Shown here: one piece after another, positions 1 through 64,000 of the stretch
How the letters are laid out: each line of letters starts with the position of its first letter
Position numbering within the stretch: position 1 is the first letter of the stretch
Source of the DNA: a virus
DNA: 64,000 nt
IMG/VR virus record: IMGVR_UViG_3300045996_002876
Coordinates: 1-64,000 of that record
Strand: one strand, 5' to 3'
Notes under the pieces: generated by a model
Database searches by the model: none
What the model was told of the DNA's origin: nothing
Seen by the model: the letters and a program-made list of their open reading frames with translations, nothing else
Made by a program: the position numbers and the translations under genes

Positions 1-8
1 ACCAAAGA

Positions 9-60
9 GACTCTGCCGGGGGCTGCCCGGAGTCGGCGGAGGGCAGCCCCCGGCAGAGTC
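9..60. repeat. Perfect 20-bp inverted repeat
   Basis: GACTCTGCCGGGGGCTGCCC (9-28) / GGGCAGCCCCCGGCAGAGTC (41-60), 12-nt loop. Confidence 0.95.
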
Positions 61-113
61 AGGGGCCGGCGTCGGGGTGGGCCCGCCCCCGGCCGGGGGC
101 GGAGGCGGGCGGA

Positions 114-157
114 GGGGTGGCCGGGCTAACCCGCCCTGGGGTTAGCCCGGCCACCCC
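114..157. repeat. Perfect 19-bp inverted repeat
   Basis: GGGGTGGCCGGGCTAACCC (114-132) / GGGTTAGCCCGGCCACCCC (139-157). Confidence 0.95.
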
Positions 158-528
158 GGAGCCGCCGGGACGCACGACCCGCGACCGGCGCCCTGGCTCG
201 GGGCTTCCAGGGCGGCCAGCCCGCGCACGCGTGAACCAGCCGTGCCTTTGTCGAACGCACGACCGGAGACGGCCGCCCACTTGTCGGGACGCCGGGGAGG
301 GACGTGCGGCCCGGGGACGCGTGGGGCGTAACCCCAATAGGGGGGGGGTGGAATATTCGCAGAAGCGAAGTCCTCAGAGAGGACGAGCACCCCCGTTTGG
401 AAAACCCGGGGCTCCCCGGGTCTCATGAGAAACGGCCCCGAAAAAATACGACCCCGGGTCCGGAACTCACAGTCAAACGGCTACACTTGCGTTGCCCCCA
501 CGTCCGACCGGAGTCTCCCCGGGGGCCC

Positions 529-602
529 TTCAGGAATTTCAAGATTTTTTCCTGATTCTCCTTGACAGGCCGCCCGGAATGTGGTATAGGTTGGGGTACA
601 CC
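529..602 (+). promoter_or_regulatory. Sigma70-type promoter for the portal operon; copy 1 of a ~74-bp repeat
   Basis: TTGACA(562)-17-TATAGG(585) with extended -10 TG; near-identical copy at 9820-9893. Confidence 0.85.
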
Positions 603-639
603 TCTTCGCCGCCCCGCCCCCACAACCCACCCCCTCCGC

Positions 640-2082
640 GTGCCCCTCGGGTCCTGGCTCCGGCGGCTCGTCCCGTTCCTACCCCGGCCCGCCCGGGAGA
701 AGGCCGCCGGGCGGGCCCGCGAGACGTTCGCCCCGTCCGCCGCCGGGTCCCCGGGGATGACCGGGTGGAGCGAGAACCGGTCCGACCAGGCCCGGGCCTT
801 CCGCCACTGGACGTTCGTGGCCATCTCCCGGATCGCCGACCGGGTGGCCTGCCAGGCCGTCAACGTGGCCCGCGTCCAGGCCGCCCCCCAGGGCCCGCCC
901 AAGGGGCAGGCGGCCCGGCTCGCCCGCCAGAAGGCCCTGGCCCCGATCGCCAACCAGGAGACGACCGTCCCGGCCGGCCGGGACCACCCCCTGTGCCGCC
1001 TGCTGGCCGACCCGAACGACCCGGACACGGCCTACGACCTGTGGTACGAGACGGTCCTGTTCCTCCTGCTGACCGGGAACGCCTACTGGTGGGCCCCCCG
1101 GAACGCGGTCCTGGGCGGCCCGGCCGCCCTCTGGGTCCTGCCCAGCCACTGGGTGTTCCCGGTCTTCGACCGGGACGGGGTGGTCGTCGCCTACGACCTC
1201 CGGCCGGACACCGGCGGGTACCTGACCCGCCGCCTGCCGGCCGCCGAGGTCATCCACTTCCGCAAGAAGAGCCCGACCAACAAGCACGACGGGTACAGCC
1301 CGCAGACGGCCGGGGCCCACTGGATCGACAGCCAGCTGAGCGTCGACAAGAGCCGCTGGCACACGTTCAAGAACGGGGCCTTCCCGGCCGCCGCCCTCGA
1401 GTTCCACGACAACTACAGCGACCCGACGGACGACGACCTGGCCCGGATCGAGCAGAAGTTCCTGGCCCGGTACGCCGGGGAGACGCGGGCCGGCAAGCCC
1501 CTCCTCCTGCCCCCCGGGGTCAAGTACCACAAGATCAGCCTGACCCCGGCCGAGATGGCCTACGTGGCCTCGGCCGACCAGCTCCGGGACAACATCCTGG
1601 CCCTCTTCGGGGTCCCGGCGGTCGTCGCCGGGATCGTCCAGAACATGACGTTCGGGGCCATCATGGCCGCCAACGTCAACTTCTGCTCGATCACCGTCAA
1701 CCCCCTCCTCCGGTTCCTCGGCCAGGTCATCACCGAGAAGCTGGCCCGCCCGGCCTACGGGGCCGACCTGGTCGTCTACTGGGACGACGCCACCCCGGAG
1801 GACCCGGCCGCCCGCGAGGCCGCCATCAAGACGGATGCCCTCCTCGGCGGGATCACGACCAACGAGCTCCGGGCCCTCCGCGGCCGCCAGCCGTACGCCC
1901 ACGGCGGGGACGACCCTTTGGTCCCGCACATCGGCCTGGTCCTGAACTGGGGGACCGGGCGGCCGATCGAGGAGCTCAACCCCCAGGCGGCCCTCGACGC
2001 CAAGCCGGCCAAGGCCCCGCCGGCCGACGCCGGCCGCCCGCCGGGGCCGGCCGACGAGCCCCAGGACCCCGGCGAAGACTGA
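640..2082 (+). CDS. Phage portal protein (HK97 family)
   Basis: LLLTGNAYW, EVIHFRK, GYSP, ILALFGVP and ITTNELRALRG motifs; start moved to GTG 640 because the ORF-track start lies inside the promoter. Confidence 0.92.
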   Translation: MPLGSWLRRLVPFLPRPAREKAAGRARETFAPSAAGSPGMTGWSENRSDQARAFRHWTFVAISRIADRVACQAVNVARVQAAPQGPPKGQAARLARQKALAPIANQETTVPAGRDHPLCRLLADPNDPDTAYDLWYETVLFLLLTGNAYWWAPRNAVLGGPAALWVLPSHWVFPVFDRDGVVVAYDLRPDTGGYLTRRLPAAEVIHFRKKSPTNKHDGYSPQTAGAHWIDSQLSVDKSRWHTFKNGAFPAAALEFHDNYSDPTDDDLARIEQKFLARYAGETRAGKPLLLPPGVKYHKISLTPAEMAYVASADQLRDNILALFGVPAVVAGIVQNMTFGAIMAANVNFCSITVNPLLRFLGQVITEKLARPAYGADLVVYWDDATPEDPAAREAAIKTDALLGGITTNELRALRGRQPYAHGGDDPLVPHIGLVLNWGTGRPIEELNPQAALDAKPAKAPPADAGRPPGPADEPQDPGED

Positions 2083-2093
2083 CCCCTCCCGGC

Positions 2094-2128
2094 CGCCCGG
2101 CCGAACTCCCCCAGAGTTCGGCCGGGCG
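2094..2128. repeat. 15-bp perfect palindrome, loop CCCCA (terminator or cruciform candidate)
   Basis: CGCCCGGCCGAACTC-CCCCA-GAGTTCGGCCGGGCG right after the portal stop. Confidence 0.8.
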
Positions 2129-2140
2129 AGGCTGACCCCC

Positions 2141-2350
2141 ATGCCCTGGCCCGACCTGACCCGGTACCTGATCGTCGGGACGATCGTCGTCCTCGGCCTG
2201 TACGACCTGGTGGCCCTCGGCCGGGGCGGGCCGGACGCGACCATCTCCCGCGTGGCCCTCGACCTGGCCGTCCGCTACCCCCTGTTCCCGTTCGCCCTCG
2301 GCGTCCTCGCCGGGCACATCCTGGCCGCCCAGCCCCACCCCCACCAGTAG
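2141..2350 (+). CDS. Small two-TM membrane protein
   Basis: 69 aa, two hydrophobic segments, operonic position. Confidence 0.7.
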   Translation: MPWPDLTRYLIVGTIVVLGLYDLVALGRGGPDATISRVALDLAVRYPLFPFALGVLAGHILAAQPHPHQ

Positions 2351-2353
2351 CCC

Positions 2354-2632
2354 ATGGCCACCTACGCCCAGAACACCGACGTCGACGCTGCGGCCGAGGC
2401 CCTGGTCGGGTCCGCCCTCCCGGTCCTCTACGGGGTCCACCTGAAGGCCCTGGCGGCCAACACCGGGACCGTGTACGTCGGCCTGTCCGACCAGGTGACG
2501 GCCTCCACCGGGTGGCCCCTGGCCGCCGGGGAGGACCTGTTCGTGTCGGCCGCCGAGTGTAACTCCGACGCCAACGGGGTGTACGTGATCGCCTCCACCA
2601 CCAACCAGGCCGTCGCCTACCGGGCGGTCTGA
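2354..2632 (+). CDS. Small beta-rich putative virion protein
   Basis: 92 aa, ANTGTVYVG...GWPLAAGE pattern typical of small phage beta-sandwich proteins. Confidence 0.6.
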   Translation: MATYAQNTDVDAAAEALVGSALPVLYGVHLKALAANTGTVYVGLSDQVTASTGWPLAAGEDLFVSAAECNSDANGVYVIASTTNQAVAYRAV

Positions 2633-2634
2633 CC

Positions 2635-3957
2635 ATGTGGCCACGCCCCAGATTCCCGGACCTCGGGGCCTCCTTCGCTGGCCCGCGGCGACGGGCGGCC
2701 GGCCCCGCCCCGCCCGCCTCCCCCGCCCCCGACGTGTGGCTCAAGGCCGAGAATTACAACGCCGCGACGGGCACCTGGACGGACGCGGGCGCCCTGGGGT
2801 TCAGCCCATCCCAGGCGACCGAGGCCAACCGCCCGACCCTCACCAGTAACGCCTTCAAGACGTACCCGGCCGTCACTTATTCGGCCACGCAAAATCTGAC
2901 CGGCACGTCCATGCCGCTGGCCAACAGCCGCACGAAGGGGACGTGGATGGCGGTCTTCCGGTCGGACACCGGGAGCCCGCCGGGCGGGTCGGTCTTCAGC
3001 ACGACCCAGGACCAATTGGGCTTGCTCTCCGACGGCCGGGTCGCACTCAACACCGCGGCGGCCGAGTACGGGACGATGGCGGCCGGGGCGAAGGCGGGCA
3101 TGTTGAGCCTGGCCGGCGGGCAAGTGTCCACCCTGATCTACGACGGGGCCCTCGCCGGGAATGCCAACCGGCTCAAGTTCCGCCGGAACCTGATCCAAGA
3201 GACGCTGACCTTTACCGGGACGATCCCGGCGACGACCTACGCGGGCGGGACGGGCGTGTTCCTCGGGCGGGAGGCCAACGGGTCGGGCTGGGCACACAAC
3301 GCGGCCGAAATCATCTTCTGGCGGGCCGTTGCCCTGACCGACCCCCAGATCGCCGAATGGGAATCGTACTTGGCCGCCAAGTACCTGACCAAGACGACAA
3401 AGCAGATGGTCGTCAGCGGGGACAGTAACGCCAAGGGGAGCCCGAACCACGTCGACGCCGGCTGGCCCCAGCGGGTGACGGCGGCCCTCGGGTGGGCGGC
3501 CGTCTCGAACAACTCGACGGTCGGGTACAAACTCATCCAGGGGTCGGCGTCGCCCAACTTCGAGAAGCGGGACGACTGGCACACGGCGCAGCCGTATGTC
3601 GTGGCGCTGGGCACGAACGACCTGGCCGTGGATCACGCCAGCCTGGCGACCCTCCAGGGGTACGTCAACACGCTCAAGACGAAGCTGACGGCCTGCCGCT
3701 ACCCGATCTTCGCGTTCACCATCCCGGCGGCCGGGGCGAACATCGCCGGGGCCGACGAGACGACGCGGACGGGCTTCAACGCCTGGCTGGCCGCCCAGAC
3801 CGGCCTGACCGTGATCGACGTGGCGGCGGCCCTGGGCGACCCGACTGGGGCGGGGGGCGCGAACTTCGAGGGGGACGACCTGCACCTGTCGGACGCCGGC
3901 CACGAGGTGGTGGAGGCGGCGGTGGTCGCGGCGTTCACGACGGCGGGGTACGTCTAG
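2635..3957 (+). CDS. LamG/concanavalin-like domain fused to an SGNH/GDSL esterase
   Basis: VWLKA...YLAAKY lectin-like N-half; GDS, GTND and DLH SGNH blocks. Confidence 0.8.
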   Translation: MWPRPRFPDLGASFAGPRRRAAGPAPPASPAPDVWLKAENYNAATGTWTDAGALGFSPSQATEANRPTLTSNAFKTYPAVTYSATQNLTGTSMPLANSRTKGTWMAVFRSDTGSPPGGSVFSTTQDQLGLLSDGRVALNTAAAEYGTMAAGAKAGMLSLAGGQVSTLIYDGALAGNANRLKFRRNLIQETLTFTGTIPATTYAGGTGVFLGREANGSGWAHNAAEIIFWRAVALTDPQIAEWESYLAAKYLTKTTKQMVVSGDSNAKGSPNHVDAGWPQRVTAALGWAAVSNNSTVGYKLIQGSASPNFEKRDDWHTAQPYVVALGTNDLAVDHASLATLQGYVNTLKTKLTACRYPIFAFTIPAAGANIAGADETTRTGFNAWLAAQTGLTVIDVAAALGDPTGAGGANFEGDDLHLSDAGHEVVEAAVVAAFTTAGYV

Positions 3958-4041
3958 CCGGCGGCCCCCTCCCCTCCCCTCCCCTACCCTCCCCTCCCCT
4001 CCCGGCTCACGGGACACCCCCGACCTCCCGACGGCCCGCCC

Positions 4042-5523
4042 ATGCCCGACACCGACTTCCTCGAGATCCTCAAGGCCCGCCGGACCCCGGTCGTCAAGGA
4101 CGGGGCCGCCCACCTGGTCGGGTCCGGGTACGCGTTCCTGACCCGCGGCGGGGAGAAGGCGGTCCTCGCCGACCCCCTCTCGGAGAAGGTGGCGTCCGAC
4201 GACGCGGCCATGACCCACCGGTTCCGGATCTCCAGCCCGTGCCTCGACCGGGCCGGGGACGTGGTCCGCCCGCTCGGGTGCCTGGCCGTCCGGGACGGGA
4301 AGCCCCTCCTCGACCGGTACCGGAAGAACCCCCAGGTCCTGTTCGGGCACGACAGCCGGGCCTTCCCGGTCGCCCGGTCGCGGGACGGCGGCGGGGCCTT
4401 CGGGGTCGACGTCCGGGAGGACGGGATCTTCGGGACGGCCGAGTTCCACGGGTCCACGTACGAGTCCGAGAAGTGCTACGAGCTGATCAAGCTCGGGTAC
4501 CTGAACGCCACCTCGATCGGGTTCAACCCGCTCAAGGCCCGGCTCCTGCCGGACACCCGCCCGGACCCCCGGCGGGGCGAGCTGAACTTCCAGTACCCCG
4601 GCCTGGACTTCGAGGAGTGGGAGCTCATGGAGTGGTCGGTCGTCCCGGTCCCGTGCAACCCCGAGGCCCTGGACGGGCTCAAGGGCTGGGTGGGCAAGGC
4701 GGCCGGCGGCGACTCCCCCCTCCTCCAGTCGATCAAGGCCATGCTGGCCACCGACGGCGGGGCCTCCGTGACCGTGTCCGTCCCGGCCGACCCCCCGCCG
4801 GCCCCCGTCCCGACGATCGAGCTCAAGGTCGAGCCGGTCGTCACCCTCAAGGAGGTCCCGGTGACGTTCGTCTCCGGGGTCGCCCTCGAGCCGTTCACCC
4901 CCTCCGAGGTGGAGGCCGTCGTGGGGCAGCTCACCGCCCCGAAGGTCGAGGTCAGGGAGCTGGTCGTCGAGGACCCGCGGGTGGCCGCCCTGGCGGCCAA
5001 GCTGGCCGAGCTGGAGGCCCGGTTCGCCGGGGCCGCCGCCAAGAACGCCGAGGCCCTCAAGGAGCTCCCGGTCCCGGCCGAGCCCCCGGCCCCCGAGCCC
5101 GAGGCCGAGGCCGAGGCGGCCCCGAAGGCCACCCCGCCGGTCGGGGCCTGGGTCCTCCTGAAGGGCAAGAAGGAGCTCGACGAGCTCTACCACCTGATCG
5201 AGGCCAAGCTCCCCCAGGTGGACAACCCGAAGACGTGCGCCTTCCTGGACGACCTGCACGCCGACCTGGACGCCCTCATGGGGAAGGTCCAGAAGTTCGG
5301 CCGCAAGCAGTACCCGGACTGGTTCCCGAAAGACGCCGACGACCCCAAGGCGGCCCCGGCCGAGGTCGAAAAGGCCGCGGTATCGGGCCCGGCGGGGACG
5401 CCAGTGGCGTCCCCGCCGGTGTGGACCCCGGAGATGGTGGCCGCCGCCCAGGCCGCCCTCGGCAAGCTGGCCGCCCTGGCCGAGCAGTCGGCCCGGTCCG
5501 TCTACCGGCTGACCGGCCGGTAG
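4042..5523 (+). CDS. Prohead maturation protease (HK97-like) with a long C-terminal extension
   Basis: DRAGDVV, YRKNPQVLFGHD, ATSIGF and ELMEWSVVPVPCNPEAL motifs. Confidence 0.88.
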   Translation: MPDTDFLEILKARRTPVVKDGAAHLVGSGYAFLTRGGEKAVLADPLSEKVASDDAAMTHRFRISSPCLDRAGDVVRPLGCLAVRDGKPLLDRYRKNPQVLFGHDSRAFPVARSRDGGGAFGVDVREDGIFGTAEFHGSTYESEKCYELIKLGYLNATSIGFNPLKARLLPDTRPDPRRGELNFQYPGLDFEEWELMEWSVVPVPCNPEALDGLKGWVGKAAGGDSPLLQSIKAMLATDGGASVTVSVPADPPPAPVPTIELKVEPVVTLKEVPVTFVSGVALEPFTPSEVEAVVGQLTAPKVEVRELVVEDPRVAALAAKLAELEARFAGAAAKNAEALKELPVPAEPPAPEPEAEAEAAPKATPPVGAWVLLKGKKELDELYHLIEAKLPQVDNPKTCAFLDDLHADLDALMGKVQKFGRKQYPDWFPKDADDPKAAPAEVEKAAVSGPAGTPVASPPVWTPEMVAAAQAALGKLAALAEQSARSVYRLTGR

Positions 5524-5596
5524 GCGGCCCCCCCCCGCCCTCCCCTTCCCCGCCTACCCCACCCACCTCTGACCCCGCCCCGGGGGACCCCCGCCC

Positions 5597-6022
5597 ATGG
5601 CCGCCTTTGTCAAATTCGAGGCGTTCTCGGAACACCTCAGCGAGAAGGTCCACGACCTCAACGCCGACCTCCTCAAGGTCCTCCTGGCCCTGGACGCCCC
5701 GAGCGCCGCCAACGACGCCGTCAAGGCCGACCTGACGAGCGAGCTCGGGACCGCGAACGGGTACACGGCCGGGGGGGAAGACACCCAGAACGCCACCAGC
5801 CGGTCCGGGGGGACGACCTCCGTCACCGGCGTGGACATCGTGTTCACCGCCTCCGGCGGGAGCGTGGGGCCCTTCCGCTACGCCGTCCTCTACAACGACA
5901 CGCCGGCCGCCGGGGTGGTCGACCCCCTGATCGGGTACTGGGACTACGGGTCGAACGTCACCCTGGCGGACGGGGAGACCTTCACGGTCGACTTCGGGTC
6001 GAGCATGTTCACGGTCTCCTAA
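5597..6022 (+). CDS. Conserved phage structural protein
   Basis: GYTAGG...FTASGGSVGPFRYAVLYNDT...LIGYWDYG, a recurrent phage virion family. Confidence 0.7.
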   Translation: MAAFVKFEAFSEHLSEKVHDLNADLLKVLLALDAPSAANDAVKADLTSELGTANGYTAGGEDTQNATSRSGGTTSVTGVDIVFTASGGSVGPFRYAVLYNDTPAAGVVDPLIGYWDYGSNVTLADGETFTVDFGSSMFTVS

Positions 6023-6056
6023 CGCACGCCTCCCGCCCCCGGCAAGGACCCCGCCC

Positions 6057-6347
6057 ATGGCCAAGTGTATTATGCAGTGCGTCCGGGACGTCGAGCCGGG
6101 GGCGTCCGAGAACGAGTTCGTCCTCCAGCTGGAGGTGGTCTTCCTCGGGGCCGGCGTCCCCGGCGGGACCCTGAGCGGCAAGGGCCCGGACGGGTCCGGC
6201 CGGGTGCCCTGCCCCCTCACCATCACCCAGCTGGCCCAGTACGCGAACAACGTCGAGGACGCCATGCTCGCCGAGGCGGCCCGGCTGGGGGTCACCGGCC
6301 TCGGCCGGACGGACTGCCTGATCCTGAACTACGTCCGGGGGGCGTGA
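6057..6347 (+). CDS. Hypothetical protein
   Basis: 96 aa ORF, CCGCCC-ATG start, operonic. Confidence 0.65.
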   Translation: MAKCIMQCVRDVEPGASENEFVLQLEVVFLGAGVPGGTLSGKGPDGSGRVPCPLTITQLAQYANNVEDAMLAEAARLGVTGLGRTDCLILNYVRGA

Positions 6348-6351
6348 GCCG

Positions 6352-6714
6352 GTGATCCCCCTGACGAACGTCGGCTCGGTCTACGACTTCATCCCGGCCT
6401 CCCGCGCCCTGGGGATCGGGCGACGGGACTTCCGCGGGTACGACCGGCTGACCCTGGACGTGTACCACCAGAAGGTCGGGACGGGGACGATCTCCTACCA
6501 GCTCTGGAACGAGACGGCCGGGGCCCCCCTGCTGGACGCGGGCGGGGCCGAGGTCGTGGTCAGCGACGCCCAGGCGGCGGCCGCCCGGTTCCTGACCGCC
6601 ACCTTTACCGTCAACCGGGCGGACGTGATCCTCCTGCGGCTCCGGTCCAAGTCCACGGTGGCCGGGGACGACCCCGTCTTCCTCGGGGCCTCCGTCCTAC
6701 TGTGGAAGGCGTGA
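6352..6714 (+). CDS. Hypothetical, putative virion protein
   Basis: 120 aa, beta-rich, operonic. Confidence 0.6.
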   Translation: MIPLTNVGSVYDFIPASRALGIGRRDFRGYDRLTLDVYHQKVGTGTISYQLWNETAGAPLLDAGGAEVVVSDAQAAAARFLTATFTVNRADVILLRLRSKSTVAGDDPVFLGASVLLWKA

Positions 6715-7043
6715 TGATCGGGTTCGCCGCCACGTCGTTCGCCGCCGGCCTGCCGTCCTTCCTCGTCGCCTCGTTCGACGACGGCCGGTGCCTGTGGTAC
6801 TTGGACTGGGACGACGCCCTCCGGGCCACGGCCCTGACGTGCGTGAACAACTCGGCCCGGCCATCGTCGGGGTCCGTCGCCCGCCCGGACGGCACGGGGG
6901 CGGTGAGCCTGACGGGGGTGCCCGCCGGGCAGACGCAGACGGTGGCGGTTCCCACGACGGCAGGGCAAGAGATCCAACTGGCCGGCGTCACCGACCGGCC
7001 CGTCCGGCTGGCCGGCCGGGCGGCGTCCTTCTCCTGGGGCTAG
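6711..7043 (+). CDS. Hypothetical protein
   Basis: GTGA overlap with the upstream stop. Confidence 0.55.
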   Translation: MMIGFAATSFAAGLPSFLVASFDDGRCLWYLDWDDALRATALTCVNNSARPSSGSVARPDGTGAVSLTGVPAGQTQTVAVPTTAGQEIQLAGVTDRPVRLAGRAASFSWG

Positions 7044-7046
7044 CCC

Positions 7047-7820
7047 GTGGCGCTGACGCTCGTACAGGGGTCGTCGCTCGGGGCGTGGGGGGCCACGACC
7101 AACGGGGCCACGGCCACCGACCCGGTGGCGGTGACGTGGGCGCAGGCCCGGGCGGTCGGCAGTCTGCTGGTCCTCGTCTACTCCTCGGACGGGCTTGTCA
7201 CCGTCCCGCCGGGGTGGGCCTCGGCCGTGGTCGCCCTCGACTACTGCGACATGGAGATTTGTTACCGGACCGCGGCCAACAACGCGACCGACGCCCCGTC
7301 CATCGACAACAACGCCTCCACCTGCCTGGCGTGGGCCGAGTACAGCGGGTGGGACGGGGCGGCCCCGGACAAGACGGCCAGCAGCACCGGGAACACGTTC
7401 ACCGGGACGCAGAGCCGGACGACCGGGACGACCGGGACGACCGTCCAGGCGGACGAGTTGGCCGTCGCCGCCTGGTACTACTCCTGTGCCAACGGGATGA
7501 CCGGGGCCCAGTGGAGCGGGCAGACCAACAGCTTCACCGAGGCGGCCGACGTCGGCACGACCAAGGGGGCCGGGACGAACGTCGGGCTGTGCGTGGCCAC
7601 CCGCGACCTGGCCGCGACCGGGGCCTACTCGTCGTCGGCCAGCATCACCTACCCGGCCGGGCCGGGCCCCAACAACGGGAACGGCGGGGCCATCGCCACC
7701 TTCAAGGCGGCGGCCGTGACGGCCAAGGCCCCGCCCCGGGCCCGCCGCCCGGCCCGCCGGTGGTTCCGCACGGCCGGCGGCCTCCTGGCCCCCCTCCCCG
7801 GTGTCCTCCTGGCCGGCTGA
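7047..7820 (+). CDS. Thr/Ala/Gly-rich beta-sandwich putative virion appendage protein
   Basis: 257 aa, GSLLVLV...PPGW...EYSG pattern, Arg/Pro-rich C-tail. Confidence 0.6.
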   Translation: MALTLVQGSSLGAWGATTNGATATDPVAVTWAQARAVGSLLVLVYSSDGLVTVPPGWASAVVALDYCDMEICYRTAANNATDAPSIDNNASTCLAWAEYSGWDGAAPDKTASSTGNTFTGTQSRTTGTTGTTVQADELAVAAWYYSCANGMTGAQWSGQTNSFTEAADVGTTKGAGTNVGLCVATRDLAATGAYSSSASITYPAGPGPNNGNGGAIATFKAAAVTAKAPPRARRPARRWFRTAGGLLAPLPGVLLAG

Positions 7821-7858
7821 CCCCTCCCGCCCACCCCTTCCCCAGGCCACCCCCGCCC

Positions 7859-8344
7859 ATGGGCCGAATCTATTCCGTCCCCTTCGCCGGGGCCACCGTC
7901 ACCAACGCCGGCGGGAACACCGACCTGTGGGAGTTCCTCCCGGCCGACGACAAGCCGATCCGCCTCCGGGGGTTCTGCCTCGGCCAGACCTCCGAGGTCG
8001 GGGACGCGGCCGAGGAAGGGGTCGAGGTCCAGGTGATCCGGATGGCCGCCACCGTCACCTCGTCCAACGGCGGGGCCGTCACCCCGGTCCCGGTGGACTC
8101 GGCCGACGCGGCCGCCGGGTTCACGGCCGAGACGAACGGGACGACGGTGGCCACCACGTCCGGGGCGACGACGATCGTGGCCTCGTTCATGGTCAACCTC
8201 CGGGGGAGCCCGTTCGACTACTGGTTCCCGGACGAGCGGTTCGCGCCCAAGGCCAAACAGGGGGAGGGCTTGTTCCTCCGCCTGATCACCACGGTCGCGG
8301 ACGACATCACCTTCGGCGGCACGGCGTGGGTCGAGGAGGACTAG
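7859..8344 (+). CDS. Putative virion structural protein
   Basis: 161 aa from ATG 7859, ends in the W-x-E-E/D motif common in phage structural beta proteins. Confidence 0.6.
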   Translation: MGRIYSVPFAGATVTNAGGNTDLWEFLPADDKPIRLRGFCLGQTSEVGDAAEEGVEVQVIRMAATVTSSNGGAVTPVPVDSADAAAGFTAETNGTTVATTSGATTIVASFMVNLRGSPFDYWFPDERFAPKAKQGEGLFLRLITTVADDITFGGTAWVEED

Positions 8345-8364
8345 CCCACCCGGCGGGAGCGTAA

Positions 8365-9450
8365 GTGCCCACGTTCTTCACCCGCCGGCCGTTCCGCCGC
8401 CGGCCCCGGCGGCGGCCCCCGTCCCGCCCGGCCCTCCAGGCCTACACCCTGACGGCCGACCCCGGCGGCGTCTCCCTCTCGGGGGCGGCCGCGGCCCTCG
8501 AGCGGGGCCTCCTCCTGGGGGCCCAGGCCGGGGGCCTCGCCCTCTCCGGGACGGCCGCGTCCCTGGAGAAGGGGTCCGGGGTCGCCGCCGCCGCGGGGGC
8601 CGTGTCCCTCACCGGGACGGCCGCGACCTTCCCCCGGACGTACGTCCTGGCCCCGGCCGCCGGGTCGGCCGCCCTGACGGGGGCCGCGGCGTCCCTCGAA
8701 CGCGGCCTTCTCCTGACGGCGGACGCCGGGGCCCACGGCCTCGCCGGCACGGCCGCGGCCCTCGAGCGGGGGCACCTGCTCCCCGCCGGGGCCGGCTCGG
8801 TCGCCCTCACGGGCACGGCCGCGACCCTGTCCCGGACCAAGGCCCTGGCCGCCGGGGCGGGCTCCCTCGAGGTCACCGGGGCGGCCGCGCCCCTCGAGTA
8901 CGGCCGGGTCCTGTCGGCCCAGGCCGGGGCCGTCGCCGTCACCGGCACGGACGCCGACCTCATCGACAGCGGGACCGACCCGGTCCTGACGGCCGCCGCC
9001 GGCTCCACGCCCGTTTCCGGGACCGCCGCCTCCCTGGAGGTCGGCCGCCGGCTGGCGGCCGTCGCCGGGGCCCTCTCGCTCGCCGGCCCGCCGGCCTCCC
9101 TGGAGGCCGGCCTCGTCCTCCCGGCCGCCGCCGGGGCCTTCGCCCTCTCAGGTCAGGCCGCCGCCCTCGAGGTCGGCCGGGTGCTCGCCGGGGACTCCGG
9201 CCCGGTCGCCGTCACCGGAGCGGCCGCCGCCTTCCGCCTGGGTCGCCTCCTGGCCGCCGCGTCCGGGTCCCTGACCCTGACCGGGACGGCCGCCGGGCTG
9301 GTCCCCGGGTCCTCGGTCTCGCCCCGCGTCATCGCCCTGACCTACCGGGCCCCGGCCGAGGCGGGGCTCGCCTACCGGGCCCCGGCCGACCCCGCCCTGG
9401 CCTACCGGGCCCCGGCCGACGCCGCCCTCACGTACCACGCCGGGGACTGA
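8365..9450 (+). CDS. Ala/Gly-rich repeat fibre-like protein
   Basis: About 13 imperfect ~22-aa repeats (AGxxALTGTAASLExG); C-terminal LAYRAPAD repeats. Confidence 0.7.
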   Translation: MPTFFTRRPFRRRPRRRPPSRPALQAYTLTADPGGVSLSGAAAALERGLLLGAQAGGLALSGTAASLEKGSGVAAAAGAVSLTGTAATFPRTYVLAPAAGSAALTGAAASLERGLLLTADAGAHGLAGTAAALERGHLLPAGAGSVALTGTAATLSRTKALAAGAGSLEVTGAAAPLEYGRVLSAQAGAVAVTGTDADLIDSGTDPVLTAAAGSTPVSGTAASLEVGRRLAAVAGALSLAGPPASLEAGLVLPAAAGAFALSGQAAALEVGRVLAGDSGPVAVTGAAAAFRLGRLLAAASGSLTLTGTAAGLVPGSSVSPRVIALTYRAPAEAGLAYRAPADPALAYRAPADAALTYHAGD

Positions 9451-9451
9451 C

Positions 9452-9811
9452 ATGGCCTACAACACCCAGTCCTTTTCCCCGGCCCCGTACCGCGGGGAGG
9501 ACGTCACCCCCACCTTCACCCCGGACGACCTCCCGGCCGACGACGTCACCACCTGGACGCTGGGGTTCACCGCCTGGCACCGGGCCACCGCCTCGTCCGA
9601 CGACCCGGCCATCTCCAAGGCGTCCGGCTCCGGGGTCTCCGTCCTGTCCAGCTCGGCCAAGACCTTCCAGGTCGCCATCGCCTCGGCCGACACGGCCGAC
9701 CTGACCCCCGGCCTGTACGGGTGGGAGCTGTGGCGGACCGACGGCGGGAGCCGCAAGCTCCTGGCGGCCGGGACCTTCGAGCTCCTGAAGGCCCGCCGGA
9801 CGTTCGCCTGA
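9452..9811 (+). CDS. BppU-N-like small structural protein
   Basis: YRGED...DTADLTPGLYGWELWRTD...LAAGTF pattern. Confidence 0.55.
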   Translation: MAYNTQSFSPAPYRGEDVTPTFTPDDLPADDVTTWTLGFTAWHRATASSDDPAISKASGSGVSVLSSSAKTFQVAIASADTADLTPGLYGWELWRTDGGSRKLLAAGTFELLKARRTFA

Positions 9812-9819
9812 GTGGGCAG

Positions 9820-9893
9820 TTCAGGAATTTCAAGATTTTTTCTGGATTCTCCTTGACAGCCCCGGGAAAATGTGGTATAGGTACTGGTACACC
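9820..9893 (+). promoter_or_regulatory. Sigma70-type promoter for the capsid operon; copy 2 of the ~74-bp repeat
   Basis: TTGACA(9853)-17-TATAGG(9876); first 23 nt identical to 529-551. Confidence 0.85.
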
Positions 9894-9898
9894 CCCCG

Positions 9899-10174
9899 AT
9901 GTCCAAAAAGCCCGCCAAGACCCCTCCCGCCGGCAAGCCCGGCCCGGCCGTAACGGCCGGGCCGGGTCCCCTCGCCGCCCCCGCGCCCCCGGCCCCGTGC
10001 TGCGAGACCTGCGCCCACTGGGGTAAGGTCCGGGAGGCGGTCGGCGAGTGCCGCCAGGGCCCCCCGACCGTCCCGACCGACTTCGTCCCCGGGGCCCCCG
10101 GCGGCCGCCTGCACGTCTACCCGCTGACCCCGGCCGCCCTCCCGGCCTGCGGCCGGTACCTGGCCCGCGCCTAG
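9899..10174 (+). CDS. Small Cys-rich hypothetical protein
   Basis: CCETCAHW...GECR...PP...CG pattern; ATG directly after the promoter, possibly near-leaderless. Confidence 0.6.
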   Translation: MSKKPAKTPPAGKPGPAVTAGPGPLAAPAPPAPCCETCAHWGKVREAVGECRQGPPTVPTDFVPGAPGGRLHVYPLTPAALPACGRYLARA

Positions 10175-10255
10175 CCTCCCCGCCGGTCACCTCCGCCCCG
10201 CTTCCGGGGCACCCTTCCCCTCCCCCACGTCCGCTTCCACCCCATCGAGGACTCC

Positions 10256-11704
10256 ATGTCCCAGCCCGCCGGCGACGCCCCCGTCGCCCCGACCCCGGAA
10301 GCCTTCCTCGACTCGGTGACCAAGCTCACCGCGACGGTGGAGGCCCAGAACCAGAAGATCGCCGACCTCCAGTCGCGGGCCGACCAGGCCGCGGCCGAGG
10401 CCCGCAAGAGCCCGTTCGGGGCCCCCTTCGCCCGGACCGGCGAGAGCGCCCTGACCAGCCGCGGGTACAGCTACCTGAAGGCCTTCGGCCTGATCGCCGG
10501 CCAGATCGACGAGGCGAACGCCAAGGTCGAGGCCGACCTGGCCCGGAAGATGAAGGAGTACCACTCGGGCCTGGCCGGGTACAAGCCGGCCCAGCCGAAG
10601 AGCGTCATGCTCCCCCTGGGGGCCGAGTTCATCGTCAACGACGCCGGCCTGGCGGCCGAGGCCCGCGACGTGGTCAAGGCCGGGACGACCGCCTTCACCC
10701 CGGACGACGTGGCCGAGGTCCGGCGGAAGATGTACGAGGCCGGGGCCCGCAAGGCCCTGAGCTGGCTGGACGACTCGAGCGTCGGGACCCTGGTCGGCCC
10801 CCCGGTCATGGGCGAGCTGATCGAGCTCCTGCGGAACAACGAGGTCTTCCTGGCGGCCGGGTGTCGGGTCATCCCCATGCCCCCGACCGGGCGGATCACC
10901 TGGCCCCGGCACACGAGCGGGATGACCGGGTACCACGTGGGCGAGGGGGTGGCCATCACCGAGAGCGCCCCGGGGACCGACGACCTGACCCTGACGGCCA
11001 AGAAGCTGACCGTCCTGGGCAAGGTGAACAACGAGCTGTTCCACTTCGCCTCGATCGCCATCGAGCAGTTCCTCCGGATGGACATGGCCAAGACCCTGTC
11101 CCTCAAGATGGACAAGACCCTGCTCGAGGACGCCGGGAGCCAGACCACCCCGAAGGGGCTGATCAACTACGCCATCCAGTCGCACACGTCCACCGACCCG
11201 GGGACCACGACCGACGGGTACCGGTTCCAGCCCAAGGACGTCTGGCAGATGATCGCCAAGGTGGAGGAGCGGAACGCCCAGTTCAACGCCTTCGTCATGC
11301 GGCCCCTGCTGTACGCCAGCCTGGTGAACAAGCGGGCCGACGCCATCACCGCCGGGGACGGGCAGGGCCAGTTCCTGTTCAACATCGTCCGCGACGCCGG
11401 GACCGACATGAGCCCCGAGCGGCTCAAGAAGGGCAACCTGTCCGGGTACCCGGTCCTCAAGACCACCCAGGTCCGGACCACCTCGGCCAAGGGGTCGGCC
11501 ACCGACCTGACGTACGCCGTCGGCGGGGACTTCACCGACTACGTCCTGGCCATGAGCCCGGCCATCGAGTACGCGGTGACCAACTCGGGCGACACCCCGT
11601 TCGTCAACGACCAGACCTGGTTCAAGGGGGTCACCTACTACGACGGCGCCCCCCGCCACCTGGAGTCCTTCGTCTGGTGTGAGGACCTCATCCAGAGCTT
11701 CTAA
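10256..11704 (+). CDS. Major capsid protein (HK97 fold)
   Basis: N-terminal coiled-coil delta domain, GTLVGP, ELIELLRN, LTAKKL, LSGYPV and GDFTDY motifs; 482 aa. Confidence 0.92.
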   Translation: MSQPAGDAPVAPTPEAFLDSVTKLTATVEAQNQKIADLQSRADQAAAEARKSPFGAPFARTGESALTSRGYSYLKAFGLIAGQIDEANAKVEADLARKMKEYHSGLAGYKPAQPKSVMLPLGAEFIVNDAGLAAEARDVVKAGTTAFTPDDVAEVRRKMYEAGARKALSWLDDSSVGTLVGPPVMGELIELLRNNEVFLAAGCRVIPMPPTGRITWPRHTSGMTGYHVGEGVAITESAPGTDDLTLTAKKLTVLGKVNNELFHFASIAIEQFLRMDMAKTLSLKMDKTLLEDAGSQTTPKGLINYAIQSHTSTDPGTTTDGYRFQPKDVWQMIAKVEERNAQFNAFVMRPLLYASLVNKRADAITAGDGQGQFLFNIVRDAGTDMSPERLKKGNLSGYPVLKTTQVRTTSAKGSATDLTYAVGGDFTDYVLAMSPAIEYAVTNSGDTPFVNDQTWFKGVTYYDGAPRHLESFVWCEDLIQSF

Positions 11705-11840
11705 GAGGGGCCCCGACGTCGGGGGAGGTCCGTCCGACGGCCCCCCCGACCCCCCTCCCGCCGTCCCCAGAAACCCCTCCCCCGCCCGGTTCCGCGGCGG
11801 GCCCTCCCCCCAAGTCCTCCCCTCGCGGAGCCCCTCCCCC

Positions 11841-12269
11841 ATGTCTGCCCACCCGCTCGCCGACCTCGAAAACCACGTCGTCAAAGGCTTCTCGATCCAC
11901 TCGACGATCGCCACCGACACCACGACCAACGGGACCGCCGTCGACATGGGCGACTCGGACGGCCCGGTGTACGGGATCGTCTCGATCGGGAACTCGGGCG
12001 ACGCCTCGACCACCATCCAGGTCAAGCTCCAGGAGTCCGACGCGTCCGGCGGGACGTACACGGACGTGTCCGGGGCGACCGTCAGCCTGGCCGCCTCGGC
12101 CACGGCCAACGACAACACCGTCGACATCCTCAAGGGCCTCCGGACCAAGCAGTACGTCCGGGCCGTCGTCGTCACCGCCGGGGGCGGGACCCCGTCCGTC
12201 CCGATCGCCGTCCAGGTGTGGAGCCAGCGCAAGTACGGCCGGACGAACACCGGCTACTCGACCACGTGA
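11841..12269 (+). CDS. Capsid decoration/cement-like protein
   Basis: Follows the capsid gene; NGTAVD...VKLQESD...YTDV...KQYVR pattern. Confidence 0.65.
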   Translation: MSAHPLADLENHVVKGFSIHSTIATDTTTNGTAVDMGDSDGPVYGIVSIGNSGDASTTIQVKLQESDASGGTYTDVSGATVSLAASATANDNTVDILKGLRTKQYVRAVVVTAGGGTPSVPIAVQVWSQRKYGRTNTGYSTT

Positions 12270-12342
12270 TGACCGCCGGGCCCGGTTCGCCCGCCGGGCC
12301 CCCGGCCGCCCGTCTCGATTCTTGGGAATCGAGACGGGCCCC

Positions 12343-12419
12343 CCGGAAGGGAGCTTTGGGCTCCGCCGCCGGCACCCTCAAAAGTCCGCGGCGATCGGTT
12401 CGACCCCGGAACTTCCGGC
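12343..12419 (+). ncRNA. Degenerate tRNA-like cloverleaf
   Basis: CCGGAAG/CTTCCGG 7-bp closing stem, GGAGC/GCTCC arm, GCCGC/GCGGC arm containing CTCAAAA, T-loop-like TTCGACC. Confidence 0.4.
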
Positions 12420-12425
12420 TCTGAA

Positions 12426-13073
12426 ATGGCCCTCCTGACCGCCGACGAGTACCGGACCTACGCCGGCCTGACCGAGGCCCAGGCCCCGGACGCCCGGTAC
12501 GAGGCCCTGTGCGAGGCCGCCGGGGCGGCCGTCGAGGCCTACTGTAAGCGGTCCTTCGAGCGGGCCACCGTCACCGAGTACCACACCGGGGACGGGACGA
12601 GGTACCTCAAGCTCCGCCGCCGCCCGGTCGTCTCGGTCACCACCGTCCACTACGACCGGGCGGCCAACTACGGGGACACCTCCGGGGCCTTCGCCGCCGA
12701 CACCCTCCTGGAGGAGGGCGTCGACTACGCCCTCGACCCGAACGACACCGGCCTGCTCCTGCGGGTCCACGGGACCTGGGCCGAGGCCCGCCGCCGGGCC
12801 GACCCGGACTACCTGGCCCGCGAGCGACAGCCGACCCCCGGCGAGATCCGGGTGGTCTACGTCGGCGGGTACGACCCCCTCCCGGCCGACGTCAAGCTGG
12901 CCTGCGCCCAGCTGGTCACCCACACGGCCCGCCTGGCCCAGTACGGCGGGCGGGTCATCAGCGAGCGGCTGGGCGACTGGTCCTACGCCTTCGCCCCCAC
13001 CCTCCTGGCCGGCCCGGCCGAGCTCGGCTCGGCCCGCCAGCTCCTGGCCAGGTACCGCGAGATCCCCTGGTAG
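12426..13073 (+). CDS. Head-tail connector (gp6-like)
   Basis: LLTADEY...VEAYCKRSF...VYVGGYDPLPADVKLAC...SERLGDWSY. Confidence 0.85.
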   Translation: MALLTADEYRTYAGLTEAQAPDARYEALCEAAGAAVEAYCKRSFERATVTEYHTGDGTRYLKLRRRPVVSVTTVHYDRAANYGDTSGAFAADTLLEEGVDYALDPNDTGLLLRVHGTWAEARRRADPDYLARERQPTPGEIRVVYVGGYDPLPADVKLACAQLVTHTARLAQYGGRVISERLGDWSYAFAPTLLAGPAELGSARQLLARYREIPW

Positions 13074-13147
13074 CACACGGCCCTTAGCCCGGTCTAAAGG
13101 CGTCGGACCCTTGACTGCGGTCGACCCCCGGGCGGGCCCCCTCTCCC

Positions 13148-13486
13148 ATGCCCCCCTCCGCCCTCTTCCTGACCAAGACGGTCACCCTCCAGCGGCCGAC
13201 CTTCACCCGGGACGCGGCCGGCGGGAAGGTGCCCGCCTGGGCCGCCGTCGCGGACGCGACCGACCTCCCGGCCGCCGTCCAGCCCCTGACCAGCCACGCC
13301 CGGCTGGCCTACGCGGCCCGGCAGATCGAGGCCACCCACGCCGTCTACCTGGGGGCCGACCCGGGCCTCCGCCGGGGCGACCGCCTGGCCGTCTCGGACG
13401 GCCGGTACCTCCTGGCCGAGGGGGCCCTGGACGCCGGCGGGGCCGGCCGCCTGTACAAGCTCCCGTGCCGGGAGGTGTTCGAGTGA
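13148..13486 (+). CDS. Head-closure/head-tail adaptor (SPP1 gp16-like)
   Basis: TVTLQRP..RDAAGG...W...GDRL pattern and position. Confidence 0.75.
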   Translation: MPPSALFLTKTVTLQRPTFTRDAAGGKVPAWAAVADATDLPAAVQPLTSHARLAYAARQIEATHAVYLGADPGLRRGDRLAVSDGRYLLAEGALDAGGAGRLYKLPCREVFE

Positions 13487-13923
13487 ACCCGGTCCGCACG
13501 TCCGTCCTCGAGGCCGTCACCGCGGTCCTGACCGAGGACGAGCTGGCCGGCGGGGCCCTCAGCCGGGCCCTGCCCGGCGGGGTCTGGACCGGGGAGATCC
13601 CCGAGGGCCTGGCCGTCCCCCTCCCGGCCGCCGCCGTCGACGCGACCGGGGCCGGCTGGGAGTTCACCACGGAGGGCCCGGACCTGGAGCGGACCCGGCT
13701 GGCCGTGGCCGTGTTCGCCGAGTCGGCCGCCGCCGTCGACGCCCTCCTGGACCGCCTCCAGGCCTTCCTGTTCGCGGCCGAGTTCGCCTTCGCCGGGGCC
13801 GACGAGCTCGTGTACTTCGTCCCCGACGGCCGGGCCACCCGGGCCGAGACCCTCCGGTCCCCGGCCGGGCAGACCGTGTTCGCCGGCGACCTCGCCTTCG
13901 ACTGCGCCCTCTTCCGCCACTAA
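13483..13923 (+). CDS. Tail terminator-like protein
   Basis: GTGA coupling, 146 aa, position before the tail tube. Confidence 0.6.
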   Translation: MNPVRTSVLEAVTAVLTEDELAGGALSRALPGGVWTGEIPEGLAVPLPAAAVDATGAGWEFTTEGPDLERTRLAVAVFAESAAAVDALLDRLQAFLFAAEFAFAGADELVYFVPDGRATRAETLRSPAGQTVFAGDLAFDCALFRH

Positions 13924-13941
13924 CCCGAGCCCCCGCCGCCC

Positions 13942-14460
13942 ATGGCCACCAAGACCCTCACCGCCTCGGCCCGGGCCGGGCTGAACTGGACGTACACCAA
14001 CTCGGACACGTTCGGGGACACCGAGTTCGCCACCGGGTTCTCGTTCTCCGACTCCCTGGCCACCGGGACGGGGGCCGACCAGGCCGACCGCCTGTACGTC
14101 GGGAGCCACACGATCGCGGCCAGCGGGACCCTGGACCTGGACCTGGCCGGGAGCCTGGCGGACGTGTTCGGGGCCACCCTCACGTTCGCCCGCGTCAAGG
14201 CCGTCCTCGTCACCTTCCAGTCGGACAACACCGGGAGCGAGGTCGGGGTCGGGGCGGCCGCCTCCAACCAGTTCTACGGGTTCTTCAACGCCGCCACCGA
14301 CCAGGAGAAGGTCCACTCGTCCGGGTGCTTCTTCAAGTGGCGGGCCGACGCCACCGGGTGGGCGGTCACGGCCGGGACCGGGGACCTCCTCCGGGTGACC
14401 AACCTGGACGGGACGAACGCGGCCAAGATCAACGTCGCCATCATCGGGGCCTCGGCGTAA
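13942..14460 (+). CDS. Virion structural protein
   Basis: 172 aa, Thr/Gly/Ala-rich beta protein in the tail module. Confidence 0.6.
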   Translation: MATKTLTASARAGLNWTYTNSDTFGDTEFATGFSFSDSLATGTGADQADRLYVGSHTIAASGTLDLDLAGSLADVFGATLTFARVKAVLVTFQSDNTGSEVGVGAAASNQFYGFFNAATDQEKVHSSGCFFKWRADATGWAVTAGTGDLLRVTNLDGTNAAKINVAIIGASA

Positions 14461-14503
14461 CGCCCGGCCGAGCCGCCCACCTCCCTAGCCCCGGGACCCG
14501 CCC

Positions 14504-14959
14504 ATGCCCCCCATCTCCACCCGGAACGCCCGCGTCACCGTCACCAACCAGGTGACCAGCCAGTCGGCCAACATCCTAGCCACCCGGTGGGTCGTCGAGG
14601 TCAAGGCCGACGAGATCGACACGACCACGTTCGAGTCCGGGGGGTACGCCGAGTTCCTCCCGAGCTACGTCCAGGCGGACATCTCGGTCGACGGGTTCTA
14701 CGAGTCCGGCGGGTCCCCGTTCGCGTACGACGCCGGGGTCGACCTGTGCTGCGCCGGGAGCTACGTGGCCCTCGACCTGTACTCCCACCGGACCGGGGCC
14801 GCCGGGACCGACGGGTTCTTCTTCCCGGCCGCCTACATCCTCACGGCGTCCGGGGCCACGGCCGTCCGGGACGCCGCCCGCGTGTCGTTCACGGCCAAGA
14901 ACGTGGGCTCCTTCACCTACCCCGGCGGGGTCACCTTCGCCGGCGTCGACGAGGTCTAA
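14504..14959 (+). CDS. Tail tube protein
   Basis: W.VEVKADEIDTTTFESGGY.EF motif, 151 aa. Confidence 0.75.
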   Translation: MPPISTRNARVTVTNQVTSQSANILATRWVVEVKADEIDTTTFESGGYAEFLPSYVQADISVDGFYESGGSPFAYDAGVDLCCAGSYVALDLYSHRTGAAGTDGFFFPAAYILTASGATAVRDAARVSFTAKNVGSFTYPGGVTFAGVDEV

Positions 14960-15414
14960 TGAGCACGGTCGCCCGGAGCCTGGGCAAGGGCTCCCTGTTC
15001 GAGTTCGAGGGCAAGAGCTACACGGCCTCGCCGTGGACGTACGACGTCCAGGCCGAGTACGAGAAGTGGCTCATCGCCCGGTCCTTCGCCGACCTCCGGG
15101 CCGCCGCCGGCGAGCTCGGGGCCGAGTACGAGGACGAGCGGGCGGCCCTCCGCCGGGACGTCAACGCCGGGGTGTACGAGTTCGGGTCGGACCTGGTCCG
15201 CCGGTCGGTCCTGTCCGGCCGGGGGGTCAAGAAGCTCCTGTACCTGTGCCTGGCCTACGCCCACCGGCACGAGCCGGGCCGGGTGACCGAGGCCCTGGTC
15301 GACCGCCTGGAGAAGGACCCGGCCGCCTGGCCGGTCGCCGTCCAGGCCATGTGGGACGCGAACGCCGACCCTTCCCCCCCGCCGGCGGGGGAGCCGCCGG
15401 CGGCCGCGGCCTGA
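14959..15414 (+). CDS. Tail assembly chaperone (gpG-like)
   Basis: Between tail tube and tape measure; overlaps a -1-frame ORF. Confidence 0.7.
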   Translation: MSTVARSLGKGSLFEFEGKSYTASPWTYDVQAEYEKWLIARSFADLRAAAGELGAEYEDERAALRRDVNAGVYEFGSDLVRRSVLSGRGVKKLLYLCLAYAHRHEPGRVTEALVDRLEKDPAAWPVAVQAMWDANADPSPPPAGEPPAAAA

Positions 15415-15710
15415 GCCGGGACAAGGTGTTCGCCCACCTCCGCCGGGAGTTCGGCCTGACCACCCGCGAGATCGGCGAGCTCGACCCGGTGGTCGTCCGC
15501 CACCAGTACCTGTCCCGGCCCGACGAGGCCGGGGAGGTCGACCTGAAGGACCTCCTCCGGGAGGCCCGGGCGGCCGACCCGGTGTGGGAGGCCATGCGGG
15601 TCGGGCGGACGCGGGCCGAGGCCGAGGCGGCCGTCGCCGCCCGCCCCCGGCCGGGCCCGCCGAAGCCGCCCCCCAAAACGGCCCCCCGGGGCCGCCGGAA
15701 GCCCCGCTAG
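15375..15710 (+). CDS. Tail assembly chaperone frameshift extension (gpT-like)
   Basis: -1 frame, no good start codon, candidate slippery C CCC CCG at 15375-15381; LRREFGLTTREIGEL. Confidence 0.55.
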   Translation, partial: PPAGGGAAGGRGLSRDKVFAHLRREFGLTTREIGELDPVVVRHQYLSRPDEAGEVDLKDLLREARAADPVWEAMRVGRTRAEAEAAVAARPRPGPPKPPPKTAPRGRRKPR

Positions 15711-15734
15711 AGACCCCCGAGGAGAGCCCTCCCC

Positions 15735-15765
15735 AAAAGCCCGGCCGCTTCACGGCCGGGCTTTT
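15735..15765 (+). terminator. Intrinsic terminator-like hairpin
   Basis: AAAAGCCCGGCCG-CTTCA-CGGCCGGGCTTTT. Confidence 0.7.
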
Positions 15766-15780
15766 GTCGCTCCGCCCCCC

Positions 15781-17271
15781 ATGCCCACCGGGAACCCGTT
15801 CAAGCCGAAGGCCGTGGGGTACAGCGCCCCGACCGACCCGGTCGGCAAGCTGAACGTCCTGTTCGACAAGATGGCCGCCTCGGTCGAGAACCTGTACCAC
15901 GGGTTCCAACACCTGGGGGACGCCGTCAAGGCCATGGACCGGATGGCCAGCCGGGTGGCCTTCCTGTCGGTCGTCGCCGCCGGCCCCCGGTCGAACGTCC
16001 CGTACGACCTCCGGGACGTCCTCCGGGCCCAGGGGGCCCGGCCGGGCGGGAGCCACCAGCAGGCCTTCGGCCGGAACCCCGTGTCCCCGGTCGCCGGCCC
16101 GGGGTCCCCGCCGCCCCTCCCCGGCCGGCCCCCCGTGGGGTCCCCGGCCAACGGCCTGCCCAAGGGGACGTGGTGGGTCAAGGTCCCGCCCCCGCCGGCC
16201 CCCCCGAAGGGGCCGCCGCCCCTGCCCCCGCTCGGGCCGGGCGGCCAGCCCGCCGGGGGCCGCCGCCCGGACCTCAGCGGCCCGCTGAACAAGGCCGCCT
16301 TCGGGTCGGCCCTGGCCTCGGCCGCCCTGCTCAAGGCGTCGAGCCCGCTGGCCACCGACACCCTCATGAAGTCCCTCGAGCTGGCCCTGGCCAAGCTCGG
16401 GCGGGGGACCGTCGGCCCGTCCGGGGCCCTGTCCCGGAACCTCCAGGGGGTCGGCCAGTGGGCCGACCGGAACCCGGGCCTGGCCGACCTGGTCGGCAAG
16501 CTCGCCGTCCTGACGGCCGGGGTGACGGTCGCCGCCCTCGGCGTCAACATCCTGGCCAAGGCCGCCGCCAACGCCTCGGCCGCCCTGACCTGGCTGGCCG
16601 CCTCGGCCCGCGGGCCGGGCGGGCTCCCGGTCCCGTCCCCGACCGGGCCTAAGGGCCCGGTCGGGGGCCTGGCCGCGAACGTGGCCGGGGGGGCCGCCGG
16701 CGGGGTGGCCACCAGTGGGCGGTTCGCCCGGCTCCGGTCGCTGGCCGGCCGGGCGGGTCCGTTCGCGGCCCCGGTCGCCGCCGCCCTCGACGCGTACGAC
16801 TCGTACGACCTGGCCCGGAACGACACCGAGAGTGCGGTCCACAAGGGGATCAGCCGGGGGCTCCCGTCCACCCCGATCTACAGTTCGACGTACGGGGTCA
16901 CGGACGCCGGTAAGGACCTGGCCAAGTGGGGCCTGCGGAACTTCGCCGGGTACTCCCGTAAGGAAGTGGACGACGCCCAGTCCCGGATCGACGAGGCCTT
17001 CGAGTCGCTCAACCCGTTCGCCAAGTCCAACCCGACCAAGGGGGCGGGGAAGGGCGGCCACCTGACCGCCCTCCCGCCCATGACCCCCCAGATCCTCGGC
17101 GTCGACGAGGTCTGGAAGAGCGTCCAGCTCTCGGCCCTGGCCGACCCCCTCCAGCAGGAGATCGACCGGGAGCAGATGGCCAACGACCAGAAGGCCATGG
17201 CCGACGCCGTCACCACCGGGATGCTCAACTACGACCAGCAGAAGGGGAAGGACCCGGCCGCCCGCCGCTAG
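15781..17271 (+). CDS. Short tape-measure-like protein
   Basis: Position after the chaperones, Ala/Gly-rich with hydrophobic helices; 496 aa with Pro-rich segments. Confidence 0.6.
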   Translation: MPTGNPFKPKAVGYSAPTDPVGKLNVLFDKMAASVENLYHGFQHLGDAVKAMDRMASRVAFLSVVAAGPRSNVPYDLRDVLRAQGARPGGSHQQAFGRNPVSPVAGPGSPPPLPGRPPVGSPANGLPKGTWWVKVPPPPAPPKGPPPLPPLGPGGQPAGGRRPDLSGPLNKAAFGSALASAALLKASSPLATDTLMKSLELALAKLGRGTVGPSGALSRNLQGVGQWADRNPGLADLVGKLAVLTAGVTVAALGVNILAKAAANASAALTWLAASARGPGGLPVPSPTGPKGPVGGLAANVAGGAAGGVATSGRFARLRSLAGRAGPFAAPVAAALDAYDSYDLARNDTESAVHKGISRGLPSTPIYSSTYGVTDAGKDLAKWGLRNFAGYSRKEVDDAQSRIDEAFESLNPFAKSNPTKGAGKGGHLTALPPMTPQILGVDEVWKSVQLSALADPLQQEIDREQMANDQKAMADAVTTGMLNYDQQKGKDPAARR

Positions 17272-17645
17272 GGGACGAGCCCGTAGTGCCGGCGGACGTA
17301 CCCGTCGTCCCGCGGGGTGGCCGCCCGGGCCCGCCGCTCGAACGGGTCGAAGACGACCTCGACGTGCCGCCCCGGGCCCCCGCCCAGGCGGTTCAGGTAG
17401 ACGAGGCTCGCGCCCCCCTCGGCCCGGCGGACGGTGTGGTCCGCCGGGCCGAGGAGGCCGACCACCTCGGCCTCGGTCTTCCCGGCCACCAGCCCCCACG
17501 CCTCCCCCGGCGTGTACCCCGTCCGGGCGTCCTTGGCCGCCCGGACGGCCACGGCCCCTCCGACCAGGACCCCGCCCAGGAGGAGGCCCCCCAGGCCGAC
17601 GGCCAGGGGGAGGGGGATCCGGCGGGGCCGGGTCGCGGTAGTCAA
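17268..17645 (-). CDS. Membrane-anchored SmpA/OmlA(BamE)-like protein (moron)
   Basis: N-terminal TM; GKTEAEVVGLLGPAD...LVY motif; reverse orientation inside the tail operon. Confidence 0.6.
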   Translation of the reverse strand: MTTATRPRRIPLPLAVGLGGLLLGGVLVGGAVAVRAAKDARTGYTPGEAWGLVAGKTEAEVVGLLGPADHTVRRAEGGASLVYLNRLGGGPGRHVEVVFDPFERRARAATPRDDGYVRRHYGLVP

Positions 17646-17678
17646 GTCTTCCTCGGGTCGGGGGTTTCGTCCCCGGCC

Positions 17679-17700
17679 ATCTTACCACCCCACTTTGCCC
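17679..17700 (-). promoter_or_regulatory. Moron promoter (extended -10)
   Basis: Minus strand CAAAGTG-GGGTGG-TAAGAT; related copy at 22581-22600. Confidence 0.55.
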
Positions 17701-17701
17701 C

Positions 17702-19057
17702 GTGTCCACCCTCACGGTACAGCCGACCGGCGAGACGGTGACCTTCAAGGAGGTCCCCGGGTCCCAGGAGTTCTCCTTCTCGGGGAACGCGTTCGCCCTC
17801 CGGCGGACGTTCCAGACCCGGCACTCCGAGCGGTTCGCCTTCATCCGGGGCATGCTCGGGACGGCCCGGGTCGTCGACAAGGGGGCCCTCGTCCCCAAAA
17901 TCGAGCGGTTCCCGGCCGTCGGGTTCACCCAGCTCGTGGACGCCCGCCCGGAGGGCCCCCAGCCGTTCCTCTACCCGGTCGGGGTCGAGCGGTCGACGGG
18001 GGTGGCCCCGACCCGGACGACGACGGCCGGCCGGTCGGTCGGCGGGGTGGCCGGCGGGCGGTACAACGACCCGGCCGTGTACAGCCGGGCCCACACCACC
18101 CTCCTGTACGACGCCCCGACGTACAAGGTCCTGGCCGACGACAAGTGCCCGCGGGGGACCCTCCGGGCCAAGAGCCCGCCGGCCGAGCCGACCCTGGTCA
18201 CGTCCCTGACCGCGGCGTCGGCCGAGGAGTCGACCTACGTGTACACCGGGGCCGGCCACCGGCTCGAGTTCCACCGGTACACGACCCGGATCACCCAGCC
18301 GCTGACCGAGGCCGTCCGGATCCCGGCCAACTGCTACCACTTCGTCGAGGGGCTGTTCCTGGGGGCGGCCGCGGACTACGCCCCGGCCCCCCGCCAGCCG
18401 TTCAACTCCGGGGCCTTCACCCTCGTCCCCGGGCTCGAGGTGACGTACGTCTGGCACCAGGTCCCGGCCCTGGTCCAGCCGTGGGAGGACGACAGCGGGT
18501 GGCTCTACCCGGACCGGTCGGGGGTGACCGGCGGGCGGGGCACCCGGCCCGAGCTGGTCGGGGCCTGCTACACCCACGTCGGGACGACCAACGCCCGGTG
18601 GTTCGACGGGTTCCCGCCGGGGACGCTCTTGCTGACGGCCGTCGAGGCCCGGATGTACCGGTGGGTCGACGGGACCCGGATGGTGGACTACACGTACCGG
18701 ATGAAGCTCCACAACCCCCAGGACACGTTCCTGTCCGGGGCGAGCTACCCGTACACGGGGCCGGTCTCGGGCGCCGGGCACGTCCAGACCCGGACCACCT
18801 TCACCGAGTTCAGCCCCGTCGGCCTGAACTACTTCCTGCGGCTGTCGCCCCCGGCCAAGGACGGGTCCACGACCGTCTACATCGAGCCGTACTGGAGCCT
18901 GGTCACCCACAACGGCCTGCCCCTGGAGCAGGGGGGCAAGCCCGTCATCCCGTACCGGGACTTCGAAGACCTTTTTATCCCGTACTCGCGCTCGCATATG
19001 TGCCGGTACTACCGGACCGCTACTCTTACCCCACTCTTTGACGAGGCGGGCACGTAG
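17702..19057 (+). CDS. Minor tail protein
   Basis: 451 aa after the tape measure; GFPPGTLLLTAV motif; aromatic and beta-rich. Confidence 0.6.
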   Translation: MSTLTVQPTGETVTFKEVPGSQEFSFSGNAFALRRTFQTRHSERFAFIRGMLGTARVVDKGALVPKIERFPAVGFTQLVDARPEGPQPFLYPVGVERSTGVAPTRTTTAGRSVGGVAGGRYNDPAVYSRAHTTLLYDAPTYKVLADDKCPRGTLRAKSPPAEPTLVTSLTAASAEESTYVYTGAGHRLEFHRYTTRITQPLTEAVRIPANCYHFVEGLFLGAAADYAPAPRQPFNSGAFTLVPGLEVTYVWHQVPALVQPWEDDSGWLYPDRSGVTGGRGTRPELVGACYTHVGTTNARWFDGFPPGTLLLTAVEARMYRWVDGTRMVDYTYRMKLHNPQDTFLSGASYPYTGPVSGAGHVQTRTTFTEFSPVGLNYFLRLSPPAKDGSTTVYIEPYWSLVTHNGLPLEQGGKPVIPYRDFEDLFIPYSRSHMCRYYRTATLTPLFDEAGT

Positions 19058-19676
19058 GCCCCGCCCCCTTAGGCGTTTTCCCATCCGCCCCCTCCCGCCC
19101 GCCCCCTTCGACCCCCGGAACCCCGCCGCCCGGTCCGACCTGGACCGGCTCATGGCGGCGGCCGGCCGGGCCGCGTCCCTCATGGGCCCGGACCTGATCG
19201 CCGGCGGGTTCGGGCCCACCCCGGTCCCGCCCGAGCGGTTCGGGCTGGTCCTGGCCGTCATCAAGGCCCGGTCGGCCGCCGCCCCGTACGAGTACGAGTG
19301 GGCCCCGGCCACCCTGGGGGCCGACCTCGTGGCCGCGGAGACGGCCGGGGCCGGGTACGGCGGGTTCCGGACGGCCGACGGGCTGTACCAGACCCCGGCC
19401 GTCGACCCGACCGACCCGGACGGGGTGGACCCGTGGGAGGAGGACGACGTCGTCTTCCTCCAGTGGGACGAGGCCAGCCGGACGTACCTGATCGTCGGGG
19501 CGGACGGCCGAACGGCCGTCGAGGTCGGGGAGCCGTTCTGCGGGTCCGGGTCCGGGTGTAGCGGCGAGAGCGCCGGGTCCGGGGGGCTCGAGGACTGGTG
19601 GCGGCTGGAGCCGGACGTGGCCACCCTCACCCTCGCCCAGGCCGAGCGGATCTGGTTCTGGGACGCCAACGCCTGA
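19038..19676 (+). CDS. Putative tail tip protein
   Basis: Operonic, acidic; start uncertain. Confidence 0.5.
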   Translation: MTRRARRPRPLRRFPIRPLPPAPFDPRNPAARSDLDRLMAAAGRAASLMGPDLIAGGFGPTPVPPERFGLVLAVIKARSAAAPYEYEWAPATLGADLVAAETAGAGYGGFRTADGLYQTPAVDPTDPDGVDPWEEDDVVFLQWDEASRTYLIVGADGRTAVEVGEPFCGSGSGCSGESAGSGGLEDWWRLEPDVATLTLAQAERIWFWDANA

Positions 19677-19679
19677 CCC

Positions 19680-20330
19680 ATGAGCGACCACCGCCGCCTG
19701 ATGAAGTACGTGGGCGAGCGGGACGGCCGCCCGGTGTACCTGGGGACCACCTGCCCGGGCGGGGACCGCCGGCTGATCCGGGACACCGGGCTGACGTACG
19801 CCGGCCGGCGGGTGTTCGTGTCGGCCGAGTGCGAGGCCGACGGCCCGGCCGCCCTCCTCAAGTACGTCGGGGAGCGGGACGGCCGCCCGGTCTACGTCGG
19901 GGCCTGCTGCCCGGGCGAGCTGGGGTGCTGCGGGGCGACCGGGCGGACCTCCCTGACGATGACGTTCCACCAGGGGGCCCTGGACGGGTTCTCCCTGGCC
20001 CTGGGCCAATTAGCCCCCGGGACCGAGCAGTGGGGCGGGTCGTTCAACCCCAGCTTCGTCGGGTCGAGCCCCCAGTTCCTGTGCCTCGGGGGGACGGCCG
20101 ACCCCGAGCCCCGGTTCCACATCACCGTGACGTGCGTCTCGGACCAGTACGTCGTCCAGCTGGCCACCAGCCCGGGGTACTGCCTGGGCTCCCCCGTTTT
20201 CCCGATCGAAAGCGAGACCGTGTCCTGTGCCCCCCTGCACATCCAGGGCGGGTTCGGGCTCACCTGTGCCGAGTGCTTCTACTCCTACACGGGCGGGGAC
20301 CCGCCCAACCTGACCTTCGACATCTTCTAA
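19680..20330 (+). CDS. Cys-rich putative tail or receptor-binding protein
   Basis: Duplicated KYVGERDGRPVY motif, many Cys. Confidence 0.55.
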   Translation: MSDHRRLMKYVGERDGRPVYLGTTCPGGDRRLIRDTGLTYAGRRVFVSAECEADGPAALLKYVGERDGRPVYVGACCPGELGCCGATGRTSLTMTFHQGALDGFSLALGQLAPGTEQWGGSFNPSFVGSSPQFLCLGGTADPEPRFHITVTCVSDQYVVQLATSPGYCLGSPVFPIESETVSCAPLHIQGGFGLTCAECFYSYTGGDPPNLTFDIF

Positions 20331-20332
20331 CC

Positions 20333-21418
20333 GTGGCCCGCCCCTGCCAGCTCAAGCACCCGGCCCCCGCCCCCGGGTGCGCGATCTGCGACGCCTACCT
20401 GGCCCGGCCGGACCTCCGGGCCCTGTGGGACGGCGACCGGGCCCGCGTGTGGGGGGCCGGGGGGGACACCCTGCGGGGGTCCCGGTTCCGCCTGGACTGC
20501 GTCCACAAGGGGCCGGTCGCCCGGACCCTGGCCGGCGGGTGTGGGGCCTGCCGGGTGTACGGGTGCGCCGTCAAGGGCGAGTGCCTGACCGTCCCCCACC
20601 GGCTCGGCCCCGGCCTCCCGGACTGCCAGGCGTGCGACCGGTACCGGCCCCGCCCGCCCGCCCCCGAGGCCCCCGGCCTCCTGGTGACCGGCGGGATCGG
20701 CGACCTGTTCGCCGTCGAGGCCCGGATCCCGCCGGCCGGCCGGGCCGCCCTCGAGCAGGCCCACTACGCGGCCCCGGCGGCGGCCGAACTCCGGGAACTC
20801 ATGGCCGCCCTCCCGAACTACCCCCGGCTCCGCCTCCACCGCGTCCTCCCGACCGGGCGGCGGACCCACTACTCCCGGCGGACCGTCGAGCGGCGGCACG
20901 GCAAGCTCCCGCCGGGGGTCGAGGACTACTCGATCGGGGCCCGGTTCCCCATGAACCTGCCGCTCGTCGGGTCGAGCTTCCTGGCCCACCGGGTGGCCGC
21001 CCCCGAGCTCCCCCCGGTCCCGTACGTGGTCCTCGTCCCCCACTCGACCTGGGGGCAGTGGGCCGACCGTAACTTCAACCCGGCCGACTGGGCCGCCTGC
21101 CTGGCCTTCCTGGACGCCCGCGGCCTGTACGGGGTGGTCCTGTGCCGGGAGCGGCTCCCCCTCCCGGCCCACCCCCGCCTGCTCGACTGGCAGGGGCGGA
21201 CGTCGATCCTCGAGTCGGTCGAGGTCCTCAAGGGGGCCGAGGGGTACCTGGGGATCGACTCCTGCCTGTCGGTCCTGGCCGCCGGGCGGTTCCCGGCGAC
21301 CCGGCTGGCCGTCAAGGGGCACGGGGCCTGGCTGTTGGCCAACCTGCCCAACTACTACGCCCCGCACACGGCCTTCCCGTTCGTCACCCGCCACCTGACC
21401 CCGCCGGCCTGGGAATGA
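20333..21418 (+). CDS. Glycosyltransferase (GT9/heptosyltransferase-like) with Cys-rich N-terminus
   Basis: GGIGDL, YVVLVP, DWQGRTSI and YLGIDSCLSVLA motifs. Confidence 0.75.
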   Translation: MARPCQLKHPAPAPGCAICDAYLARPDLRALWDGDRARVWGAGGDTLRGSRFRLDCVHKGPVARTLAGGCGACRVYGCAVKGECLTVPHRLGPGLPDCQACDRYRPRPPAPEAPGLLVTGGIGDLFAVEARIPPAGRAALEQAHYAAPAAAELRELMAALPNYPRLRLHRVLPTGRRTHYSRRTVERRHGKLPPGVEDYSIGARFPMNLPLVGSSFLAHRVAAPELPPVPYVVLVPHSTWGQWADRNFNPADWAACLAFLDARGLYGVVLCRERLPLPAHPRLLDWQGRTSILESVEVLKGAEGYLGIDSCLSVLAAGRFPATRLAVKGHGAWLLANLPNYYAPHTAFPFVTRHLTPPAWE

Positions 21419-22050
21419 GTTACGCCCCGGCCTACGCCGACTACTGCTGGGACCCGGCCGGCCGGGGGTTCCGCCAGCGGGACCTGGCCGTCACCGCCGC
21501 CTACGACCGGGACTACCTGGACTACTACCGGCCCATCGACGACAAGGTCCGGGCCCTGGCCGCCGCCCGCGCCATGCTCCTGTCGGCGTGCGTGCCCGCG
21601 CGGGGGCGGCTCCTGGACTTCGGGTGTGGGACCAACCGGGTGGCCGAGGCCGCCCGCGGCCTCGGGTGGGACGCCTGGGGGTACGACCTGGCCCCCGGCG
21701 GCGGCCCCCGCGTCGCGGACCCGTTCGCCGGGCCGTGGGACGCGGTCACCCTCTTCGACGTCCTCGAACACCTGCCCGGGCCGGACGCCGTGGTCCGCCG
21801 GCTGGACGCCGCGTACGTCCTGGTGTCGGTCCCGTGGTGCCACCGCCCCCACGACCCGGTTTGGTTCATGGGCTGGAAGCACCGCAAGCCGGGGGAGCAC
21901 CTGTGGCACTGGGGGCGGCACTCCCTCGACCTGTTCTTCCACACCCTCGGGTACCGCCCGGTCCTGCACGGGGCCCCCGAGGACGCCTGGCGGCCCAACC
22001 CGGACCAGCCCGAGCCCAACATCCTGACCGCGGCGTACGCCCGGCGGTAG
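21415..22050 (+). CDS. Class I SAM-dependent methyltransferase
   Basis: LLDFGCG, GYD and VTLFDVLEHL motifs. Confidence 0.85.
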   Translation: MSYAPAYADYCWDPAGRGFRQRDLAVTAAYDRDYLDYYRPIDDKVRALAAARAMLLSACVPARGRLLDFGCGTNRVAEAARGLGWDAWGYDLAPGGGPRVADPFAGPWDAVTLFDVLEHLPGPDAVVRRLDAAYVLVSVPWCHRPHDPVWFMGWKHRKPGEHLWHWGRHSLDLFFHTLGYRPVLHGAPEDAWRPNPDQPEPNILTAAYARR

Positions 22051-22058
22051 GCCCGGCC

Positions 22059-22547
22059 TCAGGGGGAGCCCCACACGCTCCCGGCCCGGTCCCCGGCCGC
22101 CGTGCGGACCCCGACCGATTGCTTCGCCCCGACCAGTTTGGCCGGCCCCCAGGTGATCGTCCCGGCCGGCGACGGGGGCAGGGCCGGGAGCGGGGTCACG
22201 GTCCCGGCCGGCTGGTGGCCGGGGAAGTGGGTGATCGGCGCGGCGTACCCGGTCAGGACCGGCCCGCCCCCGAGCCCGTAGTAGGTCGTGCTCACCAGCC
22301 GGCGGACCTCGGGGCGGCTCACCCCGCCCTGGGTGACGACCACCTCGACCTCGTAGGTCCGCTCCCAGGCCGCCGTGTACACCAGCCCGCCGGCCCCGCC
22401 CGCGTACTCGGCCGCGGTCCACCCGAGGGCCAGCATCACGGACTGGGGCGGGACGACGCCCCGCCCGGTGGCCGGGTCGAAGAAGGTCTGCCCGGCGGCC
22501 GGGCCGGCGGCCAGGCAGAGGATCGTGAGCGTCAGGGAGCGGGCCAT
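22059..22547 (-). CDS. Secreted hypothetical protein (moron)
   Basis: Signal peptide MARSLTLTILCLAAGPAAG; reverse orientation with its own promoter. Confidence 0.6.
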   Translation of the reverse strand: MARSLTLTILCLAAGPAAGQTFFDPATGRGVVPPQSVMLALGWTAAEYAGGAGGLVYTAAWERTYEVEVVVTQGGVSRPEVRRLVSTTYYGLGGGPVLTGYAAPITHFPGHQPAGTVTPLPALPPSPAGTITWGPAKLVGAKQSVGVRTAAGDRAGSVWGSP

Positions 22548-22580
22548 CGGGGCCTCCGGGGTGGGGTGAAGTCCGGCCCC

Positions 22581-22600
22581 ATCCTACCACCACTTTGGCC
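22581..22600 (-). promoter_or_regulatory. Moron promoter (extended -10)
   Basis: Minus strand CAAAGTG-GTGG-TAGGAT. Confidence 0.55.
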
Positions 22601-22676
22601 CCCGCGGTAGGGGCCCGGGCGGGTTTCCCGGCGGGCGTCTGAACTTCTAGGGCACGGCCCGAGAGGACGGTGGCGG

Positions 22677-22925
22677 ATGGACTGGCTCCCCCTGGCCGTG
22701 GCCGGCCTGGCCCTCCTGGTGGCCGCCGGCGGGTCCCTCCTGGCGGCCGGCGTGGCCGTGTTCGTGTGGGCCGGCGGCCGGCCCCGCCCCCCGGCCCCGA
22801 GCCAGGTGACCGTCATTGTCACCCCGGAGACCGGGTGGGAGTTCCTGGCCGCCCCGGCGGCCGGGGAGGACGACGGGGAGGACGACGACGGCCCCCCGTG
22901 GACGAACCGCTTCTCGGACAACTGA
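22677..22925 (+). CDS. Small membrane protein
   Basis: Long N-terminal hydrophobic segment, acidic tail. Confidence 0.6.
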   Translation: MDWLPLAVAGLALLVAAGGSLLAAGVAVFVWAGGRPRPPAPSQVTVIVTPETGWEFLAAPAAGEDDGEDDDGPPWTNRFSDN

Positions 22926-22959
22926 CCGGCCCGCATTCCCCCGTACCCGCCAGGCCCGC

Positions 22960-23382
22960 ATGAACCTCGGCCCCGACGCCCAGCTGACCCTCACCCTGGG
23001 CACCCTCGTCGCCGTGGCCGGGTTCGTCTGGCGGTTCAGCTCCCGGTTCGCCGCCCTGGAGCTCAAGGCCAACACCGTCTGGGACTACCTGATGCGCCGG
23101 GGGGAGGCCGAGGGCCTGCGGGTCGGGGCCCTGACCAAGAACTCCCCGGTCTCCCTGACGGACGGGGCCCGCGAGCGGCTCGCCCCCCTGGAGGCCGACC
23201 TCAAGGCCTGGTACCGGCGGGCCGGGCGGAAGCTGGTCGACCGGGACCTGTCGGCCGCCCTCGAGAAGGAGTTCGGCCAGCGGATCGCCGACTGGGTGGC
23301 CGTCCCCCACGGGCTCCACCAGGGGACGTGCCTGCTGGCCGCCGTCCTCCTGTGCCGGGAAGTCGACTCGGAAACCCCCTAG
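22960..23382 (+). CDS. Holin-like or membrane protein
   Basis: Single N-terminal TM, directly upstream of the peptidase in the lysis position. Confidence 0.5.
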   Translation: MNLGPDAQLTLTLGTLVAVAGFVWRFSSRFAALELKANTVWDYLMRRGEAEGLRVGALTKNSPVSLTDGARERLAPLEADLKAWYRRAGRKLVDRDLSAALEKEFGQRIADWVAVPHGLHQGTCLLAAVLLCREVDSETP

Positions 23383-23398
23383 CCCCCTCGCCCCGCCC

Positions 23399-24487
23399 AT
23401 GCCCTACGCCCTCGGCCGCAAGGCCCCCGACCCGCACAAGCTCGTCAAGGCCATCCGCCTGAAGGACGTCCTGACCGGGTACGTCCCGGTCCACCCGCCG
23501 ACGGCCGACTACATCAAGGGCCTCCGGTTCGGCCTGTACGCCAACGACAAGTTCGGGGTGTGCGGCCCCTGCTCGGTGGCCAACGCCCGGATCCTGGTCA
23601 CCTCCCGGCTGACCCCGGACGCGGTCCACACCCCCGGCCTCCAGGACGTCTACGCCCTGTACCGCCAGTCCGGGAACCCCCGGTTCGACCCGAAGACCGG
23701 GGCGGACGACGACGGGGTGGTCATGCAGGTGATGCTGGAGGCCCTCCTGAAGAACGGGATCGGCGGGGTCAGGCCCCTCGGGTTCGCCCGCCTCGACCCG
23801 GACGACCTGGACGAGCTGGACGCGGCCATCGCCCTGTTCGGCCAGGTCCTCTACGGGGTCGACCTCCAGGCCCACAACGAGGCCGAGACCGACCGCGGGA
23901 CCTGGACCTACCAGCCCGGGGCCGGGCCGTGGGGCGGGCACGCCGTCCTGGCCGGGGCCTACCCGGCCGACGACGGGAACGACGTGGTCACCTGGGCCAA
24001 GCGGGTCCGGTGCACCGACCGGTTCCTCAAGGAGCGGCTGGGCGAGGCCTGGGTGGTCATCTGGCCCGAGCACCTCCGGGACGACGCCTTCCTCCGGGGG
24101 GTCGACCTGCCCGAGTTCGCCCGCGCCTACGAACAGCTGACCGGCCGGAAGTTCCCGGCCCCCGTCGTCCCGCCCGTCGTCCCGCCCGTCGCCCCGCCGG
24201 TGACGCCCCCCGTAACCCCTCCCCCGGAAGTGAAGCCCATGGTCCTCAACGGTCACGTCCAGACCCCGATCGGCAAGTGGCCGGTCGCCCTGTCCGACAA
24301 GGTCGCCGCCGACGCCGTCGTCCGGCTCGAGCTCCCGCCGGCCCTCCAGGGCCTGCTGGAGAAGTACGGGAGGGTCGTCCTGGCCGTCCTCAAGAAGAAC
24401 CTCCTGGCCCTCCTGACCGGGAAGAAGGACTGGAAGGACGTCCTGTGGGAGGCCCTCGAGGCCGTCCTGGCCGAGGACCTCGTCTAA
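23399..24487 (+). CDS. Papain-fold (C1-like) cysteine peptidase, candidate lysin
   Basis: ND..GVCGPC (Cys), GGHAV (His), VVTWA; Pro-rich linker to a C-terminal domain. Confidence 0.7.
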   Translation: MPYALGRKAPDPHKLVKAIRLKDVLTGYVPVHPPTADYIKGLRFGLYANDKFGVCGPCSVANARILVTSRLTPDAVHTPGLQDVYALYRQSGNPRFDPKTGADDDGVVMQVMLEALLKNGIGGVRPLGFARLDPDDLDELDAAIALFGQVLYGVDLQAHNEAETDRGTWTYQPGAGPWGGHAVLAGAYPADDGNDVVTWAKRVRCTDRFLKERLGEAWVVIWPEHLRDDAFLRGVDLPEFARAYEQLTGRKFPAPVVPPVVPPVAPPVTPPVTPPPEVKPMVLNGHVQTPIGKWPVALSDKVAADAVVRLELPPALQGLLEKYGRVVLAVLKKNLLALLTGKKDWKDVLWEALEAVLAEDLV

Positions 24488-24504
24488 CCCCGCCCGAGGC
24501 CCGC

Positions 24505-26313
24505 GTGCGATTCCTCCCCGCCCTGACGGCCCTCCTGCTCGCCGCCGGCCACGCCTGGGCGTGGCCGGCGGCGGCCCCCGCCCCCGCCAAGGGGGGCAAG
24601 GCCCCGAAGGTCCGCCTGTTCGTCCCCGAGCCGACCCACCCGGACGCCGACCTGGGGCTCGTCCTGGCGTACCTGGAGGCGGCCTCGCCGGAGGTCCGGC
24701 CGTACCTCGTCTTCTTCGCCTTCCCCGAGGTCCCCGGCGAGGTCCTCGGCCGGGTGGTCACCACCTGGCGGTACGCCGTCAACAAGGTGTCCACCAGCCC
24801 GGGGGTCGTCCGCGGGGCGGAGGTGCCCGGGTCCGGGGGGCGGCTCTGGGCCGTCGACTACCGGGAGCCCCGGTGGAACCTGCCGGCCGTCCTGGCCGTG
24901 GCCGCCCGCGACCGGCGGTACCGGGAGCCCCACGTGTCCCCGGCCCTGGCCCGGCGGCTCCGGGAGCTGACCGGGGGCAAGCAGGACCCCAAGACCTTCC
25001 ACCTGGGGGTCGTCCTCCCGGGGGCCTGGTTCGCCCGCGAGGTCCTCGAGACCGACCGGAGCCCGGCCTACTACGACCTGCTGTACGCCGGCGAGCGGTT
25101 CGGCGGGGCGGCCCCGGGGTGGGCCCCGTACGACACGACCGTGACCGCCGACCGGACCCCGGTCGGGGACCTGTCCGGGGCCTTCAAGGCGGCCCTCACG
25201 AGGGGACAGGCCGTCCGGGTCACCCACCAGACGGACAACCCCAAACTCGTGTACGTGGCGGCCGGCGGGCTCGAGGGGTACTGCCGGGCGGCCGACCTGG
25301 CCCCGGCCCCGGCCGGGCCGGCGGCCGCCCGCGACTTCCCGGCCACGGACAGGGACTTCGACAAGAAGTGGGGGGCGGCCGCCGCCCGCGACTTCCTCAA
25401 GGCCGAGAAGCTCCGGGTGGCCGTCGGGGCGGTGGTGGCCGGGGCCAAGAGCGACCCGGTCCGCGGGTCGTACGTGGCCTACCAGGACCGGGTCCTGTAC
25501 CTGCTCCAGACGCCGCTGGGCGTCTACATGCGGACGTTCGACAGCCTGAAGACCGCGGGCAAGAGGAACTACGCCGACAAGGACCAGGTCCGCCGGGTCC
25601 TCCTCGAGGACCTGGAGTTCGACGCCGGGGAGTTCCTGGCCAGCATGCCCAACGGCCTCCAGGCCGCCCTCCTGACCGACGGGAACGGGAAGCGGGTCGA
25701 GTTCGCCGACTCCCGCGTGGCCCGGAACACCCGCGACCCGGTGGACGTGACGGTCAAGACGAGTATCGCCTGCGACGTCTGCCACGCCCCCCAGTACGGG
25801 GTCCTGGCCCCGACCAACAACAAGGTCCTGGAGGCCATCGGCCGGGGGGTCCGCCTGCTCGACAAGGACCCCGAGGTCCGGGCCGAGCTCGAGGGGTTCT
25901 TCAAGGGGCTGGACGCCAGCCTGCCGGTCTGGCGGGTCCGGTACCAGGTGGCCCTGGTCGGGGTGACCGCCTCCCCGGCCGACCCCAAGGGGTGGACCGG
26001 CCAGCGGCTGGCGGCCGAGCTCCTGGCCTTCCGGGACGGGTACGACGCCCCGGTCGGCCCGGACCAGGCGGCCGCCGAGCTCGGGTACCCCAAGCTCGCC
26101 GTGATCCTGGCGGCCCTGGTCGACGGGTCGGTCGACGCCGGGAACCTGGTGGCCGGCGGGCACGTCCCCCGGACCGTCTGGGACGAGGACCTCCTGCCCC
26201 GGCTGGCCCTCGTCCTGTCGGCCGCCCGCCGGGGCGAGAGCGGGGACGACTGGCTGGACTGCTGGGTCCCGGAAATGACTCTGACCACGCCCCCCGAGGG
26301 ACGCCGCCCATGA
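24505..26313 (+). CDS. Secreted CxxCH (c-type haem) protein with an SH3b-like insert
   Basis: Signal peptide MRFLPALTALLLAAGHAWA; GEFLASMPNGLQAALLTDGNGKR; CDVCH. Confidence 0.7.
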   Translation: MRFLPALTALLLAAGHAWAWPAAAPAPAKGGKAPKVRLFVPEPTHPDADLGLVLAYLEAASPEVRPYLVFFAFPEVPGEVLGRVVTTWRYAVNKVSTSPGVVRGAEVPGSGGRLWAVDYREPRWNLPAVLAVAARDRRYREPHVSPALARRLRELTGGKQDPKTFHLGVVLPGAWFAREVLETDRSPAYYDLLYAGERFGGAAPGWAPYDTTVTADRTPVGDLSGAFKAALTRGQAVRVTHQTDNPKLVYVAAGGLEGYCRAADLAPAPAGPAAARDFPATDRDFDKKWGAAAARDFLKAEKLRVAVGAVVAGAKSDPVRGSYVAYQDRVLYLLQTPLGVYMRTFDSLKTAGKRNYADKDQVRRVLLEDLEFDAGEFLASMPNGLQAALLTDGNGKRVEFADSRVARNTRDPVDVTVKTSIACDVCHAPQYGVLAPTNNKVLEAIGRGVRLLDKDPEVRAELEGFFKGLDASLPVWRVRYQVALVGVTASPADPKGWTGQRLAAELLAFRDGYDAPVGPDQAAAELGYPKLAVILAALVDGSVDAGNLVAGGHVPRTVWDEDLLPRLALVLSAARRGESGDDWLDCWVPEMTLTTPPEGRRP

Positions 26314-26969
26314 AGACCCTGTTCACGTATTTCGTCCCGGCCGGCCTCGCCGGCCTCCTGGTCGCCGTCCCGGCGCCCGCCGACGGGTGTCGGGCGGTCC
26401 AGGGCCGCGGCTTCTACCCCGCCCCGGTGGTGACCGCCGCCCACGGGCACGGGTACGCCCACCCGTACGCCGTCCCGGTGGCGGTCATCCCGAGCACGTT
26501 CTACAGCGTGGCCCCCGAGATCGCCCTGGCGGCCGTCGTCCAGGCGGCGGCCGACCAGGCGGCCCGGAAGGCCAAGGGGGACCCGGCGGAGGTGGAGGCG
26601 GCCGTCGAGCGGGCCCTCCTCCGGGTCCTCCAGGCCCAGGGGCCGGGGCCGAAGCCCCCGGCCGTCCCGCCGGCGAAGAACGACGACCCCGGCCTGGGGC
26701 CGCCGCTGGCGGCCGGGCCGGCCAAGGACGCGGCCGCGGCCGTCCAGAAGGTGGTCAACGCCTCGTGCCTGAAGTGCCACGGGAAGGCCGACGACCTCGA
26801 CCTGACCGACGTGACCCGGCTCGACGAGAAGGGCACCGCCCGCATGCTCAAGCGGGTGATGACGACCGGCAAGGGCCGGATGCCCCCGAACGGGGCGAGT
26901 GTCGAGGGGGACGCCCTCGAGGCGTTCCACGCCCTGGCCCTCGAGGCCGAGAAGACCTCCGCCAAGTAA
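26310..26969 (+). CDS. Secreted planctomycete-type cytochrome c domain protein
   Basis: Signal peptide; CLKCHG...LDL...RMPP (haem site and distal Met). Confidence 0.75.
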   Translation: MKTLFTYFVPAGLAGLLVAVPAPADGCRAVQGRGFYPAPVVTAAHGHGYAHPYAVPVAVIPSTFYSVAPEIALAAVVQAAADQAARKAKGDPAEVEAAVERALLRVLQAQGPGPKPPAVPPAKNDDPGLGPPLAAGPAKDAAAAVQKVVNASCLKCHGKADDLDLTDVTRLDEKGTARMLKRVMTTGKGRMPPNGASVEGDALEAFHALALEAEKTSAK

Positions 26970-26994
26970 CCAACTCCTTGAAAGGGAGACGCCC

Positions 26995-27456
26995 ATGAAG
27001 ATCGTGACGAGTGTGTGTGCGGTGCTGGCCCTGGCCGGGGTGTCCCTGGCCGACTGCCACGCCGTCAGCGGCCGGTTCAACGCCGGGTACGGCGGGGCCG
27101 TGGCCCTGTCCGGCGGGTTCTACGCCCCGCCGGTGGTGACCGTCAGCCCGGTCGTCAACGTCCAGGCCGGCCCCTGCGACTACGCCGGGGACGCCGGCCT
27201 CGGCCCGGTCCTGGCGGTCGGGGCCGGCGGGTACGGGTACGGCGGCGGGTACGGCCGGTTCGTAAACGCCGGGTTCGGCGGCCACGTCGGGAGCCGGTTC
27301 GCCCGCGGGAACCGCGTCCAGGTGGTCGAGCGGGTCCGGGTGGTCAACGTCCGGAACGTGCGGAACGTCCGCGGGGACGGGACCGGCGTCGTGGGCCTGG
27401 CCCGCGGCGTGGTCGGGACCGTCCGGAACGTCGGCCGGGCCCTGATCGGCCGGTAG
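26995..27456 (+). CDS. Secreted Gly/Val/Arg-rich protein
   Basis: Signal peptide MKIVTSVCAVLALAGVSLA, low-complexity body. Confidence 0.7.
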   Translation: MKIVTSVCAVLALAGVSLADCHAVSGRFNAGYGGAVALSGGFYAPPVVTVSPVVNVQAGPCDYAGDAGLGPVLAVGAGGYGYGGGYGRFVNAGFGGHVGSRFARGNRVQVVERVRVVNVRNVRNVRGDGTGVVGLARGVVGTVRNVGRALIGR

Positions 27457-27477
27457 GGCCGGGCCGGAAAGTGAAAT

Positions 27478-27513
27478 AAAAAAGCCAGGCCCTTTCGGGG
27501 CCTGGCTTTTTTT
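27478..27513. terminator. Bidirectional intrinsic terminator
   Basis: AAAAAAGCCAGGCCC-TTTCG-GGGCCTGGCTTTTTTT between convergent arms. Confidence 0.9.
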
Positions 27514-27539
27514 GTCGGCCCTGGGGGCGGCCCGTGCGG

Positions 27540-27878
27540 CTACTCCTCGATGACGGTTTCCATATCGGACAACGGGACCTGCTCGACCTGCTCGCGGTAC
27601 ACCTTCACCCCGGTGGCCCGCCCCCGCGACAGGCTGACGGCCAGCCCGCGGGCGATGTGGGTTTCGGCGGCCTTGAGGGCGGCGGCCGGCAGGAGCCCGC
27701 CGCCGCGGTCGATCCAGGTGATGACGAACTCGCGGCCCATGGCCCGGAGGATGGCGGCGGCGTCGGCCACCTCCTCACACCGGCGGGCGTACTTGACGAC
27801 GGTGACGAAGGCCCCGGCGGGGGGCGGGTCGGCCTCGAGCCGACACGGGGAGAAGACGACCACGGGCTGGAAGGGCAT
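27540..27878 (-). CDS. Hypothetical protein
   Basis: 112 aa from ATG 27878; start uncertain. Confidence 0.55.
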   Translation of the reverse strand: MPFQPVVVFSPCRLEADPPPAGAFVTVVKYARRCEEVADAAAILRAMGREFVITWIDRGGGLLPAAALKAAETHIARGLAVSLSRGRATGVKVYREQVEQVPLSDMETVIEE

Positions 27879-27999
27879 GCGGAGTCTCACGGAGAGGGAA
27901 CCGAAAGTGGGGGCGACGTCGCGCAGGCGGCGGCTGGTAGGGTATCGCGGGGCGGGCCGGGGCGAAAGCCGGGTTGGTGAAAATCCGTTCACTTGGTTG

Positions 28000-28254
28000 G
28001 CCCGACTACGAGGAGGGGGCTGTCCGGGAACTGGTCAAGATGTCAATTTCCAGGACGGCCCTGTCGCGGTATGAGTAAAATACCGAACAACCATTCGGGG
28101 AGGGAAGCAAGTTGGCTCGAATGCACACGGCCATTTATGACGGGGGAGTAAGTTTTCCTGCCGGCGTACAACTCACACGCGAATTGGTGACACTTTGATC
28201 CGGTAAACGGAACCGGGATTGCTTGTTTCTAGCGGCCCATTCCAACCCTTCCCG
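28000..28254. other. Candidate attP region
   Basis: AT-richer non-coding stretch directly downstream of the integrase. Confidence 0.4.
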
Positions 28255-29310
28255 TCAGGCACTCTTCCGGACCCGGCCCAGGGCGTCGCGCATGACCTTG
28301 GCCATGTCGCCGACGTGCCCGTAGGTTTCCGACACCATCCGGGTCGACGCGTGCCCCAGGAGGGCGGCCACGACGGCCTCGGTCTCGCCGCCGGCCAGGG
28401 CCTCGGAGGCGAACGCGTGCCTCATCCCGTAGGGGACGAGGTCCTCCGGCAGGCCGACCCGGCGGCGGAGGGCCCGGAACCCCTCGGAGATCCGCTTGGC
28501 CTTCCCCCAGGGCACCCCGCGGGTGGTCCGGAACAGGGGCCCCGTCGGGTAGACGGCGGCCCGCTCGACGGACATGGCGAGGACCCGGTCGGTCAGGTGG
28601 ACGACCCGCGGGCGGCCGGTGGCGTGGGCCGTCTTGTGGGCGGCCAGGACCCAGACGCGGGCGTCGGCCCGCAGGTCGCGGGCCTCCACCCGGATCGCCT
28701 CCCCCGGCCGACAGCCGGTGTCGAACAGGCACACCAGGACGGCCCGGAGGGCCGGGCGGGCGGCGGCCAGCAGGGTCTCGACCTGGTCGGCCGACGGCAG
28801 GACCTCGGCCCCGCGCCGCCGCCTCCGGGGGCGGCGGATCCCGGCCACGGGGGACCGGTCGAGGAGCCCCTCGGACAGGGCCCACCCGAACAGGGCGGCC
28901 AGCCGGCCGTACACGTGGTTCTGCGTCGTCGGGTTCCAGCCCGGGTGGCCGCCGACGGCCCGCTCGACGTCGGCGCGGGCCAGCGTGCCGGCGTCCCGGT
29001 CGCCGAGGGCCAGCGACACCCCGGCCAGGTAGGCCTTCGCCACCCGCCAGGTGTCCTCGGCCACCCGCCCCCGGCGGGCCTCGAGGTAGCGGTCGACCAG
29101 CCCGCGGAAGGTGACCGGGGAGGGGGGAGGGGGGACGCCGTCCCCCGGCAGGGCCGGCGGGGTGGGTAACCCAGCCCCGCCGGCCATCAGGGCGTGGAAG
29201 GCCCGGAGGGCTTGATCCCGGTCGGTCCCGAGGTCGTGGAGGACGCCCCGGATGGTCACGTACCACTTGCCCGTGTCGGTCCGGAGCCAGGGCTTCGAGG
29301 GGCGGGCCAT
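28255..29310 (-). CDS. int: Tyrosine recombinase/integrase
   Basis: TGCRPGE, HKT, YGMRH, LLGH and TYGH catalytic motifs; KPW..WYVTI N-terminus resembles planctomycete integrases. Confidence 0.92.
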   Translation of the reverse strand: MARPSKPWLRTDTGKWYVTIRGVLHDLGTDRDQALRAFHALMAGGAGLPTPPALPGDGVPPPPSPVTFRGLVDRYLEARRGRVAEDTWRVAKAYLAGVSLALGDRDAGTLARADVERAVGGHPGWNPTTQNHVYGRLAALFGWALSEGLLDRSPVAGIRRPRRRRRGAEVLPSADQVETLLAAARPALRAVLVCLFDTGCRPGEAIRVEARDLRADARVWVLAAHKTAHATGRPRVVHLTDRVLAMSVERAAVYPTGPLFRTTRGVPWGKAKRISEGFRALRRRVGLPEDLVPYGMRHAFASEALAGGETEAVVAALLGHASTRMVSETYGHVGDMAKVMRDALGRVRKSA

Positions 29311-29536
29311 GCGGGATCCTCCCGGGGCGTTTCCTTCGGGTTTCCTTCGGTCCCCTTCGGGTACGGTGGCAGGGGCGGCGGGACCGTCGGACCGGACATG
29401 CAGGGGATACCCGCGGGCGGGGTCGGAGTTTCAGTCGCGGCGGCCTGCTGAAACCAATCGTGGGCTACGCTGGTAACATACCCAGTGAAGACTCGGACCC
29501 GGTTTTTCCCGCGAGTTCTGACCGCTCGGCCTGGGG

Positions 29537-29564
29537 ATTATCGGTCGCCTACGGAAGAAGTCAA
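29537..29564 (-). promoter_or_regulatory. Candidate integrase promoter
   Basis: TTGACT-16-GATAAT on the minus strand. Confidence 0.5.
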
Positions 29565-30092
29565 GGCGTTTACTTCGGTAATTCCTCCGGCCTCCCCCGG
29601 CCGGGGGACATGCCTCCAAGTCCGCCCCTGAACAATTCGGAGCAGGGCGACGTGGGTAACCCCGAAGTCCCTGGCTACGCCCCTCAGGCTCTCCCCGGCG
29701 GCGACCCGAACCAGGGCCGTGGCCGCCGTCCGTTCGGTCAGCTTGGCCTGGCCGTGGCGGGAGCCCCTCTGTTTGGTCCCGTGGAGGTCCTTGTCGGCCT
29801 CGTTCTCCGACTTCGTCCCGTAGGTCAGGTTGTCGAGGCGGTTGTCCCACGGCTTGCCGTTCAGGTGGCGGACCTGGAGGCCCTTCGGGCGGAACTTCGG
29901 GTTCCGGGCGGCCGCCTCCTCGATCGTCCGCTGGCCGGTCGTGTACGAGCAGGTCATGATCCCGCCCACCCGGACCAGGGACCGGAAGGCGGCCCCCAGG
30001 CTCTTGTCCGATAGGCGTACGTCGTTCAGGTCGTACCACTCCCACCTCTGAACGAGGCCGGGTGGGAGGGGGATGTCTTTCGGCGGGGGCAC
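29538..30092 (-). CDS. HNH homing-type endonuclease
   Basis: VRHLNGKPWDNRLDNLTYGTKSEN followed by an HTH tail. Confidence 0.8.
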   Translation of the reverse strand: MPPPKDIPLPPGLVQRWEWYDLNDVRLSDKSLGAAFRSLVRVGGIMTCSYTTGQRTIEEAAARNPKFRPKGLQVRHLNGKPWDNRLDNLTYGTKSENEADKDLHGTKQRGSRHGQAKLTERTAATALVRVAAGESLRGVARDFGVTHVALLRIVQGRTWRHVPRPGEAGGITEVNALTSSVGDR

Positions 30093-30095
30093 TGG

Positions 30096-30710
30096 TTACT
30101 CCTGGGGCCGGTGTTCCACGGCCTCCCGGTACCACTTCTCGGTCGCCACCAGGCACTCGACCGGGTCCTCGAAGACGAGGGGCGGCCGCCGGTCCGGGGG
30201 GACCTCCACCCACACGGCCGTCGTGTCCCGCAGGTCACAGACGCCGTGCCAGGAGAAGGCGACCCACCTCTGCTTGCCCCCCGAGGACCCGCAGAACCGG
30301 GGGAACCACAGGCGGGCGGTCATGACCCGCCGGGCTTCGCGGAGGTCTCCGAGCTCGGCCTCGAGCTCGGCGTAGCTCTTCCACCCGCCCCCCGGCTGGC
30401 ACCGCTGGGCGATGAATCGCTGACAGTTGGCCAGCATGGCCGCCGGGTCCCCGACGGTCGGAACGCGGGGCCCCAGGCCGAACGCGGCGTACAGCTCGTT
30501 GTCGTCGAACACGCACAGGTCGTCGGCGTGCTGGTCGTAGTGTCGGTGGACTGCCGCCCGGAGGCGCCTGTTGTCGGCCGCCAGCCGGTCGCGGTCGAAG
30601 GCCAGCCGCCGGAGGATGAGCAGACCGGCGGACGTCAGGCCGTCCCGGCTCGCTTCCAGCAGGGCCGCCACTTCCAGCTCGGTCGGTGGGGCCTGTAGGT
30701 CGTCACTCAT
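30096..30710 (-). CDS. Hypothetical protein
   Basis: 204 aa, operonic. Confidence 0.65.
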   Translation of the reverse strand: MSDDLQAPPTELEVAALLEASRDGLTSAGLLILRRLAFDRDRLAADNRRLRAAVHRHYDQHADDLCVFDDNELYAAFGLGPRVPTVGDPAAMLANCQRFIAQRCQPGGGWKSYAELEAELGDLREARRVMTARLWFPRFCGSSGGKQRWVAFSWHGVCDLRDTTAVWVEVPPDRRPPLVFEDPVECLVATEKWYREAVEHRPQE

Positions 30711-30725
30711 AGGTAGGCTTTCGGG

Positions 30726-30917
30726 TCAGGCCGGCCACAGGACGGCGACGCTCTTCCGGGCCGGGAGGGTGATCCGGAGGTCCTCCAGGTCGTCCCCCTT
30801 CTCCTTGGAGACCTGGTACACCGGGGCGAACGAGTTCCCCTCCGGGTCCGAGCTCAGGACGACCGGGGTGGTCGGCGGGAAGGTCCTGAGGAGGGCGATC
30901 AGTTCGAAGACGGTCAT
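30726..30917 (-). CDS. Small conserved phage protein
   Basis: MTV.ELI..L...P...VV.SSDPEGNSF...VLWP pattern. Confidence 0.7.
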   Translation of the reverse strand: MTVFELIALLRTFPPTTPVVLSSDPEGNSFAPVYQVSKEKGDDLEDLRITLPARKSVAVLWPA

Positions 30918-30930
30918 GGGTGGTCCTTTC

Positions 30931-31136
30931 AGAGCCGACTCGCGGTTTCACGCCTCGCGGAGCCGCCGGCCAGAACTCCTGTCATCTCCCACGTCAGACG
31001 CGGACCGGCCCTTCGAGGGACGAGTTTCCCGTTCGGGACGGCCAGCTCCGTGGGTAGCCTTGGTTTCAGACTGTGCGCTTACAGCTTTACCCCGGGGGTC
31101 GCCCCCCGGGAACCGCTTCAACTCACTACCGGCCCT
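30931..31136 (-). ncRNA. Candidate ~206-nt structured RNA
   Basis: Intergenic; closing helix AGGGCCGG/TCGGCTCT, GCGA-capped 8-bp stem, GCTGT/ACAGT and CCCACG/CGTGGG stems. Confidence 0.5.
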
Positions 31137-31151
31137 ACCGGTCGTCTCGGG

Positions 31152-31535
31152 TTACCAGTCGTCGTCCGCCGTCAGGTGGATCGAGGCCTTCGTCCCGTGG
31201 TGGGTGACCTGGATCGACGTCCCGAGCGAGGTCGGGGTGAAGCTGTAGGTCAGGGCCCCGCCGCACGCCCCGTAGTAGGGCAGGAGGCCCATCTCCGCGA
31301 AGCGGTCGAACGCGGGGTCCAGCTTCTGGCGGGCGGCCACGACCTTGTCCTGCTCGTCGGCCCAGGCCCGGAGCCTGTCCCGGTGGTGGGGCTGGAGGGC
31401 GAAGGCGGCGTTCAGGCGGAGCCGGCGGGCTTCCTCGACCAGGCCCCGGACGGCCGTCATGAGCCGGGCCGCCTCGGGGGTCCCCTCGACCGCCTCGGCC
31501 GCGGCCTCGATCTTCTTCAGGTCGTCCTCGGTCAT
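31152..31535 (-). CDS. Conserved phage hypothetical protein
   Basis: GACGGALTYSFTPTSLG motif. Confidence 0.7.
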   Translation of the reverse strand: MTEDDLKKIEAAAEAVEGTPEAARLMTAVRGLVEEARRLRLNAAFALQPHHRDRLRAWADEQDKVVAARQKLDPAFDRFAEMGLLPYYGACGGALTYSFTPTSLGTSIQVTHHGTKASIHLTADDDW

Positions 31536-31669
31536 TGGACCGCCGTGTGCTGGAGGTAGGCCATAAGGCAGAAGAACCCGGGGAGGAAGGCGAGGATGAA
31601 AAAGGGGACGAATAGCCCCTCGAAGACCTCGCCCCAAAAGGATCGTTCGTAGTCGGGTCGGTTACTCAC
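31532..31669 (-). CDS. 45-aa membrane peptide
   Basis: Translated by hand: MSNRPDYERSFWGEVFEGLFVPFFILAFLPGFFCLMAYLQHTAVQ; ATGA coupling. Confidence 0.55.
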   Translation of the reverse strand: MSNRPDYERSFWGEVFEGLFVPFFILAFLPGFFCLMAYLQHTAVQ

Positions 31670-31832
31670 TCGGCGTCTCCTCCTCGATCAGCCGGTCTAG
31701 GCGGGTCAGGACCTCCTCCTGGTCGACGTAGTACTTGGTCGAGCACCCGGACCAGTCGTCGGGGTCGGTGCTCGACAGGCATGCCCCGTCGAACAGGTCG
31801 CGGAGGAGGGTCAGGACTTCGAGGCGGGTCAC
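31662..31832 (-). CDS. 56-aa hypothetical protein
   Basis: Translated by hand: MTRLEVLTLLRDLFDGAC...; fills the operon gap. Confidence 0.55.
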   Translation of the reverse strand: MTRLEVLTLLRDLFDGACLSSTDPDDWSGCSTKYYVDQEEVLTRLDRLIEEETPSE

Positions 31833-31833
31833 G

Positions 31834-31914
31834 TCACTTACTCGCGAAGAGGCACAGGAGGGTGAAGCAGATCACCGGCAGGCCCGCCAGGAAGAACAGG
31901 ATGAGGTCGCTCAC
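31834..31914 (-). CDS. 26-aa membrane peptide
   Basis: MSDLILFFLAGLPVICFTLLCLFASK; GTGA coupling. Confidence 0.45.
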   Translation of the reverse strand: MSDLILFFLAGLPVICFTLLCLFASK

Positions 31915-32678
31915 GCCGACACCTTCGCCTTCTTCTTGGGGGCGACCTTCTTGGCCACCTTCTTCGGCCGGGCCTGGCGGGCCAGGTACAGGAACTTCGA
32001 CCCCGGCGTCTTCATCTCCTCGAGAACGGCGACGGCGGCGGCGGCGATCTTCCGGAGGTCCTTCGGGGTTCGGGCCAGGCCGAGGTAGTCCAGGATGGAC
32101 CGGACGTCCCCTCCGGCCACCTCCTCCCACTCGTAGCCGACGGCCTCGACCGAATTCGAGTAGCGGGTCCACGCGTCGAGGGTGTTCTCGAACTCCGCGG
32201 CGGTCCTGGCCCCGGACAGGGCCGCCACCGCCGCCGCGTTGAGCGAGGTGTCCGCCAGGAGGTTCCGGTAAAAGCGGGCGGTGGTCCCCAGCCGCCGGTG
32301 GAGCCGCCAGAGGAAGTCCTTGCCGTCGAACTCGCCCCGGGCGGTCCCGAGCTGGGCCACGGCCAGCTCGCGGAGGCCGCGGGCCCGGTCCTTCTCCGAC
32401 GCCCACTCGGTACAGTCGTTCAGCCCGATCTTGAACCAGCGGAGGGTGTCGTGGACGCACGACGGCTTGTCGCTGTGGGGCTCGCCCAGGGCGTAGCAAA
32501 CGGCCGCCTCGACACAGAACTTTCCGGGCTCGGCGACGCCCATGCCCTCGACCAGGCCGTGGTCGACGACCTCGAGGACCCGGGCGACCGTCTTTTTGTC
32601 GATCTTGGCGGGGGGCAGCTTTTTCACGGCGGGATCCGGGGTTATAAGGGTGGGGGCAGTGGACCAGAGGTAATACAC
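31911..32678 (-). CDS. Conserved phage protein with a Lys-rich tail
   Basis: CVEAAVCYALGEPHSDKPSCV...LND motif; KKVAKKVAPKKKAK tail. Confidence 0.7.
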   Translation of the reverse strand: MYYLWSTAPTLITPDPAVKKLPPAKIDKKTVARVLEVVDHGLVEGMGVAEPGKFCVEAAVCYALGEPHSDKPSCVHDTLRWFKIGLNDCTEWASEKDRARGLRELAVAQLGTARGEFDGKDFLWRLHRRLGTTARFYRNLLADTSLNAAAVAALSGARTAAEFENTLDAWTRYSNSVEAVGYEWEEVAGGDVRSILDYLGLARTPKDLRKIAAAAVAVLEEMKTPGSKFLYLARQARPKKVAKKVAPKKKAKVSA

Positions 32679-32691
32679 GCGGGGCCGGGCC

Positions 32692-33051
32692 TCACAGGTT
32701 CCCGAGGACGGACTTGGACTTCTTCGCCTGGGCCCACGCGCCCAGGCCCGTGCCCCAGACGGCTTCCACGAACTTCTTGAACTCGGCCCACGGGGCGGCC
32801 CTCCCCCGCTCGTACGCCGGGTACATCATGAGGACGGCCTGCTCGCAGACGCTGGCGGTCAGCTCGTAGGCCTCCGCGGGGAGGAACCCGTGGAGCCGGT
32901 CGAGGGTCCGGGACAGCCCGGCCGGGTCGGCGCGGGCGTACTTCTCGAGGGCCAGGTCCAGGGCCCGCTCCTCGCGGGCGGTCAGGCCCCCGTCGAGGAA
33001 CGAGGCCCTTGGGAACAGGACGATCTCCGGGGGCGGGTCGGACACGGGCAC
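32692..33051 (-). CDS. Hypothetical protein
   Basis: 119 aa, operonic. Confidence 0.6.
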   Translation of the reverse strand: MPVSDPPPEIVLFPRASFLDGGLTAREERALDLALEKYARADPAGLSRTLDRLHGFLPAEAYELTASVCEQAVLMMYPAYERGRAAPWAEFKKFVEAVWGTGLGAWAQAKKSKSVLGNL

Positions 33052-33088
33052 AAGTCCCCGGGGGTGAGGGGCGGGCGAAGCCGGGGGC

Positions 33089-33487
33089 TCAGCCCCGGCG
33101 GGCGGCGGTCAGGTCGGCGACGGCGGCCGCGAGGGCGGCCAGGCGGGCCCGGACGGACCCGGCCTTCGGGGCCCGGGCGGTCTTGGGGGCCGCGGCCTTG
33201 CGGGCCTGGTACTGGATCCCGTTGACCTTGAGGGCGCGGGCGACGTTCTGGCGGGTGACCGGGAACCCGAGGGCGTCGGTGTAGTGGGCGGCCAGGGGCG
33301 TCCGGCCCGGGCGGTCGGCCAGGATGGACGCCCGGTCGGCGGCCACCTGCTGGGCCAGGCGGAAGAACTTGGCCGAGTCCAGCATGTTCCGCGGGACCCC
33401 GACGGCGGCCTTCCACGGCTCGTGCCGCTTGGCCGGGGCGGCGGCGGGGGTCGTGTCGCGGCCGTTCGTGAACGGGGTACCGGTCAT
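33089..33487 (-). CDS. Basic, putative DNA-binding protein
   Basis: 132 aa from ATG 33487, HTH-like LGFPVTRQNVARAL. Confidence 0.55.
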   Translation of the reverse strand: MTGTPFTNGRDTTPAAAPAKRHEPWKAAVGVPRNMLDSAKFFRLAQQVAADRASILADRPGRTPLAAHYTDALGFPVTRQNVARALKVNGIQYQARKAAAPKTARAPKAGSVRARLAALAAAVADLTAARRG

Positions 33488-33488
33488 C

Positions 33489-33776
33489 TCAGGTCCTTTG
33501 GGGGTGGGCGTCCGTGCCGGGATTACTTTGGTCGCGGATGAGTTTCTCGTACGGGCACTGGCCGCCTTCCAGGGGGGCCTCGCACGTCCGGCAGGCCCCG
33601 GCGGCCTCGAGCTCGGCCCGCTTAAGCATGGCCCGGTAGAGGGCCTCCAGGGCCGCCCCGGCCGCCCGGTCGTACCGGGTGATGAGGGCCAGCCCGTCGG
33701 GGGTGTACGCCGCCTCCCGGCCCGGCCGGAGAAGGGCGTCGATGTCGTTGAGGACCGGACCGGCGGCGTACAGCAC
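33489..33776 (-). CDS. Hypothetical protein (Cys cluster)
   Basis: 95 aa, CRTC...CP. Confidence 0.5.
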   Translation of the reverse strand: MLYAAGPVLNDIDALLRPGREAAYTPDGLALITRYDRAAGAALEALYRAMLKRAELEAAGACRTCEAPLEGGQCPYEKLIRDQSNPGTDAHPQRT

Positions 33777-33801
33777 GGGCGTCTCCGTAAGGCCGGGGGC
33801 C

Positions 33802-34419
33802 TTAAATTTCTACCACGATCGGCGCGTTCACGGGTCGATACGCCTCGTCCACCAGGGAGGCGTTCACGAACAGGGTCTTCCCGATCCGGTACGTCCCGTA
33901 CCCGGAGTGGATGTGCCCGGCGACTACCAAGCGGGGCTGGACGGCCTCGATCCGTGTCAGCAGGCTCATAGACCCGGTGTGGACCCGCCCGTAGGGGCTG
34001 AAGTCCCCGTGCCCGTACGGCGGGCCGTGCAGGACCAGGATGTCCGTGTCGGCCGGGATGGCGTCCCACCGCTTCTTCAGGTCCGGCTCGTCGGCGTTGA
34101 AGGCCCAGTCGAAAAACCGGGGCTGCCACGGGGACCCGTAAATCTTCAGCCCGCCCCACTCGACCCCAGAGTCCTGGAGGTAGGCCCAGTTCATCCGGGG
34201 GACCATGTGCGGGGCCCGCTCGAAGATGAAGTCGTGGTTCCCGGCCACCCCGACGATTTTCATCCGTCCCGCGGCCCGGTCGACCCACGGGGCGAACGCG
34301 TCCCGGTACCAGAAGGCGTCGGCGTGGTCCCGACAGTAGTCCCCGGCCAGGACCAGCAGGTCGCAGTCCGGGACCTCCGGGAGGTGCCCGTGCAGGTCGC
34401 TGAGACAACAGACTTTCAC
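33802..34419 (-). CDS. Calcineurin-like metallophosphoesterase
   Basis: SDLHG, LAGD, GNHD, HGPP and GHIH motifs. Confidence 0.92.
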   Translation of the reverse strand: MKVCCLSDLHGHLPEVPDCDLLVLAGDYCRDHADAFWYRDAFAPWVDRAAGRMKIVGVAGNHDFIFERAPHMVPRMNWAYLQDSGVEWGGLKIYGSPWQPRFFDWAFNADEPDLKKRWDAIPADTDILVLHGPPYGHGDFSPYGRVHTGSMSLLTRIEAVQPRLVVAGHIHSGYGTYRIGKTLFVNASLVDEAYRPVNAPIVVEI

Positions 34420-34441
34420 GGGCGACTCCAGGGGCGGGCAG

Positions 34442-34584
34442 ACCGAGCGGGGAGAGTCGAACTCCCAGGTGACCGGGGGCCCTCGCCTTCCGGTCGGGAC
34501 GGTGTCATAGGAGGGTGATCACTCCTCCCCGGCCGTCCAGGGAGCACTCCATTCGTCCTGCGTTTACCGTTTCGCCACGCTCGG
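34442..34584 (-). ncRNA. tRNA-like RNA A (Leu-type body, 52-nt insert replacing the anticodon loop)
   Basis: Acceptor CCGAGCG/CGCTCGG, D arm TG-GCG-AAACGGTAAA-CGC, stem GGACG/CGTCC, long variable arm, T arm GGGAG-TTCGACT-CTCCC. Confidence 0.8.
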
Positions 34585-34586
34585 GG

Positions 34587-34805
34587 TCAGGGCTTACCTA
34601 GGAGGCGTTCGATCAGCTCCTCCCGGTTGGAGAACACCAGGTTCCGGTTGACCGTACGGAGGTCCTTCCGGACCCAGCCTTTGACTTCCACGACCGCCCG
34701 GTCGGCGTCGAAGGAGATCAGCCGCCCCTGAACGAGGTCGATCCCGGACAGGGTTACCCAGTCGAACCGAAGGTCCACGACCCAATAGGTTTCGCCGATC
34801 TTCAC
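34587..34805 (-). CDS. Small hypothetical protein
   Basis: 72 aa from GTG 34805, between two tRNA-like RNAs. Confidence 0.6.
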   Translation of the reverse strand: MKIGETYWVVDLRFDWVTLSGIDLVQGRLISFDADRAVVEVKGWVRKDLRTVNRNLVFSNREELIERLLGKP

Positions 34806-34829
34806 GGGCCTCCCCCTCTGGTTCTTGAT

Positions 34830-34957
34830 CAGTCCCGGCGGGATTCGAACCCGCGGCGCTTCCCCTTCGTCGGCCCCGCTACGGCCCCCCGGGAAAGCGT
34901 CTCCGTAGCGGTAAGGTTTGGACCCCGGCTTGTGGCCGTTCTCACCCACGGGGACTG
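34830..34957 (-). ncRNA. tRNA-like RNA B (pseudoknot-like insert)
   Basis: Bulged acceptor CAGTCCC(C)G/CGGGACTG, T arm GCGGG-TTCGAAT-CCCGC, 9-bp stem CCGCTACGG/CCGTAGCGG. Confidence 0.7.
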
Positions 34958-35075
34958 CTGTCTTCCGCCAGGGCCGTCCGGGGCGGCGAAAGCCGCCCCG
35001 GACTCCCCGGCACTCACCACACCACACGACCCCACGCCGTGTACGCTACCACCCGACCGGGCAGGCCTGCGTCCC

Positions 35076-35942
35076 TCACCCGGGGAAGTACCCGCCCGGC
35101 CCGTAACTCCGGACCGGGGCCGGCCGCGGGGGGACGTACCCGGCCCCCGACCCGGTGAACCCGGGGACGTACGCGGGGAAGGCCTGGGGCGGGTAGTACT
35201 TGATCGGCGGGACTTCCGGCGGGGGCGGGAACCGGGGGTCCCCGACCGGGGTCGTTTTCATCTGGCCCTTGGCCGGCGGCGGGGGCGGGAGGGGGGCCTT
35301 CCTGGCCTCCCCCTCGGGGTCCTTGAGGAACCGGGTGACCTCGTCCAGGCGGACGGCCAGGGTGGTCGTCCGGTCCCCGGTGATCCCGCCGTACAGGACG
35401 GCCGCCAGCTCGCCGGCGGCGTTCACCAGGGGGCCGCCCGAGTCCCCGTGCCAGGACCCGATCCGGGCCAGGACGGCCTTGAACCCGTCCCCCCCGGTCT
35501 CGTTCACGGACTCGACCCGGCCCGACCGGGTGACCAGCGGGCCGGCCTCGGTGAACCCGTACTGGGTGAGGACGGCCCCGGCCGCCGGGGCCGTGGCGGC
35601 CACGGGCAGGCTCGGGAGGTCGGCCGCCACCCGCAGGAGGGCCAGGTCGCTCCGCCCGTCGGCGGCCACCAGGGCGGCCGGGTAGACCTTCCCGCCGGCC
35701 GTCAGGACCTCGTACGTCGCGTCGGCCGCCGGGGCCACGTGCTTGTTGGTCAGGACCAGGCTCACGCCGGCCTTGCTGGACACGACCGCCCCGGTCCCCC
35801 ACCCGCACTCCTTGGAGCGGCGGTGGGTGTGCGGGTCCTCGACGAACCGGGACCGGCAGACCTGGACGCAGGCCCCCTCGGGGCCGGCCAGGAGGCCGGC
35901 GGGGAGGGCCAGGAGGAAGAGGCACACGAGGCGGCGAATCAT
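35076..35942 (-). CDS. Secreted trypsin-like serine protease
   Basis: Signal peptide; TNKHV, DLALL and GDSGGP triad motifs; Pro-rich tail. Confidence 0.9.
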   Translation of the reverse strand: MIRRLVCLFLLALPAGLLAGPEGACVQVCRSRFVEDPHTHRRSKECGWGTGAVVSSKAGVSLVLTNKHVAPAADATYEVLTAGGKVYPAALVAADGRSDLALLRVAADLPSLPVAATAPAAGAVLTQYGFTEAGPLVTRSGRVESVNETGGDGFKAVLARIGSWHGDSGGPLVNAAGELAAVLYGGITGDRTTTLAVRLDEVTRFLKDPEGEARKAPLPPPPPAKGQMKTTPVGDPRFPPPPEVPPIKYYPPQAFPAYVPGFTGSGAGYVPPRPAPVRSYGPGGYFPG

Positions 35943-35976
35943 TCGCGTTCCAGAAAGGGCGTGGGCGGGGGCGGGA

Positions 35977-36255
35977 CTAGGACTTCGGGCGGCGGAGCCA
36001 CTCCTCGTACCGGGCACAGGACGCGTCGAGGCGGGCCCGGGCGGCCTCCGCCTCGGCCTTCTTCCGCTCGTCGGCGTACGTCCGGTCCCCGTACGGGATC
36101 GGCTCGTCGCACAGGTTCCCGTCGTACACCAGGTCCTCCTTGGACCCGGTCAGGACGGCGCGGGCGGCGTTGAGGTACGGCTCGAGGACGACGAACAGGA
36201 CCGGGACGAGGACGAAGGCCAGGCAGGCCAGGCCGGACAGGACGTCGGGGTTCAT
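35977..36255 (-). CDS. Small membrane protein
   Basis: N-terminal TM, ATGA coupling. Confidence 0.6.
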   Translation of the reverse strand: MNPDVLSGLACLAFVLVPVLFVVLEPYLNAARAVLTGSKEDLVYDGNLCDEPIPYGDRTYADERKKAEAEAARARLDASCARYEEWLRRPKS

Positions 36256-37307
36256 CGGAGAGTCGCCTCCTCGGCGGCGGCCTCGGCGGCGGCCTCCTCC
36301 TCGGACACGAGGGTGATGGCCGGGCAGTTCTCCTCGTAGAACATGGTCGCGAACTCGACCGCCCCGGCCCACCCGCGGGCCACGAACCGGCCGAAGGCGG
36401 GGACGACGTACAGGGGGTAGCCGACGACCTTGACGTGGTCCCAGACCCGCCCCAGGACGTCCCAGGTGGTCCGCCGGGACCGCACGAAGTAGGCCGCCCC
36501 GCCGGCGAGGATGCCCCAGAAGAGCATGCGGGCCAGGAACCAGAAGGCCGCCCCGGTCCCCTCGGCCGAGAACAGCCAGGCGATCCCCTGGCAGATCCAG
36601 TAGAGGGCCCAGGCGAGGAACAGGACGGCCTCGTACAGGAGGTAGGCGGCCGCCACGGCCAGGACGGCGTACAGGGCGTACAGCCCCCACTTGACGAACG
36701 CCCGCGAGAAGTTCGACCAGAACACCAGGCGGGCCCGGAGGGCCGCCCGGCGGGCCTCGGCCCGTGCCTTGGCGGCCTCGTACCGGTCGACCAGGAGGGC
36801 GTGCAGGGCCCGGGCCTCCTCCGGGACCAGGAGGGCGTACGGGAACTCGTGCTTCAGGAAGGTCCAGACGGTGTCGAACTCCTTGTACGACCCGGACGAC
36901 CAGTTCCGGAGGAGTTCGGTCAGGCGGGCCGCGAAGTGGGCCCGCTCCTGGCGGAGGGTCGGGGCGACCTCAGCCGCCGGCTCCCGCTCCGGCCGGCGGG
37001 CCAGGAGCCCGCGGAGGAAGCTCCCGACGGCGGTCAGCCCGTCCCCGACACGGGAAGCCCCCCAGGCGGCCCGGACCCCCCGGAACACGGCCCGCCCGAC
37101 CTTGACGGCCAGCAGGAGCGGGAGGAGGAGGGCGATCAGGTTGGTCAGGTGGAACAGCGGGCAGTAGTGGGTGTACAGGTACTTGGGCAGGCCGGTGTCC
37201 TGGGGCCGGGCCGGGTCGGCGTCGGCCACCCCGAAGGCCCAGTGGAGGAGGCGGTACCGCCAGTGCCCGAAGGACAGGGTCCGGTCGGCCTTGATCGAGT
37301 CGAGCAC
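36252..37307 (-). CDS. Multi-TM membrane protein
   Basis: 351 aa, several hydrophobic helices, YTHYCP and YEENCPAI motifs. Confidence 0.75.
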   Translation of the reverse strand: MLDSIKADRTLSFGHWRYRLLHWAFGVADADPARPQDTGLPKYLYTHYCPLFHLTNLIALLLPLLLAVKVGRAVFRGVRAAWGASRVGDGLTAVGSFLRGLLARRPEREPAAEVAPTLRQERAHFAARLTELLRNWSSGSYKEFDTVWTFLKHEFPYALLVPEEARALHALLVDRYEAAKARAEARRAALRARLVFWSNFSRAFVKWGLYALYAVLAVAAAYLLYEAVLFLAWALYWICQGIAWLFSAEGTGAAFWFLARMLFWGILAGGAAYFVRSRRTTWDVLGRVWDHVKVVGYPLYVVPAFGRFVARGWAGAVEFATMFYEENCPAITLVSEEEAAAEAAAEEATLR

Positions 37308-37335
37308 GCGGGACTCCTGGGAACTCGTCTGGAAG

Positions 37336-37458
37336 AAGGCGGGGTGGGGGTCGAACCCACACGGCCCGGGGACGCCCCCGGGAGCTCTCCCCGACGCCGG
37401 CGGGATGGGTACCCTCGCCGCCGGAGCCGGGCCCTCTCGGGCCTTGAGCTACCCGCCC
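37336..37458 (-). ncRNA. tRNA-like RNA C (large D-loop insert, closed anticodon arm)
   Basis: Acceptor GGGCGGG/CCCGCCT, TA-GCTC...GAGC D stem, CCCGGGG-GCGT-CCCCGGG arm, T arm GTGGG-TTCGACC-CCCAC. Confidence 0.8.
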
Positions 37459-37664
37459 GTAAAGCCGGGAGTCGCACGGAGGCCTCCCGGGGGCCCTGCC
37501 AATCCGTCCGCCGGCTTCCGCTCCGACCGAACTACTCCCCGGCGGGGGACCCGTACTCGCTCGACGTTACACCGTCCCCCGAGCGTTCGTGGGGGACTGG
37601 AACACCCGTTACGGCCCGCTGGGATGACGCTCTCGGTCGCCGGGTGACCACCCTTACGGGCGGG
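37452..37664 (-). ncRNA. Candidate ~213-nt structured RNA domain abutting RNA C
   Basis: 11-bp closing inverted repeat; inner stems CGACCGA/TCGGTCG, GTCCCCC/GGGGGAC and AAGCCGG/CCGGCTT. Confidence 0.6.
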
Positions 37665-37721
37665 CCCTTTGGGAGGAGCTTGACCAGTCCTACCGGATGA
37701 GGGCTATCGGTGTTCTGGGGC

Positions 37722-37754
37722 GGCCGGGGGAGGTCCTTCCGACCTCCCCCGGCC
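37722..37754. repeat. 14-bp perfect palindrome after groES
   Basis: GGCCGGGGGAGGTC-CTTCC-GACCTCCCCCGGCC. Confidence 0.8.
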
Positions 37755-37764
37755 CGGCTGTTTT

Positions 37765-38097
37765 TCAGTCCTCGAGGACGCCGAGGACGTCGGCCTCGCG
37801 GAGGATCCGGACCTTCCTCCCGCCGACCTCCTCCTCGTGCCCGGCGTACATGCCGAACACGACCGTCTGGCCGACGGCCACGTCGAGGATGAGGCGGCGG
37901 TTCTGGCCGGGGTCGTAGGCCCCCGGGCCGACGGCCGTCACCACCCCCCGGCCGATCTTCATCCGGGCCGAGTCGGGCAGGAGGATCCCGCCGGGGGTCT
38001 GGGTCTCGGTCACGGGCTCGACCACCAGGTGGTCGGCGAGGGGGCGGATCTTCATGTCTCTTGGTTCTCCTGATTGTTCCTTGCCGACCGTCTTCAC
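37765..38097 (-). CDS. groES: Co-chaperonin GroES
   Basis: MKIRPLADHLVV, TPGGILLPDSA, AVGPG and ILREADVLGV; alternative start ATG 38055. Confidence 0.92.
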   Translation of the reverse strand: MKTVGKEQSGEPRDMKIRPLADHLVVEPVTETQTPGGILLPDSARMKIGRGVVTAVGPGAYDPGQNRRLILDVAVGQTVVFGMYAGHEEEVGGRKVRILREADVLGVLED

Positions 38098-38330
38098 TTT
38101 GCCGAGAGGGCCCGCCGGCCGTCCAGGTAGTCCTGCCCGTACCAGAGGACGAGCTTGACTTGCCGCTCGGTCATGGGGGCCCTGAGGGCGTACGCCGCCT
38201 GCTTATTCTGGGCGTCGATTTTCGCCCCTTCGGCCTCGTTGTCGGTCGCCTTCTGGCAGAATTCGTCCTCCGAGGCGGCCGACCGACATGCGATACAGAA
38301 CCCGCGGCGGTCGTGCATGTGGGTCGCCAT
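38094..38330 (-). CDS. Hypothetical protein
   Basis: 78 aa, CIAC...FC. Confidence 0.55.
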   Translation of the reverse strand: MATHMHDRRGFCIACRSAASEDEFCQKATDNEAEGAKIDAQNKQAAYALRAPMTERQVKLVLWYGQDYLDGRRALSAK

Positions 38331-38473
38331 ACTGGGCTCCTTGTCCGGGGGAGGGGTGGCCGGGGCATCGGCCCCGGTCCCGGGCCGATTGTGGTGGTCC
38401 GTACGCGGCGGGAGTCAGGTCCGCCCCCACCCCGGCCCCGGTAGAGCGTTGGCTACCGGCCCCTCGCCGCCGA

Positions 38474-38725
38474 CTACGGGAGGACCTTGTGGACGACCAC
38501 CTCGGCGTCCAGGCGGACGACGTGGAGGCCCGCCTCGGGGGCCCACCAGTTACCCGTGCCCAACTCGGCCGCGAACAGACGGCCGTCGGCGAATCCTCGC
38601 GGGTCGAGCACGGCCAGGTACGTCCGCGACGACCCCAGCGTGTGGGCGCTCCAGAAAACGTCCCCGGCCTTCAGGTCGGCGAACCTGGTCACGGGGGCCT
38701 TGTCGGTCCGGTCGGTGATCTTCAT
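38474..38725 (-). CDS. Small SH3-like phage protein
   Basis: FADLKAGDVF pattern. Confidence 0.65.
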   Translation of the reverse strand: MKITDRTDKAPVTRFADLKAGDVFWSAHTLGSSRTYLAVLDPRGFADGRLFAAELGTGNWWAPEAGLHVVRLDAEVVVHKVLP

Positions 38726-38803
38726 GGGGTCCTCGGTATCAGCCGGCCCGGGGCGAGTCCCTTCGCCCCGGGCGGCCGGGAGGGGCGGGGACGGTCGTCC
38801 CCT

Positions 38804-38839
38804 ACGGGTAAGTTAGGGGGTCGTTCCTGAGAGTCAAGA
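38804..38839 (-). promoter_or_regulatory. Leftward promoter with overlapping operator-like palindrome
   Basis: TTGACT-16-TAACTT-ACCCGT; TCCTGA-gag-TCAAGA at 38825-38839. Confidence 0.65.
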
Positions 38840-38863
38840 ACTTCTCAAGGAAAATCCAGATTC

Positions 38864-39168
38864 CCCCTCCGGGCCCCCACTTTGTCCCGGCGGGTGGGGG
38901 CATTGCGAGCCCGGGCTTGAGGCGCGCACCCTGGGGCGGGGCGTCTTTGAAGACACGCGGCGAGAAGGAGATGAGGTTCGGGGGTAAGCCCGGGAGGCCA
39001 CCCGATTCACCCGCGATCCGGCCCCTTCGGGGTGGTGGCGGAGCCGGCCGCTAACACGTCTCCGTCGCTCCTACAGAGCGACGGAGACGGCCGGGAGTAT
39101 CAGGACTCCCCGGGGCCGCCTGGCTCGCTGTAGGCGAGCCAGGCGGCCCGCTGGGGGACGCGGAGGGG
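38864..39168 (-). ncRNA. Candidate ~305-nt structured RNA or DNA element
   Basis: CCCCTCCG/CGGAGGGG closure; perfect 14-bp and 16-bp hairpins with complementary loops CTACA and TGTAG. Confidence 0.55.
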
Positions 39169-39169
39169 A

Positions 39170-39436
39170 CTAGTTCCCCCCGCCGGTCCGCCGGGCCTTC
39201 GCGGCCTCCTGGACGCTCCGGGCGGCGGCGATCAGGTTGGCCAGCTCGGCCTCGTTCAGGAGGACCTGGCAGAGCTCGTCGGGGCCCAGGGCGGCCGGGT
39301 CGAGCCCGACCGGCTGGAGGACGATACAGAAGGTGTCCCGGCCGTCCCGGTCCCGGCCGTACCCGCACGCGTGGAAGGCCACGGGGAGGGTCTCGATCCG
39401 GGTCAGGTCGGCGGGGTTTCCGTTGGTCACAGGCAT
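39170..39436 (-). CDS. Hypothetical protein
   Basis: 88 aa from ATG 39436. Confidence 0.6.
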   Translation of the reverse strand: MPVTNGNPADLTRIETLPVAFHACGYGRDRDGRDTFCIVLQPVGLDPAALGPDELCQVLLNEAELANLIAAARSVQEAAKARRTGGGN

Positions 39437-39627
39437 GGGGGTCTCCGGACGGGCGACCGGTATCCCCAAATGGTAAGCGGGGCCCTCTGGGGGCTCCAGT
39501 GGAAAGTCAAAAAACAGGCACACTTTTAAGAGGGTTTACCGAACGAAGGTACTCCCAGGCCCGAAAGGGCCGGAGTACGTACTCTCCCCTTCACACTTTA
39601 AGTGCGTGGCGGAGACCGGATTGACCC

Positions 39628-39656
39628 ACTATACGGGGGTGGGTAGGGAGAGTCAA
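39628..39656 (-). promoter_or_regulatory. Strong leftward promoter
   Basis: TTGACT-17-TATAGT. Confidence 0.75.
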
Positions 39657-39831
39657 CAGTTGGACGGAGGGGAGAATGACAGGAGAAAAATTTGTCGGAC
39701 CCGTTCAACAATAGACATATAGACAGACAACCATCCGACTGATTTCGACTGGACGTGGTAGGAAATGTCAAACTGGGCAAGACCTAATATCGCAGATCCG
39801 TGTCGAGGTTGTTGATTCTCAAACATGAGAA

Positions 39832-40725
39832 TCAAATGGAGTACTCGACCCCGACCGCCGTGGGGTAGAGCTGGCCGGCAAGGACCCTCACGATCGTGGT
39901 CGTGAAGACCCTGTACCGCCCGGCGAGATCGTCCAGGAGATGACTGGGCCCGATCCGCCAGTCGCACCCTCCAGTCTCTTCCCTCCAGGCGGCGCGGATG
40001 GCCTGGGCGTCGTGGAACGTCAGTTCTTGGAGGCCCGATGTCGGAGGGGAGGTTTTCCGACCCCGCGGGCGGCGGGCGAACGCCAGCTTTCTTTTGAGGT
40101 CCACGATCGTCTCGTCTCGCGACTGGACCTTCTTCTCCAGTCGCCGAAGGGCCCGCTCGAGTCGCCTGACGTCCTTGAGGGTAAACCCGCGGAGCCGCTC
40201 CTCTTCGAGTCGCTTCTGCCGCTCCTGCTCCCGGCGGGCCCGGAGGGCTTCCTTGTACTTCTCGTGGGCCGCCCTCCGGATGACCTTGATGTCGTACCGG
40301 GGCGGCTCTTCGAACATTTCCACGGTCCACGGACTGGTGTCGGCCAGCATGTGCTCGTAGAGCAGGTTCTCGGTGTTCCCGCCGGGCCCCCGCTCGGCCA
40401 GGTCCTGCATGTTCTCCTGGTGGGTCCCCTCGACCAGATGGTCGGGGTTACAACAGGGGCGGTTGTCGCACTCGTGGCGTACGACCAGGCCGGGCGTGAG
40501 GGGGCCCTTGAACAGGGCGTAGGAGACGCGGTGGGCGAGGCGGTTGAGGGTCCCCCGGGCCGACCGGACCTTGACCACCCCGTAGTCTTGGCGGTTCCGG
40601 TCCTCGTTCCAGACCCAACACCCGGAGAGGCCGTCCTTCAGGACGCTCCGGTGGATCTGCTCGCGGAGGGTCTCGTCCAGAACCCAACCCTCACTGGTTT
40701 CGGTGTGTGCCGAGAGGTACGACAT
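39832..40725 (-). CDS. HNH (Zn-binding loop) endonuclease with coiled-coil extension
   Basis: GCWVW...YG...AHRVSY...VRHECDNRPCCNPDHLVEGTHQENMQD. Confidence 0.88.
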   Translation of the reverse strand: MSYLSAHTETSEGWVLDETLREQIHRSVLKDGLSGCWVWNEDRNRQDYGVVKVRSARGTLNRLAHRVSYALFKGPLTPGLVVRHECDNRPCCNPDHLVEGTHQENMQDLAERGPGGNTENLLYEHMLADTSPWTVEMFEEPPRYDIKVIRRAAHEKYKEALRARREQERQKRLEEERLRGFTLKDVRRLERALRRLEKKVQSRDETIVDLKRKLAFARRPRGRKTSPPTSGLQELTFHDAQAIRAAWREETGGCDWRIGPSHLLDDLAGRYRVFTTTIVRVLAGQLYPTAVGVEYSI

Positions 40726-40787
40726 AGGAAGTCCTTGAAAGTTCAGGATTCCCCATATTAGTGTCGGTGTGCCCCTCAGTCAATACC

Positions 40788-41027
40788 TCAGCGGACCCGG
40801 GTCACCCGGTACATCTTGAAGGCGGCCAGGGTCCGCGGGTTCACCAGGAGCCATTGCTCCTGGACGAACTCCCAGTCCCGGTACCGGGAGGCCGACTGGC
40901 GGAACTTGGTGACCTTGTTCGCGGCGGCGTTGGCCGCCGCGAACGGGCCGAGGAGGACCGCCTCGCCGACCCGAAGGCGGCCCAGGTTCCGGGCCCGCAA
41001 ACTTAGCGCGTTCTTCGGCACGGCCAC
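40788..41027 (-). CDS. Small basic protein
   Basis: 79 aa, LRVGEAV...YRVTRV. Confidence 0.55.
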   Translation of the reverse strand: MAVPKNALSLRARNLGRLRVGEAVLLGPFAAANAAANKVTKFRQSASRYRDWEFVQEQWLLVNPRTLAAFKMYRVTRVR

Positions 41028-41033
41028 CTCCCC

Positions 41034-41297
41034 TTACTTATCGCGGGACCACCAGTCGTCGTCTTCCAGGAACCTCCGCCGGTCGGCGGCGGCCAGGGCC
41101 TCGATCTTACCCATCGCCTCCTTGAGGAGGGCCTCAGCCCGTGTCCACAAGATCTGAGCTTCGAGGAGGTCCGTCGGAGGGGGACCTTCTACCTCGGGGA
41201 AAGCCATCCACACGATTTGGTCGGCGTACCGGAGGAGCTTCCGGGCCTCGTCCAGGTTGTCGTCGATTGCGTAGAAGGGGTAGTCCTCGTCCTTCAT
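41034..41297 (-). CDS. Hypothetical protein
   Basis: ATGA-coupled early gene. Confidence 0.6.
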   Translation of the reverse strand: MKDEDYPFYAIDDNLDEARKLLRYADQIVWMAFPEVEGPPPTDLLEAQILWTRAEALLKEAMGKIEALAAADRRRFLEDDDWWSRDK

Positions 41298-41572
41298 ACC
41301 TGGCCCGTCCATTTCTTCGGGAGGGGTGGGAGGACGTGGCGGTCCAGCTTCACCCACCAGGACACGTCACCCCAGTCCCAGGCGCACCAGGAGTCCCCGG
41401 CGGGGTCGTCCCACCCGTCCTCGGTGGCGACGATGACGGCCGAGTCCCAGAAGTCGTGGTTCGCCCGCCGGTCGTGGCAGGCCACCAGGACCAGGTACCG
41501 GTCCCCGGCGTAGCAGTCCGGCGGGCCGCCGGGGCACTCGCCCTCGCCGGGGCCCTTGTTCCAGTCGATCAT
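41294..41572 (-). CDS. Trp-rich hypothetical protein
   Basis: ATGA-coupled; YLVLV...VSWWV pattern. Confidence 0.6.
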   Translation of the reverse strand: MIDWNKGPGEGECPGGPPDCYAGDRYLVLVACHDRRANHDFWDSAVIVATEDGWDDPAGDSWCAWDWGDVSWWVKLDRHVLPPLPKKWTGQV

Positions 41573-41793
41573 CGGCTCGTGTACTCCCAGTCCTCGGCCC
41601 TGTACCAAACCACCACATCTTGCCCGAAAGGGGACCCCGAGATGGAAACCAGCCGGTCTCCAACGGTCCCGGCGAATTCGGCCGCGGCCTTGTACACGTC
41701 TTCTGGGGTCCGCAGGCCAATCCGGGGAGGTTGTCCCGGGGCCCGGTGGAGAGGGGTCGGTGTGATTTGAAAGGTTTTGAACAAGATGGTCAT
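41569..41793 (-). CDS. Hypothetical protein
   Basis: 74 aa, LVSIS...VVVWY; bounded by a 16-bp direct repeat. Confidence 0.6.
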   Translation of the reverse strand: MTILFKTFQITPTPLHRAPGQPPRIGLRTPEDVYKAAAEFAGTVGDRLVSISGSPFGQDVVVWYRAEDWEYTSR

Positions 41794-42110
41794 CGGCTCG
41801 TGTACCTCACCAGGACGCTCTCGTCGGGCTGGAGGCGGCGGCCCATGGACTTCTCGTAGTCCATGAAGTTGTCCCAGAAGTAGTCGGCCGTGTCCAGAGA
41901 CACGAACACCCCGTTCGGCCCGGCCTGGAACCAGCCGATCGGGAAGCACTCCTGGAGGGCGTCGTCCTTCTTCTTGTCCCACAGGCGGTCGCCGGTGACC
42001 TTCTCCTGGTACTTGCCGATGAACACCACGTCCCCCGGCTCGACCCGGAGCATGGACAGGGGGACCAGGGGGACGGGCTGGTGGGCCTCGACCCAGAGTT
42101 GGGCTTTCAT
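41790..42110 (-). CDS. Hypothetical protein
   Basis: ATGA-coupled early gene. Confidence 0.6.
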   Translation of the reverse strand: MKAQLWVEAHQPVPLVPLSMLRVEPGDVVFIGKYQEKVTGDRLWDKKKDDALQECFPIGWFQAGPNGVFVSLDTADYFWDNFMDYEKSMGRRLQPDESVLVRYTSR

Positions 42111-42382
42111 TGACCCCGTTCCTCCCAGTCGATGACCACCCCGGTGGCGCCCCGCCGCTCCACCGCCCCCGTCCCGACCAGCTTCTTCGCCCGGACCCGG
42201 TCCCCCGGGGTGACCAGGAAGACCTCGATTGCCCACCAGTCCCCGTCGGCGGGGAGGTCCCCGCGGGCGACCTCCTCCTGGGCGAACCGGACGGCCGCCC
42301 CGAGCGGGTGGGGGGCGTCGACGACCTCGGCAAACGTGATCTCCTCGGCCTGGTCGCCGGCCTCGATCAGGTACAGGTTCAT
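42107..42382 (-). CDS. Hypothetical protein
   Basis: ATGA-coupled early gene. Confidence 0.6.
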   Translation of the reverse strand: MNLYLIEAGDQAEEITFAEVVDAPHPLGAAVRFAQEEVARGDLPADGDWWAIEVFLVTPGDRVRAKKLVGTGAVERRGATGVVIDWEERGQ

Positions 42383-42651
42383 TCCTCGTCCCTCCTCAGG
42401 AGTTCCAGGGCCTCGACGCCGGACTCGGGGAACCAGACCTTGCCGTCGAGGATCTCCCGCTCGGTGAGGTCCGGGTTGACCTCCCACTCTTCGTGGGGCC
42501 AGACCTTGACGTACCAGTCCGGCTCGGCGGGGGTCGGCCGGGCGACGGCCGCCACCACCCCGACCAGGCTGACGAACCGGCGGCCGGCCGGGCTCGAGGC
42601 GGTCCCGGTGATCCGGACCTCGTCGTCCGGCCTGAGGTCGGCGAGTTTCAT
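42379..42651 (-). CDS. Hypothetical SH3-like protein
   Basis: ATGA-coupled early gene. Confidence 0.6.
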   Translation of the reverse strand: MKLADLRPDDEVRITGTASSPAGRRFVSLVGVVAAVARPTPAEPDWYVKVWPHEEWEVNPDLTEREILDGKVWFPESGVEALELLRRDEE

Positions 42652-43025
42652 TTCAACCCTCCGGCGTCCAGTATCGAGGCCAGGGCCGCTCGGCAGATAG
42701 CCTCCCCGGGGGTAGTCCCATCAGCCCCGTCCCCTACGGTCGGGAAGGAGGGGTCCCCGGTCTTGGCCCAGAACTCGGCGGAGAACGCGAGCCCCGTCTT
42801 CCGGAGGTCCATGTCGAACCCGAGTTCGAACATGCGTTCGGCCACATCCCACCAATTTTTGTGGAGCGGGTGGTCGTAATAAGGGACCGAGTAGTGCTTG
42901 GCTCGAAACTCCCCGGTCGGCCACCAGTCGCCGTTATTAAATTCGCACGTGGCCCCCATGACGCCGCGGAAGACCGCGGCGTGCAGGTCCCGGCCGACCA
43001 GGCTAAAGATCTCGTCCCGCGTCAT
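42648..43025 (-). CDS. Phage ABA-sandwich domain protein
   Basis: GRDLHAAV..VMG...W.VAERM...T.GEAICRAAL motif. Confidence 0.7.
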   Translation of the reverse strand: MTRDEIFSLVGRDLHAAVFRGVMGATCEFNNGDWWPTGEFRAKHYSVPYYDHPLHKNWWDVAERMFELGFDMDLRKTGLAFSAEFWAKTGDPSFPTVGDGADGTTPGEAICRAALASILDAGGLK

Positions 43026-43297
43026 TCCACCCTCCCGTTGAGTTCCAGGGCCAGCCGAATATTCGTCTCGTCCACCTCCGCCTGGGTCGGCGGCGGGCCG
43101 TCGTCCGCGTGCCAGCGGTACCCACAGCCCCGCCGGAGGGCGTCCTGGAAGGTCAGGAGGGCGTACTGGACGACCGCCCAGTGGCGGGCAGTGATCGGGC
43201 CGTGGGGCCCGGCCCCGTCGTGGGGGACGCTTACGGCGTCCCCCACGGCGCGCAGGTAACCCGTCCGTGGCGTGGTCAAGGGCGGGCCCTCAGTCAC
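43022..43297 (-). CDS. Hypothetical protein
   Basis: Coupled early gene. Confidence 0.55.
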   Translation of the reverse strand: MTEGPPLTTPRTGYLRAVGDAVSVPHDGAGPHGPITARHWAVVQYALLTFQDALRRGCGYRWHADDGPPPTQAEVDETNIRLALELNGRVE

Positions 43298-43601
43298 AGT
43301 AGGGGGTGATGAACATGGCGTACTTGCCCTCCAGGCCGGGGACGGTGGCGAGCTCGTACCGGCCGTCGTAGTAGGCCTGCATGGCCTCGTACTTCCGGGC
43401 GGCCAGGGAGTCGTCGTCCGGGTCTCGCACGGCCTGGAAGTGCCCCCACTTCCCCTCCCGGTCGACGACCCGGACGAGCTCGACGTGGTAGGTGGCCCCG
43501 AACAGCTCGACCCGGCCGAGCCAGGTGTCCCCGGCGTCGTCGGTCGGGTGGAGGCCCTCGAGCATGAACCCGACGGCGAGCGGGGCGAGGGGGGTGGTCA
43601 C
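43290..43601 (-). CDS. Hypothetical protein
   Basis: GTGA-coupled, 103 aa. Confidence 0.6.
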   Translation of the reverse strand: MTTPLAPLAVGFMLEGLHPTDDAGDTWLGRVELFGATYHVELVRVVDREGKWGHFQAVRDPDDDSLAARKYEAMQAYYDGRYELATVPGLEGKYAMFITPYCD

Positions 43602-43879
43602 TTGCGTCTCCAGAACACGTGCCCGACGAAACTCCCGCCGAGGAGCTGGTAGCTCCCCAGGTAGTCCCCCGGGTGGTCCTCGATCGGGTGGCCGGTCCCG
43701 TGCGTCCGGAGGACCAGGGTGGCCTTCTGGCCGGCGGCCCAGTTCGACGTATCGACCCAGGCCCACAGGCACGGGGTGTCCCCCTGGGCCTGGACGCACA
43801 GGGGAATGGCCCCGTACGGGACGACGACCTCCTGGTAGTCCTCGACGGCCAGGGGGAACTTCCAGACGGCGGTGGTCAT
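43598..43879 (-). CDS. Conserved phage hypothetical protein
   Basis: VWKFPL...LCVQAQ..PCLWAWVD...GTGHP..YLGSYQ..FVGHVF pattern. Confidence 0.75.
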   Translation of the reverse strand: MTTAVWKFPLAVEDYQEVVVPYGAIPLCVQAQGDTPCLWAWVDTSNWAAGQKATLVLRTHGTGHPIEDHPGDYLGSYQLLGGSFVGHVFWRRK

Positions 43880-44046
43880 TCACGATCTCCTTCATCCAGG
43901 CCCCACTCCCGGATGACCCTCTCGGCATGCTTCTTCAAGTCCGGGGCTTCCCACCCGTCATTTACAAGGGCCGTCAAAACCAGGAGACAGTCCTTGGCTT
44001 CCCGCGTCGACATCGCCTCGATTCGGGCCGTCCAATCATTCTTCAT
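43876..44046 (-). CDS. Hypothetical protein
   Basis: ATGA-coupled, 56 aa. Confidence 0.5.
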   Translation of the reverse strand: MKNDWTARIEAMSTREAKDCLLVLTALVNDGWEAPDLKKHAERVIREWGLDEGDRE

Positions 44047-44255
44047 GCCTCGCCCCTCCCCCGCTCGCGGGCCATCTCCCGCAGGGTCACCAGGGCGTGG
44101 GCGGCGTCGCAGTGGGCGTCCCAGTACCGGTGGTCCCGGATCGGGAGCTCGCCGGTGTCGGCGTCGGGGGCCTTGCACGGGGCGACGACGATCAGGTCGG
44201 CCGCCTCCCGGTTGATCAGGTCGATGGCCTCGGTCAGCTTGTCAGCGAAGGTCAC
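44043..44255 (-). CDS. Hypothetical protein
   Basis: Coupled, 70 aa. Confidence 0.55.
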   Translation of the reverse strand: MTFADKLTEAIDLINREAADLIVVAPCKAPDADTGELPIRDHRYWDAHCDAAHALVTLREMARERGRGEA

Positions 44256-44494
44256 GCCACGTCTCCTGTTTCCGGCGGCGGCGGATAGGCGATGTCCAGG
44301 GCGATCCGGAGCTCGGCCCCGGTGAGGACCACGACCCGCCCGTCCGCCAGTTTGAACTGGCCCCGCCGGTTCAGCTCGTCGTAGTACGAGAAGGCGTCCC
44401 CGTAGGTCCGGGCGGCCCAGTCGCTCATCCGTCCCCAGGAGCGGATCTTCATCCCGACCTCCCGGAGGACCTCGTTCTCTTCGTAGAAGGTCAT
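44252..44494 (-). CDS. Hypothetical protein
   Basis: ATGA-coupled, 80 aa. Confidence 0.55.
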   Translation of the reverse strand: MTFYEENEVLREVGMKIRSWGRMSDWAARTYGDAFSYYDELNRRGQFKLADGRVVVLTGAELRIALDIAYPPPPETGDVA

Positions 44495-44712
44495 CCCCGC
44501 GCGTCCTCCAGGGCCCGCCGGAGCCCGTCGTTGGTCATGAGTTCGTCCACGCACTCGCCCAGCCGGTCCGGGCCGGCGTCGAACCGCTCCCGCCACTTGT
44601 CCAGCCGGCGGATCAGGCCGGCGTCGGCGTCCCGCGGGCTGACGGCCGTCCGGCGGGCGGCCGCCCAGTTGTGCAGGACCGTGCCCAGGTGGGCCAGCAT
44701 GTCGGGGCTCAT
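44491..44712 (-). CDS. Hypothetical protein
   Basis: ATGA-coupled, 73 aa. Confidence 0.55.
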   Translation of the reverse strand: MSPDMLAHLGTVLHNWAAARRTAVSPRDADAGLIRRLDKWRERFDAGPDRLGECVDELMTNDGLRRALEDARG

Positions 44713-44885
44713 TCGTCCTCCAGCTCGATGACCACCGGGCACCAGGCGTTCGGGTCCTCCAGGTACCCGGCGATCCGCTCGAGGGCCCGCCGGCGGATCA
44801 GGGCGTACCCGTCGACCGAGTCCGGGTCGGTCCCGGCCGGGACGTCGACCTCGACCCCGGCGTCCAGGTAAACAACAGCTTTCAT
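44709..44885 (-). CDS. Hypothetical protein
   Basis: ATGA-coupled, 58 aa. Confidence 0.55.
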   Translation of the reverse strand: MKAVVYLDAGVEVDVPAGTDPDSVDGYALIRRRALERIAGYLEDPNAWCPVVIELEDE

Positions 44886-45280
44886 CCGGCCTCCACCCAG
44901 GTGTGCCAGTCGGAAATCCGGACGAACGCCAGGGGGAGCTCCTTGGCCGGCGGGGTCGCGTCCGGGTCGATCACCCCGTACAGGCCGACCCCGAGGATCC
45001 AGTCGTCGGCCGCCGTCGAGCACCGGCCGGGCCGCTCGTCCTCGTCCCCGGTGTAGATCAGGACGGCCCGGGGGCCGCTCCCGTACTTCTCCCGGAGGCG
45101 GGCGAGGAAGCCCGGGTTGTCGTCCAACATCCGGGTGGCGACCTCGGACGGGAAAGCCCCGTCTTCGCCCTCCGCCTCAAGCCGGGCGGCCGACTCCCGG
45201 TACAGGGCGTCGGCGGCCGCCTGGTCGTCGTCCTCCAGGACCACCCCGAAGGCCACGTTCGCAAAGTAGTCGGTCGCCAT
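44882..45280 (-). CDS. Acidic hypothetical protein
   Basis: 132 aa, first gene of the coupled early array. Confidence 0.65.
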   Translation of the reverse strand: MATDYFANVAFGVVLEDDDQAAADALYRESAARLEAEGEDGAFPSEVATRMLDDNPGFLARLREKYGSGPRAVLIYTGDEDERPGRCSTAADDWILGVGLYGVIDPDATPPAKELPLAFVRISDWHTWVEAG

Positions 45281-45391
45281 GCGGGACCCCCAACGGGCGA
45301 GAGCCAGGCCCGCCGACGCGGTCCTGGCTCTCAGGAAAGATACTTGAAAAATCTTAGACCGGCCAGGCGAAAACCCGGGCGGACACTTTGG

Positions 45392-46126
45392 TCAAATGTT
45401 CAGCGGCCGGTACTCGCCCGAAAGGATCCCGTCCCAGAATTCTTTCTCGGCCGCCCCCAGGGCGGCCACCAGGTCGGCCAGGGGGGCGTCGTACCCGAGG
45501 GTCGCGCCGACCGTGTCCGGGGTGACGTGGACGAGGGCCACCCGCTGGCCCGGCGGGAACTTGTCGTGGAAGGACTGGTACCAGCAGGAGGTGGCCCCGG
45601 TGACCAGGAACTGGTGGAGGAGCTGGGCCTTGTAGTTGGCCGGGACCCGGCCGTCCAGGGCGTCCCCGTGGGACTTCTGGTTGGGGGCCTTGATCTCCAG
45701 GAAGGCCCGCCGGCCGGCGTGCCACCCGTCCAGGGACACTTTCAGGTACTCCCGGCGGGCGTGGTGGCCGCACACCGGGGGCATGGCCACCCCGGTCAGG
45801 GCCTCGAACTCGGCCCGGGCCACCGGCTCGAGCTTCTTCCCGCGGTTCTTGGCCGAGTCGTTCTTCCCCTCCCGCTCGGCCATGGCCGCCCGGATGGCCT
45901 GGAACTGGGCCGACGAGATGGGGGCCCGGTGCCCCCAGTACTCGACCAGCTTCTCCTGGAACAGCTGCTCCCGCGTCTTCCACGGGGACTCGCCCAGGAG
46001 GGCCGGGGCGTCGGACGACCCGAGCCCGGTCTTCCGCCAGTCGAGCCAGGCGTCGGACGCCTGGTCGAGGTCGACGATCTGGAAGTGGTCGTGGCCGAAG
46101 GCGTCGGCCGGCGGGTGGTAGGCCAT
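45392..46126 (-). CDS. YqaJ/lambda-exonuclease family protein
   Basis: WLDWRKTGLGSSD, SPWKT, RGKKLEP, SLDG, LEIK and YKAQL motifs. Confidence 0.92.
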   Translation of the reverse strand: MAYHPPADAFGHDHFQIVDLDQASDAWLDWRKTGLGSSDAPALLGESPWKTREQLFQEKLVEYWGHRAPISSAQFQAIRAAMAEREGKNDSAKNRGKKLEPVARAEFEALTGVAMPPVCGHHARREYLKVSLDGWHAGRRAFLEIKAPNQKSHGDALDGRVPANYKAQLLHQFLVTGATSCWYQSFHDKFPPGQRVALVHVTPDTVGATLGYDAPLADLVAALGAAEKEFWDGILSGEYRPLNI

Positions 46127-46170
46127 GCGGGGCGGCGGGGGTTGGGGGCCCCGCCGCCCGGCGAGACGGG

Positions 46171-46623
46171 TCAGCGGGCGGGCGGGGCCTTGGGGGCCTT
46201 GGGGTCCTGGATCATCTTGGCCATCTCGGCCTCTTGCGAGCGAGCGTTCTCAAGATGCTCCCTCAGATTCTTACCCAGGATGTCAACCACCACCCCGGCC
46301 GGCGAGTGGCCGGTCAGCTTGGACGCCTCGAACAGGGCGCTCCTCATCCACGGGGGGAGGGCCCCGACCTCGATGGCGTCGGCCCGCCCGGACGCCTCCT
46401 CGACGGCCAGGGCCGTCTCCAGGAGGCTCAGGACGGTCCGCGAGAAGGACCCCTTGGTCCGGTCCTTGACGGACAGGACCCGCCGGAGGAGGTCCTCGTG
46501 GCCGTCGAACATGATCGACTTGGTGGTCTGGAGCCCGTCCTCGTCCGGGCCGTGCGGGCCGCCGGCCCGCGGGGGCGGGGGGCTCATCCGGGGGTGGGGC
46601 GACTTCTTTTCGGTCATGATCAT
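46171..46623 (-). CDS. Putative repressor with tandem ribbon-helix-helix domains
   Basis: First leftward gene at the divergent switch; two beta-helix-S.S/A..V-helix units. Confidence 0.5.
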   Translation of the reverse strand: MIMTEKKSPHPRMSPPPPRAGGPHGPDEDGLQTTKSIMFDGHEDLLRRVLSVKDRTKGSFSRTVLSLLETALAVEEASGRADAIEVGALPPWMRSALFEASKLTGHSPAGVVVDILGKNLREHLENARSQEAEMAKMIQDPKAPKAPPAR

Positions 46624-46654
46624 CGGGTCCCCGTCGGGTCAGGCGACGGCTCCA

Positions 46655-46684
46655 GTTATAGTCCGGGCGTGGACGACGTGTCCA
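46655..46684 (-). promoter_or_regulatory. Leftward switch promoter
   Basis: TGGACA-18-TATAAC. Confidence 0.55.
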
Positions 46685-46728
46685 GGCAAATCCCGGGCCG
46701 CGGCCGGCCGAAACGACCCTCGGGGCGG

Positions 46729-46744
46729 CAAAGTGTACACTTTG
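46729..46744. promoter_or_regulatory. Perfect 16-bp operator-like palindrome
   Basis: CAAAGTGTACACTTTG between the divergent promoters. Confidence 0.7.
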
Positions 46745-46749
46745 GCATG

Positions 46750-46805
46750 TCTGGAATCTCAAGAATTATCCTTGACTCTCCAGAGCGGCCGCGTATCTTA
46801 CCCGT
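46750..46805 (+). promoter_or_regulatory. Rightward switch promoter with operator-like site
   Basis: TCTGGA-atc-TCAAGA then TTGACT-16-TATCTT-ACCCGT, same architecture as 38804-38839. Confidence 0.65.
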
Positions 46806-47111
46806 GTGAGCTACCTATCCCCCGGCGACCGGCCCCCTGGCGGGGGCCTGTGGCTCGCCGACGAGTTCCTCTGGGACTGCCTGCCGCGGCTGACCCCGCT
46901 GGCCGCCTACGTGTACCTGGCCGTCGGCCGGCACGCCTCGAAGTACCAGTACCCGACCGTCCGGGAGCTGGCCGTCGAGACGCTCCGGAGCGAGGCCCTG
47001 GTCCGCCGGGCGGTCGACCAGCTGGCCGCCCAGGGCCTCCTGAATTCCTCGGACCTCGCGGTCATCCTCCGCCCGACCACCCCCGGTGAGACCCCCGATT
47101 CCCATGAGTGA
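46806..47111 (+). CDS. Winged-HTH DNA-binding protein
   Basis: LTPLAAYVYL...YPTVRELA...S...VRRAVDQLAAQGLL. Confidence 0.75.
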   Translation: MSYLSPGDRPPGGGLWLADEFLWDCLPRLTPLAAYVYLAVGRHASKYQYPTVRELAVETLRSEALVRRAVDQLAAQGLLNSSDLAVILRPTTPGETPDSHE

Positions 47112-48093
47112 GCAGTCCCCTTCCCAGTCCGCCCCGGGCGCCATTCAGAACCCGCCCGAAACTGTCCAGACCCCCGCCCCGCTGGCCGTCGCCGTCGCCG
47201 CCGCCCCGCCCCCGGTCGTCCTCCCGGACCGCCCGTTCAACGAGGCCACCGCCTCCCTGGTCGAGCTCAAGGAGGTGGCCCGGCTGATGGCCGCGTCCAG
47301 CCAGTTCAAGGACGTCCAGGCCAACAACCCGGCCACCGCCTTCGCCAAGATGATGGTCGGGCGGGACCTGGGGATCCCCATGACGCGGGCCCTGGTGGAC
47401 GTCCTGATCATCCAGGGGAAGCCGACCCTGTCGGCCAACCTGATGGCCGCCATGATCAAGAAGTCCGGCCGGTACAAGTACAAGAAGCTGGCCCACACCG
47501 ACCAGGAGTGCCGGATCCAGGTCTGGGAGAAGGTGGACGGGGTGTGGGAAGACCTGGGGGTGTCCGAGTTCACCCTCAAGGACGCCGAGAAGGCCGGCCT
47601 GCTGAAGAACCCGACCTGGAAGAACTTCCCGAAGAACATGCTGTTCAGCCGGGTGATCTCCAACATCGCCAAGCAGGAGTGCGGGGACGTGTTCCTGGGG
47701 AGCGTGTACACCCCGGACGAGCTCGACGCCTCGATCGAGGTGGACGAGGGCGGCGACCCGGTCCTGCCGAAGGCCCAGGTGACCCGCGTCCGGAACAACG
47801 CGGCCCAGGAGGCCCCCGCCTACGTCCCGGAGTGCCCATCCCCCAAGTTCACCACGCGGGAGAAGGACATGGAGGTCACGGACGCCGAGATCATCGAGGC
47901 CCCGGCCGGGGAGGAGACCGTCCACACGGTGGCCGCCGAGGTCGAGGCCCTGGCCGCCCAGACGGCCTGGGACCTCAAGGGGTTCCTCAAGCAGCACCGC
48001 CTGACCCGGCTGACCAGCCTCGACCTGACCAGCCTGAAGAACACCCGGAACAACCTCCGCCAGCGGAAACTGGCCGGGGCCGCCGGGTCCTGA
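47104..48093 (+). CDS. RecT/Redbeta-like ssDNA annealing protein
   Basis: GRDLGIP...IIQGKPTL...DAEKAGL..NPTWKNFPKNML.SR...YTPDEL. Confidence 0.85.
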   Translation: MSEQSPSQSAPGAIQNPPETVQTPAPLAVAVAAAPPPVVLPDRPFNEATASLVELKEVARLMAASSQFKDVQANNPATAFAKMMVGRDLGIPMTRALVDVLIIQGKPTLSANLMAAMIKKSGRYKYKKLAHTDQECRIQVWEKVDGVWEDLGVSEFTLKDAEKAGLLKNPTWKNFPKNMLFSRVISNIAKQECGDVFLGSVYTPDELDASIEVDEGGDPVLPKAQVTRVRNNAAQEAPAYVPECPSPKFTTREKDMEVTDAEIIEAPAGEETVHTVAAEVEALAAQTAWDLKGFLKQHRLTRLTSLDLTSLKNTRNNLRQRKLAGAAGS

Positions 48094-48154
48094 CCAAAGT
48101 GTGACCCTTTTTTGTCGCCCCCTTACCATCGCCCCGACCGAGAGAGAAGCCTTC

Positions 48155-48688
48155 ATGTTCGAGCCTGTTGACCGCCAGCCCTACCGGGCCGAGATCACCG
48201 ACCAGGGGACGACGGAGTCCAAGGACGGGACCCCGATCGTCAAGATCTACTGTCGGGTCCTGGGCAAGCCGGGGGCGAGTGACCCGGACGCCCTGGTCGA
48301 CCCCCTCCCCCACGGCCAGCGGCCGGAGGTCGAGGTGGTGACCTTCCTGAACGAGAACGACGCCAACTGCGGGTTCCGGGTCCGGGACCTGGTCGAGAAC
48401 CTGGGGTGGGACCCGGCGACCGGGCTGGAGGCCCTGGACCCGCGGACCGAGGGGTACCTGAACGTCGTCGGCCGGATGGTCACCATCGCCCCGGCCGTGA
48501 AGGGTGAGAAGACCTACTGGAACTTCTGCCGGACCGAGCGGAAGCTCAAGCGGTTCGTCGGGGACAAGCCGCTCGAGAACCTGAAGGCCAAGAAGGCCGG
48601 GATCCTCCAGCGGTACCTGGACCTCCAGAAGAAGAAGGACGACGCCCCGGCGATGGCCGGGGCCGGCGAGTCGGCCATCCCCTTCTGA
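48155..48688 (+). CDS. Putative ssDNA-binding protein
   Basis: Y.A.I...ESKDGTP; C-terminal IPF; between annealase and primase. Confidence 0.6.
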   Translation: MFEPVDRQPYRAEITDQGTTESKDGTPIVKIYCRVLGKPGASDPDALVDPLPHGQRPEVEVVTFLNENDANCGFRVRDLVENLGWDPATGLEALDPRTEGYLNVVGRMVTIAPAVKGEKTYWNFCRTERKLKRFVGDKPLENLKAKKAGILQRYLDLQKKKDDAPAMAGAGESAIPF

Positions 48689-48714
48689 AAAACAGTTCGC
48701 CCATACCACTGAGT

Positions 48715-48751
48715 AGCCGACGGGGCGTGCCTCCAGCACGCCCCGTCGGCT
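48715..48751. repeat. 16-bp perfect palindrome, loop CTCCA
   Basis: AGCCGACGGGGCGTGC-CTCCA-GCACGCCCCGTCGGCT. Confidence 0.85.
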
Positions 48752-48769
48752 TCTCCGGAGCCTTTCGGC

Positions 48770-51262
48770 ATGAGTCACGAGGTCCCGGCCCACGTCGCCG
48801 GGCTGTTGGCGCGACTGAGCAACGTCAGCGAGCAGGGGTCGGGGTGGGTGGCCCGGTGCCCGTGCCCGGGGCATTCGGGCGGGAACGGGGACCAGCACCC
48901 GTCCCTCCGGGTGGCCGTCGGGGAGACGGGCCGGGCCCTGGTCCGGTGTCGGACGGGGTGTGAGACCGACCAGGTCCTGGCCGCCGTCGGCCTGTCCTTC
49001 CAGGACCTCCTCCCGGCCGGGGGGGAGGCCGCCTACTTCCGGACCGCCCGCGAGGCCAAGGTCCTCCGCGAGGACGAGGCCGCGGCCCGCGACCGGGCCT
49101 ACCGGGCCATCCTGGACCGCCTCGAGCTCGAGCCCGACCACCTGGCCCACCTGTTCGGGCGGGGCCTGGACACCCGCCAGGTCGAGGCCGCCGGGTACAA
49201 GTCGATCCGGGCCGGGACCTTCCTGGCCGCCTGCAAGGCCGTCAACCCGAGTTTCGACCCGGCCGCTTACGACGGCCCGGTCCCCGGCCTGCGGCTGGCC
49301 GGCAAGGACACCCTGTGGTCGGGGCTCCTGGTCCCGGTCCGGGACCCCCTGGGGCGGGTGGTGGCCCTCAAGGTCCGCCGGTTCGCCGGCGAGCCCCGGT
49401 ACTGCTACGTGTCCGACCCGGAGGCCCCGAGCGGGGCCCCGTGCCACTGGCCCGAGGTCGGTCACCCGGACTGGCGGGAGAACACCGTCCGGGTGACCGA
49501 GGGGGAGCTCAAGGCCGACGTGGCCACCCTCAAGTCGGGGACGCTCACCCTGAGCGTCCCCGGCGTCGGGAACTGGAAGCCCCTGATCGACCAGGTCACC
49601 CGGCGGTTCCGGGAGGGCCTGTTCGAGCTCACCTTCGTCGTCGCCTACGACTGGTGGGACGTCCGCGAGAAGGAGGGCGTGCGGGCCCAGGCCAGGGCGT
49701 TGTTAAACGCCCTGGCCGGCCTGGGGGCCCAGGTGGCCCTCGAGTACTGGCACCACCGGGAGTACAAGGGCGTCGACGACCTCCTGGCCGCCGGGCACAC
49801 CCCGGACCGGGTGGACGGGCTGGAGAACTGCCTGGCCCTCCTGAACGCCCTGGACCCCAGGCCCCTGGGGGTGGCGTGCGTCAAGGTGGTCGAGGAGGAC
49901 GACCTGCCCGACCCCGAGGACCCGTGCGAGTTCCCGGTCAACGTGTTCCCCCCGCGGGTCCGGGCCTTCGTGGAGAACGTCTCGGAGGCCACGGACGCCC
50001 CGGTGGACTTCCCGGGGTTGGCCACAATTGTTGTTGGGGCGACGGCCCTGGGGGCGGCCCGGCGGATTAACATCAAGCCGGGGTGGTACGAGAGCCCGAT
50101 CTTTTATTCCGCCGTCATCGCCCCGCCGGGGGCCAGTAAGTCGCCGGCGATCAACCGCGTCCAGCGGCCGATGGTGGCCCGGCAGGCCGAGCTCCTGGCC
50201 CAGCACGACCAGGAGGTGGCGGCCTGGCGGGCGAACGACGGGGAGAAAAAGAAAACCCCGCGGCCCGTGGCCCGCGAACTGTTTACGTCCGACCCCACGG
50301 TCGCCGCCCTGACCGCCCTCCTGGCGGCCAACCCCAAGGGCGTCCTCCTCTCGATGGACGAGATCCTCGGGTGGGTCCGGAGCTTCAACCAGTTCAACCA
50401 GGGGGGCAACGACCAGCAGTTCTACCTGACCCTCTGGAACGGCCAGTCCCTGAAGGTCAACCGGAAGACCGGGGACAACCCGATCACGTTCGTCAAGTAC
50501 CCGTACGCGTCGGTCCTCGGGGGCATCCAGCCCACCCGCCTGAACGAGCTCGCCGAGGGCGGGAGGAACGAGGACGGCTTCCTCAGCCGCTTCCTCCTGA
50601 GCTACCCGGAGGTCGGCCCCCTGGCCTACTGGGAGGAGTCCGACTTCGACGGCCACCAGGAGGAGGAGGTCCTGGCCTCCGGGTGGGCCCAGGTGTACGA
50701 CCGGCTCGTCGGCGTGCCCCTGTCCGGGGGAAACCCGGGGGTCGTCTACCTGGCCCCGGAGACCAGGGCCCAGACGGTCCGGTGGTACAACGAGCGGATC
50801 GTCGACCGCATGCGGGACCCGGCGTTCCCGTCCTATCTGACCGGCTTCTTCCTCAAACTCCGCGCGTACTACTTCCGGTTCGCGCTCACCCTCGAGTACC
50901 TGTGGTGGGCCGAGCAGGGCCAGGGGGACCCGCCCATCACGGTCTCCCGGCGGAGCCTGACCCTGGCCGCCGCCCTGTGCGATTACTTCGTCTGCCACGC
51001 CTACCGGGTGGCCGGGTACTCGAACCCGTCCGAGGAGTTCGCCCAGGTCGAGGAGCTCGTGCGGTGGTGCTGGGGGGGTCGGAAGAATGGCCGCGTATCG
51101 GCCCGCGCCATCTGCACGTCAAATAACCCTCGCCTTCCGACCCGGATGACCGAGGCCCGGGAACTCATGATCATCGCCCAGCAGTACGGGAAGGGCACCC
51201 ACCACAGTGAGTTGGACGGGACCAAGGACGTCTTCGTGGCCTCCAAGCCGGAGGGGAAATGA
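48770..51262 (+). CDS. Primase-helicase-like replication protein (Zn ribbon + TOPRIM/DUF3854-like + DUF3987-like)
   Basis: ARCP..H..D.HPSL..C..GC; VTEGELKAD, YD, KGVDD; PGASKSP, DE and DGFLSRF motifs. Confidence 0.85.
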   Translation: MSHEVPAHVAGLLARLSNVSEQGSGWVARCPCPGHSGGNGDQHPSLRVAVGETGRALVRCRTGCETDQVLAAVGLSFQDLLPAGGEAAYFRTAREAKVLREDEAAARDRAYRAILDRLELEPDHLAHLFGRGLDTRQVEAAGYKSIRAGTFLAACKAVNPSFDPAAYDGPVPGLRLAGKDTLWSGLLVPVRDPLGRVVALKVRRFAGEPRYCYVSDPEAPSGAPCHWPEVGHPDWRENTVRVTEGELKADVATLKSGTLTLSVPGVGNWKPLIDQVTRRFREGLFELTFVVAYDWWDVREKEGVRAQARALLNALAGLGAQVALEYWHHREYKGVDDLLAAGHTPDRVDGLENCLALLNALDPRPLGVACVKVVEEDDLPDPEDPCEFPVNVFPPRVRAFVENVSEATDAPVDFPGLATIVVGATALGAARRINIKPGWYESPIFYSAVIAPPGASKSPAINRVQRPMVARQAELLAQHDQEVAAWRANDGEKKKTPRPVARELFTSDPTVAALTALLAANPKGVLLSMDEILGWVRSFNQFNQGGNDQQFYLTLWNGQSLKVNRKTGDNPITFVKYPYASVLGGIQPTRLNELAEGGRNEDGFLSRFLLSYPEVGPLAYWEESDFDGHQEEEVLASGWAQVYDRLVGVPLSGGNPGVVYLAPETRAQTVRWYNERIVDRMRDPAFPSYLTGFFLKLRAYYFRFALTLEYLWWAEQGQGDPPITVSRRSLTLAAALCDYFVCHAYRVAGYSNPSEEFAQVEELVRWCWGGRKNGRVSARAICTSNNPRLPTRMTEARELMIIAQQYGKGTHHSELDGTKDVFVASKPEGK

Positions 51263-51585
51263 GAGCCCTGCCCCGGCTGGTGACCCGGCTGTGCATGATC
51301 CACGACGCCTGGGTGGTCGGGTCGGCCGCCCAGCCCGGGGCCGGCGAGGTCCGGGACTACGACGTCCTGGTCCCCTGGCCCCGGTGGAACGAGGCCGCCC
51401 TCCTGGTCCCCCGGGACGCCCGCCCGAACGCCTTCGGCGGGTGGAAGTGCAAGGACGTGGACGACACGCTGGGGCGGGTGTTCGAGGTCGACGTGTGGCC
51501 GGACGACCTCGGGCGGTTCATGACCTGCGCCCTGGCCGCCCACGCGTGGCACCCGCGGTCGGGTAGCCGGCTCGCGAAAGTGTAA
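51259..51585 (+). CDS. Minimal nucleotidyltransferase-like protein
   Basis: WVVGSAA...RDYDVLV and a later VDVW match the pol-beta hG[GS]...DxD...D signature. Confidence 0.55.
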   Translation: MRALPRLVTRLCMIHDAWVVGSAAQPGAGEVRDYDVLVPWPRWNEAALLVPRDARPNAFGGWKCKDVDDTLGRVFEVDVWPDDLGRFMTCALAAHAWHPRSGSRLAKV

Positions 51586-51588
51586 CAC

Positions 51589-51741
51589 GTGTTCCTGGAC
51601 GACGAAGTTTGGCGGCTGTTCGCGTCCGACGCCGGGCCGGGGGTCCTCTGGTCGGCCGCCCCGGCCCTGCTCGTGTTCGTCGTCCCCGTCCTGGCCCTGC
51701 TGTGTGCGGTCGTCTGGGAGTGGCTTACCGGAGGCCCGTGA
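51589..51741 (+). CDS. 50-aa membrane peptide
   Basis: Translated by hand: MFLDDEVW...ALLVFVVPVLALLCAVVW. Confidence 0.5.
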   Translation: MFLDDEVWRLFASDAGPGVLWSAAPALLVFVVPVLALLCAVVWEWLTGGP

Positions 51742-51944
51742 TGGACGAGGTCGACTACCCGTGGGACCGGCCGGAGGCCCTCCTGAAGCGCCTTCTCGGC
51801 CTACTGGACGCGTCCCGGACTGGGCGAGTCGGGTCCGAGGCGGGGCCGAACGGGGTCCACAAAGGCCTCCTCGAGTTGGAGCGGCGGGGACTGGTCCGGA
51901 GGGTCGGGAAGGGGAAGGGGGTTGTCTGGTGGGAAAAGGTCTGA
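51738..51944 (+). CDS. Small winged-helix-like protein
   Basis: LLELERRGLVRRV...W. Confidence 0.5.
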   Translation: MMDEVDYPWDRPEALLKRLLGLLDASRTGRVGSEAGPNGVHKGLLELERRGLVRRVGKGKGVVWWEKV

Positions 51945-52345
51945 GCCCGAGCCTGTTCTCGTTGGGGGAGGTCGCCCTGGCCTCGGGCGGGACGGCCGAC
52001 TGGAAGATCGACTGTGACCACCTGACGGACGGGGACTGGGCCGCCCTGGCCCTCCTGGCGTCCCGGTGGGTCCCGCCGTTCTTTGAGGTCCACGGGGTCC
52101 CGCGGGGCGGCCTCCGGTTCGCCGAGGCCCTCCAGAAATACGTCACCCCGGGGGCGTACCGACGGCTGGTCGCCGAGGACGTGGTCACGACCGGGCGGTC
52201 GGCCCTGGAGTTCGCCAAGACCGTCTCCCCGCCCGAAGACCTTTGGCCGTTCGGGTACCGGACCGTCGGCGTGTGCGTGTTCGCCCGCGGGGCGTGCCCC
52301 GACTGGATCCGCCCCCTGTTCCGCTTCGAAGGAGGGCGCCCGTGA
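51929..52345 (+). CDS. Type I phosphoribosyltransferase (OPRT-like)
   Basis: LASG..DWKIDC, GVPRGG and LVAEDVVTTGRS (PRPP motif); start uncertain. Confidence 0.8.
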   Translation: MGKGLSPSLFSLGEVALASGGTADWKIDCDHLTDGDWAALALLASRWVPPFFEVHGVPRGGLRFAEALQKYVTPGAYRRLVAEDVVTTGRSALEFAKTVSPPEDLWPFGYRTVGVCVFARGACPDWIRPLFRFEGGRP

Positions 52346-52527
52346 AAGTACCCCCGGATGTGAAGGAGGCCGCCGCGAAGGTCCTGGCCGCCCGGGACAC
52401 GGACGACGACCTCCGGGCCCTGGGCGGGCCGCTCTTGTGGAGCACGGCGGAGGCGTTTTACGCCCTGCTCGACGCGGGGGAGGTCCTGGCGACCTGGGTC
52501 AAGGCCCGAGCGGAGGCAGACGCGTGA
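52342..52527 (+). CDS. Hypothetical protein
   Basis: GTGA-coupled, 61 aa. Confidence 0.5.
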   Translation: MKVPPDVKEAAAKVLAARDTDDDLRALGGPLLWSTAEAFYALLDAGEVLATWVKARAEADA

Positions 52528-53102
52528 CTTGTATCGTCGGGTTCGTGGAGCCGTCCGGCCGGGTGGTGGTCGGCGGGGACTCGGCCGGGGTGGCCGGCCT
52601 GGACATCCGGGTCCGGGCGGACGAGAAGGTGTTCCGCCGGGGCCCGTTCCTCCTGGGGTTCACCACCTCCTTCCGGATGGGCCAGCTCCTCCGGTACTCC
52701 CTCCAGGTCCCGGACCAGGGGGAGGAGTCCGACTACGAGTACCTGGTCACCCGGTTCGTGGACGCCGTCCGGAAGTGCCTGAAGGACGGCGGGTACGCCA
52801 CCAAGACCAGCGACCAGGAGGCCGGCGGGACGTTCCTGCTCGGGTACCGGGGGCGGCTGTACACGGTCGATTCGGACTACCAGGTGGCCGCCCACCACGA
52901 CCCGTACACGGCCGTCGGGTGTGGGGCCGACTTCGCCCTCGGGGCCCTGGCCGTCCTCCGGCCGAAGAAAGAGTTCGCCACGGACCTCGGCCCCGTCTTC
53001 GACATCCCCGGGGAGGTCCCGGTCAAAAAGGCCCTGGAGGTGGCCGAGAAGTTCTCGGCCGGCGTCCGGGGGCCCTTCACGATCCTCGCGATGAACTCTT
53101 GA
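52524..53102 (+). CDS. HslV/proteasome-like Ntn peptidase
   Basis: N-terminal (M)TCIVG...GGDS, KVF, AVGCG..FALGAL and GVRGPF. Confidence 0.8.
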   Translation: MTCIVGFVEPSGRVVVGGDSAGVAGLDIRVRADEKVFRRGPFLLGFTTSFRMGQLLRYSLQVPDQGEESDYEYLVTRFVDAVRKCLKDGGYATKTSDQEAGGTFLLGYRGRLYTVDSDYQVAAHHDPYTAVGCGADFALGALAVLRPKKEFATDLGPVFDIPGEVPVKKALEVAEKFSAGVRGPFTILAMNS

Positions 53103-53126
53103 CTATCAAGAAAAATCCTGAACAAT
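53097..53126 (+). promoter_or_regulatory. Operator palindrome and candidate promoter for the polymerase
   Basis: TCTTGA-cta-TCAAGA containing TTGACT. Confidence 0.6.
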
Positions 53127-53133
53127 AGGCGTC

Positions 53134-55458
53134 ATGCCCCTCGCTGCCCCCCAGGCCCCCACGATCGGCTACGAGCTCGGGTACACGGGCGAGCCCTTCC
53201 ACGGGACGCACGAAAACCCCCTGGCGTTCGACACGGAAACCGACCTCCACGGGAAGTTCCACCCCGGCGAGGTCAACAACCTGGCCCTCGTCCAGGCCTC
53301 GGACGGGGAGCGGACGGCCCTGGTCCACCCGAAGGACCTGGCCCGGTTCCTGGCCGCCCACCGGGACGTCCCGTTCGTCGGCCACAACATCGCCTTCGAC
53401 TACTGGGTGGTGGACAAGGCCCTGGCCGGCGACGAGCCGGCCCGGGCCGCCTGGCGGGACAAGGCCCGGGCCGGGCTCCTGCACGACACCATGCTCCTGG
53501 ACGCCCTGGTCCGGCTGGCCGAGGGGAAGGGGGAGACGGGGGACGAGAAGGAGAAGCTCCCGATGAGGAACCTGGGGGAGGTGGCCCGGGACTACGGGGG
53601 CGTGCGGGTCTCGAAGGAGGACCCGTACCGCATGAAGTACTCGGAGATCATTGGGAAGCGGTTCTCCGAGGTGACGGACAAGGGGTTTTGGGAGTACGCG
53701 GCCCGCGACGCCTACGCCACCGCCCGGGCCTGGCCGCCCCTGTACCGGAAGGCCCTGGGGATCGCCCGCCGGTACGCGGCCGGGGGCGGCGGGGGCGGCG
53801 GGGACGGCGGGGCCCGGCTCCGACGGTGGCTGGCGTACGGGGTCCTGACCGAGCGGGTCCAGGTCCAGGGGGCCATCGCCCTGGACGCCATCGGCCGGGC
53901 CGGCATGCCCTTCTGCCCGGACGCCGTGGCCGCCGACGCGGCCCGGTGGCGGCCGGTCGTGGCCGAGTGCGTGGCGGCCATCGACAAGCTCCGCCCGGCC
54001 CACTTCAAGCGGAAGGGCAAGGGGTTCGAGCTGGCCGACAAGAGCGGGTGCCCGAAGACCAACCAGCACGACCTGGTGGACGCCCTGGCCGAGGCCGGGG
54101 ACAAGGTCAAGGCCCACCTGCCCGACTTCACCGCCCCCCAGTCGACCGGGAAGAAGGCCCGCGAGACCGGGGACGCGATCAGCCGGTCGACCGAGGACTG
54201 GGTCCCGTACGCCCCGTACGACCCGTTCCTGGGGCTCTGGGTCCGGCTGGCCGACGCGACCAAGCGGCTGGCCTTCTACGCCGCCTTCCGCCCGCCCGTG
54301 CGGGACCTGTTCTCGGCCCTCGAGCCGGCCGCCGCCCCGCGGGTCCGGAGCCGGTACAACCCGCTCATGCGGACCGGCCGGATCTCGGCCCAGGACCCGA
54401 ACGTCACCCAGTTCCCCCGCGACCCGGGCTTCCGGGGGGTGTTCGCGGCCCCCCCGGGCCGGAAGCTGATCACCGCCGACTACGCCTTCGTCGAGCTCCG
54501 GACCCTGGCCGCCACCTGCTTCGAGCGGTTCGGGTACTCGGTCCTGGCCGACGTCATCAAGGCCGGGGTCGACCCGCACGCGTACACGGCGGCCATGGTC
54601 AACGGGATGAAGCTGGACGAGTTCCTGGCCCTCAAGAAGACCGATCCGGCCAAGTTCAAGTCCTTCCGGCAGTCTTCAAAAGCCCTGAACTTCGGCATCC
54701 CCGGCGGCCTGGGGGCCTTCCGCCTGGTCGAGTACGCGGCCGCCAACTACGGGGTGACCTTCACCCTGGCCGAGGCCGAGGCCTTCCGCCAGAAGCTGGT
54801 GACCGAGGTGTACCCCGAGCTCAACCCGACGGACGGGTACCTGGCCGACGACACGTACGGGGCGATCGCGGTCAACGCCGGGCTGTCCCGCGGGGAGGTC
54901 CTGGCCGCCCTCCCGGGGGACGCCCGGATGAGGGAGTGGCTCGGCCGGGTCCTCTTCCGGGTGGCCGCCGGGGCCACGACCAAGGCCGACGGGACGGACT
55001 ACAACCCGCGGTTCTTCAGCGACTGTTGGGACTTCCTCAAGTCGGTCGGCCGGCGGGCCCCCAAGGGCGGGCCCCTGTCCGAGGCGACCCGCGAGCGGCT
55101 CCTGGCCGGCAAGGGGGACATGCCGACGGCCCGCGAGCTGACCAGCCTGTTCGCCGTCACCCTGACCGGCCGGGTCCGGTCGCGGGTCCGGTACACGGCC
55201 AGCAAGAACACCTGCTTCCAGGGGCTGGCCGCCGACGGGATCAAGCTGGCCGCCTTCCGGCTGGTCCTCGAGGGGTACAAAGTGTGCGGCCTGATCCACG
55301 ACGAGCTGGTCGTGGAGGTCGAGGACCGGGGGGAGGCGGCGAACGAGGCCGCCTCGGCCCACGTCCAGGCCGTGATGAACACAAGTATGGAAGAGGTCCT
55401 CGGCGGGGCCGTGCCCAGCGGGACCGAGGCCCACGTGGGGGACGCATGGGAAAAGTAG
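53134..55458 (+). CDS. polA: Family A DNA polymerase with 3'-5' exonuclease
   Basis: FDTET, GHNIAFD, YAARDA; RTGRIS..PN..Q.PR, ADYAFVELR, RQSSKALNFG and IHDE. Confidence 0.95.
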   Translation: MPLAAPQAPTIGYELGYTGEPFHGTHENPLAFDTETDLHGKFHPGEVNNLALVQASDGERTALVHPKDLARFLAAHRDVPFVGHNIAFDYWVVDKALAGDEPARAAWRDKARAGLLHDTMLLDALVRLAEGKGETGDEKEKLPMRNLGEVARDYGGVRVSKEDPYRMKYSEIIGKRFSEVTDKGFWEYAARDAYATARAWPPLYRKALGIARRYAAGGGGGGGDGGARLRRWLAYGVLTERVQVQGAIALDAIGRAGMPFCPDAVAADAARWRPVVAECVAAIDKLRPAHFKRKGKGFELADKSGCPKTNQHDLVDALAEAGDKVKAHLPDFTAPQSTGKKARETGDAISRSTEDWVPYAPYDPFLGLWVRLADATKRLAFYAAFRPPVRDLFSALEPAAAPRVRSRYNPLMRTGRISAQDPNVTQFPRDPGFRGVFAAPPGRKLITADYAFVELRTLAATCFERFGYSVLADVIKAGVDPHAYTAAMVNGMKLDEFLALKKTDPAKFKSFRQSSKALNFGIPGGLGAFRLVEYAAANYGVTFTLAEAEAFRQKLVTEVYPELNPTDGYLADDTYGAIAVNAGLSRGEVLAALPGDARMREWLGRVLFRVAAGATTKADGTDYNPRFFSDCWDFLKSVGRRAPKGGPLSEATRERLLAGKGDMPTARELTSLFAVTLTGRVRSRVRYTASKNTCFQGLAADGIKLAAFRLVLEGYKVCGLIHDELVVEVEDRGEAANEAASAHVQAVMNTSMEEVLGGAVPSGTEAHVGDAWEK

Positions 55459-56309
55459 CCGTTTCGACGCCGCTCAAGACGCACGGGGGGAAGGCGTACC
55501 TGGCCCCCCGGATCGTGGCCCTGTTCCCCCCGCGGGACTCCTACCTGCACTACGTGGAGCCCTACGCCGGCGGGCTGTCCGTCCTCCTGGCCAACGACCC
55601 GGAGGGGAAGTCGGAGGTGGTCAACGACCTGGACGGGGAGTTGACCAACTTCTGGACCGTCCTGGCCGACCCGGACCTGTTCGCCGACTTCCGTCGGAGG
55701 GTTGAGTCCCGCCCGTTCAGCGAACCCTTATGGCGGGAAGTGTCGGCCCACCGGGACCAGTACGGCCCGTTCGCCGGTCGCCCGGCGTGCGGTGTGGACA
55801 CCCGCGTGATGGACGCGTGTGGGTTCTTCACCCTCTGTCGCCAGTCCCTGGCCGGCCGGAAGGACGCCTTCGCCCCCCTGTCCCGGACCCGCGTCCGCCG
55901 GGGGATGAACGAGCAGGCGTCGGCCTGGCTGTCGGCCGTCGAGGGCCTGCCGGCCGTCCACGCCCGGCTCAAGCGGGTGGTCGTCCTGAACCGCCCGGCC
56001 CTGGACGTGATCCGCCAGCAGGACGGGCCCCGGACCCTCTTTTACCTGGACCCCCCGTACGCCCACGACACCCGGAAGACGACCGGCGAGTACGGGGCGT
56101 ACGAGATGTCGCTCGAGGACCACGCCGAACTCCTCCAGGAGCTCGGCATACTCGAGGGCAGGTTCGTCCTGTCCGGGTACCGGAACGACATGTACGACCG
56201 GACGGCCGAGGTCAACGGGTGGCGGCGGGCGGATTTCGAGATCAGCAATCACGCCGCCGGCGGCAAGGACAAGCGGAGGATGACCGAAAGTGTCTGGCTC
56301 AACTTCTAA
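55446..56309 (+). CDS. dam: DNA adenine methyltransferase (D12 class)
   Basis: GGK, YVEPYAGG, VNDLD and FYLDPPY motifs. Confidence 0.92.
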   Translation: MGKVAVSTPLKTHGGKAYLAPRIVALFPPRDSYLHYVEPYAGGLSVLLANDPEGKSEVVNDLDGELTNFWTVLADPDLFADFRRRVESRPFSEPLWREVSAHRDQYGPFAGRPACGVDTRVMDACGFFTLCRQSLAGRKDAFAPLSRTRVRRGMNEQASAWLSAVEGLPAVHARLKRVVVLNRPALDVIRQQDGPRTLFYLDPPYAHDTRKTTGEYGAYEMSLEDHAELLQELGILEGRFVLSGYRNDMYDRTAEVNGWRRADFEISNHAAGGKDKRRMTESVWLNF

Positions 56310-56742
56310 GACCTGCTCCCGGTGCTCCCGCCGCCGGGCGGCCGGGCACTTCTCCCGCAAGGCGGCCGCCCCGGACGGCCTCCAGGGGCACTGCAAGGAC
56401 TGCGCCCGCGAGTACGGGACCCGGTGGGCCCGCGAGACCCGCCGGCTGAACGGGGCCGAGACCCTGGCCGAGCGGGACGCCCGCCGGCGGCGGGACGCGG
56501 CGGCCACCCAGGCGGCCGTCCTGGCCGCCGTCCGGGCCGTCTGGGCCCGGACCGGCCGCCCCCCGGTCCTGGCCGAGGTGGCCCGCGGGGCCGGGTTCGA
56601 GCACGTCAGCTCGGTCCAGCCCTACCTGGCCCGGCTGGAGGCCCTGGGCGAGATCGAGCGGGACGCCCCCGGCGGGCACCTGCGGACGATCTGGCCGGCC
56701 GGCGCGCGGGCCCGGATCCGGGCCCTCCTGGGCGATTCTTGA
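56290..56742 (+). CDS. Zn-ribbon + LexA-type winged-HTH protein
   Basis: CSRC...DGLQGHCKDC; GRPPVLAEVA..GF...SSVQ.YL..LE..G.IER. Confidence 0.65.
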   Translation: MSGSTSKTCSRCSRRRAAGHFSRKAAAPDGLQGHCKDCAREYGTRWARETRRLNGAETLAERDARRRRDAAATQAAVLAAVRAVWARTGRPPVLAEVARGAGFEHVSSVQPYLARLEALGEIERDAPGGHLRTIWPAGARARIRALLGDS

Positions 56743-56787
56743 GACTCAAGATTTTTTCTTGACATTCCACAACCTGCCTCCTACAGT
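56737..56787 (+). promoter_or_regulatory. Promoter with operator palindrome
   Basis: TCTTGA-gac-TCAAGA-TTTTT-TCTTGA; TTGACA-17-TACAGT. Confidence 0.75.
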
Positions 56788-56808
56788 GGGTGGTAGGAGG
56801 CCTGCCCA

Positions 56809-57318
56809 GTGTCTTACGGCCCGGACCCGTTCCAAGAGACGATTCGTTACTTCGACGCCCCGACCGCCTACTGGGCAGGGCTTTTCGACGGCGAGGGATC
56901 GGTTGGAATCAACAGGAAGGCCATAAGAGGCAAGCAGAAGCGGTTCAGCTATCAGTGCGAAGCCAAGCTGACGATGTGCGACGAGGATATTGTTTACGCA
57001 TTCAGCGCGGCCTTCGACGGCACGTTCGGGGTCCGGTACCCGAAAAAGGCCAATGTCTCCGTCGCCTATACGAGCGGGCTGGGAGGGAGGAAGTGCCTGG
57101 CCTTCCTCACCAAGATCCTCCCTCACGCGAGGGTGAAGAAGAAGGAGATCGAGGTCGCTATTGAGTACCTGCACTGGCAGAAAGCCCTCACCGGGTTCGA
57201 CCAGAAAACCACCTACCGGTACACGGAGGAAGATAAGAGGTACCAGGCTCTGATGAGACGCCTCTTGCACGACCTCAAGCCTGGTTTCTCGGCGACAAAA
57301 GTCCCGTTCAAAGACTGA
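56809..57318 (+). CDS. Single-motif LAGLIDADG endonuclease
   Basis: AYWAGLFDGEGSV; FL..ILPH..VKK; lower GC than neighbours. Confidence 0.85.
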   Translation: MSYGPDPFQETIRYFDAPTAYWAGLFDGEGSVGINRKAIRGKQKRFSYQCEAKLTMCDEDIVYAFSAAFDGTFGVRYPKKANVSVAYTSGLGGRKCLAFLTKILPHARVKKKEIEVAIEYLHWQKALTGFDQKTTYRYTEEDKRYQALMRRLLHDLKPGFSATKVPFKD

Positions 57319-57348
57319 CCCCTGTTCGTACCGGACCCGGAGCCCCAC

Positions 57349-57729
57349 GTGGCCAGCCCCACCCTTACCGACTTGCCTGTGCCCGCGCCGGGCCCCGGGT
57401 CCCCGGTCGTCCCCGGCGTCGGCCGGGACGCCCCGACCGTCACCAACGAGAACGGGGCCCGCCAGTCCCAAACGCTCTACCGGATGGATTTGATGCCCCC
57501 GCGGGCCACCCTGGCCGTGGCCGGGGTGCTGGCCGAGGGGGCCCCGAAGTACGGCGAGTGGAACTGGCTGGGCATCCCGACGGCCGACCACCTGAACCAC
57601 GCCCTGGTCCACGTCTACGCCCACCTGGCCGGGGACGCCCAGGACGACCACCTGGGGCACGCCGCCTGCCGTCTCCTTATGGCCCTGGAGATCGCCCTCC
57701 GGGGCGGGCCGACGAAGGGGGCCGCGTGA
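57349..57729 (+). CDS. dATP/dGTP diphosphohydrolase domain protein (DUF5664-like)
   Basis: VLAEGA.KYG.WNW...HLNHAL.H...DHLGHAACRLL. Confidence 0.75.
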   Translation: MASPTLTDLPVPAPGPGSPVVPGVGRDAPTVTNENGARQSQTLYRMDLMPPRATLAVAGVLAEGAPKYGEWNWLGIPTADHLNHALVHVYAHLAGDAQDDHLGHAACRLLMALEIALRGGPTKGAA

Positions 57730-57968
57730 GGCCGCCCCTGACCCCCCGCCAGCGGGACATCTACGACGCCATGCTGGAGTGCCTGGTCGAGAACCAGTGC
57801 CTGCCCACCTACCGCGAGCTGGGGGTCCGGTTCGGGATCAAGAGCCCGAACGGGGTGGCCTGCCACCTGAAGGCCCTGGCCGCCAAGGGGTACGTCGCCC
57901 CGGCGATGGGCAAGAACCGGGCGTACCGGCTCCTGGGGGTCCGCCTCCGGGCCGAGGTGGTCGAATGA
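57726..57968 (+). CDS. Stand-alone LexA DNA-binding domain protein
   Basis: LTPRQRDIY...PTYRELG..FGIKSPNGVACHLKAL..KGY...NRA; no S24 peptidase domain. Confidence 0.85.
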   Translation: MRPPLTPRQRDIYDAMLECLVENQCLPTYRELGVRFGIKSPNGVACHLKALAAKGYVAPAMGKNRAYRLLGVRLRAEVVE

Positions 57969-58783
57969 GGACCATCCTCACCCGGACCGGCCGCCTCGTC
58001 TGCCCCCTGGCGCTCAAAGAGGACGATGTGGACGTCCTGGACGTGGCCTGGGCGTTGGCGGGCGAGGGAAGATTTTCCAACCACACGTGTGCGACGTTTA
58101 GCGTCGGTCAGCACTCCGTCCAGATGGCCCGCTGGGCCCTCCGCCTGGGGTACGGCGAGACGGTGGCCTACCAGTGCCTCCTGCACGACGCCCCGGAGGC
58201 CTACCTGGGGGACATCGCCACCCCGGTCAAGGAACTCTTCCCGGCGTACCGGGAGGCCGAGGAGGCCGCCTGGCGGACGATCGCCCGCGCCCTCCACTGC
58301 CCGCCCGCCCTGGACCACCGCGTCAAGGAGCTCGACCGCCGGGCCCTGCGGACGGAGCTCCGGGACCTCATGCCCGACTACGCGTCGGACGACCCCCAGC
58401 ACGCCCGCGACGCCGCGACCCGGCCGTTCCCCGAGCGGCTCCACCCGTGGCCGCGGGACCAGGCCTTCTTCTGGTTCCTGGCGGCGTACGCCGAGCTGGC
58501 CCCGGCCGGGGCCCCCGGCGTCGACTGGGCCCGGTTCAACGCCATCCGCTCCCGCTCCGACAAGCCCAGCTTTCGCCCCGCCCGTTACCCCAAGGACCCC
58601 GTGACCCCCGTGACCCCCGTGACCCCCGTGACCCCCGTGATGACCTCGACCCCGTTCACCCACACGCTCTCGTACGTGACCAAGACCGGCAAGACCATGT
58701 CCCGCCGGTTCCGCGACCTGGCCCTGACGGCCGGCGGCACGGCCGGGCGGATCACCCCCCTCCGGACCCCGGTCTCGAAGTAA
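57965..58783 (+). CDS. HD-domain 5'-deoxynucleotidase (YfbR/YfdR-like)
   Basis: DVAWAL...RF..H...SVGQHS, LLHDAPEAYLGDI.TP.K and VKELD...L..E. Confidence 0.85.
   Translation: MRTILTRTGRLVCPLALKEDDVDVLDVAWALAGEGRFSNHTCATFSVGQHSVQMARWALRLGYGETVAYQCLLHDAPEAYLGDIATPVKELFPAYREAEEAAWRTIARALHCPPALDHRVKELDRRALRTELRDLMPDYASDDPQHARDAATRPFPERLHPWPRDQAFFWFLAAYAELAPAGAPGVDWARFNAIRSRSDKPSFRPARYPKDPVTPVTPVTPVTPVMTSTPFTHTLSYVTKTGKTMSRRFRDLALTAGGTAGRITPLRTPVSK
58601..58640 (+). repeat. 9-bp tandem repeat (GTGACCCCC x4.4; VTP repeats)
   Basis: Read directly. Confidence 0.9.
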
Positions 58784-58791
58784 CCCCGGTA

Positions 58792-58824
58792 CCGCCCGGC
58801 TTCGCTGGAGGCGAAGCCGGGCGG
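58792..58824. repeat. 14-bp perfect palindrome, loop TGGAG
   Basis: CCGCCCGGCTTCGC-TGGAG-GCGAAGCCGGGCGG. Confidence 0.85.
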
Positions 58825-58838
58825 GCGGAGACCCGCAG

Positions 58839-59132
58839 ATGGCCCTCGGCGACTCCCTCCTGACCGGCGACGGGGACCCCGTGGCCCAGCGGCGGTTCAA
58901 GCAGGTGGCGATCGACCCGGCCCTCCTGCTGACCCTCCTGGCCGGGGCCGGGGAGTACACCCTGACCGGGATCCCGGCCGACGCCCGGGTCCACCGGGCC
59001 GCATACGACCTCGACCGGGACTGGTTCCGGATGACCCTGGTCTCGGCCGAGTTCCCGATCCTGTACGAAGGGGAGGAGATCCCGCCCTTGGCCCTCGGCG
59101 TCCGCCGGCTCGAACCCGACCACGTGGTCTGA
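58839..59132 (+). CDS. Hypothetical protein
   Basis: GIPADARV...SAEF....GEEIP pattern. Confidence 0.65.
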   Translation: MALGDSLLTGDGDPVAQRRFKQVAIDPALLLTLLAGAGEYTLTGIPADARVHRAAYDLDRDWFRMTLVSAEFPILYEGEEIPPLALGVRRLEPDHVV

Positions 59133-59695
59133 TGGTGTACCCATCCTTCACGACGACCGGGCCGGCGAAGATCTGGCTCCCCGGGTTCGACGACCTGGCC
59201 GGCAAGTGGGAGCTGACCTTTCGACAGGACCCGGTGGACTGGACGACCCGACCCGCGGGGAACAAGGCCCCCCGGTCGTACCAGTGGATCGAGGCCGAGT
59301 TCCGGATTCACCCCGGTGAGATCCGGTGGGACGACCGGCGGAGACGGTGGGTGGACGTCCGGAAGGGCGTCGGCCAGACCCGCCGGCTCCTGGATTTCGT
59401 CCGGGGGGACCGGGTCCGGACGGTGCCCTTCGTCCCCGTCCCGGGCGGGTGGGTGTGGTACGTCCCGGGCCGCCCGACCGTCCTCCGGCGGACGCTCGAG
59501 CTAGCCGGCACGGCCATAGACATGAGCTGGCGGTCGGCCGGCGAGTGGGCGGTCGTCCCGTGCGGCGGGTGGCGGCTGGCGGACAACCCGTTCGACCGCC
59601 AGGTCCTGGCCTGCATGCTGGACGACGCCCTGGACCGGGGGGCCGACGAGAGTCCTTACCGGAAGGCCCTGGAACTCCTGGAGAAGTGGCCGTGA
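59132..59695 (+). CDS. Trp-rich hypothetical protein
   Basis: Coupled, 187 aa. Confidence 0.6.
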   Translation: MVYPSFTTTGPAKIWLPGFDDLAGKWELTFRQDPVDWTTRPAGNKAPRSYQWIEAEFRIHPGEIRWDDRRRRWVDVRKGVGQTRRLLDFVRGDRVRTVPFVPVPGGWVWYVPGRPTVLRRTLELAGTAIDMSWRSAGEWAVVPCGGWRLADNPFDRQVLACMLDDALDRGADESPYRKALELLEKWP

Positions 59696-59916
59696 CCTAC
59701 GCCTCGGACGAGTACTGGCCGACCCCCATCCGCCTCCCGGAGCCCGACCCCCGCACACCCGTGGTCGTCTCCCTCGACCTGGACCTCACAAGGTCGGAGT
59801 ACGGGCACGTGTACGACGACCTGGTCCGCCTCCACGCCGTCCCCAACCTGGACCCGCACACCCGGGCCCTCCTGTTCGTCCTGAGCGGGAAGTTCCTCCA
59901 GAGGTCCCGCCGATGA
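59692..59916 (+). CDS. Hypothetical protein
   Basis: GTGA-coupled, 74 aa. Confidence 0.55.
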   Translation: MTYASDEYWPTPIRLPEPDPRTPVVVSLDLDLTRSEYGHVYDDLVRLHAVPNLDPHTRALLFVLSGKFLQRSRR

Positions 59917-60476
59917 CCCCGGCCCTCCTCTGCGGCCTCGTCCTGGCCCTCCGGGGCGACCTGGCCCACGACCGGTACCCGGTCCGGGCGGCCGCCCAGG
60001 CCCGGGTCGAGCGGCTCCCCGCGGGGGCCACCCCGGCCGTCCGCCGGCTGGCCGCCGACCCGGACCCGCAGGTGGCCGACTGGGCCGGCCGCGAGCTGGC
60101 CCGGCGGGCGGCGGCCGCGACCCTGGCCCGGGCCGAGGCCCTGATGGCCGAGCTGGACCCGGCGAGGTGGGACAAGGTGGAGGCCGAGGGGGCCTTCCTG
60201 GAGGCCCTGGTCCGCCGCCTGTACGCCGACCCGCCGATGGCCCTCCAGTGGGCCGCCCTGGCGTACTACCGGGAGGAGTCCCTGGACGACTGGGGCCGCG
60301 ACGAGTTCCTCCGGGTGTTCGCCGGGCGGGCCCCCGGGGACCCGCCGGCGGACCCCTACTGGGCGTCCCCGGCCTTCGGGTACTGGGCCCTGCACGACGC
60401 CTGGGCGGCCCGGGCCAAGGCCGCCGGGAAGACGACGTCCGCCCCCGCCCCCCGCGACACCACGGGACACGAATGA
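59913..60476 (+). CDS. Secreted HEAT-like repeat protein
   Basis: Hydrophobic N-terminus; L..DRY.VR.AA...L...DPDPQV pattern common in planctomycetes. Confidence 0.55.
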   Translation: MTPALLCGLVLALRGDLAHDRYPVRAAAQARVERLPAGATPAVRRLAADPDPQVADWAGRELARRAAAATLARAEALMAELDPARWDKVEAEGAFLEALVRRLYADPPMALQWAALAYYREESLDDWGRDEFLRVFAGRAPGDPPADPYWASPAFGYWALHDAWAARAKAAGKTTSAPAPRDTTGHE

Positions 60477-61204
60477 CCCGCCCCAAGAAGGACCGCCAGG
60501 ACCGGAAGGCCGTGGGCAAGGACGCCCGCCTCGAGAAGGCGAGGGGCCGGCTCAAGGCCCTCAAGAAGCCCCATTGGGAACCGACGGACTGGCAGAGGGA
60601 GGCCCAGGCGGCCTTCCGCCAGTGCGACGTACTTGTGCTGGCCGGCTTTCCCGGAACGGCCAAGACGGCTTGTGCCGTCTGGCTGGCCGTCGAGGAGTTC
60701 CTGGCCGGCCGGTCGCGGAAGCTGTACCTGCTCCGCCCGAACGTCGAGGCCGGGCCGTCCATGGGCCACCTGCCCGGGGACGTCCTCCAGAAGCTCGACC
60801 CCTACCTCCGCCCGGTCTTCGAGTTCCTGTCGGCCCTCGGCCTGTCCGGCCACCAGATGATCAAGGACCGGACCCTGGAGGTGGTGGCCGTCCAGCACGC
60901 CAAGGGGCGGACCTTCCACGGCGGGACGATCCTCCTGGACGAGGCCCAGGACTGTCGGGAGAGCCAGCTGAGGCTGGTGTTCTCCCGGATGGGGGCCAAC
61001 GCGAAGCTGATCGTGACCGGGGACCCGAACCAGGCGGACATCCCGGACGACCCGAACCCCTTCCGGGTGTTCGTGGCCAAGGCGGCGATGGCCGCCGGGG
61101 ACCCGGCCGAGACCGGGTTCAAGCTGTTCCGCCTGGGGGAGGCCGACGTCCTCCGCCACGAGATGGTCCCGAAGCTCCTGAAAATGTGCGGGGTCCCCAA
61201 GTGA
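60473..61204 (+). CDS. phoH: PhoH-family ATPase
   Basis: GFPGTAKT, RP.VEAG..GHLPG, KGRTF, LDEAQD, TGDPNQAD and DVLRH. Confidence 0.92.
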   Translation: MTRPKKDRQDRKAVGKDARLEKARGRLKALKKPHWEPTDWQREAQAAFRQCDVLVLAGFPGTAKTACAVWLAVEEFLAGRSRKLYLLRPNVEAGPSMGHLPGDVLQKLDPYLRPVFEFLSALGLSGHQMIKDRTLEVVAVQHAKGRTFHGGTILLDEAQDCRESQLRLVFSRMGANAKLIVTGDPNQADIPDDPNPFRVFVAKAAMAAGDPAETGFKLFRLGEADVLRHEMVPKLLKMCGVPK

Positions 61205-61425
61205 GCGACAAGAAGCGGATCGAACTCCGGGCCGTCGTCGACCTGACCGACGACGAGATCCGGGCCCTGGCCGACGACTTCAACGGCCGGGCCCCGTCCT
61301 GCGTCCGGGGGGACGTGTACACGGCCCTCCGGGAGGAGTTCGGGAACCAGCTCCGCCGGATCGCCCTGGGCAAGACCCTGCTCCAGGCCGAGGCCCGGGT
61401 CCTGTGCGTGGGGGGCCCGGCGTGA
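61201..61425 (+). CDS. Hypothetical protein
   Basis: GTGA-coupled. Confidence 0.55.
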   Translation: MSDKKRIELRAVVDLTDDEIRALADDFNGRAPSCVRGDVYTALREEFGNQLRRIALGKTLLQAEARVLCVGGPA

Positions 61426-61658
61426 GCGCCCTCCCGACCGCCCTCCCGGCCGAGCCGCGGGCCCTCCGGGTCACCCTGGACCTCCGGGCCGACCGCCTGG
61501 ACTGCCTCGCCGCCGACCTCCGCAAGGCGGCCGCCCACAAAGCCACGGCCTACGAGGCGGCGGCCGTCCTGAACTTCCTGGCCGCCCAGATCGAGTGGGC
61601 CCTGGTCGGCGGTTCCCAGTTCGACACCCCGGCCCCGACCTGGAGGGGCGACGTATGA
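61422..61658 (+). CDS. Hypothetical protein
   Basis: GTGA-coupled. Confidence 0.55.
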   Translation: MSALPTALPAEPRALRVTLDLRADRLDCLAADLRKAAAHKATAYEAAAVLNFLAAQIEWALVGGSQFDTPAPTWRGDV

Positions 61659-62074
61659 CCCTCCCGGTGAAGCTCCTGGACCCGGACGCCTTCCTGCCGA
61701 CGCGGGCCCACCCCGAGGACGCCGGCCTCGACCTGTACGCCCGGGCCCCGTTCACGGTCGGCCGGGGCAAGCAGGTCCGGGTCGGGCTGGGGATCGCGGT
61801 GGGCATCCCGCCCGGCCGGGTCGGGCTGATCCGGGACCGGTCCGGCCTGGCCGCCCGCGGCCTGCACGTCCTGGGCGGGGTGGTCGACGCGGGGTACGCC
61901 GGGGAGGTGGCCGTGGTCATCAAGAACCTGTCCCCGGCCGACCACGCGTTCGAGCGGCGGGACCGGGTGGCCCAGCTCCTGGTCGTCCCGGTCGACCTCC
62001 CGGAGCCGGTCCCGGTGGACGAGCTCCCCCTCTCGGCCCGTGGGGACGGCGGCTGGGGGAGTACCGGGGTATGA
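61655..62074 (+). CDS. dut: dUTPase (trimeric)
   Basis: DAGLDL, RSGLA, GVVDAGY.GE, RVAQL and RGDGGWGSTG. Confidence 0.95.
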   Translation: MTLPVKLLDPDAFLPTRAHPEDAGLDLYARAPFTVGRGKQVRVGLGIAVGIPPGRVGLIRDRSGLAARGLHVLGGVVDAGYAGEVAVVIKNLSPADHAFERRDRVAQLLVVPVDLPEPVPVDELPLSARGDGGWGSTGV

Positions 62075-62298
62075 GCACGAACGACTTCTGCCCGACCTGC
62101 TCGGGCCCCTACGTGGTCCGGTGTAGGTGTCCCCGCGGGGACATGCGGTGTGCCGCCGGCCACGAGTGGCACACCTGCCCCCTGTGCAAGCGGGCGACCC
62201 CCGGCGAGTCCGATCACGCGTTCGACCTCCGGGCCGCGTACTGCCCCCAGTGTGCGGCCGGGGCGGACGTGGACGCCTTCGGCGGGAGCGACCTGTGA
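62071..62298 (+). CDS. Small Cys-rich Zn-finger protein
   Basis: CPTC..CRC..C..GHEW..CPLC..CPQC. Confidence 0.6.
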   Translation: MSTNDFCPTCSGPYVVRCRCPRGDMRCAAGHEWHTCPLCKRATPGESDHAFDLRAAYCPQCAAGADVDAFGGSDL

Positions 62299-63032
62299 GT
62301 TACGCCCCTCTCGTTTTTCAGGAGCCGCCCAAGCCGGAACGTGTCGAGTGGGCACCTTGGGCGATCGACCCCGTCGAGTCTTTTGTTCGGTACGGAACTC
62401 GGGTGGATGAGTGCAAGCCGACATCGCACAAACGCGTAAGCGTGGTGTGCTCCGCCTGCGGAACACGAGACGTTCGAGGGTTCTTGGATGCTCACAGAAA
62501 GCACAGGTGTAACGAACAACGCCCCGGGAAGAAGTGGTGTCCGGGCTGTCGCCAATGGCTACCCGATTGGTTCTACAGCCTGAACAAGAACAGCAAGGAC
62601 GGGCTGTACTCAGTCTGTAAGGGGTGTAACGGGAATCGAGAGTGCGCCTGGAACAAAGAGCGACGAAGGAGGGCCAGGCTCCGGTCCGACCTCCCGTACT
62701 ACTTCCGTAGAAGTCTCAGGAGTTACAAGGGGCGGGCCTCGAAGAAGGGCATCCCGTTTAACCTCGTCGCCGACGATCTGTTGGCCGTTTACGAGAAACA
62801 AAAGGGTCTGTGTTTCTACACCGGAGTCCCGATGAAGTTCCATTCCGGGGCCCTGAAGGCCGACAGCCTGTCCCTGGACCGGGTAGAGCCGCCCCTCGGG
62901 TACGTTTCGTCGAATGTAGTCATGTGTCTCCTCGGGGTCAATTCGTTTAAGCGGGACCTCCCTCTGGCTGACTTCAGGGCTCTGGTACGGACTTCCCTGG
63001 AGGGACTTCACCGCTTTGCGGAGCAAGAGTGA
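62295..63032 (+). CDS. HNH-like (His-Me finger) endonuclease
   Basis: RASKKGIPFNL...Q.G.CFYTG...SLDRV....GY...NV..C...N..K; lower GC. Confidence 0.75.
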   Translation: MSYAPLVFQEPPKPERVEWAPWAIDPVESFVRYGTRVDECKPTSHKRVSVVCSACGTRDVRGFLDAHRKHRCNEQRPGKKWCPGCRQWLPDWFYSLNKNSKDGLYSVCKGCNGNRECAWNKERRRRARLRSDLPYYFRRSLRSYKGRASKKGIPFNLVADDLLAVYEKQKGLCFYTGVPMKFHSGALKADSLSLDRVEPPLGYVSSNVVMCLLGVNSFKRDLPLADFRALVRTSLEGLHRFAEQE

Positions 63033-63541
63033 GCTACCACCGCTTCATAGGGGCGGACCCGGGGAAGAAGGGCGGGCTGTCCGTCCTGAACGCCGGCGGG
63101 ACGCTCCTGGCGTCCCGCCCCATGCCCCTGGACGCCGACGAGAACGTGGATTCGGACGCCGTCTGGGTCTGGGCGTCCGAGTGGACCGACGGGGGAGAGC
63201 TCTCGACCTTCCTGACGGTCGAAAAAACCTGGGCCCGGCCGGGTCAGGGCGTCGTCAGCATGCACACGTTCGGCCTCCAGGCCGGGTACCTGACCGCGGC
63301 CCTCGAGGTGTCCCTCCACCGGAAGGCCCACCTGGTGGCCCCACTGACCTGGATGAGGAGCCTGATGGGCAACGTCGGGGCCGAGGATTCCAAGTCCCTG
63401 GCCCGCGAGTTCGCCCAAAAGACCTGGCCCGCCCACTCCTTCCTGGCCACGAAGCGGTCCCGCAAGCCCCACGAGGGGATGGTCGACGCGGCCCTCATCG
63501 CCCTGTACGGGCTCCGGAACCACCAGGCCCTGGAGAGCTGA
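63029..63541 (+). CDS. ruvC: RuvC-like Holliday junction resolvase
   Basis: IGADPGKKGG, VE, FG, P..W and DAALIA motifs. Confidence 0.8.
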   Translation: MSYHRFIGADPGKKGGLSVLNAGGTLLASRPMPLDADENVDSDAVWVWASEWTDGGELSTFLTVEKTWARPGQGVVSMHTFGLQAGYLTAALEVSLHRKAHLVAPLTWMRSLMGNVGAEDSKSLAREFAQKTWPAHSFLATKRSRKPHEGMVDAALIALYGLRNHQALES

Positions 63542-63545
63542 CCCC

Positions 63546-64000
63546 GTGAGCTACGACCCGCCCGAGAGTGACCCGCCCGCCCCGTCGCCGTCTCAGGACG
63601 GCGACGGGGCCCCGGCCCCCGAGCGGCCCGCGTACGGGGACGAGCGGGACGCCCTGCCCGAGACGGCCGTGTTCCACATGGGCCCCGGCCAGGGCCTTCA
63701 AGAAGTTTCCTTGACGTCCAAGACGGTCGAGGAGAAGAAGGGGACGGCCTCCAAGACTCACAAGCTCCGCCTGTTCTACCAGGAGCGGGCCGCCGAGATC
63801 CTCCAGAAGCGGCTCGACGGGTGGACGATCCGCCAGCTGGCCGCCCACTTCGAGGTCACCCAGGGGACCATCCACAAGGTCCTGACCAAGGAGTACGGGC
63901 GGCTCGAGCGGAACACCCGCGAGACGATGGACCATCTCAAGATGATCCACCGGGAGCGGCTCGAGTTCATGTACAAGGCCCTGGTCCCCCTGATCGCCAA
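63546..64000 (+). CDS. Terminase small subunit-like HTH protein (runs off the window)
   Basis: Translated by hand from GTG 63546: RAAEILQKRLDGWTIRQLAAHFEVTQGTIHK...RERLE.MYKAL. Confidence 0.6.
   Translation, partial: MSYDPPESDPPAPSPSQDGDGAPAPERPAYGDERDALPETAVFHMGPGQGLQEVSLTSKTVEEKKGTASKTHKLRLFYQERAAEILQKRLDGWTIRQLAAHFEVTQGTIHKVLTKEYGRLERNTRETMDHLKMIHRERLEFMYKALVPLIA

Follow-up and report, generated by a model that had tools for sequence, protein, structure and literature searches.

The window examined here is the whole analysed stretch of a viral record (IMGVR_UViG_3300045996_002876:1-64000; 64,000 nucleotides). The virus is a phage with a GC content of 72% and a lytic-type gene set that includes its own DNA polymerase and primase-helicase, and its host is presumably a bacterium. 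Three tRNA-like elements of 143, 128 and 123 nt lie among protein-coding genes on the minus strand:

33805..34419, minus strand: metallophosphoesterase gene, 205 amino acids (Pfam Metallophos; MPPED2-like, PDB 3rl4, E 2.8e-33), with its start 22 nt past the 143-nt element
34442..34584, minus strand: 143-nt element, a class II tRNA shell of leucine type that is complete and has all helices paired
34590..34805, minus strand: gene for a 72-amino-acid protein between the 128-nt and 143-nt elements, with its start 24 nt past the 128-nt element
34830..34957, minus strand: 128-nt element, with a perfect T arm and a core that has no recognisable anticodon arm
34976..35003, minus strand: hairpin with 12 perfect base pairs, the loop UUUC and no U tract, between the stop of a protease gene and the 128-nt element
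36255..37307, minus strand: membrane protein gene, 351 amino acids, with a GTG start 28 nt past the 123-nt element, preceded by AGGAG
37336..37458, minus strand: 123-nt element, a complete class I shell resembling tRNA-Arg(CCG)

All three elements lie in non-coding DNA (GC3 of 0.76–0.85 with high GC2, against 0.85–0.99 in the flanking genes), which agrees with the intergenic position given in a preliminary description of this DNA. The 72-amino-acid gene has a coding GC3 of 0.85, compared with 0.76 for the upstream extension of its frame. The membrane protein has 51 homologues and falls in no Pfam or PHROG family. The hairpin at 34976..35003 was not called in a terminator scan.

The T arm is what the three elements have in common. 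Each has a perfect 5-bp T stem with a TTCGANY loop, as described before, and also the G53–C61 pair (minus strand, at 37360, 34854 and 34466). No CCA is encoded in any of them and they share no sequence, again as described; copies elsewhere in the genome and nucleotide-level homologues were not found. In the 123-nt and 143-nt elements an acceptor helix with all seven pairs directly abuts the T stem, and U8, a D stem, A14, G18G19 and A21 are present, so the earlier report of a retained T8 and D stem is correct for both. The acceptor helix had been claimed for the 128-nt element as well, but there it reaches only six of seven pairs (or seven of seven with a bulge), which is at chance level. Both good shells keep an unbroken anticodon stem of 5 bp, with 45–50 GC-rich nucleotides inserted inside the loop. 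The statement that none has a canonical anticodon loop is right in that the loops are expanded, but it goes too far, as the 7-mers CUCCGGC (123-nt) and AUGACAC (143-nt) adjoin the stem strands. The ARAGORN and Rfam searches that had been suggested gave no tRNA or tmRNA at default settings across the whole 106-kb record, and no match to the elements at Rfam gathering thresholds.

The 123-nt element is composed as follows:

37458-37452 / 37343-37337, minus strand: acceptor helix with a G1·U72 wobble, followed by U8 A9
37449-37433, minus strand: D arm
37431-37427 / 37369-37365, minus strand: strands of the anticodon stem, 5 bp
37426-37420, minus strand: CUCCGGC, right after the 5-bp stem strand, in the format Y32 U33 CCG G37 (CCG at 37424-37422)
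37370..37419, minus strand: GC-rich insert of 50 nt, as placed by a deletion scan
37364-37361, minus strand: variable loop
37360-37344, minus strand: perfect T arm, with U73 at 37336

In intron mode ARAGORN reads this element as tRNA-Arg(CCG), and the tRNA model RF00005 matches it end to end. The score of 17.9 bits is under the cut-off of 29, and with the blank from default ARAGORN this led to the rejection of a canonical tRNA. Deletion of 50 nt (or 38 nt) in the 3' part of the loop leaves a 74-nt tRNA with the loop CU-CCG-GC that reaches at least 115% of the ARAGORN threshold; the insert boundary slides by 1–2 nt and fits the canonical 37/38 intron site. As for the known families raised in the preliminary description, the element thus reads as an insert-bearing tRNA-Arg(CCG), but no splicing motif or enzyme was found with it, and there is no tmRNA or Yrl match. 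The unspliced RNA has an alternative fold that is 12 kcal/mol more stable (−76 vs −64), in which the insert lies in the D loop and the anticodon arm closes up as a GCGU hairpin of 7 bp. Insert and anticodon base-pair with each other.

In the 143-nt element the parts are:

34584-34578 / 34449-34443, minus strand: acceptor helix, seven of seven pairs, followed by U8 G9
34575-34560, minus strand: D arm, followed by A26
34558-34554 / 34501-34497, minus strand: strands of the anticodon stem, GGACG and CGUCC, enclosing 52 nt
34553-34509, minus strand: insert of 45 nt
34508-34502, minus strand: AUGACAC, directly 5' of the second anticodon-stem strand
34496-34467, minus strand: variable arm of 30 nt, with U48
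34466-34450, minus strand: perfect T arm, with U73 at 34442

Its D arm is identical at 16 of 19 positions to that of tRNA-Leu(UAA) from a related phage (L001); the best D-arm matches are all to Leu tRNAs, and Ser ranks last. The element aligns in register with RNA1 of phage T5 and with 31 elongated leucine-type shells from IMG/VR. No single excision, when all were enumerated by hand, restores a Leu anticodon loop. Splicing is not favoured for this element: excision leads only to a loop of Val type (GAC), or to the Ser(GGA) loop called by ARAGORN, which needs mismatches.

Fewer parts can be placed in the 128-nt element:

34957-34951 / 34836-34830, minus strand: closing helix, six of seven stacked pairs, or seven of seven if a C is bulged
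34854-34838, minus strand: T arm, with the bulged C at 34837
within 34830..34957, minus strand: possible D stem of 3 bp (UGG/CCA) with an AACGG loop, doubtful

Its closing helix is at the level expected by chance in Markov-1 genomes, and only the T arm counts as evidence, because closing helices with six of seven pairs are usual in random genomes. In the deletion scan its tRNA readings were marginal and did not exceed 105% of the ARAGORN threshold. The element may be a decayed relic, and only two of the three, the 123-nt and 143-nt elements, are to be regarded as solid. Judged from sequence features, common descent is rejected for a set of one leucine-type class II, one arginine-type class I and one unclassifiable element, and they should not be called a family.

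How far such structures are expected by chance was estimated from Markov-1 genomes with the size and composition of the real one. Four T arms are found against 0.81 expected, and two with a complete 7/7 acceptor against 0.12, an approximately 17-fold excess. In the random genomes a 6/7 partner is found on average for 0.59 of the 0.81 T arms, or about 73%. A minihelix of 58 nt is also present at genome position ~105031. The argument that intact pairing points to selection on structure finds no support in thermodynamics. Fold z-scores of the three elements are −2.0, −0.13 (the 128-nt element) and −0.96, near zero for two of them, and the native inserts are no better than shuffled ones at protecting the cloverleaf.

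An IMG/VR scan with the D-arm motif of the 143-nt element gave 75 sites, of which 42 close into elements of 123–159 nt, compared with 0–3 of 75 in shifted-strand controls. All seven acceptor pairs and four of the five T-stem pairs covary in these shells, with an overall covariation of 0.72 against 0.20 in shuffles (none of 500 shuffles was as high). The shells have the U8 G9, the GCGAAAYGGYARACGC D arm, U48, the T arm and the 7-bp acceptor of the 143-nt element, a likeness that is partly built in for the D arm, as this was the query. Their middle regions of 73–109 nt are mutually unrelated and differ in each member, as the middle of the 143-nt element does too. ARAGORN assigns them 'anticodons' of scattered isotypes, only one of them Leu. 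There are also differences: most have A73 where the 143-nt element has U73, and in the latter, which has a far higher GC content, the 5-bp anticodon stem is still plain to see and the variable arm is long. Elongated class I sites were found less often (6 of 53, none in controls).

The neighbouring genes give an indication of where the elements come from. In relatives L001 and L008 a metallophosphoesterase homologue lies just downstream of arrays of 10–11 tRNA genes, and in L009, L013, L018 and L029 tRNAs stand beside a homologue of the membrane protein. In all six relatives, homologues of the flanking genes thus adjoin or sit within ordinary tRNA arrays. The present genome has no standard tRNA, compared with 10–30 in its relatives. 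Because ordinary arrays surround the same two genes in relatives, the elements can be regarded as array derivatives. The relatives' arrays often contain partial and duplicated tRNA pieces, for example in L014 and L008.

Taken together, the elements would be remnants of the tRNA array that relatives carry around these two genes, the 143-nt and 123-nt elements being complete shells with an anticodon loop swollen by an insert, of the same kind as T5 RNA1/RNA2 and T4 RNA C, and acting as processed, non-decoding RNAs. We give this reading a probability of about one half. It retains in outline two ideas of the preliminary description, namely tRNA shells carrying foreign sequence at the anticodon, which is supported, and excision by tRNA-maturation enzymes, which appears to be the most economical reading. 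Under this model the elements would be co-transcribed with the flanking minus-strand genes. RNase P would cut the 5' end and host tRNA 3'-processing enzymes would trim the 3' end, both through the intact acceptor/T-arm half, and the host CCA-adding enzyme would complete the 3' end. The full-length RNAs of 123–143 nt would then persist without decoding, and the same cuts would sever the polycistronic message 22–28 nt before each downstream start codon. The released RNAs might tie up a host protein that binds tRNA, or merely serve as processing punctuation.

It is worth weighing this against readings in which the elements still decode. They may be functional tRNA genes with 'enigmatic' introns whose removal, by a protein-dependent or host pathway yet to be described, would give decoding tRNAs at least in the case of tRNA-Arg(CCG), and this we consider doubtful. 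Both inserts lie in the anticodon loop, the usual seat of tRNA introns, and the short conserved 'introns' of Lak megaphage tRNAs are a precedent (PMC6784885). The good 74-nt tRNA-Arg(CCG) left after deletion at the 37/38-equivalent site, together with CGG as the main Arg codon of the phage (61%), fits a spliced, decoding tRNA, and is the reason for a reservation on the non-decoding reading. On the other hand, a strict motif scan found bulge-helix-bulge motifs at chance level only, none bracketing either insert; the inserts fall far short of group I or II intron size and match no Rfam intron or ribozyme family even at E values up to 10. Profile searches of the phage record with PF01974, PF01139, PF09414, PF09511 and PF13671 gave no match, and RtcB, tRNA-intron endonuclease, Rnl1/Rnl2-type ligase and AAA_33 kinase were not found in it. 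These missing enzymes prove little, because the record is only ~73% complete, and the PF09511 profile matched no control genome either, so its blank shows little. By tRNA-Arg identity rules the spliced Arg product would be flawed, with G1·U72, a G10·G25 mismatch, U73 and no A20. For T5 RNA1, the analogous case, the annotation gives a stable RNA of full, unspliced length. The RNAs are thus most likely full-length, non-decoding and tRNA-shaped, freed by tRNA-processing enzymes, because the 143-nt shell has no Leu excision, the IMG/VR isotypes are scattered, no bulge-helix-bulge motif brackets the inserts, no splicing genes were found in the phage record, and the preferred fold of the unspliced 123-nt RNA has its anticodon arm zipped.

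A phage that moved to a host with 72% GC and a codon-fitting tRNA pool would no longer need its array, and the elements might then be decaying, functionless pseudogenes. The loss of all standard tRNAs fits this, as does the frequency of tRNA fragments in relatives' arrays, and intactness falls from the 123-nt over the 143-nt to the 128-nt element and the 58-nt minihelix. There is also an ascertainment bias in that only remnants with a T arm can be detected. The unremarkable z-scores and the lack of a folding advantage from the inserts agree with decay, and for this reason a reservation on our best explanation is in order. However, all helices are unbroken in both good shells despite the large inserts, and two independent genes would each have been struck within the 7-nt anticodon loop, for which our own arithmetic gives odds of about (7/76)×(7/90), or ~0.007. 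Phages usually purge useless DNA, yet the elements sit tightly 22–28 nt before the next start, while dozens of phages share this architecture, with stems that covary, and it is found again among annotated stable RNAs in T5 and T4. We therefore regard plain decay as rather unlikely. Less likely again is a deliberate phage tool, with host-matured shells whose swappable middle occupies or misleads a tRNA-binding host factor (e.g. an anticodon nuclease or other tRNA-targeting defence), or is cut out by a protein-driven kind of tRNA splicing that would be new to bacteria and their viruses; if true, the decoy or novel-splicing idea would at last give T5 RNA1/RNA2 and T4 RNA C a function. Phage attachment sites are frequently copies of a tRNA gene's 3' portion, and GC-rich DNA forms many helices by chance, with 6/7 partners for most random T arms. 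A DNA-level feature (an attP core or a recombination site from host tRNA genes) or chance GC-rich hairpins are nevertheless very improbable, since whole shells are present including the 5' acceptor strand and D arm, T arms with a full acceptor are in ~17-fold excess, and the gene set is of a lytic type.

Several known systems can be compared with these elements. YrlA and other bacterial Y RNAs mimic tRNAs without decoding and have T-arm and D-arm elements, but YrlA has its two RNA ends at the Ro-binding stem, and its acceptor is capped. The ends of the present elements form the acceptor, there is no Rfam match and no TROVE/Ro gene match in the phage record, and this identity was rejected. The same applies to tmRNA (none by ARAGORN tmRNA mode at default threshold or by Rfam), to group I introns, which have a group I core and a length of at least ~200 nt compared with inserts of 45–50 nt, and to group II introns, for which the inserts are far too short; no Rfam intron or ribozyme family matched. 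Protein-spliced tRNA introns of archaea and eukaryotes (reviewed in PMC4090602) resemble the 123-nt element in the 37/38 fit and in an anticodon that pairs with the insert, and differ in having the bulge-helix-bulge, endonuclease and ligase that were not found here, while the host is probably bacterial. Looking for a cognate loop after excision, as for such introns, gives Arg-CCG from the 123-nt element and no Leu loop from the 143-nt element. Closer examples come from Lak megaphages, where Devoto et al. (2019, PMC6784885) describe tRNAs with 'enigmatic' introns. These tRNAs, too, are seen only under eukaryote or intron settings and have short anticodon-loop inserts with no known removal, but their inserts are conserved across cohorts, one being itself tRNA-shaped, whereas those in the window are simple GC-rich hairpins.

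In phage T4, RNA C and RNA D are small stable RNAs, transcribed from the tRNA region, whose role is unexplained (PMC3014915, PMC9697503). RNA C, or species 1 RNA (AF158101 70908-71046; 139 nt), has the T arm CCGGG-UUCGAAU-CCCGG on a terminal 7-bp helix, the same top half as the present elements, but it lacks an anticodon arm and a clear D arm and has two U·U mismatches in the acceptor helix. RNA D has no T arm, and neither RNA resembles the elements in sequence. The T5 record (AY543070) annotates RNA1 (misc_RNA 30501-30644, 144 nt) and RNA2 (32959-33083, 125 nt) as 'tRNA-like stable RNA with unknown functions'; the annotated lengths include the insert, and it is by this annotation that RNA1 is stable at full length. 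As in the window, a consensus T arm is stacked under the acceptor helix, the D arm is of tRNA type (leucine-type in RNA1) and the RNAs have 125–144 nt. RNA1 has about 40 extra nucleotides within the anticodon loop, beside a 7-mer of canonical format, and ARAGORN in intron mode assigns it to tRNA-Leu(UAA), with 40 nt taken as an 'intron'. It keeps the body-matched loop CUUAAAA (Leu-UAA) where the leucine-type shell in the window has AUGACAC. The T5 RNAs come from a cluster with many real tRNAs in an AT-rich genome, in contrast to a phage of 72% GC that has none, and there is no sequence likeness beyond the generic tRNA shell. With T5 RNA1/RNA2, T4 RNA C and the Lak introns on record, the claim of an undescribed system has to be given up: this kind of RNA is already described, if unexplained, and the present elements are further examples of it.

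The preliminary description of the window had read three intergenic RNAs on the minus strand, each with a T arm stacked on an acceptor-type helix and without sequence similarity to the others. These elements are listed here together with the other features on which the argument draws.

Elements and associated features of the phage record

33805-34419, minus: gene for a 205-aa metallophosphoesterase, just downstream of the 143-nt element
34442-34584, minus: 143-nt element, the first RNA described
34830-34957, minus: 128-nt element, the second RNA described
36255-37307, minus: gene for a 351-aa membrane protein, just downstream of the 123-nt element
37336-37458, minus: 123-nt element, the third RNA described
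39656-39628, minus: match to a sigma-70-like promoter (TTGACT, 17 nt, TATAGT), the only one in 33.5-40 kb
85396-96665, minus, outside the window: four TIGR02996 (rpt_mate_G_obs) domains, of which two exceed the curated cut-off

By codon-position GC, none of the three elements is coding. Their sequences are indeed unrelated, with zero similarity among them, and element-like repeats are absent from the rest of the genome. Default ARAGORN calls neither a standard tRNA nor a tmRNA anywhere in the record, the window included, Rfam at gathering thresholds gives no match for the elements, and tRNAs, introns, ribozymes and Y RNAs are missing from the region 34300-37700 even at relaxed E-values. The T arms are recovered in all three elements by a direct pattern search of the whole record for a 5-bp T stem, a TTCRANY loop and the G53-C61 pair. 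This search returns four T arms, all on the minus strand, and three of them are those of the elements; Markov-1 genomes of the same composition have a mean of 0.81. Two T arms are stacked on a perfect 7-bp helix, against a mean of 0.12 in the Markov-1 genomes. The acceptor-type helix stands for the 123-nt and 143-nt elements and falls to chance level for the 128-nt element, where the closing helix has 6 of 7 pairs (or 7 of 7 with a bulged C) and carries no weight because about 73% of random T arms (0.59 of 0.81) have a 6-of-7 partner. The fourth T arm (CCGGG-TTCGACT-CCCGG, minus strand) lies outside the window at about 104975-105040 of the genome and stacks on a 6-bp helix whose strands are only about 21 nt apart. 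The result is a tRNA top-half minihelix of about 58 nt, which has a stop codon on one side and a GC hairpin on the other, ahead of the next gene.

The 143-nt element has all the helices of a class II tRNA, namely a 7-bp acceptor, a 3-bp D stem with the loop AAACGGUAAA, a 5-bp anticodon stem (GGACG/CGUCC), a 6-bp variable-arm stem and the T arm. The anticodon stem closes over 52 nt rather than 7. The D arm is identical at 16 of 19 positions to that of tRNA-Leu(UAA) in L001, an IMG/VR phage of 38% GC, and its top matches are all Leu, with Ser last. A Ser(GGA) reading offered by ARAGORN was rejected, since it requires mismatches and the D arm is leucine-type. By hand enumeration, no single excision from this element leaves a Leu anticodon loop, and the sole 7-mer of canonical format in the loop is AUGACAC, on its 3' side. 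The discriminator is U73, whereas most leucine-type shells in IMG/VR have A73.

It had been stated that none of the RNAs has an anticodon, and for the 123-nt element this is incorrect: it has a loop of canonical format (U33, CCG, G37) on an intact stem strand. In intron mode ARAGORN calls the element tRNA-Arg(CCG), and the Rfam tRNA model covers its whole length, at 17.9 bits against a cut-off of 29. When all single deletions of the element are scored by ARAGORN, removal of 50 nt (or 38 nt) on the 3' side of the loop CUCCGGC leaves a 74-nt class I tRNA at 115% of the ARAGORN threshold. The deletion can slide by 1-2 bases, and its possible positions include the canonical 37/38 site. The codon CGG makes up 61% of the Arg codons of the phage. 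The unspliced RNA has a second fold, the one described first, with the anticodon arm closed up as a 7-bp GCGU hairpin and the inserted sequence forming a large domain on the D stem; it is favoured over the intron-type fold by 12 kcal/mol. Upstream of this element lie 635 nt without coding signature (37459-38093), which read as a terminator on the plus strand at 37722-37754, where a 14-bp hairpin carries a T tail.

In the 128-nt element the T arm is perfect and stands in the right intergenic space, and a 3-bp D stem is possible. Its fold energy is at shuffle level (z = -0.13), and a deletion scan gives marginal tRNA readings only. An ARAGORN call of Ala(AGC) with a 968-nt 'intron' is spurious, as the intron would span the protease gene. 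A perfect 12-bp hairpin with a UUUC loop and no U tract (34976-35003, minus) lies between that gene and the element. Three origins were considered for the inserts and rejected: internal tandem duplication (self-alignment scores are at shuffle level), copies of a repeated mobile hairpin (there are neither genome copies nor inter-element similarity) and tRNA-shaped mini-introns (no T loop or minihelix shape is seen by eye).

Leucine-type shells of this form are common in uncultured phages. IMG/VR was scanned for the D-arm motif of the 143-nt element with a T loop at a distance of 85-112 nt downstream, and a site was counted as an elongated shell when a T stem and an acceptor helix of at least 6 of 7 pairs closed it. 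In the returned loci 42 of 75 D-arm sites are closed in this way, with a total length of 123-159 nt that is too short for two tRNAs; with a shifted 5' strand, 0-3 of 75 are closed. Among the first-pass elongated sites, 37 of 39 have no standard tRNA. The middles of the shells are unrelated to one another, and their ARAGORN intron-mode 'anticodons' belong to nine isotypes, only one Leu. Tools run in this mode will thus call such genes intron-containing tRNAs, with arbitrary anticodons. In two of the elongated leucine-type shells, L067 and L085, a complete standard tRNA sits in the 3' part, which suggests partial 5' duplications of tRNA genes, not inserts. An alignment of 31 distinct shells with the 143-nt element and RNA1 of phage T5 has 99% of its cells paired, a figure partly imposed by the acceptor and T-stem filter, although the contrast with shifted controls is not. 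Pairs change on both sides at 7 of 7 acceptor and 4 of 5 T-stem positions, and covariation is 0.72 against 0.20 in shuffles (0 of 500 as high) and about 0.12 in slid controls. The corresponding scan for the 123-nt element, by its class I D-arm motif, finds that 6 of 53 sites are elongated (116-129 nt), with none in controls. It is the leucine-type shells that combine unrelated middles with covarying stems.

The neighbouring genes connect the elements to tRNA arrays. The metallophosphoesterase has homologues in IMG/VR phages at up to 62% identity, reached in L001 despite a 34-point GC gap, and in two relatives the homologue immediately follows 10-11 ordinary tRNA genes. The membrane protein matches no Pfam or PHROG family. 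Its 51 homologues (P0002, at 44% identity, is among the closest) come from metagenomes and from large phage contigs of up to 669 kb; the family has invariant motifs around YTHxCPL and FYEENCP, and several homologues lie inside or beside tRNA arrays. Because the homologues of both flanking genes adjoin such arrays, the elements evidently occupy the place of a tRNA array, as far as gene neighbourhood can tell. Among these relatives this phage alone has no standard tRNA. The arrays of relatives also hold odd members: a 118-nt five-arm tRNA-like element with two T-arm-like hairpins (L001, 2580-2697), a 120-nt element that has a T arm and a 7/7 acceptor but a core of no recognisable type (L009, 4989-5108), and duplicated 3' ends (L014). 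In L008, at 1553-1730, a tRNA 3' half (T arm and acceptor strand) is directly followed by a 5' half (acceptor strand, D arm and anticodon stem), with a long helix around the whole; this looks like a permuted or split tRNA. As for the metallophosphoesterase itself, its nearest solved relative is MPPED2 (PDB 3rl4, E 2.8e-33), a phosphodiesterase-type protein, and the idea of a Pnkp-type RNA-repair enzyme was rejected on this ground. It could be a cyclic-nucleotide phosphodiesterase, and if so it would be a candidate counter to cyclic-nucleotide defence signalling.

The record is a single contig of 106,314 bp and 72% GC, about 73% complete according to CheckV, and the window is its first 64 kb. 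It belongs to a tailed phage with genes for a portal, a major head protein, a DNA polymerase, a primase-helicase and a RecT-like protein. The name of the TIGR02996 family refers to Gemmata obscuriglobus, and the four domains of this family suggest that the host is a Gemmata-like planctomycete. Blastn against GenBank phages gives no match to the element region, no close relative is recovered from IMG/VR by the major capsid protein, and the membrane protein, as a query against genome contigs and metagenomes, returns distant low-GC relatives only. Exact words from the 3' ends of the elements match a tRNA-Ile of L044, an unrelated 103-kb phage of 53% GC, and nothing else. L044 also has two neighbouring tRNAs with CUA anticodons (6417-6588, labelled 'Pyl' by ARAGORN), which are candidates for amber suppressors and thereby hint at TAG recoding in that phage.

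The best explanation, at a probability of about one half, is that the elements are of the same kind as T5 RNA1 and T4 RNA C, that is, non-decoding tRNA-shaped RNAs. RNase P and the 3' tRNA-processing enzymes would release them, and the same cuts would punctuate the message of the operon. The minus-strand transcript carrying them may possibly start at the promoter match at 39656-39628. That they are instead tRNAs matured by splicing is unlikely. The 123-nt element does restore cleanly to tRNA-Arg(CCG), but neither insert is surrounded by a bulge-helix-bulge motif, both are far below the size of self-splicing introns, and the annotated length of the best-known analogue is the unspliced one. The phage record, about 73% complete, also has no RtcB, tRNA-intron endonuclease, Rnl1/Rnl2-type ligase or AAA_33 kinase, although the blank for Rnl1 shows little, as its model (PF09511) matched zero control genomes. 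A Ro protein and a CCA-adding enzyme are likewise absent from this record.

Dead remnants of tRNA genes are a doubtful reading too. Ordinary fold z-scores, a cloverleaf kept no better by the native inserts than by shuffled ones, and the weakness of the 128-nt element would all fit decay. It would, however, have had to hit two independent genes, each within the 7-nt anticodon loop, and leave their other helices intact, and the elements are tightly placed, 22-28 nt ahead of the next start codon. Some further explanation is very improbable. The non-decoding reading gains a little from the loss of every ordinary tRNA while the shells were kept, which argues weakly for a use of the shells apart from decoding.

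The preliminary description had presented the elements as a candidate undescribed system, and here the comparison with known phages decides otherwise, as RNAs of this kind are already annotated in T5 and T4. In the T5 record, RNA1 (144 nt) and RNA2 (125 nt) are found in the tRNA cluster as 'tRNA-like stable RNA with unknown functions'. The D arm of RNA1 is leucine-type and its anticodon 'loop', 47 nt long, ends in CUUAAAA; ARAGORN in intron mode calls this RNA tRNA-Leu(UAA) with a 40-nt intron. In T4, the 139-nt RNA C (species 1 RNA) closes with a perfect T arm (CCGGG-UUCGAAU-CCCGG), and the 7-bp terminal helix on which this arm is stacked contains two U.U mismatches. None of the four T4 and T5 RNAs matches an Rfam family at gathering thresholds, and a blank Rfam result is therefore uninformative on novelty. 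Two papers describe RNA C and RNA D as having no known role (PMC3014915, PMC9697503), and long after their annotation in T4 and T5 reviews still say the same of the tRNA-shaped stable RNAs from phage tRNA clusters (PMC3014915). The tRNAs of Lak megaphages carry 'enigmatic introns' (PMC6784885); a literature search on planctomycete tRNA introns gave no relevant result. The window is ill-suited for solving the function, since its phage has not been cultured and no close relative of it turned up in the collections that were searched, and T5 and T4 are the tractable systems in which this is better approached. What the window adds is that the kind of tRNA-shaped RNA found in T4 and T5 extends to a phage of 72% GC.

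Follow-up and report, generated by a model that had tools for sequence, protein, structure and literature searches.

RNA B, a 127-nt element on the minus strand at positions 34830-34956, combines a tRNA-derived top half with an interior unlike that of a tRNA, and it is not a decoder. It lies in the window analyzed here (the first 64 kb of a 106,314-bp IMG/VR virus record, G000, which is about 73% complete and about 72% GC), and we number it along the minus strand from A1 (34956) to the discriminator base G127 (34830), no CCA being encoded. We tentatively propose, with somewhat less than even confidence, that RNase P and RNase Z cut RNA B, a module derived from a tRNA, and thereby free a small pseudoknotted RNA. 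The case for RNA B rests on its anatomy, on statistics and on genomic context.

Anatomy of the tRNA-like frame

The two tRNA-like features of the preliminary description, a canonical T arm and a bulged acceptor helix, are both present on the minus strand. The T arm (GCGGG-TTCGAAT-CCCGC, 34854-34838) is perfect, and the acceptor pairs a 5' strand, AGTCCC (34951-34956), with a 3' strand, GGGACT (34831-34836). This helix can be drawn with a bulge, but it is better drawn as 6 bp followed by a C·C mismatch at 7:66, with C34950 as the unpaired position 7 and C34837 opposite it. The 6 bp, the 7:66 mismatch and the 5-bp T stem thus give the canonical 12 layers of a tRNA acceptor/T stack, and the T loop (TTCGAAT) falls within the consensus TTCRANY. 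RNase P, RNase Z and the CCA-adding enzyme recognize this part of a tRNA. By chance, about one-third of random T arms find an acceptor partner with a single bulge, and the RNA B acceptor taken alone is therefore weak evidence; the folding energy of the whole molecule is unexceptional relative to shuffled sequences (z = -1.49).

Reading by hand, we find a D-like hairpin at 34932-34949 (minus strand), in which GTGG and CCAC enclose a 10-nt loop with GG at its end; it is non-canonical and abuts the acceptor without the 2-nt connector. A weak hairpin, GGGGU-CCAA-ACCUU (34913-34926, minus strand), is possibly the relic of an anticodon arm, as its UCCAAA might suggest.

Tests for a decoding tRNA or a tmRNA

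ARAGORN found 0 tRNA or tmRNA genes in the whole genome. Rfam returned no match to RNA B at the gathering score, and relaxing the search to E ≤ 10 over 34000-36000 brought up no relevant family; on this search we rejected membership of any Rfam family, ribozymes and tRNA-like motifs included. A genome-wide search with RF00005 reported only element C (17.9 bits), one of two sister elements described below; when introns were allowed, ARAGORN called elements A and C, but for RNA B it offered nothing better than an absurd gene split by 968 nt of intron. Checking each 7-nt window of RNA B by hand, we saw no 5-bp anticodon stem closing a 7-nt loop with U33 and a purine at 37, the nearest fits being GGCC-GUAGCGG-GGCC and CCGGG-GUCCAAA (the latter without an adjacent 3' strand). 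The earlier view that RNA B is neither a tmRNA nor a decoding tRNA is thus borne out by ARAGORN, Rfam and RF00005, all of which reject it; as had also been noted, RNA B has neither the G3-U70 of alanine identity (the pair 3:70 is U-A) nor a tag reading frame. It contains no in-frame stop. An archaeal-type splicing route was considered and rejected: the proteome is not acidic, and EndA, RtcB and a CCA-adding enzyme are absent from the contig (73% complete).

Crossing helices in the interior

Two helices occupy the core of the interior, both as first described. S1 joins CCGCTACGG (34903-34911; RNA B positions 46-54) to CCGTAGCGG (34876-34884; positions 73-81) by nine Watson-Crick pairs, and S2 joins CGCTTTCCC (34891-34899; positions 58-66), inside the S1 loop, to GGGGAAGCG (34857-34865; positions 92-100), 2 nt before the T arm, over 9 bp with one G-U, all on the minus strand. 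The two helices cross and have no bases in common, and in geometry alone they match an H-type pseudoknot (9 bp each, with loops of 3, 6 and 10 nt).

We evaluated how often such a crossing pair (helices of at least 9 bp, each with at most one G-U) is found in dinucleotide shuffles of the 77-nt interior. It occurred in 0 of 2000 shuffles, the rate rising to 0.25% when helices of at least 8 bp were accepted, and in 8 of 14,166 real 77-nt windows of the 106-kb phage genome, corresponding to about five loci. The suggestion that a non-tRNA interior holding the two would-be pseudoknot helices is something out of the ordinary therefore stands in this statistical sense. The energy estimates do not favor the pseudoknot over nested folds: a cloverleaf-like fold including S1 has -42.9 kcal/mol, to which the S2 duplex contributes -14.1 kcal/mol before any pseudoknot penalty, giving an estimate for the pseudoknot of about -50 to -55 kcal/mol, as against -56 to -57 kcal/mol for nested folds that keep the T arm; the unrestrained minimum (-61.1 kcal/mol) breaks the T arm. 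A pseudoknot is favored chiefly by how rarely such a crossing pair occurs, and the energetics leave the question undecided. The core formed by S1 and S2 may fold as an H-type pseudoknot. Such a domain was originally placed in the position of the anticodon arm, and here the description needs amending: the tRNA top half holds, but two hairpins (the D-like hairpin and the CCAA hairpin) come first, so that the candidate pseudoknot domain lies nearer to the position of the variable arm.

Clustering of T arms and the sister elements

The 106-kb genome contains five T-arm motifs (5-bp stem, TTCRANN loop), as compared with 0.93 expected from Markov-1 random genomes. Elements A, B and C account for three of the five; they occupy intergenic gaps of a single strand within a span of 3 kb. 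The next start codon follows their 3' ends at 22 nt (A), 24 nt (B, from the last base of RNA B to the GTG start of the 72-aa gene) and 28 nt (C), with a ribosome-binding site (RBS) in between. Their top halves are intact, and their middles alone differ.

Element A (34442-34584, minus strand) has the body of a type-II tRNA, with a 52-nt loop closed by the stem GGACG/CGTCC. It shows a 3-bp D stem and a 6-bp variable arm, and GGACG/CGTCC stands as its anticodon stem; its possible anticodon loops, both weak readings, are AUGGAGU, for Ser(GGA), or AAUGGAG. Element C (37336-37458, minus strand) becomes a 74-nt tRNA-Arg(CCG) when 50 nt beside a CUCCGGC loop are deleted. Its CCCGG stem is followed by this canonical loop, and without the next 50 nt it passes ARAGORN at 115%, the cut point being ambiguous (37/38 or 38/39). 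A tRNA-Arg(CCG) with a 50-nt insert is an alternative to the expanded D loop by which element C had earlier been explained. A fourth motif, CCGGG-TTCGACT-CCCGG, lies outside the window (105008-105114 of the record, minus strand), directly past the stop codon of a gene and before a GC hairpin; its acceptor partner is short and only possible.

Gene order and coding status

On the minus strand the order is as follows: the Cpn10 gene, element C, a 351-aa open reading frame (ORF), a trypsin-like protease gene, a 10-bp hairpin, RNA B, the RBS and 72-aa gene, element A, and a metallophosphoesterase gene (33802-34419), beyond which lie HNH endonuclease genes and an integrase gene. The 10-bp GC hairpin (34978-35001, minus strand) falls between the protease stop codon (35078-35076) and RNA B, and it is unlike an intrinsic terminator because the T run is absent. 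Downstream, the RBS GAGGGGGAGG and the orphan 72-aa gene (GTG start at 34805) occupy 34587-34822 on the minus strand, and element A starts 2 nt past the stop codon of that gene.

GC content by codon position in RNA B is 0.72/0.65/0.76, as compared with third-position values of 0.84-0.95 in the flanking genes; RNA B lacks the codon-position bias of its neighbors and is therefore non-coding. A 146-aa ORF that overlaps it was rejected as a real gene, having no coding signature, and the downstream gene is present in the protein database in its 72-aa form. Searches of 33700-38300 gave no minus-strand terminator consensus and no sigma-70-type promoter; these absences fit co-transcription, although weakly, because the host may use another type of promoter.

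Homologue searches returned little. The RNA B locus had no blastn match among GenBank phages, and its 3' 48 nt gave generic T-arm matches to tRNA-Glu and tRNA-Asp and nothing else. The 72-aa protein has no close relative in IMG/VR and is an orphan among 5.8 billion proteins, and an IMG/VR search with a 439-aa ORF (judged to be in the wrong frame) found no close relative. Matches to the protease in JGI metagenomes were only 29% identical, and the terminase matched, among reference genomes, one weak fragment in a Gemmatimonadales metagenome-assembled genome. With no RNA B homologue found, there is no covariation for any RNA B helix.

tRNA regions and tRNA-like elements in related phages

The metallophosphoesterase locates RNA B within a recognizable neighborhood. 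Its homologues flank ordinary tRNA arrays in other IMG/VR phages: in L002 (62% identity) the gene comes directly downstream of an array of 10 such tRNA genes, and in L009 (43%) of an array of 12. We therefore take the RNA B region to be the 'tRNA region' of this phage. The 62% identity to L002 is seen despite a GC content of 37% in that phage and 72% here, and the gene stands at the edge of the tRNA region in both. In L002, a 118-nt gap in the ordinary tRNA array (L002:5580-5697) contains a tRNA-like element whose acceptor, ACTTAATT/AATTAAGT, has 8 bp; besides its T arm, the element encloses a second T-arm-like hairpin, CGTGG-TTCAAAT-CCACG.

By terminase, two records come nearest: G002 (27 kb), at about 55% identity, and G001 (complete, 94.8 kb), at about 47%. 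ARAGORN without introns accepted no tRNA in either. In G002, nine mini tRNA top halves, roughly 48 nt in length, lie on the plus strand between consecutive same-strand ORFs (L025:14208-18944 and L026:6010-6064). All combine A1-U72 (or U-A) with an acceptor of 6 bp, a 7:66 position that is usually unpaired, N-UGG, a connector of 12 nt and a T arm; a CCA is encoded in none of the nine. Among their 12 pairs, seven change on both sides, 0 of 500 shuffles matched their covariation score, and an Rfam search with them found no known family. The start of RNA B, AGTCCCC-G-TGG-GTG, follows the same pattern. A covariance model (R1) built from the nine mini elements (alignment A1), which scores its training copies at 52-71 bits, did not report RNA B at E ≤ 10, and we therefore claim resemblance to the G002 elements and not membership.

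In G001, a tRNA-Ile(GAU) at L015:2087-2238 is interrupted by a 78-nt insert in the 5' strand of the T stem, between positions 51 and 52. RF00005 gives it 45 bits, and removal of the insert leaves a perfect 74-nt tRNA. The complete genome holds no other plain tRNA. It does contain further T-arm elements, one of which reads AGGGTTG-C-TGG-TG, 42 nt, the T arm and CGGCCCT. At L016:2742-2837 (G001 46742-46837) we observed a truncated tRNA-Lys(UUU), which continues from its 5' end through the anticodon loop and is followed by no tRNA-like sequence; this fragment adjoins the integrase homologue of G001 and is likely an attachment-site copy.

A proposed processing module

With a tRNA top half, no decoding parts and a location between same-strand genes, RNA B has the makeup of a punctuation element, and we suggest that it would work as follows. 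RNA B would sit within a polycistronic minus-strand transcript of the tRNA region of the phage. The host RNase P would recognize the acceptor/T stack and cut between C34957 and A34956; RNase Z or exonucleases would trim at or after G34830, and CCA might be added at this stage. Cutting would split the protease message from that of the 72-aa gene, the latter keeping a short leader, and would free an RNA of about 127 nt, to which a core of S1 and S2, perhaps folded as an H-type pseudoknot, could give compactness and stability. We count in favor of this model the enrichment and clustering of T arms, the non-coding character of the stretch, the 22-28 nt spacing to the next start codon, the association of the phosphoesterase with tRNA arrays, the covarying G002 mini elements and the rarity of the crossing helices; against it we count the lack of a homologue, the failure of R1 to match, the unexceptional z score and the competing nested folds.

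A broader conjecture, to which we assign a low probability, is that the lineage of this phage, G001 and G002 gave up ordinary tRNA genes and came to use the top half as a general scaffold, with minimal copies punctuating operons and expanded copies such as RNA B releasing, via RNase P and RNase Z, trans-acting small RNAs directed at a host or phage protein.

Alternative explanations

RNA B could instead be the decaying and functionless relic of a tRNA gene in a former cluster, its interior helices being accidents of a sequence that is 75% GC. Such a history would fit the rejection by RF00005 and ARAGORN, the irregular D region, the mismatch at 7:66, the missing homologues, the ordinary folding z score (-1.49) and the ease with which chance supplies an acceptor partner (about one-third of cases). 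Decay accounts poorly for a perfect T arm within a preserved 12-layer stack, for crossing 9-bp helices seen in 0 of 2000 shuffles and at about five genomic loci, for three neighboring elements that all have intact top halves and differ only in their middles, and for top halves that relatives have kept with covariation. We regard a relic as unlikely.

A second alternative keeps the anatomy and shifts the function: RNA B would be mainly a trans-acting small RNA, the tRNA frame serving as a scaffold for maturation or stability and the pseudoknot domain binding a protein of host or phage origin, such as a tRNA-binding or tRNA-cutting factor for which it would be a decoy. The structured and statistically unusual core within a tRNA frame is compatible with this, as are the different inserts carried by A, B and C and the precedent of T4 RNAs C and D, non-decoding products of a tRNA region. 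No conservation was found, however, and a simpler role in cis processing accounts for the placement before each RBS; we consider a mainly trans-acting role distinctly unlikely.

A third possibility is a real tRNA gene, perhaps for tRNA-Trp(CCA), with one or two short inserts removed after transcription. By hand reading, CCGGG-GUCCAAA past the D-like hairpin is matched by CCCGG 23 nt further on, and A1-U72 and G73 are in place; the region and its relatives also offer models in element C, a 74-nt tRNA-Arg(CCG) without its 50 nt, and in the tRNA-Ile(GAU) of G001 (45 bits with RF00005), perfect without its 78-nt insert, and short 'enigmatic' introns occur in tRNAs of Lak phages (Devoto et al. 2019, PMC6784885). 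To this we can oppose deletion scans, in which ARAGORN was rerun on RNA B after removal of each possible segment of 15-99 nt and, in a second round, of 296,167 segment pairs. The best single deletion gave a poor Ala(agc) model (ARAGORN threshold ≤105), the double deletions gave no consistent tRNA solution, and neither round yielded Trp, whereas the control, the G001 tRNA-Ile, was recovered at a threshold of 120 and element C at 115. These scans outweigh the hints of a hidden tRNA-Trp (A1-U72, G73 and UCCAAA). Moreover, the hand-drawn solution leaves 34 nt over as a 'variable region' and has G at position 32, the contig (73% complete) encodes no RtcB or splicing endonuclease, and A1-U72 is common to the anticodon-less G002 mini elements and is thus a trait of the lineage rather than a mark of Trp identity. 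An insert-bearing tRNA is, in our estimate, very unlikely.

That the T arm and 3' acceptor strand are a copied host tRNA 3' end serving as the phage attachment site, with a 5' partner acquired by chance (about one in three), is most improbable: a tyrosine integrase is encoded at 29310-28255 and the best-preserved part of RNA B is the part usual in attP sites, but the integrase lies 5.5 kb and several genes away, two full-length tRNA-like siblings stand nearby on the same strand, the interior structure is non-random, and the 24-nt segment of T arm and 3' acceptor (34854-34831) has no exact match in IMG/VR.

Comparison with known systems

The likeness to tmRNA or viral tRNA-like structures that was first drawn is less apt than a comparison with tRNA-like processing signals and with small RNAs of phage tRNA regions. 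RNA B shares with tmRNA a tRNA-like acceptor/T-arm domain joined to a pseudoknotted RNA (in RNA B a candidate pseudoknot), but it has no G3-U70, tag frame or resume codon, and it comprises only 127 nt. Plant-virus tRNA-like structures of the TYMV type were rejected as a model: these have their pseudoknot in the acceptor arm, at the 3' end of an RNA genome terminating in CCA, whereas RNA B belongs to an operon of a double-stranded DNA phage, has a plain helix as its acceptor and carries its crossing helices internally.

Other unusual tRNAs are related to RNA B to differing degrees. The non-canonical 8/4 and 9/3 tRNAs of bacteria and phages (PMC5389517) have a long D stem and an intact anticodon arm, and RNA B has neither. 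The enigmatic-intron tRNAs (PMC6784885) resemble it as phage tRNA-type genes with short structured inserts too small for group I introns, and element C and the tRNA-Ile of G001 fit that description; RNA B differs in that no deletion restores an anticodon arm. The G002 mini elements share with RNA B A1-U72, the 6-bp acceptor, the unpaired 7:66, N-UGG past the acceptor and a T arm with a TTCRANT loop; they too encode no CCA and occupy intergenic sites closely preceding genes of the same strand. They are, however, about 48 nt long with a 12-nt connector, whereas RNA B has about 95 nt between the acceptor 5' strand and the T arm.

Small RNAs C and D (rnaC and rnaD), of unknown role, come from the tRNA region of phage T4 (PMC3014915), and, like RNA B, they are encoded in a phage tRNA gene region and do not decode, the comparison covering location and the absence of decoding. 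In T4 ordinary tRNA genes lie alongside, whereas on the RNA B contig none is accepted by standard tools. In a catalogue listing over 10,000 candidate phage RNAs, tRNA-like structures come up only in cases of ARAGORN overlap (PMC10690425); if the proposed processing module is correct, RNA B would add to the phage small RNAs a class to which standard tRNA and Rfam annotation is wholly blind.

A precedent for the proposed processing module is offered by the t-elements of plant mitochondria, to which RNase P and RNase Z respond as signals, and by the tRNA-punctuation model of mitochondria (Forner et al. 2007, PMC1920247). Like RNA B, the t-elements are tRNA-like folds without a decoding role, located between or beside coding regions, and they are thought to direct the cuts by which the two enzymes make mRNA ends (PMC1920247). 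The t-elements are organellar and their transcript ends have been mapped, whereas RNA B belongs to a DNA phage and its ends are predicted; it also has a two-helix core of about 55 nt, and no such core is known in t-elements. If its tRNA frame is indeed a cutting signal, then bacterial phages would use the mitochondrial punctuation principle to divide long messages into single-gene pieces, and RNA B would show that a punctuation frame can carry an extra folded RNA domain.
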